Assembly (NCBI RefSeq): GCF_006345805.1 | Contig: NW_021833319.1 | Span: forward strand, 1 to 26,192 | Length of the DNA: 26,192 bases | Direction: 5' to 3' | From: Octopus sinensis | Taxonomy: Eukaryota | In this document: piece after piece, positions 1 to 26,192 of the stretch | Numbering within the stretch: position 1 is the stretch's first letter | Layout of the letters: every line of letters starts with the position of its first letter | Position numbers and translations under genes: made by a program | The notes under the pieces: generated by a model | Databases searched by the model: none | What the model saw: the letters and a program-made list of their open reading frames with translations, nothing else | What the model was told of the DNA's origin: nothing

Positions 1-104
1 TAAGTTATTTTGACATTGAGTAAATTTGATTGGTCGCGTCTAGTGCTCGGTCGCGCGCTCGGCTCGCGACATAATACGTCACGATGAGGACGCAAACGTG
101 GGTA

Positions 105-245
105 GTAGAAAATATCCGCTGTACGACCAAGTTTCAACACAAAATATAAAGTAACAAACACTGACGGAGAGATGATCACCATTCTTGATGATGAAGAAAT
201 AGAAAACACCGTTCATATAAGCCGCGTAAAATTCCCTTTTCTGAC
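105..245 (+). pseudogene. Retroviral-type integrase C-terminal (SH3-like) fragment, frameshifted
   Basis: Reads RKYPLYDQVST/KYKVTNTDGEMITILDDEEIENTVHISRVKF. It parallels the 541-735 ORF (RKFPLYDGISAKKYTVTEKNG...IHMSIL) and resembles the Gypsy/Ginger integrase tail VHxSRxK. Confidence 0.45.
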
Positions 246-269
246 AATACTATTTGTCGAAGAATTAGT

Positions 270-358
270 ACAATTCCGTTTGATATTGAAGAAAAAGTGG
301 TATCTATAATGAAAAACAATTTATATTCATTGCAAATTGACGAATCAACTGACTATAC
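270..358 (+). mobile_element. hAT (Buster/Charlie-type) transposase scrap
   Basis: IPFDIEEKVVSIMKNNLYSLQIDESTDYT matches the SLQxDESTD first catalytic Asp motif of ZBED5/SCAND3-type hATs. Confidence 0.6.
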
Positions 359-359
359 T

Positions 360-735
360 ATAGTGGAACGTTTTAATCAAACGATAACAAGATCAATCGC
401 CAAACATTGAAGCGCTTTATCAATTCGAGGGAGATGACGAAAACGAGGAAATAGATTATAACGTCATTGAAAATCTCAAAAAAGCGGGAGAAAAAATGAG
501 TTAAAAAAGAAGATGGAAATTTGACGAAGAAGATATTGAAGTGAAAGACTCAGTAATTTTGAGAAACGACATCGATGCAAACAACAGAAAGTTCCCGTTA
601 TATGACGGAATATCTGCCAAAAAATATACCGTCACTGAAAAAAATGGTTATTTTTGTTCTATCAAAGATGAAGAAACCAACGAAGAACTTAAAAATATAC
701 ACATGTCAATATTATCGAAATCAAAAACTTACTGA
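360..735 (+). mobile_element. Degenerate integrase (rve core Glu motif plus C-terminal domain), Ginger/Gypsy-like
   Basis: IVERFNQTITRSIAKH at 360-407, followed after disruptions by the 541-735 ORF. Confidence 0.55.
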
Positions 736-1571
736 TTTTTTGATTTAAAAAAATAAAATTGAGCATTTTTTGGTTACTTTACGGGGGAATCCCGCATAGG
801 GATATTTTTAAAGTCCAATTGGTGATTTGCAAAACAAAGCTGTAGAAGAACTTCAAAGAATAATCAGATTGAGAATTCCGATTTTAAATATTGGTATCAC
901 AATGCCAGGACTGCAAATATTACCAGTTTTTTGATAAGCCACAAGATCGCAAAAAAGGAAAACCATTTGATAGACTCAACTAGACTCTAGTCGATAAATC
1001 AATAACAAGATTGTTTGAAGTTTATCGATAAATTGACAGAAGTACTTAAAAAATGTTATGTTTATAAAAATGAAGAAAATTTCAGGCAATTTTACAAAAT
1101 TGATGCCCCAAGTGGAGTTTATACTGTATATAAAAAACTTAGCTGGTCGTGGGAAAACGACAAGTATATGAAAAAGTACCAAAAAATGATTAAAAATTGA
1201 ATAAATAAATATTTCAAAAAATATTAGCGTTACAGAAATTTCAAAATGAGTAAAAGAAACAAATTATAGGAATAAATTCGAAAAATATCACAAAGTGATG
1301 AAATTTCAAATAATTTAATCATTAAAAGAAACTGCATCTCGAAATATTCCCACTAAATCCAATTATATAAAAAAATAAGAAAAGGGTTAATTATATAAAC
1401 ATCACCACAAGGTGAATCAACTGCGTGCTCACATGTGGAATAATTTATTAGGTTTACCATTAAAAATTAGGATAATTAAACAATAATTAATAAAAAATAA
1501 ACCATATTCTAATTACAACATTGCTATTCTGCCAATTACGGAAGGGATTGCAGAGTCAGACACTTGGTTAA

Positions 1572-1765
1572 TGTACCTATTGTATTAACATGGGATGGAA
1601 TAGATTTTCAACCTTCCAGATTTCGCAATTCCATACTCCCTGCACAACATAGTTTACTTGTCCTCATAAATAGTCACTATTTAGATTCGACCACACCTTG
1701 TCTCCTAGTGATCAACCATCTTCTTGACTGAGTTACAATGACTGCACATTATTCCAGCATTATAA
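1572..1765 (-). mobile_element. R4-like RLE non-LTR retrotransposon debris
   Basis: Minus strand reads CSHCNSVKKMVDH*ETRCGRI (the same CCHC knuckle as at 8410-8460). A + strand scrap VPIVLTWDGI lies at ~1574-1603. Confidence 0.6.
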
Positions 1766-3059
1766 AAAATAGAATACTTTTCTGTATGAAAAAGAGAGCC
1801 TTCACTGTTTTCGGTAAGTTTTTTCTATGCAATAATCAACTGGAAAATTAGCAACATCGACGCTTAGATCATTTAAAAAATCTGAGAGAGTTGCATGCAA
1901 TTGCTTGTTCTTTATTTGCTCAATCATAAAGTTCCTCTGCAATTCTCTCAGCATGTTCAAAAAAAGATTCCCATTTCATGAAATGTATATTTGCGCTTGA
2001 GGTATTCCGTGATTGTAAGCAAATAGACCACTCCCGGGCAACTATCAGACACGCCACCAACGAAGATTCTCATACTGGAGGACTGGTAAAAGTTTGATTT
2101 TTTATTCATAATGTATTGGTGATGCAAATATAAAAAGATGAAGTCGAAGGCTTGTTTAAAAAATAAAAAACGCTTCAGTTTAATAAATAATTTAAGATAG
2201 TTAATTTAAAACTTATTAATTGAATTTCACACAACCTGGATTGTTACTTTATAACATGTAAAAGAATTTCACTTGTCTTGAAAAAAATAGTTGATCCGGC
2301 AAGGAGTTGCGTAAAAATCGTAAATATCCCTTCCGCGAATGTTGACATGTCGCCCAGGCCGGCCACACTTTTTTTATAAAAAGAACAAGACAGAAAGAGA
2401 ACATGTTACCAAGAAACTAACTAATCTAAATGAAGTCATGTTTCTCTTCTGCTTCATTTTGTTTCCCCTCCCCATTTTTTTGTTGTGTGGCCGATTAAGA
2501 CATCCGGTTCCGCAGCGATAAAACTGATGACGGCGTCAGTCGTCAATCCGGGTGCATATTGGATACATTGATCCTTCAAGGAGTCTATTAGTCTAAATGA
2601 TGATGAGCCCTTTCTTTTAATACAATCCCGTCTTTCATTCAGCAAATTGGATTGTATAATTTGATGTCTCAGACAGTTTATGAATTTTTTGCTTTTATAT
2701 TATTTATAATTACGAAATGAACAGAAAAAGTAACTTTCTAGCAAAGTAAAATGGAAATTACATAATCCAACCAAAATAATCCGAGTAGGAATAAAGCAAA
2801 AAAAAACTTTAAAAGTCTATCAATTAAACATTCCATATGCCCATACGCGGAGCAGTTACTCCAGTTTAGGGATCGGTTTTTGATAATCAAGTTTTCTCAA
2901 TGTCGCTTTCACCCATTTGTTAATCGCCTTGCATACATAATTCTGAAAGTCACAAATAAAAATAATTAATAGTTATTCAGTTTTCGTTTTCGTAATTCTT
3001 AGTATTTTGTTACATCAACGTCACCCTCTTAGGGCTCACCTACGTTCAGTGAACGAATG

Positions 3060-3860
3060 TCCAGATTCATATCAACGCGAGTCTAGATTCAGTAGCTACC
3101 TTCTCAACAGACATTGAAAACCCGTGCCTTGTCTCGGCTTGCATGCTTTCTAAGGTCTTCCGCAACACCAGTGTCTGAATCTATGCCTTCGCCCTTTCTT
3201 CCACGACAAGCGCCTTCAGGCGGGTTTTAAAGAATTTTGACACAAATCCGTCCAAGGTCATAATGACAGAGACGATCTTCACTTTTGCGCGGTGGATCGC
3301 TTCCAGTTTTTTCGCCATCAAGTCGTATTCCACTTTGACTTGACTTGCCAAGTTGCAGTGACTGCATTTATTCTCTCCGTTATTGAAAAACAAATTTCGG
3401 TCTTGCAGTAGTGACAGGCTTGCTTCAGTTGGGGGAATTGTTTCCATGGGTTAACAACCCGCAAGCATAATTAACATCAACTTCAGTATTCTTTATGCAT
3501 TGAAACAAAATAGATTGGAAGGGCTTCTTTTCAATTTTTTCCCATAAATATTCACGTTGAATTTTCAGCAGGTCCGATACTGTCAATTCATATACATTTT
3601 CATTGTATTTTCAAGATAAGAATTCTACGGTAGTGGCCATATGTGTTTTCTTTGGATTAATGGACGCAGAATTTCTGTTCTTTTTAGGCAGTATTTCTAA
3701 TCACTATAAAATTGAAGAAGCATTCTTCCCGCTTTATTGCTAACTGACTCCAGGCTACTCCCAAATTCCTTTCTTAAAAGATAAAGTCTTTTTTGCCGGT
3801 TTCAAGTGGATATGACTGTCCATAAGAATTCGACCGATATTCTTATCAATCACTCTCCTT
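3060..3860 (-). mobile_element. Degenerate, internally deleted R4-like RLE retrotransposon
   Basis: HIHLKPAKRLYLLRKEFG ... THGNNSP ... LLQDRNLFF..KCSHC then jumps directly to EYDLMAKKL..KVKIVSVIMTLDGFVSKFFK..IQTLVLRKTLESM. Several stops are present. Confidence 0.8.
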
Positions 3861-4346
3861 GCTCAATCACTTCTATTGATTTTAACTTGTCCTGAAATAT
3901 AGGTTTTTTAATTAAATATTAGATTTTTTTTATGATATGAATACTGGAGTACATACTGTGATCAGTATTACGCCAAATATAGTCAAAATCAATTTGTTAG
4001 AAAATATCATTTTATTTTTTCCCCATTTTTTCTTGAATGTCAAATATGTAAGAAAGTCGTGACAAAGATCAGGAAATAAGGAAAGTTAAATTAATCAGAA
4101 ATTAATCGGCCAGCAAGCCGGATGGAACAGCTGTTCCCGCGCACAACGGCCAACAGGATCCTTTGGATTAGGAATGTAAATTCCCTAGGATCCTTGGAGC
4201 TTGAATGTTAACTTGAACTATATTTTTTAAAATCAATATTTTCGTAAAAAATACAAAGTAATTTATTTAATAAATAAAGTTTAATTATTATTAGCATATT
4301 GATTACTATTTAAATAATTAAAAAAGAAATTGTTTTGTGGACGCAC

Positions 4347-7300
4347 ATGACTGACCTCATAGGTATCCTGACCAGGGATTTAAACTCTCATAAAAATCAA
4401 CAAAAAGAAAGTCTGAGCACCTAATAACAGTAATCCAAATCTCCTAAATATAGTCGTGTGTAAACACAATAAAACTGCTTTCAGATATTAAACAAGATGA
4501 ATTTCTGATTAAAGCCATGCGAGAAAACTCAGTCCCCTTTCTTTCCCCCTTCTTCGAGGCAGTCAATTCGCGAATTCCCTCAGCCGTGAAAATCGGTCTG
4601 CAGTCGATCAGATACTGCACCACAAAGTCTGCCCTGGACAACGCAGTGACCAGACTTATTCTCAGGCAGGCGTGGACCACCTGGTCTCCCTCCTCTCCCT
4701 TCTTGCCAATAACGGAATCGAGGAACTCCGGGTCCTCCAGACGTGTTCTTCGCTGGTGGCAATGTACGAGCACATATCCTCGGATGTCCTCCGACGGTCA
4801 TTTCCCTCTGTTTCGGGGTTATTGGGTCACCAACACAAACCACGTGCATGGCCGGCCTGGCCGTGGTCAATCAGTTGGCCTCCTCTGTATTTGATCGTGC
4901 ACTGACATTGAACGACGACCCGTCCACTTCGCGGAGAGTGAGTGACTGTCCTCTCCCCCGGGACTCAACTCCTATGAGGGGGACACCTACATGTTCATTC
5001 AGGTCACTTTTGCCTATATTTCAGGACTTGTGTGCAGTGGCCGGAGGCGACAAATCCAAGTGGATTCAGAAAATGGGGGGCATGGCCCTTTCTATTGAAC
5101 TAATTATTTCAGTATTGAACAACAAGCTGTTTAGCACGGTTTGGGTGTCACATCATTCCAGAAAGAGGTCTTCCGAGACCTGGTTAGGACACAGGTCTGC
5201 TCGGTCGTCGTCCAACTCTTGTCCCACGGCCGTACATTCGAAAATCAATATCTGCACGTGTCTTTTTCGGCAAGACAACAATTGATGAAATTGGTATTCC
5301 TACTAGTCAGGACATTTGACTTTCTGGTTTGGACACGTTTTGATGTGGTAGGCACTGGAGAGTCATCTCATTGCCGGTCTCCTGTCTAAACTGGTCCTCA
5401 TGGGAGACCGGGACGTCTTCTTTTATTCTCTTGCCGCAGACACCCTGCAGGCTTTCTTGAGGACGCATTTGTTAGAAGGTTTGGTTGGCGAGAAAGTGGC
5501 AGGGCGGTGGAGTTGGAGGACAGTGAGAGGAGGTCCTGCTACTTTAAGGTCATCAAAGTGAGTCTGAGTACATATTCTGCTCTCTGCTGGAGTGAATCCA
5601 TTTTGTGGAGTCAAAATCACGGAATTGCGGAATTTTATGACCAGCTGGGATTCCGTGTCGGAAACGTGTTTTATCCTCTCATCAAACTGGTCTACACGGA
5701 CGGGTGTTCAGTGCACTGGTAGGTGACCCTCCTAATCGTCCAGTGTCAATATGGGGGAGGGGGAGGCACCCTCGGTTAGTCCTGCACACGTGCTGAATCT
5801 GATCTATGACCAGTTGGAGGACATGTTGGCAAACTGACCCTCTTTCTGGACACGTTGGGAGGTCGTCTGCTCATTTCTCTTGTGAAGGACCCCCCTTCGA
5901 GATTGTGTGGAATAAGATGTGTCTGATCCCCGGGCTATGCCGATATGTCAGGTTGGTGTGTTTGTCCATTTGCAGTGCTAAGGACGACCAGCTGCAAGTC
6001 CTGTCCCATATCGCCAGACTGGGCAAACTGAGTCACCACGAGGTAGAGGCACCCTTCATGTTAGGAGGACATGCAACTCCTTTTTGCTGCCTGGATTGGG
6101 GAGTTGTGTGGACTGTGTGCTGCCAAGGTCGATGTGTGGTGGAATATGGCCACCGACTGTCTTCTTCAACTCCTTTCCTTCTCTAACAAACGACTAAGGA
6201 CAGCCACTCTCGGTCTTGTCTCAGGACTTGTCATATTCGCTCTCGTCAAATCGTACAGTTCTTTTGATGGTGGCCATTCTATTGCATGTTGAAGTTACTC
6301 GGGTGGTCGCCTCCTTCCCCCACGACGAGGAGTGCAGACGAGTTCAACTGGATTGTATCAATTTGATATTATCAACATGTCCGACGGAGGGAGAAGTCTG
6401 GTCACTCTTATTGAACAGTCTGAGGGGAGTGTAATGGCCTGTTGTGACATGACAGTGATACCAAGAGGGCATTCAAGACTGTCCAGACAATATCCGAACG
6501 ACACTTGGAGTATATGTGTGTGGAAAATGTCCACATTCTCGCTGATTTGGTCGTCCAATTTGCCACGGGGAAGGTGGATTTGAACACGAGTCTGTCCTGC
6601 ATAGGATTACTGGTAGTGTAGTGGATTACTGGTAGTGGGGAATGTGCGACCAGATGTGTTCCAAGCACATGCATATGTTCTGTCACATATTCGCCAATCT
6701 GTCGGCCTGCTGCATGGATGAGAGATACTCCCTCCGTCGGTCTGCCGTCAACTCACTCTATTCGGCCATCACTGCTAACAACAAGTCCATCGAGGACTCC
6801 CAGTGGGTTACACTCCTCAAAGGTCTCTTCGACACACAGACCATGATTTGGGAGACTGTCCTCACTTCCATTACTCATTCGGAGTGGGTCGACACTTTTG
6901 TGCAATATTTTGACGGATTATCCCGCATATTCTCCCTCAGAATGCCTCTTCTCATCAAAGAGGGTATTTCCGTGCTCATTTCAGGTGTGTTTGACGGATT
7001 CTGGGACAAGTATCTCGACTTGGTGGTCAGGGGTTCACTTCACTCCTCTGAGACCTTGGCGTTGGCCGTTATTTTTTCTTTCTGTCATACTTTGGAGAGA
7101 TTCCCGAGCTCGGAGGAAATGGAGAGATCTTTGACCCTCAGTTGGAACAATTGGATATCCCTTGGCACGTACTTTGGCCTACTCCGATACACGGATCTAA
7201 AGGACAGTCCCAGTCTTACCTACAGTCAGGCACACTTGGCCACGTTTGCCCAAGCATTCGGCCTGATGCTACAAGTCATTCCTTTTTTAGAGTTGCCTTC

Positions 7301-8300
7301 TAATTTGCTTACGTGGCAGTTTGGATGACGGGAGAATCGGGTCATTTGTGAGGGTCAACTACGAGTTCTTGAGTGTCCCCGTCCTCGGCGAGTTTGCTTC
7401 CGTCGTTCAGTCAAAGTCCGTCAACTCACTTACTCAGCTGCAGAACGCTGTCGTCGAAAATTTAATGTTTTGTGTCAGGTTGTGCCAGTTCAGTTAATAG
7501 CAGAGGTTTGAGGTCCATTCCTCTTCTTTCCACGTGGAATTTGTTACACAATTACTCCAATTTATCACTCTGGGTCTCAATAACCCGGTTTTTGAGGACA
7601 CTCCACTCAAACTGGTGTCGGAGGGGGATTATGGCACGGTTAGACGACAGTGACTAATTCCAGGCGGATTTGGTGCATTTTGGACACGTTTGTTTATCCG
7701 TTAAAGTGGTCTCCATTCTCTCCGGACACTGCTCGGTTCTCCGTGGTGGGAAATTTGGGATAGACTGCTTCAAAAAGATAATCGAGGTTGATGTGATTGG
7801 TGAGTGGTAGACATTGGGGTACGTTGGATCGTGCAAATACGCCTGTTCCCCGAACTTGTGGAGAGCGGCGTTTCTGGCCTTGATTGAGGTGTTGGAATGG
7901 AATATGAGTGGTACTCCTCGTCCTTTCATCTTTGAGAGGAATATTTCTGTGAAATCGACATTGGGGACGTTTTTTCGAGGATTATCTTCAATTCGCGGTT
8001 GATTAGGTTGTTCTATTGCAGTGTCCCTTCTTCAATTTACCCAACCGAAGACCTCAGGATTGACGAGGATGTCGACTGCAGATTTGTTGCCTTCCTTCGA
8101 GTTCTTCTGAGCGAAAATTCCCACATGTTGGACGACTCGCTGATCTCTGTGATATTAGGTTGGCTGAAGAAGGGGTCCCTCCATCAGTCGGAAATTGACT
8201 GTATTGTCATATTAGTATCCCAGTGTGGACCATGCGAGACCTAGCGAGTTACTCCGCTCAAATTTGATATATTTTTCCACGTCTTTCTTGGTGGTCGCAC
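4347..8300 (+). CDS. MON2: MON2 (Sec7/BIG-related Golgi-endosome trafficking scaffold), multi-exon, C-terminus truncated
   Basis: Colinear MON2 motifs after splicing: PFFEAVNSRIPSAVKIGLQSI, NGIEELRVLQT, DTYMFIQ|DLCAV, SLSCIGLL|WGMCD, CMDERYSLRRSAVNSLYSAI, EWVDTFVQYFDGLSRIF, LTQLQNAV, CKYACSPNLWRAA, LKKGSLHQ. GT-AG introns of 20-28 nt include 4430-4453, 4646-4665, 5003-5024, 5139-5161, 5327-5351, 5479-5502, 5719-5743, 5862-5887, 6043-6064, 6431-6455, 6613-6635, 7292-7319 and 7639-7663. Several 1-nt homopolymer deletions must be corrected. Confidence 0.9.
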
Positions 8301-8302
8301 AC

Positions 8303-9117
8303 TTCTTCGCAATGGCTATCGAAAGGGAACAATGGTCTACGAAGCGAGGCATTGTACTGTCTTTTGCAAGATAGGAATTTGTTCTTTGCATACACGGGAT
8401 CACTATGCGTCCACTGCAAAAAAAGCAGGCAGACTGTTGACCATCTAGCCACGCGGTGTGTAGGATGCTAAACAGTGATTATTTCCGAAGACACAACGAA
8501 GTGGTAAAGTGTATTTATCACCACTTGTGTCGAATGTATAAAATTAAACGAAGTAGGAAATTGAAGGGACATTCGGTTGTGTCAATAATGTCGACCCAAA
8601 ATGTCGAAATCAGAGTTGACAATTCAACTGACAATTGCAGAGTTGACAATTGCAGAGTCATTATGACTGAAACGAAATTTCAATTCAATAAACCTGATAT
8701 TTTCGTTTATGACAAGAGGAAAAGAGAAATTCATTTAATCGAAGTGGGAGCTACCTCGCAAGACCGTTTAAAGCAATTTGAAGTGGAAAAATTTGACAAG
8801 TACGACCTGCTTGCAAACGAACTGTCGGTTCTCTATGAAGCAAAAGTGAAGATTATTTCAATTGTCTTGACATGGAATGGAGTTGTCTCAAGTTCTTTAA
8901 AAGTCATATGGACAAGTTATCCATTGAAGAAGGAACGAGGACATACATCCAGTCGGTTGTGCCGAAGAGGACTCTAGGGAGTATGCTTATCGAGCACAGA
9001 CATGGGATAAAGGTGGACAACGAGGAGTACGCCTCTGCCGCCAATCAACTTGCGGAGCTGGCATGTCGTGAGGACACTCAGCTAAACAATTACTTCGACA
9101 GAGAAATGAAAAAATGA
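8303..9117 (+). mobile_element. 3' part of an R4-like non-LTR retrotransposon (CCHC knuckle plus PD-(D/E)xK restriction-like endonuclease)
   Basis: SQWLSKGNNG..EALYCLLQDRNLFF..CVHCKKSRQTVDHLATRC..DYFRRHNEVV..KPDIFVYD..LIEVG..EKFDKYDLLANEL..IVLTWNGVV. One frameshift near 8890 and a short tandem duplication at 8611-8660. Confidence 0.85.
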
Positions 9118-9273
9118 TAAGAATTTTGTTGCAAACTCTTCTTCCAAGCGAAGAAGAGAAACCACTGACGATCTGGATTCTTAAATAATTTAAGATAGAA
9201 TTTACATAATTATTATTAACTTTCATTGTTAAAATTTGCTAATATAAATTATAATAATTTGATCGTATTTTCA

Positions 9274-10867
9274 ATGTCCAAAGTCGACTGCATCACTGAA
9301 AATATTAATTTAGATCTAAATGAGAAAGAAGGTCACAATATTCGCCAAAGAGTTGAGAAAGACGATTCCCCCACAGGGTTATCAGTCGATGAGATTTTGA
9401 CTCAGTCAAATACTCCATTCTGGAGAAGGGTAGTGCTTTTAAGATTATTTGTAGCTAAGATATGGTCTGCTGGCCTTGTTTGCATTGGTATTTGTCGCAT
9501 TGATTATATCCGTGGTTGTTTTGGTGACTACTAACCCTATCTGTACTGTTCCCTGGGATCAAAAATGGTACCAAAACTCCGTCATTTACCGAATTAATGT
9601 CAAATCTTTTTTTGACTCTGATAATGACGGAATTGGAGACTTAAAAGGTCAAACATTCAATTGACATTTCTAGGAATTATTCAAAAATTAGATTATCTTA
9701 GATCTCTTCATGTTGGTGCAATTTGGATCGAAGTTTTCAAAACAACCGATGTTTTTGAAAAAAATTTGGTCCCTACGTTGGAGCCGTATAAAGACCTGGC
9801 TATTTTAAGCAAAGCATTACGCCAATATGGTTTGAATTCACTATTCTAAATTGACAGACATTAATCTTCTAATTGACTTCAAAACAGAAAATATGGGCAA
9901 TGCTGATATGAAATCTGCATTGTTGAAAGTGGTGTATTACATCGACGGAATTGTTTTAGACGACCTTGATCCGAATTTATTTTCTTCCGTTTACCAAAAC
10001 TTGAAAAAAGTCCTTCCATCAGACAAGTAGTGATACATTAATAATTTTCAGGATAATTGCAATGCAGTTAAAAACTAACATGCAAGAGCACAAAGAGCTT
10101 GATTTAATTATTAATAAATTCGAATGCACAACCGTATCCCAATGCTCTCAAAACATCAAACAAGACGGGACTCGCTTTAGCACTAAACCTTACCGAGCTT
10201 ATACAGTCTAACCAATTATTTAAATCTGTTTAGATCAGTGATGAAACCAATTCACCCTCACGAAAAACTTAAGTTTACCAATGTTCTTCCAAGGGTGGTC
10301 AATCGTCATAAATTATGGAGACGAACTCCTCTCGGTACCAAGTAAGGATGTTTTTATTTAATAAAAGCTACTGTTATTCTCATGGATAGTCAGCCAATCA
10401 TGAATTGGAATGATGGAGCCGTAAGTAAAGGATTTAGCTCATCTCAAATAACTAATTTTGGATTTTCACGTAATTTCTTCATGCACGGCCTAAAAGTTGG
10501 AATTTGATAAAAATGTAAAGATTCAAACTGCTGCTGAAACTGAAATTAAAGGATTCTCAACCATTTCCTTTTATCTGGACATTTATAACCAAGATACATT
10601 CAAATGGGGAAGCTATAATGTGAATTCTGAAAACGATGTGATTATGTACACTGTGAAACGGGACGGATTTCAGTCATACTTTATTGCAGTTTCTTTAAAC
10701 AATCAATCAATATCAATGTTCTAACGTTGTTTTAACTGTAAAGGGATGTCGCGAAGATAACTCATGTTTCACATGGAATGATTATGAACATTGACGGGAC
10801 AAAAAATTCTGTGGAACTCAAAAATCTATTCATCGGAGCCGGGGATATATTATTAATAACTTACTAA
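9274..10867 (+). CDS. SLC3A: SLC3 family heavy chain of heteromeric amino-acid transporter (4F2hc/rBAT-like), ~461 aa
   Basis: GLSVDEI..TPFWRR|LRYGLL, single TM helix, NPIC (disulfide Cys), KWYQNSVIYRINVKSFFDSDNDGIGDLKG|IIQKLDYL, NYGDEL, PIMNW. Eight GT-AG introns: 9430-9454, 9648-9673, 9830-9857, 10027-10051, 10206-10233, 10342-10367, 10496-10520, 10718-10743. Needs one extra A in the A5 run at 10263-10267. Confidence 0.9.
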
Positions 10868-11115
10868 CTAGCTTTCCGAGGATTAATACCAAAATTTAAA
10901 AAATACTAATTCGTAATAACAAGAGAAACCATAAATTGCCTTAGATTTCTTTATTGTTCTTTTCATTGGCATGAGGTTATCGTTTAGAACTTTTGAAGAG
11001 CGCATATTAGTGACTTTCTAGAAGTCGATAATCCCACAAAAAACACAATTTGCTGTCCATAATTAAAGAATTAAGATTTAAATAGCACCAAAATAATTTA
11101 AACAAGTATGATTAG

Positions 11116-11395
11116 TTAAAGTAACTCAGTAAGAGGGGCCTCTTCGGTAAGGTACAAATCTTCTTCTTTTGCAAAGTCAGAAACAAGGATAGTTTGTAAA
11201 AAGATCGAAAAGCGTTCTGAGGTAATAGAAAATGAATTTACTTGAAAGTTCCTTATATTTTGAATTTTTTGAAATTCCTTTGACAGTAATAAAGTAAACT
11301 GGGGTTCCAGCCAGAATGATGAGGAAGGCTCCTCCACACCACTTTGGTTTGGAATAGAGTGTGATTGAAAGGAGATAGATTGAGACCATTATAAA
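11116..11395 (-). CDS. SLC7 LAT-type light chain, 3' fragment only (last two TM helices plus tail)
   Basis: FIMVSIYLLSITLYSKPKWCGGAFLIILAGTPVYF..ELS|KRFSIFLQTILV..* resembles LAT TM11-12 (P..GxxIILxGxPVYF) and the distal LQxL motif. A 25-nt GT-AG intron lies at 11217-11241. Similarity ends at the repeat junction at ~11395. Confidence 0.7.
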
Positions 11396-11450
11396 AGGTT
11401 CAATCCTTCCCGCAAGATCGGCCTGAGACGACGATGTCCCAGGGTCTGAG
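11394..11450. repeat. 57-bp dispersed repeat, identical to 21063-21119
   Basis: AAAGGTTCAATCCTTCCCGCAAGATCGGCCTGAGACGACGATGTCCCAGGGTCTGAG occurs twice. The second copy runs (minus strand) into a (TAAA)n-like tail at ~20959-20985, so it is probably a retroposon 3' end. Confidence 0.9.
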
Positions 11451-11667
11451 AAGCTAAGAGTCCTTTTTCGGTAGGCATTAAGTGCCTCCTGAGCGTTGCC
11501 ATATCCGGAGGAATTTCCAACTTCATATTTAAATAGCTCAATATCGACTAGTCCAATGTAATATTTCTGGGATTATAAATGAATTTATCGGTATTAAAAA
11601 TCAATAAATTTTAATTTTGAATTAAATAAAAGTTTTGATTTATTCATGTGAGTCACAGGTTTGTTGA

Positions 11668-12505
11668 ATGAGTGAATTATTCTCAGCTCAACAATACCAT
11701 AGAATGAACCCTATCAGGTACATTGAGTCAGGTTGCCCTAAACTTGACGAAATGCTCAAAGGTAATACGCCAAGTAAATATCGAAGGTAGAATTCGAGAA
11801 ATATTTGAAGTAAGCGGAGAAAGTGCCTCGGGGAAAACTCAGCTGGCTTTACAAATATGTTGTGCTGCCAATCTTGCAGAATCAGAAGGAAAATTTTCTA
11901 AAAATAAATTTCAGTTATTCTGTTCATAAACACCGGAGGCCCTTTTCCTAGTCAAAGACTCTTCCAAATCCTTTCTTTCTTAGAGAGTAAACAACAAATC
12001 CAAAACCGATCGGACAGAATATTCGTCGAGGACTGTCGAGATTATGTCATTTGGCATTTTCAACTTACTCATACAGGAATCGCTGATAAAGTGCCTCAAA
12101 ACTAAAATCGAAGGGCTTTTTCGACGTTTTTTAGTGCCTTTGATCATCATTGATTCCGTGGCTGGAATGTTTCGAGGAGATGAGAATGTTTATTCTGCAC
12201 CACAAAAAGCCCGCCAAATTTGTCAATTGGGCTTGGTTCTCCAGTCTCTACAGCGTCGAACAAAAGGAGTTATTTTGTGTCTGAATCAAGTTGCGGATTG
12301 TTTAGAGGAATTTATTCCTTGTAAAATCCCAGCATTGGGATTGACATGGGCCCATTTTATGACTGGTCGTGTGATGCTAACTCGTCACTGTACAAGTCCA
12401 TCCGTGGGGACTAGTAGACGCACTTTTACTGTAATTTCTGGGCCAAATTTCCCTCCTGCTTGTGCGGATTTTGTGATTGATGCATTTGGATTTCATTTTG
12501 TTTAA
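11668..12505 (+). CDS. XRCC3: XRCC3-like RAD51 paralog, 251 aa, 4 exons
   Basis: IESGCPKLDEMLKG, Walker A GESASGKT followed by QLALQ, FPSQRL, Walker B LIIIDSVAGMFR, CLNQVAD, PALGLTWA. Introns: 11762-11786 (GT-AG), 11889-11914 (GA-AG), 12046-12076 (GT-AG). The frame is continuous after splicing. Confidence 0.85.
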
Positions 12506-14279
12506 TTGCCGCTAGTTTTAGCTCAAATTTGACTTTTAATAATTTTTTTATTTAATTATCAGAAATACAGATCTGTTAGCGGACTTGGAAAAAAATGGAG
12601 AAAAAACTCGCGACATACTATCTATAGTTATATTACAAAGGGCAATATTTTGTCATTTTTTATATGTATATTTGTGACGTGGACATTAAGTTGAGTGATT
12701 TGAGTAATTTGGTTCACTTTTAAAAAAGTCCTTATTTATACTAAAATAATTAATGACCATTTGACAAGTTTCTTTTTTTATAAAAATCTTTTTTGCTTGT
12801 CGGCTCCTAAATCCACCGTTTCTTAAAGTACTTGTGTCGACTCTTAAAACCATCACTTGGGAATGAATGAGATTTTTAATAACACTTTAATTAATTTTAT
12901 TTTAAATTATTTAGCCGTGATTCTTAAATACGAAGAAAGTGTATTGGTTAATTTCTAGAATAACAAAATATTCAAAATTATTATTATTGCTTAATCTCTA
13001 AACTAGAGAGATATTAAATTATAGCTTTTATTTTTTAATTATTCATAAAAATAAAACTTTTGTTAGCTTTTAAAATCTATAAAATACATAATTTAAATAT
13101 AATCAACTTTATTAAGTGATTTTTCATCTAGGTTTCATAGTTGCTACAAATAAATTCTTATTGATTATTATTAAATATTCATATTTAATGATTTTCACTA
13201 AAATATTCATTTTAAAATTATTCTTCAGCATTTTCGTTGTTATTTCAGCAATATTAATGTAAATTCTCATGTTATATAGATTAGATTTTTTCGTGAATAT
13301 ATTAGAAATAAGAGATATTCTATTAGATTTATAAATCTTGCAGTCCCACTTAATTCAAGTAATTTAATGACAGAAAATAATTTTATTACATCGGGGAATT
13401 AAAAATGACATTCATTAAATTGATTTTACAAATAAATTTAAATATTTTGTTATTTTCTGATTGGAATGTGAGGATGATCTCTAATGGGTCATACATCAAA
13501 CGGGATTTTGCCCAAATTCTACAAGATACTTTTTAAGTATAAATAAAAGAAACCAGGGTCTATATATAGTTTTTTCGTGTTTAGGAAAACATTGGAGAAC
13601 ATACAAAAAAGAAAGGGATTCCCTTACTAACTAGAATAATCTGACATTAAAAGTCCAGCTGTATGATAACTTAAAATTTTGATTGTAGGTAGATGCCTAA
13701 AAGTATCCATTTTTCTTCTTTTGATTGTTTTAATAGAAAAAAATTGTGGAAAGATTTTGCTTTAAAAAATTAATTACTGAAACCTAATAGGCAAGTTTTT
13801 GATTAGGAATTCAGTTCTCTTTGAAAATGTATCGATTATATAAGACATGTTCTGATTAATGTTTTGCTTAGTTCGTTCACCAAAACTTTATTTGAAGAAA
13901 AATTAAAAAAAGTAAGTACAGTGGCTCCTTCTGAATTAGCCATTTTTGGTTCTTCGAAAGTTTGTGAAAAATTCCGGAAATTTGCCAATTCGAGAATAAA
14001 ATCAATATTTTTTTAATTCAGAGTTTCATTTGTGTTAATTACTCAACAACTCAAGTTTACGGCACAACTTCTAATTCATCAAATACAATTATGCTAAATT
14101 ATCAAATGAATTTTACAAACTTTTTTATTACAGCGTGTGAAGAGCTAAGAAATGACCTCTTTTTTATTTTCATTCTCTCCGTCAATCGCAATGGACATCA
14201 CTAATCTAATAAAAAGCATATGAAAAACTAAATGAAGGCAAGGGGCCAGGGAAAGCCGGCAGGGTCAAAGAATGAATAG

Positions 14280-14800
14280 ACAGCTCTTGGGAGGTGCTTA
14301 GTTGAATTGTTTCCCATGTGGAAGACGAAACACTGAGAATCGGACTATATCTACGCCTTGACTTACCGTTTACACCAGAACATCAATTTTGATGCAGCGT
14401 AGGGACAGGCGACTTTGGCTAAGACTCTCTTTTATTTCGTAACATATTTGGAACTCATTACACATGCAAATCTAAACCAAATCATTTATTGGTCTTTCAG
14501 GACTTTGGATTTTACTTTCAACTGTCAGGATCTTTGCCGAGGACAGTGAAAGAGTCGAAAAGGTTTACCACCTTGCACTTTTCTTTTCATCATGAAGCCA
14601 GTCGGTCTTTGCCAGAGTGACGGAAAGCGTCCTGGCGGATAACTACCTTTCTTTTTAGAGAAAGCAAGTCCCTTGTTTGAATGCCATTAGTGTTGCCTCA
14701 ATATTATCAAAGATGAGCAGCAACCTGGTTTCTATCAGTTTTCATGCTGAAGAGCAAAATATGTGTGCATTTCATACGCTTTCGAATTTGTCGCCTTCGA
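14280..14800 (+). mobile_element. Highly degenerate CRE-like RLE retrotransposon
   Basis: DETLRIGLYLRLDLP and KPVGLCQSDGKRPG..SKSLV..HAEEQN are colinear with the intact copy at 16164-16836. Confidence 0.6.
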
Positions 14801-14993
14801 AACTTCTGGAATCTGCAACTCAACTTCTTCCTGACACTAAAAAGCGGCATGTAACCAACCTAAGAGTTCTTGCCAATCCAGAAAACAACCGGACGAAATC
14901 AAGAAACGAAAGAACCGAGTTTGTTTTCTGATTGTGGTCTACTCTAATAAGACACCAGATGTCCCTTAAACAAAATAATGACACCTTTCACCA

Positions 14994-15296
14994 CTATTTA
15001 TTTAAGTGGTTAGACAATTTTTCAATAAATCGTACAGATACCTCCAACTTTGGGGTTAGTTTGGATTTTAAATTCAAGCCATACCCCAATTTAATGGAAT
15101 ATCTCCACGTTTTCTTCGAAAGTTCAACGTGTTTCCTTCCTTCACAGCTTCTGAACAGTCCTTGAAAGCCATAAATCAGGAAAGGCTCTATACAGGAAGA
15201 GTATACGTATAGGAACGCTTTCGGTTTCAACCAAAATTGTGTAAGACCTTTCAAAATCGCGCTAGCTTTGTTTTTTCTGTTAATTATATTAGCCAT
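14994..15296 (-). mobile_element. LINE ORF2 C-terminal fragment, same family as 17701-18456
   Basis: KNKASAILKGL..LKPKAFLYVYSSCIEPFLIYG..RYSIKLGYG aligns by eye with KRKATNALFCL..LEPDTFLYVFNTVILPGLLYG..RLALKLAY. Confidence 0.75.
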
Positions 15297-15399
15297 GAAT
15301 CCACAACTAATTTATCGGAAATAGACAAGTTAGTCTTTTCAGCTTTCCAAGATTTAAGCGATGATTCAATTCCAGTTTTGGGAACATTATTAAAAAATA

Positions 15400-16010
15400 T
15401 TGCGTTAAAAATTGCTGTAAGACTAAACTTGAGCTCGTCCCCCCGGTCGATCCCAGAGGGTTCAAGCATTTTCGAGCTTAGCCCGTGAATGTAGACATCC
15501 GAGAACCGATCTCCGGAACGAAGCTGATTGCCTTTCCTGCAATGGAACCGGAAGTCTCAACTGCGAAAGAAGGGAATTCTTAAATTACCGCAAGTAAAGA
15601 GTACTTCCGCATCTTCTTTCTTTTAGCTTTTGTGGCGATTGATTCAAAGGCGGAAGCGGGCATCAGTAGGTTCTTAGACGAGAATGATTCCACACACGTG
15701 GAGGCGCTTTTGAGTGACATTTCTAGGGTGATGATAAAAGTTAAGCCATCCCGCCGATCGATTCCAGTGGGTTCAATTGTAGAGGAAATTTAGAAAGGCA
15801 GGCTGATAAGGTTATTTATTGTAGCCTAGTGCGAAATACGAGAGAGCCTGCATCCACACGATAAGTCGTGAAAAAAGATATCATCACAACATGCAAAGTA
15901 AATAAGCCTGCAGAACAGACACAAAAATTGATATTATAAGAGGTAATTGGACCAAAAAATCCACGTTGGTCAGACGGATGAAGAAAATTAAGAAATTTAA
16001 TAACTGGAAG
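15400..16010 (-). mobile_element. Degenerate CRE-like RLE retrotransposon
   Basis: HDLSCGCRLSRISH, INNLIS, EPTGIDRRDG, TCVESFSSKNL, KAKRKKMRKYS, FAVETSGSI occur in order with frameshifts. An extra EPSGIDRGD scrap lies at ~15440-15468. Confidence 0.7.
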
Positions 16011-16163
16011 CATTTGATAATGCTTTAAAAATTTAGTTTTCTAAATAATTTATATTTCAGTATTCATAAGCTAAAGTAATATTATAAATAAAATTTAACA
16101 AATAAATAAATAATTATTTATTCCAAATTTTATCAATGCATCAATTTGAATCATTGAGTATAC

Positions 16164-16871
16164 CAGACCTGAAAGTGGGGCGTGGCTTAATGCCCTCCCT
16201 TGCTACCAATCTGGAACCCTTCTCGATAATGACTGTGTGAGGATTGGCGTAGCAATACGCTTGGGACTTAATGTCTGTTCGGGGGGCCAATGCCGATGCG
16301 GTAGTAAAGTCGGTACCAAAGGACTACATCCCCTGTCATGCAGAAGGAGTGCTGGCCGTGCTCCCAGACACTCCGCTATCAACGAGACTATTTCGGCTGC
16401 GTTACAAGCAGCTGGATTCCCGACAGAACTGGAACCCGTTGGGCTTGACCGTGGAGACGGTAAACGCCCAGATGGAGTCACCATTTTCCCGTGGAGTAAT
16501 GGGAAATGCCTCGCGTGGGACTCCACGTGCACAGACACTTTTTCAAAGACCAACATAGTTGACTCCGCGATCAGTCCAGGCTCAGCCGCTGAGAAGGCTG
16601 AGGCACATAAAGTTCAGAAATATTCCAACCTGTTGGACAACTTCATCTTCTCCCCAATATCCGTAGAAACCTCCGGGGTCATGAGCCAAAAATCGTTCGA
16701 ACTCGTCGGGAAAATCGGGGATCTGATCTCGAGAAGACGGAGAGAGCCTCGGGAGAAGCAATGGTTGTTCCAAAGAATATCCATTGCGATCCTGAGGGGC
16801 AACGTCTTCTCGATCATCAGTAGCTTTAGATTGTAATAATTATTTTCGGGTGTTTGTTTCTATAAAAAAAA
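16164..16871 (+). mobile_element. 5'-truncated CRE-like non-LTR retrotransposon with an uninterrupted RLE domain
   Basis: Open frame SGAWLNALP..RIGVAIRLG..CRCG..HPLSC..RHSAIN..EPVGLDRGDGKRPDG..WDSTC..AEAHKVQKY..VETSG..QRISIAILRGN, stop at 16836, A-tail at 16864-16871. Candidate TSD ATTGAGTATAC at 16153-16163 and 16877-16887. Confidence 0.85.
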
Positions 16872-17089
16872 GTCCTATTGAGTATACTATTATGTCACAT
16901 ACCCTGTTCGTTACCATGCCCCGCTCGTTACCATTGCTCTAAATTTTTAAAATTTCAATTTAAAATATTTAAATGATTGAAATATATTTACTTATTAATT
17001 TAAAAATTAATAATATTATGGATTTTTATTTTTTCAATGCTTAACCATTATCATTAAAAAACAATAAATTAAGCATGCTGTTTTATCTC

Positions 17090-17277
17090 ATGGTTATGGT
17101 TAGGGTATAGGTTAGGGTTAGGGTATAGGTTAGGGTTAGGGTGAAGGTTAGGGTTTGGGTGAAGGTTAGGGTTTGGGTGAAGGTTAGGGTTTGGGTGAAG
17201 GTTAGGGTTTGGGTGAAGGTTAGGGTTTGGGTGAAGGTTAGGGTGAAGGTTAGGGAATTGGTTGGGTTTAGGGTTTG
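17090..17277 (+). repeat. Interstitial telomere-like array (TTAGGG and variants) with an 18-bp higher-order unit
   Basis: GTGAAG-GTTAGG-GTTTGG occurs five times at 17141-17230, flanked by GTTAGG, GTATAG and GTTATG hexamers. Confidence 0.9.
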
Positions 17278-17700
17278 AAAAAATTTAAAGTAGAATTTTC
17301 GAATGGAGATACAAAGATTGTTCACATGAAAAGAATCAAAAAAGGACAAATTTAATTTTTCGTTTTAAACTTCAGATCTATATATGATTTTAAACTAAAA
17401 AACTGGATAAAGTTTGAGTTTTTTATAAGAGATCTACAGATGATTTTAAACCTTTATCTTTTTACATTTCAAAAAATGTTTTAAATAAAACTAAAAACTG
17501 GTTAGAGTTAATTATAAAACTATCAAATTATGTGCCTTTAAAGCGTTTCACACAATTCACATTTTTAAAATATGTTTTAATGTGCTTATCAGTCAAAATG
17601 GTTTGTTGTATAAAAATATTATTTTAATTTATTTGTTTTAAAGCATCTTTTAGTATATCATTAAATTGTACTCTAATTAACCTAATATATAGGTTGAATT

Positions 17701-18616
17701 TTGTGGCGCTCTGTGATAAGCTTTCTGAACTATGACTCGGATGAACTGAAACTTAAAAGAGGCGTCCCTCAAGGATCAGTCCTCAGTCCTCTATTATTCA
17801 ACATTGTGATGAGCAATCTGCCGTCTCCTGTCAACACACGGACGGAAATTTTGATATACGCCGATGATGTTGTAATCCTTGACATTTCATCGAAACCTGC
17901 CTTATCCGAACAAAGGATTATATCATATATGAATACAGTGGAGCAATGGTGCGATGAAAATATGTTCATTATTGCGCGTGAGAAGTCCGCATTACTGAGA
18001 ATCACAGAAAGCAGAAATTTAATAAATTTACCGTGCCTGATCAAGAACATACCTCGACAAAACTCAATTAAATATCTTGGCTTGTTCATCGATGAAAAGG
18101 GAAACTATCTCGAAAACGCAAAATTAAGTAAAAGGAAAGCAACTAATGCTCTGTTCTGCCTGAGGAAGTTAAATTTGGAGCCTGATACTTTCCTCTACGT
18201 TTTCAATACGGTGATCCTACCGGGACTACTATACGGAAAAGAGGGATGGTACTTCTCTAAAAAGAAGGACACCATCTTAACTAAATTTGAAAAGTCTCGC
18301 AGGCTCGCTTTGAAGCTTGCTTACCACCAAAAAGTTGAAGATCCAATCCCCCTGTGGCTTGAAAGTAAATCCTCCATGGTCGGTGAAACTGTCGAAAAAG
18401 CTATAAGTGGTTATAAATCCAACTCAATTGTCACTGGGACGTACCTGCAGAGGTAGAAAAAAAAAAAAAAAAAAAAAAAAAATTTACTTGAGGGGGTCTC
18501 TTTTTTTTTCTGGGAAGAAGTCGATAGGGTAGTCCTATTGTTTCATTATACAAACTCCCCCCTAACCTTTAACCCTTCTCTGTTTCCAATAAAACTTCCT
18601 ATTCCTATTCCTATTC
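17701..18616 (+). mobile_element. 5'-truncated LINE: RT domain to C-terminus, 3'UTR and (CCTATT)n tail
   Basis: RGVPQGSVLSPLLFNI, YADD and IKYLG in an open 251-aa frame, stop at 18456. Followed by a long A run, AATAAA at 18588 and CCTATT x3. Confidence 0.9.
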
Positions 18617-18735
18617 GTTGTGATTGATTATTAATTTTTCTAAAAAATTGAAAAATCATTAATCAATTATTTCTCAGAAATAATTCGGAGGTAACGAGTG
18701 GGGCATAGTAATCCCTGAGGCATGTGACATATTAC

Positions 18736-20221
18736 TAGGGCAACCGCAAATATGACCTAAAAAATTTCAAATATGACCGATAAAATATGACTTATATGAC
18801 CTTAAACGAAAAAATATATGCCCTTAATATGACCTAATAAATTTGTATTTTTATGTACTAATAAAGTTTTAATAAGGCTTATATTTAGAACTAATCACTC
18901 AAATTTATTGTAATATAACGAAAAGTAATATTTAATGTTATCATTTTTAAAGTTTCTATCCTTCTCCAACATCTTTTGCAGCATAGAAAAACTTCTTTCA
19001 ATGGAAATAGTTGTTGCTGGACATTTCCATAATATCGAACAAACTTCTGGTGAACAATTATCGATCTTAGCAGTATAAATTTCTTTTAATCGATTTTTAT
19101 CTATTCTTTTACGGAAATATTTAGATATTCCACATGGATCATCCCCAAAATTTATCACATTAATAAATTTAACGGCATCCTCAATGGTAAAAAAGTTTCT
19201 TGGCATTGATGTAATCCATCTAATATGTCACTATAACATGATTTTATCAATGCAAGGTTTCTTTCCAAATTAATTGAATCTAAAGCAGTTTTTACTTTAT
19301 CTAAGATTTTCCCTTTTTTGTTAAATTCAGGACCAGAAACCTTTTTTGTTAAACCAATTTAAAACAAAAATAATTTGGAATTGCAATCAATTTCGATTGA
19401 CGCAAGTCGTGTGTTTTACTTCTTTTTTTATGCATTTCCGTCTGTCTGTGTTGTTCCACGTTAAAACTTTTTGAAAAGTTTACCGGAACACAACAGAACT
19501 TGCAATTAAGTCCCCCATTAGTACTTCTCGTAAATTCGTGCGGATATTTATTTAATATTTTAGAGAGTTTGAATTCATTAGATTTTTTTGATTTAGGCAT
19601 CTATTAATATACCTTTTTTTATATAAAAACCTTTATCTCACTCAACAAAAAACCGATTATATCTCACATTATAAAAAATAATTCAAATATTATTATTCAA
19701 ATATTTATATTAAAAAAAATAAATATTAATCTAATTCATTAAAATATACGAGGAGAGTGACTACCTGATCGAACAGTTGGAAAAGACAAGACGTTTCGCT
19801 ATGAAATTGGCTTACGGAGTACAACTTGACGGAAGGCTAAAAGACTCACAAGAATCCTCTGTGCCCACGATCCGGATGGTCTTGGAGAATTGTCGTCAAA
19901 CATGACTAGTATTGGGGATACGCATGGAAAGAGACACTTCGGTGCCTTGTTTTTATCTCCCCGCCGATGTTTTTCTTCCTTGTTTTTCTTTTTCTTTTCG
20001 CTCAATAAACACTATTCTATTCTATTCTATTCATTAAAATATACAAAAATTTGAATATGACTTTATTTTTATAATATGACTTTATTATTGAATATGACTT
20101 ATATGACCTATTAATAAGTGTTTAAATAGTTAAAAAATATAATTAAAATATTTAATTAATATAAACAAACACAAAATGACCTTATTTTGTGATAAGCATT
20201 ATATGACTTTTGGTTGCCCTA
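18736..20221 (-). mobile_element. Internally deleted hAT transposon (CGGBP1/hAT19-like)
   Basis: TIRs TAGGGCAACC/GGTTGCCCTA, subterminal ATATGAC repeats and 8-bp TSD ACTATTAC. N-terminal Zn finger (CKFC..QH..H) at 19349-19600 and C-terminal ATTISIERSFS dimerisation region at 18895-19206. Most of the catalytic core is missing. Confidence 0.9.
19750..20028 (+). mobile_element. Short 5'-truncated LINE 3' end inserted in the hAT
   Basis: EQLEKTRRFAMKLAYG..* (same family as 17701), AATAAA and (CTATT)4 tail. Perfect 16-bp TSD ATTCATTAAAATATAC at 19734-19749 and 20029-20044. Confidence 0.85.
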
Positions 20222-20235
20222 ACTATTACTAACGG

Positions 20236-20430
20236 ATTATTATTATTATCGGCACTTTCGCGATGCCATGAATCATGAAAAAGCTTGTGCAGCACAGGAA
20301 ACAATAAGAGTAATTAGTTTATTCCATTTCCGTAGTGCATCGAGATCGTCCCCGTTCTTTAATTCTTTACCAGCCCTCTTTAGGTCTCTATCCAGCGTAC
20401 CGGGGAAAGTATTTCTTGGATTGCTGATTA
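20236..20430 (-). mobile_element. RTE-like LINE 3' end with (TAA)n tail
   Basis: PRNTFPGTLDRDLKRAG..DLDALRKW resembles RTE-clade C-termini. The tail reads ATTATTATTATT on the + strand at 20237-20249. Confidence 0.5.
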
Positions 20431-21280
20431 CTTTGTAGGATTGCAAAGGAAATCTATTGGCGACAATCGACCTTAACTCCGTGTAGGAGTTGACCAATTC
20501 CTGATAATTTACACACATTTCGAATCTCTCTGTCAGTCTAAGTTGTATCCGATGCGTCCGACAGACGAATATTCGGCTCATTTATCAATATTTGACTTTT
20601 TCTCGTATTTGGCTTTTGTCTATGGATAAAACAATAGAGATTTCGAAGTAGCCTGATTATTTTTTGAATTAGCCTTTCAATGCTTTTGACATTATACGCT
20701 AGAAAAAGAATTGAGGCGCTGGCAAGCTTTCTAAATCAGCTAAATTAATTCTAATCAAAATTTAGAGTTTTATTCATTGGACAAATCACATTTCAGAAAA
20801 AAATTCACTATCTCCTTTGTTACCACAACCACTAAAATGATACAATTATGAAGAGTGAATTTTATTTTAAACTATAAGAAAATGCTTCAACAGCTTTTCA
20901 AGGTAGCGGCACCTGTCCAAATGGTTTTGAATAATGTTCACATGGGCCACGCGATACCTATTTATTATTTATTTATTTATTATTTAAAGACCAAACACGG
21001 GCAAAGCCAGTTAATTATAGTTATTCCCGTGATCGCCGATCCAAACGAGGGAGATCCTTCTGAAAGGTTCAATCCTTCCCGCAAGATCGGCCTGAGACGA
21101 CGATGTCCCAGGGTCTGAGCAGTCCGTTACATTAACGTTCAACTAAGATTAACTTAAATTAATTTAACTTTATTAAAGCCACAAAGAATAAAATTAAAGT
21201 AACTATTTTTTAGTCTAGTCATTAATTACAGTCGATATTTCTCCTTTTACATCCTTCTTACTTACTCCTTTTTCCTAACG

Positions 21281-21660
21281 TGTCAACTCTGATTTCTACA
21301 TTTTGGGTCGATGTTATCGACAGAACCAAATGTCCTTTCAGTTTCCTGTTTTGTTTAATTCCATACTTCGACATAAGTGAAGATGGACACACTTAACAAC
21401 TTCATTATGTCTTTGAGAAATCAGTTTTTAGAATCCTACCACATCGCGTGGCTATATGGTCAACAGTCTGCTTGCTTTTTTATCATGGACGCAGAGTGAT
21501 CATTTGTATGCAAAGAACAAATTCCTATCTTGCAAAAGACAGTACAATGCTTTGCCCCGTGGACCATTGTTCCATTTTTAGATTCATTGCAAATAAGTAG
21601 ATACGTCGATATTTGACTCCTCAAATTTAAACATTATCGAGTGTATTGATTTACAGCTGA
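21281..21660 (-). mobile_element. R4-like fragment, inverted paralog of 8310-8620
   Basis: Shares long identical stretches with the 8.3-kb copy (e.g. GCATTGTACTGTCTTTTGCAAGATAGGAATTTGTTCTTTGCATACA). Contains stops and frameshifts. Confidence 0.85.
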
Positions 21661-21954
21661 TTCTGTTAAGCAAGAGTTTTCTTTTGAGAATAAATTTAAT
21701 ATTAAATTTATTTTAGAATAATTTCCAAAAACAAATTATCAAATCCAGATATTAATTAAACTTATCCTTCTGATCGCTACACTCTCTATTCCCAAAGTGA
21801 TTCAGGTAGGCAAGCCAGCCTCTTTCCCTTCGAGGTATTGACAGGCAGGGGCGATGTTGAAGTCATACTAATTTGGTGATAAATATCGTTTATTCTTTTG
21901 TCCAGTTCAAGCGTTCTTTCCCACGGTTCAACTCTGTTTTTATAAGAAACAAAC

Positions 21955-22120
21955 AGTGACCTCAAGGGTCTTCTTTATAGTGAGTAATTGAATGTATGCA
22001 TACGTTCTCTCACTGATGTTAAGCGAACGTACATATTGTAGAAATTTTTGAGTAACCAGCCCATCCCATGTTAATACAATGGGTACTATCTTCAGTTTCG
22101 CATAATAGATTAATTGTAAC
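21955..22120 (-). mobile_element. R4-like C-terminal fragment
   Basis: AKLKIVPIVLTWDGLVT..YIQLLTIKKTLE. Confidence 0.7.
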
Positions 22121-22184
22121 GAACTGCTGTTTGGGGGTAATGGTTGTATTGGCAGGTGATTTTAGATCCTGCCAATTATTTCTG

Positions 22185-22440
22185 ATTAATTACCGTTTAG
22201 ATTGAAGCTGCAATTTTCTTTAAAAATGAGTTTTGCAATGACAATAAAACAAGTCTCAGGGACAGTCATTAAAGGTTTATAAGAGTGCAAATGGTTTTCA
22301 CATGAATAGCTGTATGTGGGATGCTCAAGGGTAGGCAGAAGAGAAAATTTATTCATATATGTCGTGGAAGGACGGACGACAAACATTTTTTATCACCAGG
22401 CGTTAGAATAAGTTTACATCAAACCGGGTCGTTTTATCTA
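22185..22440 (+). mobile_element. Helitron RepHel (PIF1-type helicase) C-terminal remnant and degenerate 3' end
   Basis: SFAMTI.KSQGQSLK, FSH..LYVGCSRVGRRENLFI, TNIFYHQALE*, followed by CCGGG..CTA. Confidence 0.8.
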
Positions 22441-22454
22441 TATAAACTTGAATT

Positions 22455-22774
22455 TTGTTTGGCGCCGATTCTGTATTCGGATTCAAAGAGGTCCCTTTGT
22501 CAAATGATATAGTTTATCGAAAAATTCATGATATGTCTGGTGATATCTTGTCTCAGATTGTTGATCGTATTAACTGCAGCTCTTCTCCGATAAGCATCCA
22601 GTTTGATAAATCGACTGATATAACTTTGATTTGTCACTTGGTTTTTTTGTACGTTTTGTCGAGGCAAACAAGATCGTTGAGGATTTTCTTTTTTGTATCG
22701 ATCCTGATGGAAGAGTACGAGGTCAAGATATTTTTGCTGTTGTTGACAAATTTATAAAACTTAATTCAATTGAC
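22455..22774 (+). mobile_element. hAT (Buster/Charlie, ZBED5/SCAND3-like) transposase fragment
   Basis: VPLSNDIVYRKIHDMSGDI..ISIQFDKSTD..FVRFV..EDFLFC..GQDIF, with a frameshift in the T run at ~22645. Confidence 0.85.
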
Positions 22775-22865
22775 AGGCAGGGGCGATGCCATTGCACACG
22801 CGCGCTGTTGTGGTGTGAAGAAAAAGAAAAAAGAAGAGAAAAAAAAGGAAAAATCGGAAAAGTAA

Positions 22866-23170
22866 ATGCAAGAAACTGCAAAAGAAGATGAGATCTGCAA
22901 AAAATGCAACACGATGAACAAAAAAAAGAGGATGATCCATTGCACGGCCTGCTCGTGTGGCTTCCACATGTCCTGTGCCGGAATGACTAAAAGAGCCCTG
23001 GCGCTCATTTCTAATTGGCATTGTCGGGCATGTCTCCAACCAGATAATGCGACAAACTCTCCTATACGCTACCCTTCCAAACATGCCCCACTAGACCATC
23101 AGGGAATACTTGAATTGATATCAAGCCTGACACATACACGAAGACTCCTGATCAGGATTCCCAAAGCAAA
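22866..23170 (+). mobile_element. PHD-finger N-terminus, probably the 5' end of a CRE-like retrotransposon ORF
   Basis: C-x2-C..C-x2-C..FH-x2-C..WHCRAC is a canonical PHD with no introns. It is followed by LLIRIPKA, recalled as a pre-RT motif of metazoan CRE-like elements. Confidence 0.55.
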
Positions 23171-23995
23171 TGTTGTATTTATCGCAACTTTTAGTCATAA
23201 GAACATTACTAAATTCTCTTCCATGATCGGTATGAAGTAGTCCGACGTAATAAAAACGTTCTGAAATAAAAGCAATATTTCATTTGCCGATTTTGTGTTC
23301 TAAGCAGTGTCCATTCTCCGGCGTGTCAATACTCTGGACGCCCACAAACTATTTTTTAAATAAAATTATTTCGAACATGTTAGACTTGACATGGGCAAGT
23401 ACACTTATTTTTGTTAATGAAAACCTCTAATTATTGTCTACGCAAACCTTTCCACACAGCCGTTCCAAGAAACAGTTTATTGATGATAGTCTCTTGTGGT
23501 GACTATTTCACTGATGTACTCAAACAGCTTTACCAGAAACGGATCGGTATAAGGAGATGTGATTTGTAGGGGGGAAAAAAGGTAATGTATTAAAATAGTA
23601 CATATTCAGTAAAAGTTTTTCTGAAATTAAGTTATATAATCAATGATTGAACTTTAACTTATATATTTTCTATAAATATTATTTTTTTAATAATTAAAAA
23701 GTATAAATATTGAATCACTATTTCCATCGATTATTATTTTCATCAGCTATTTTTGACAGTTTATTATTATTTGTTACTAGCTCGGCAGCTCGCTTCGCTC
23801 ACCGCGACCTAGCTCCTGCGGAGGGCCTGTTTCATCAAACAACTATAAGTTTATGTAGATGTATAAAACTACCTGGTTTAATGTAATGAATAATAAAAAA
23901 GTTTAGGAAAAGAGGCATACCGAAAATAAATTCTATCTTTACGAAAAACTCAAGTAAATAGTTAATATTTTTACGCAAATTCTTCTGATTGCGCT

Positions 23996-24200
23996 GTCAA
24001 TTGGTGGTAAATTGTGTTAATGGTTGTGCTAATGTGGTTTCAACTATCAAAGTGTTTTTCAAAATCTGTTAATTGCACACTCTATTCAAGGTCGTGCGTC
24101 AATTGGTGGTAAATTGTGTTAATGATTGTGCTAATGTGGTTTCAACTATCAAAGTGGTTTTTCAAAATCTGTTAATTGCACACTCTATTCAAAGTCGTGC
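23996..24200. repeat. Tandem duplication, ~102-bp unit x2
   Basis: GTCAATTGGTGGTAAATTGTG... starts at both 23996 and 24098. Confidence 0.9.
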
Positions 24201-24410
24201 AATCTGTGATTGCACATTCTGTCAAAGTCAAATATGATAATAGCTTTAATTTTGATTCATGGTCGATAATGATATATGCATTTAATTTTAAAGAGAAAAA
24301 CATAGGATGAATTGAATTTCTTTATCGCGAATAATTGGGAGTTCATCATTGTTAATATTCTCGCTGTCGTTTTCATCAAGGATATTCTTAATACGTGAGA
24401 TTTTTGCCTT

Positions 24411-25211
24411 GAAGGTTTTAATGGACCTCATCATGAATGTCGAGGACATTCGCGTTGTTCATTTTAATCAAAATGCAGAAAATAATTTTTTGATTTTTTG
24501 GGGGGAAGGTTTTAAGGACTTCATCATGTAAGTCGAGGACATTGTAGTTGTTCATTTTAACCAAAATGCAGAAAATTTTTTTTTAATTTTTTTTGGGAGG
24601 GAAGGTTTTAAGGACTTCATCATGTAAGTCGAGGACATTGTAGTTGTTCATTTTAACCAAAATGCAGAAAATTTTTTTTTAATTTTTTTTGGGGGGAAGG
24701 TTTTAAGGACTTCATCATGTAAGTCGAGGACATTGTAGTTGTTCATTTTAACCAAAATGCAGAAAATTTTTTTTTAATTTTTTTTGGGGGGAAGGTTTTA
24801 AGGACTTCATCATGTAAGTCGAGGACATTGTAGTTGTTCATTTTAACCAAAATGCAGAAAATTTTTTTTTAATTTTTTTTGGGGGGAAGGTTTTAAGGAC
24901 TTCATCATGTAAGTCGAGGACATTGTAGTTGTTCATTTTAACCAAAATGCAGAAAATTTTTTTTTAATTTTTTTTGGGGGGAAGGTTTTAAGGACTTCAT
25001 CATGTAAGTCGAGGACATTGTAGTTGTTCATTTTAACCAAAATGCAGAAAATTTTTTTTTAATTTTTTTTGGGGGGGGGGAAGGTTTTAAGGACTTCATC
25101 ATGTAAGTCGAGGACATTGTAGTTGTTCATTTTAACCAAAATGCAGAAAATTTTTTTTTTATTTTTTTGGGGGGAAGGTTTTAAGGACCTCATCATGTAA
25201 GTCGAGGACAT
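24411..25211. repeat. ~95-bp tandem satellite, 8 full units plus a partial unit
   Basis: GAAGGTTTTAA recurs at 24411, 24505, 24601, 24696, 24791, 24886, 24981, 25080 and 25174. Confidence 0.95.
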
Positions 25212-25280
25212 CGTATTGCCAATTTGAAGTTGGTGTGCACACACAGACAGACAGACACACAGACAGACAGACACACACCA

Positions 25281-25875
25281 TACCATTTTATTATTAAGAT
25301 TTTTTGATTTTTTTGGGTTTTATTTTCTTTTTTTATGTTTTAAATTTTTTTTTATTTTATGTTTTAAATTTTTTTTTCTTTTTTTTATTTTTTACTTTTT
25401 TTGTATTTTTTGATTTTTTTTGTTTTTTATTTTCTTATTTTTTGCTTTTTTGTGTTTTTATTTTCTTTTTTTATTTTTAAAATTTTTTTTCTTTTTTTTT
25501 GTGTTTTATTTTTCCTTTTTTTATTTTTCGATTTTTTGTTTTTTATTTTCTTTTTTTGTCTTTTGCGGTGTTTTATTTTATTTTTTTATTTTTTGAATTT
25601 TTTTTTGTTTTTATTTTTTTATTTTTTGTTTTTTTTATTTTTTGTTTTTTATTGTGTTTTTATTTTTTTATTCTTTTTTTTGTGTTTTATTTACTTTTTT
25701 TGATTTTTTTGTTTTATTTTCTTTTTTTATTTTTTAGTTTTTTAATTTTTTGATTTTTATGTGTTTTTTTTTTCGATTTTTATTGTGTTTTTATTTCATT
25801 TTTTTATTTTTTAAAAGTTTTTTTATTTTTTTATTTTTTAATTTTTTTTTATTTTTAAATTTTTTTTTATTTTTA
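25281..25875 (+). repeat. T-rich low-complexity tract
   Basis: About 600 nt of short T runs punctuated by single A/G/C bases. Confidence 0.9.
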
Positions 25876-25959
25876 ACAGTTCAGCTTTTCAAATTTGTTA
25901 ATTGACTGATTTATAATATTTTAGTGAATTTGTTATGTATTCTAGAGATTTTATCAATA

Positions 25960-26192
25960 AACTGCATAATTCCAGGCCTCTTCTAGAAGGGTCCTTATGG
26001 ATAGGCCATTAGCATACATTGTAGTAGCCTATAAAGAAACTAAGGTCTAGGAACGTTTGACTCCAGTTTTGCATGCAAAAAACGTTAATAAAACATCAAA
26101 ATCAGGACAGACTCCTCCCTTGCACCCCATTAAACACGACTTACCGCCTTACCTGCCACCCAGACATTATCTTCTCTAGGACCTCAGGGAAG
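25960..26192 (-). mobile_element. Degenerate LINE RT fragment
   Basis: NGVQGRSLS (like GVPQGSVLS) followed by MYANGL (like YADDL) at roughly the expected spacing. Confidence 0.35.

What the first reader, a model, noticed from the sequence alone, without database searches (positions are those of the whole stretch)
9274..11395. Heavy (SLC3) and light (SLC7) chains of the heteromeric amino-acid transporter are tail-to-tail neighbours
Seen: the stop codons are ~250 bp apart on opposite strands. Established: SLC3 and LAT-type SLC7 proteins form obligate disulfide-linked dimers, are unrelated in sequence, and are unlinked in mammals. The SLC3 here keeps the Cys (NPIC). Inference: a functional two-gene nutrient-uptake cluster in a gutless parasite. 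I am not aware of such linkage being described.
Basis: partly seen in the sequence, partly recalled or inferred. Interest (0 to 1): 0.7.

Follow-up and report, generated by a model that had tools for sequence, protein, structure and literature searches.

The report
Transporter gene beside broken partner stub
A gene for the helper subunit of an amino-acid transporter sits tail-to-tail with only the last sixth of its partner's gene, so this copy is not a working two-gene cluster, though it hints that the two partners were, or elsewhere still are, neighbours in this parasite's genome.

Summary
The geometry is right; the functional reading is not supported as assembled. SLC3 (9274-10867, +) is a 4F2hc-like heavy chain whose Cys83 maps onto the 4F2hc disulfide cysteine. 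248 bp past its stop lies the stop of a LAT-type SLC7, but only about 84 of ~500 residues are there: half of TM11, TM12 and the tail. At 11393/11394 the gene breaks mid-exon into a 57-bp sequence repeated exactly at 21063-21119; an XRCC3-like gene starts 310 bp away on the other strand, where 1.3 kb of coding sequence is needed. No other LAT piece was found in the window. The stub lacks TM1-10, hence the transport path and the partner cysteine. SLC3 itself needs a 1-nt frameshift. Tiny introns and a 98% match to a protein filed under an octopus point to a dicyemid. Best reading: a true neighbour pair whose light chain was cut by a rearrangement (0.42) or by an assembly mis-join (0.35). Linkage in relatives could not be tested.

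The parts
9274..10867 (+). SLC3 heavy-chain gene, 4F2hc-like: 9 exons, 8 GT-AG introns of 22-28 nt (9433-9454, 9648-9673, 9830-9857, 10027-10051, 10206-10233, 10342-10367, 10496-10520, 10718-10743), about 462 aa, one TM helix (about residues 55-78), GH13-like ectodomain without domain B
   Evidence: Pfam SLC3A2_N and Alpha-amylase; PDB rBAT/4F2hc; model and hydropathy; GH13 profile E 8e-26 and alignment to 8 bacterial/archaeal GH13 enzymes. Exons 4-9 are modelled from splice sites and frame, with no family hit of their own
9542..9544 (+). Cys83 codon (NPIC), the expected inter-subunit disulfide cysteine
   Evidence: Maps to 4F2hc residue 109/210/211 in the 529/630/631-aa chains by the ranges (alignment itself not printed); PMC8537225 names Cys211
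10263..10267 (+). A5 run near an apparent 1-nt deletion in SLC3 exon 6 (sequence error or real lesion)
   Evidence: As-assembled model stops at codon 290; the NYGDEL frame beyond it ranks 1 of 52,314 six-frame positions for the GH13 YxGEE profile (a longer profile ranks it only 13th). An open alternative model skips this motif and scores the same overall
10868..11115 (.). 248-bp AT-rich spacer between the two stop codons (convergent 3' ends), no repeat or junction seen
   Evidence: GC 0.29; no self-match in the window; poly(A)-like hexamers on both strands but 58% of shuffles have them too
11116..11216 (-). SLC7 last exon: cytosolic tail and stop
   Evidence: In frame after the 25-nt intron, 84-aa spliced peptide with one stop; no family hit alone
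11217..11241 (-). 25-nt phase-1 GT-AG intron of the SLC7 stub
11242..11393 (-). Remnant of the penultimate SLC7 exon: second half of TM11 and TM12
   Evidence: TIGR00911 437-475/505; LAT1 439-476/515, xCT-consensus 431-473/509; starts about 10 residues into TM11 of a bacterial LAT-like profile
11394..11450 (.). 57-bp GC-rich sequence at the break, no splice acceptor at the junction; origin unknown
   Evidence: 57/57 identical to 21063-21119; no Rfam or tRNA hit; not structured
11451..11572 (-). Non-LAT sequence that keeps the frame open upstream of the stub; no in-frame ATG before 11389
   Evidence: No hit in Pfam, NCBIfam and only E>=0.8 noise in PDB; no longer spliced model from upstream ATGs
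11704..12505 (+). XRCC3-like RAD51 paralogue, divergent from the stub; occupies the place where the rest of SLC7 would have to lie
   Evidence: Pfam Rad51; 150/153 identical to P0003; structural neighbours XRCC3; about 239-aa model
21063..21119 (.). Second, same-orientation copy of the 57-bp sequence, 9.67 kb away
   Evidence: joining the stub to the DNA beyond this copy does not restore LAT sequence

Best explanation
In a dicyemid, an SLC3 heavy-chain gene and a LAT-type SLC7 gene were genuine convergent neighbours, as tightly packed as other genes of this compact genome. A recent rearrangement or partial duplication in this transposon-rich region cut the SLC7 gene inside its penultimate exon and joined it to unrelated repeated DNA followed by XRCC3, leaving a promoter-less 3' stub (half TM11, TM12, tail). 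The stub cannot transport or bond to SLC3; the heavy chain, if its frameshift is a sequence error, works in the ordinary way with a light chain encoded elsewhere. Shown: the families, the geometry, the truncation, the junction repeat, absence of the rest from the window. Inferred: that the pair was once intact, that the break is in real DNA, that a partner exists elsewhere.
For: LAT match limited to 437-475/505; break mid-exon with no AG at the junction and an exact 57-bp repeat; 310 bp available against 1,308 needed; 0 further TIGR00911 hits in 131+7, 150, 102 and 69 other ORFs and none above noise in 1,330 ORFs with a bacterial LAT-like profile; spacer between the stops is seamless; window holds no N; another orphan gene piece (35 aa of lysyl-tRNA synthetase against a LINE end) lies in the same block; dicyemid genomes are about 49% repeats (PMC6736024) and reported to rearrange (PMC6543705 passages).
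Against: The stub shows no decay (open frame, both splice sites), and the window carries several small lesions in apparently whole genes (SLC3, Mon2 start, XRCC3 intron-2 donor), which suggests an error-prone assembly in which a mis-join is equally thinkable. No reads or second assembly could be examined. Short divergent exons can escape the profile scans (only 3 of 9 SLC3 exons hit; 1 of 2 shortened LAT controls was missed).
Confidence: 0.42

Rival explanations
1. Assembly mis-join: the animal has an intact SLC3 -><- LAT pair; the contig was joined wrongly at 11393/11394 (chimeric read, or a block with 57-bp terminal redundancy dropped between two other pieces). The first reader's arrangement would then be real, with both subunits of one transporter encoded tail-to-tail.
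For: Undecayed stub; exact terminal repeats around a 9.7-kb block with unrelated DNA outside both ends; single-base lesions in SLC3 and Mon2 and a GA donor in XRCC3; dicyemid assemblies are described as difficult, heterozygous and repeat-rich.
Against: No gap or N at the junction; no database protein of 91-2000 aa carrying the stub's sequence was found among 21 candidates (weak, because tiny introns defeat standard annotation); the junction is not at a long repeat inside the LAT gene itself, so a simple repeat-collapse does not explain it.
Confidence: 0.35
2. Stray fragment: the LAT 3' end (with its intron and 3' flank) was copied from a distant locus and landed behind SLC3 by accident; the two genes were never neighbours.
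For: The window is a mosaic with at least one other orphan gene piece; many partner pairs exist in a genome, so some chance adjacency is expected over a whole scan (inference).
Against: No second junction is visible in the 248-bp spacer; landing next to its own partner has about 0.04-0.24% prior per SLC3 gene (assumed gene numbers); GC3 of stub (0.34) matches SLC3 (0.35-0.37) and not Mon2 (0.61), though XRCC3 is similar too.
Confidence: 0.18
3. The stub is used: a split light chain (TM1-10 elsewhere, TM11-12 plus tail here), a trans-spliced last part, or an 82-aa micro-protein from the ATG at 11389 that binds the heavy chain's N-terminal helix.
For: Open frame, in-frame ATG, intact intron; the light-chain C-terminus contacts the heavy-chain N-terminal helix (PMC8537225).
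Against: The cut removes about 10 residues of TM11 (peak hydropathy 1.4 against 2.4 in the profile consensus) instead of falling between helices; no acceptor AG at the junction; the upstream DNA is a duplicated, non-LAT sequence.
Confidence: 0.05

Closest known systems
[quoted passage not shown]
   Same: Type II membrane protein, SLC3A2_N domain, neck cysteine at the 4F2hc position, GH13-like ectodomain
   Different: Strongly diverged; lacks domain B like 4F2hc while the start of the barrel scores slightly better with rBAT; apparent frameshift in this copy; introns of 22-28 nt
LAT-type SLC7 light subunits (LAT1, LAT2, xCT, Asc-1; TIGR00911)
   Same: TM11-TM12 sequence and position at the C-terminus
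   Different: Only about 84 of ~500 residues; TM1-TM10 and the EL2 cysteine are absent; subtype cannot be assigned
Vertebrate slc3a1/slc7a9 (system b0,+) gene pair
   Same: Same two families encoding one transporter
   Different: On different chromosomes in human (2 and 19), mouse and zebrafish (13 and 7) (PMC8478756 passages); here 248 bp apart
Truncated gene stubs at rearrangement or assembly breakpoints
   Same: Mid-exon cut, junction into repeated DNA, no start or promoter of its own
   Different: Nothing special except that the surviving neighbour is the obligate partner

Membership tests
SLC3 heavy chain | Cytosolic N-terminus and single TM helix (SLC3A2_N) | tested here: met
   Pfam PF16028 on exons 1-2 (27 bits at cut-off 27 for exon 2 alone); one hydrophobic stretch
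SLC3 heavy chain | Neck cysteine for the disulfide to the light chain | tested here: met
   Cys83 maps to 4F2hc Cys109/211 by equal-length ranges (PMC8537225); it does not line up with rBAT Cys114 in the same table
SLC3 heavy chain | GH13-like ectodomain with eroded catalytic site | tested here: met
   GH13 profile E 8e-26; alignment shows domain B missing, beta4 Asp kept, beta5 Glu not kept, beta7 NHD motif altered (middle of the alignment is uncertain)
SLC3 heavy chain | Uninterrupted reading frame | tested here: inconclusive
   Motif-consistent model needs a 1-nt frameshift; an open but motif-skipping model exists; error versus real lesion needs reads
LAT-type SLC7 light chain | Sequence similarity to LATs rather than other APC carriers | tested here: met
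   TIGR00911 the only NCBIfam hit; 11 of 12 PDB sequences hit are LATs
LAT-type SLC7 light chain | Twelve TM helices with the TM1-TM10 transport core | tested here: not met
   Only model 437-475/505 present; nothing else in the window
LAT-type SLC7 light chain | Cysteine in the loop between TM3 and TM4 | tested here: not met
   That region is absent (location from PMC8537225)
Functional SLC3-SLC7 gene cluster | Both genes complete at the locus | tested here: not met
Functional SLC3-SLC7 gene cluster | Adjacency conserved in relatives | not testable with these tools
Functional SLC3-SLC7 gene cluster | Co-expression or overlapping 3' UTRs | not testable with these tools
   No RNA data; poly(A)-like hexamers are at chance level (58% of shuffles)

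The most novel reading that the evidence does not exclude
[quoted passage not shown] Probability given is for an intact pair existing in the animal; that the linkage is selected rather than a by-product of genome compaction is lower, about 0.12.
Probability: 0.37. Interest if true: 0.5.

Novelty: new member of a known kind. Interest (0 to 1): 0.27.

Why it matters
As it stands it is an ordinary heavy-chain gene beside a gene stub, and a warning that adjacency claims need a completeness check. If an intact pair is recovered, it would be a rare case of non-homologous subunits of one animal membrane complex encoded side by side, would identify a cognate heavy/light pair in a gutless parasite without biochemistry, and would give a simple locus for asking whether compaction or selection brings partners together. 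If the junction is real and cell-type specific, it would be a defined breakpoint for the little-studied dicyemid genome rearrangements.

Tried and rejected
1) Finding a full-length relative of the stub: word search of longer proteins gave 0 of 21 candidates; the profile-library search returned two unrelated repeat proteins; plasmid search only noise; the Atlas could not read the sequence. So no eukaryotic LAT sequence was on hand and no tree was built. 2) Rest of SLC7 beyond XRCC3 (nested gene), inverted, or upstream: no hit. 3) Excision between the two 57-bp copies restoring SLC7: it does not. 4) The 57-bp repeat as an RNA gene or SINE: no Rfam hit at E<=1, no tRNA, fold z between -0.1 and -1.0. 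5) The repeat as part of a circularly permuted lysyl-tRNA synthetase gene (motif likeness seen by eye): not supported; with 84 prokaryotic LysRS the segments rank 16-53 of about 52,000 and only 20560-20455 is LysRS; eukaryotic LysRS was not available. 6) The repeat plus 21062-20983 as a decayed LAT N-terminus/TM1 (which would mean an internal deletion): no hit in PDB, Pfam, NCBIfam, ranks 8-244 and off register with a six-sequence bacterial profile. 7) Myxozoan origin: myxobolids also have such introns (PMC13644364) but the 98% match to an octopus-filed protein favours a dicyemid. 8) Overlapping 3' UTRs from poly(A) signals: chance level. 9) A short TM-plus-Cys query to print the 4F2hc alignment found only noise. 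10) Cluster look-up of P0003/P0005 could not be made. No structure or complex prediction was run: the known interface (TM3-TM4 loop, TM4) is absent from the stub. Conservation of the last-intron position with vertebrate LAT genes is a recalled lead and was not tested.

Full report
Observation. The + gene starts at ATG 9274 and is an SLC3 heavy chain: Pfam SLC3A2_N on exons 1 and 2 and Alpha-amylase on exon 3, rBAT and 4F2hc among the PDB matches of exon 2. A nine-exon model with eight GT-AG introns of 22-28 nt gives about 462 aa with one membrane helix followed by Cys83. By the equal-length ranges, Cys83 falls on residue 109 of the 529-aa and residue 211 of the 631-aa 4F2hc chains; PMC8537225 names Cys211 as the disulfide cysteine. 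Aligned to eight prokaryotic GH13 enzymes, the ectodomain lacks domain B and keeps at most part of the catalytic triad, as described for 4F2hc. One caveat: the motif-consistent model stops at codon 290 unless one base is missing near the A5 run at 10263-10267; the frame beyond it carries the best YxGEE-like site of 52,314 positions in the window (rank 13 with a longer profile), while an open model that skips this motif scores the same overall. Exons 4-9 have no family hit on their own.

The light chain. The - strand peptide is LAT-type SLC7: TIGR00911 is its only NCBIfam hit (E 6.5e-6) and 11 of the 12 PDB sequences hit are LAT1, LAT2, Asc-1 or xCT forms (best E 5e-6); Pfam gives nothing for it. 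But it covers model positions 437-475 of 505 only. With a 25-nt intron (11217-11241) it splices to 84 aa: the second half of TM11, TM12 and the tail. Upstream the frame stays open for 59 codons that are not LAT. The change happens at 11393/11394, mid-exon, with no acceptor AG; from there 57 bases are identical to 21063-21119 in the same orientation. An XRCC3-like gene begins at 11704 on the + strand, leaving 310 bp where 1,308 bp of coding sequence plus introns would be needed.

Is the rest elsewhere in the window? TIGR00911 hit 0 of 131 minus-strand ORFs of 28 aa or more between 11392 and 24458 (two telomere-like ORFs left out) and 0 of 7 plus-strand ORFs, against 2 of 3 controls; 0 of 150 plus-strand ORFs of 36 aa or more (7 of 157 already assigned ORFs and the SLC3 region left out); 0 of 102 other minus-strand ORFs (88 upstream, 14 of 30 beyond 24400); 0 of 69 minus-strand ORFs of 20-27 aa, with 1 of 2 shortened controls found. 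A profile of six bacterial LAT-like permeases run without filters on all 1,330 ORFs of 12 aa or more ranked the stub first (E 0.058) and nothing else better than E 0.4. Single short exons can be missed, but a whole TM1-TM10 core is unlikely to be. Excising the 9.7-kb block between the two repeats does not restore the gene. The light-chain cysteine lies between TM3 and TM4 and the membrane contact is TM4 (PMC8537225); both are absent, so the stub cannot make the canonical heterodimer, and it lacks the transport core (established knowledge of the APC fold).

What the junction is. The 57-bp sequence is not a known RNA and is not structured. Two ideas seen by eye failed: part of a permuted lysyl-tRNA synthetase gene and a decayed LAT N-terminus. 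Its origin is unknown. The surroundings are a mosaic of whole genes (Mon2, SLC3, XRCC3), transposon pieces and at least one orphan gene fragment.

Organism and data quality. The 27 modelled introns have a median of 25 nt; among animals such introns are reported only in myxobolid myxozoans and Dicyema (PMC13644364, parts 1-2 of 3 read). The XRCC3 last exon is 150/153 identical to a protein filed under Octopus sinensis whose N-terminus reads through the same 31-nt intron; that octopus is the host of Dicyema japonicum (PMC6736024, parts 1-3 of 5 read). A dicyemid origin is therefore likely (inference). That genome is 49% repeats, 1.24% heterozygous, with 5,012 genes, and dicyemid somatic genomes are reported to rearrange and form circles (PMC6543705, passages). 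The window has no N but shows small lesions in three apparently whole genes, so sequence errors, and a mis-join, are possible.

Mechanism. Most likely the two genes were real convergent neighbours and the light-chain gene was cut recently, leaving a stub (0.42). Close behind is an assembly mis-join with an intact pair in the animal (0.35). A stray fragment landing by chance (0.18) and a used split or micro-protein (0.05) are less likely. The seamless spacer and a per-gene chance of 0.04-0.24% (assumed 1-6 LAT genes) favour genuine adjacency, but in a 5,000-gene, heavily shuffled genome some partner pairs will be neighbours by chance, so adjacency alone does not show selection. Poly(A)-like hexamers that would make the 3' UTRs overlap are at chance level (58% of shuffles).

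Comparison with what is known. Both families are well known. Vertebrate slc3a1 and slc7a9 are on different chromosomes (PMC8478756, passages); that other mammalian SLC3/SLC7 pairs are unlinked is recalled, not checked. Eight searches of the open-access library (listings and abstract starts only, except the six papers opened) showed no report of SLC3-SLC7 linkage; PMC6854800 has no occurrence of the transporter terms in its main text. Subscription papers and supplementary gene lists of the dicyemid papers were not seen and may bear on the SLC7 gene count.

Verdict. Observation partly confirmed; functional cluster not supported at this locus as assembled. Interest 0.27; 0.5 if an intact pair is recovered (probability about 0.37).

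Noticed in passing
window 11984-12502 and P0003: A protein filed as Octopus sinensis XRCC3-like is 98% identical to the window's gene and begins inside a 31-nt intron; it looks like parasite DNA annotated as host.
   Followed up: partly
window 11889-11914: XRCC3 intron 2 needs a GA-AG boundary (26 nt) instead of GT-AG: sequence error, lesion or non-canonical splice site.
   Followed up: no
window 4347-8244 (+): Apparently full-length Mon2 gene (about 1,170 aa, 15 introns of 20-35 nt, one frameshift near the start) with much higher GC3 (0.61) than SLC3 or XRCC3 (0.31-0.37).
   Followed up: partly
window 20560-20455 (-): Isolated 35-aa piece of lysyl-tRNA synthetase abutting the 3' end of a LINE-like ORF (20452-20276).
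   Followed up: yes
window 11394-21119: A 9.7-kb block bounded by exact 57-bp direct repeats, with GC-rich sequence on both inner sides, as a linearised circle or terminally redundant contig would look; unexplained.
   Followed up: partly
window 17092-17244: Interstitial telomere-like array, 18-bp unit containing TTAGGG on the + strand, 8.5 copies.
   Followed up: no
window 13470-16030 (+): Gene-like region with several ORFs of 60-90 aa and no family hit; no reliable model could be built.
   Followed up: partly
window 8301-9117 and 21281-21598: Decayed retrotransposon-like sequence directly upstream of SLC3 with an 83% identical inverted copy; the non-LTR label is by eye, no Pfam hit.
   Followed up: no
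window 17698-18482, 18895-19600, 16150-16836, 22866-23240: Reverse-transcriptase ORF ending in a 26-nt poly(A), hAT transposase piece, an unassigned 228-aa ORF, and a PHD-finger ORF.
   Followed up: no
window 24411-25215 and 25320-25875: 95-bp tandem array (8.4 copies, differing mostly in homopolymer length) followed by a T-rich low-complexity tract.
   Followed up: no
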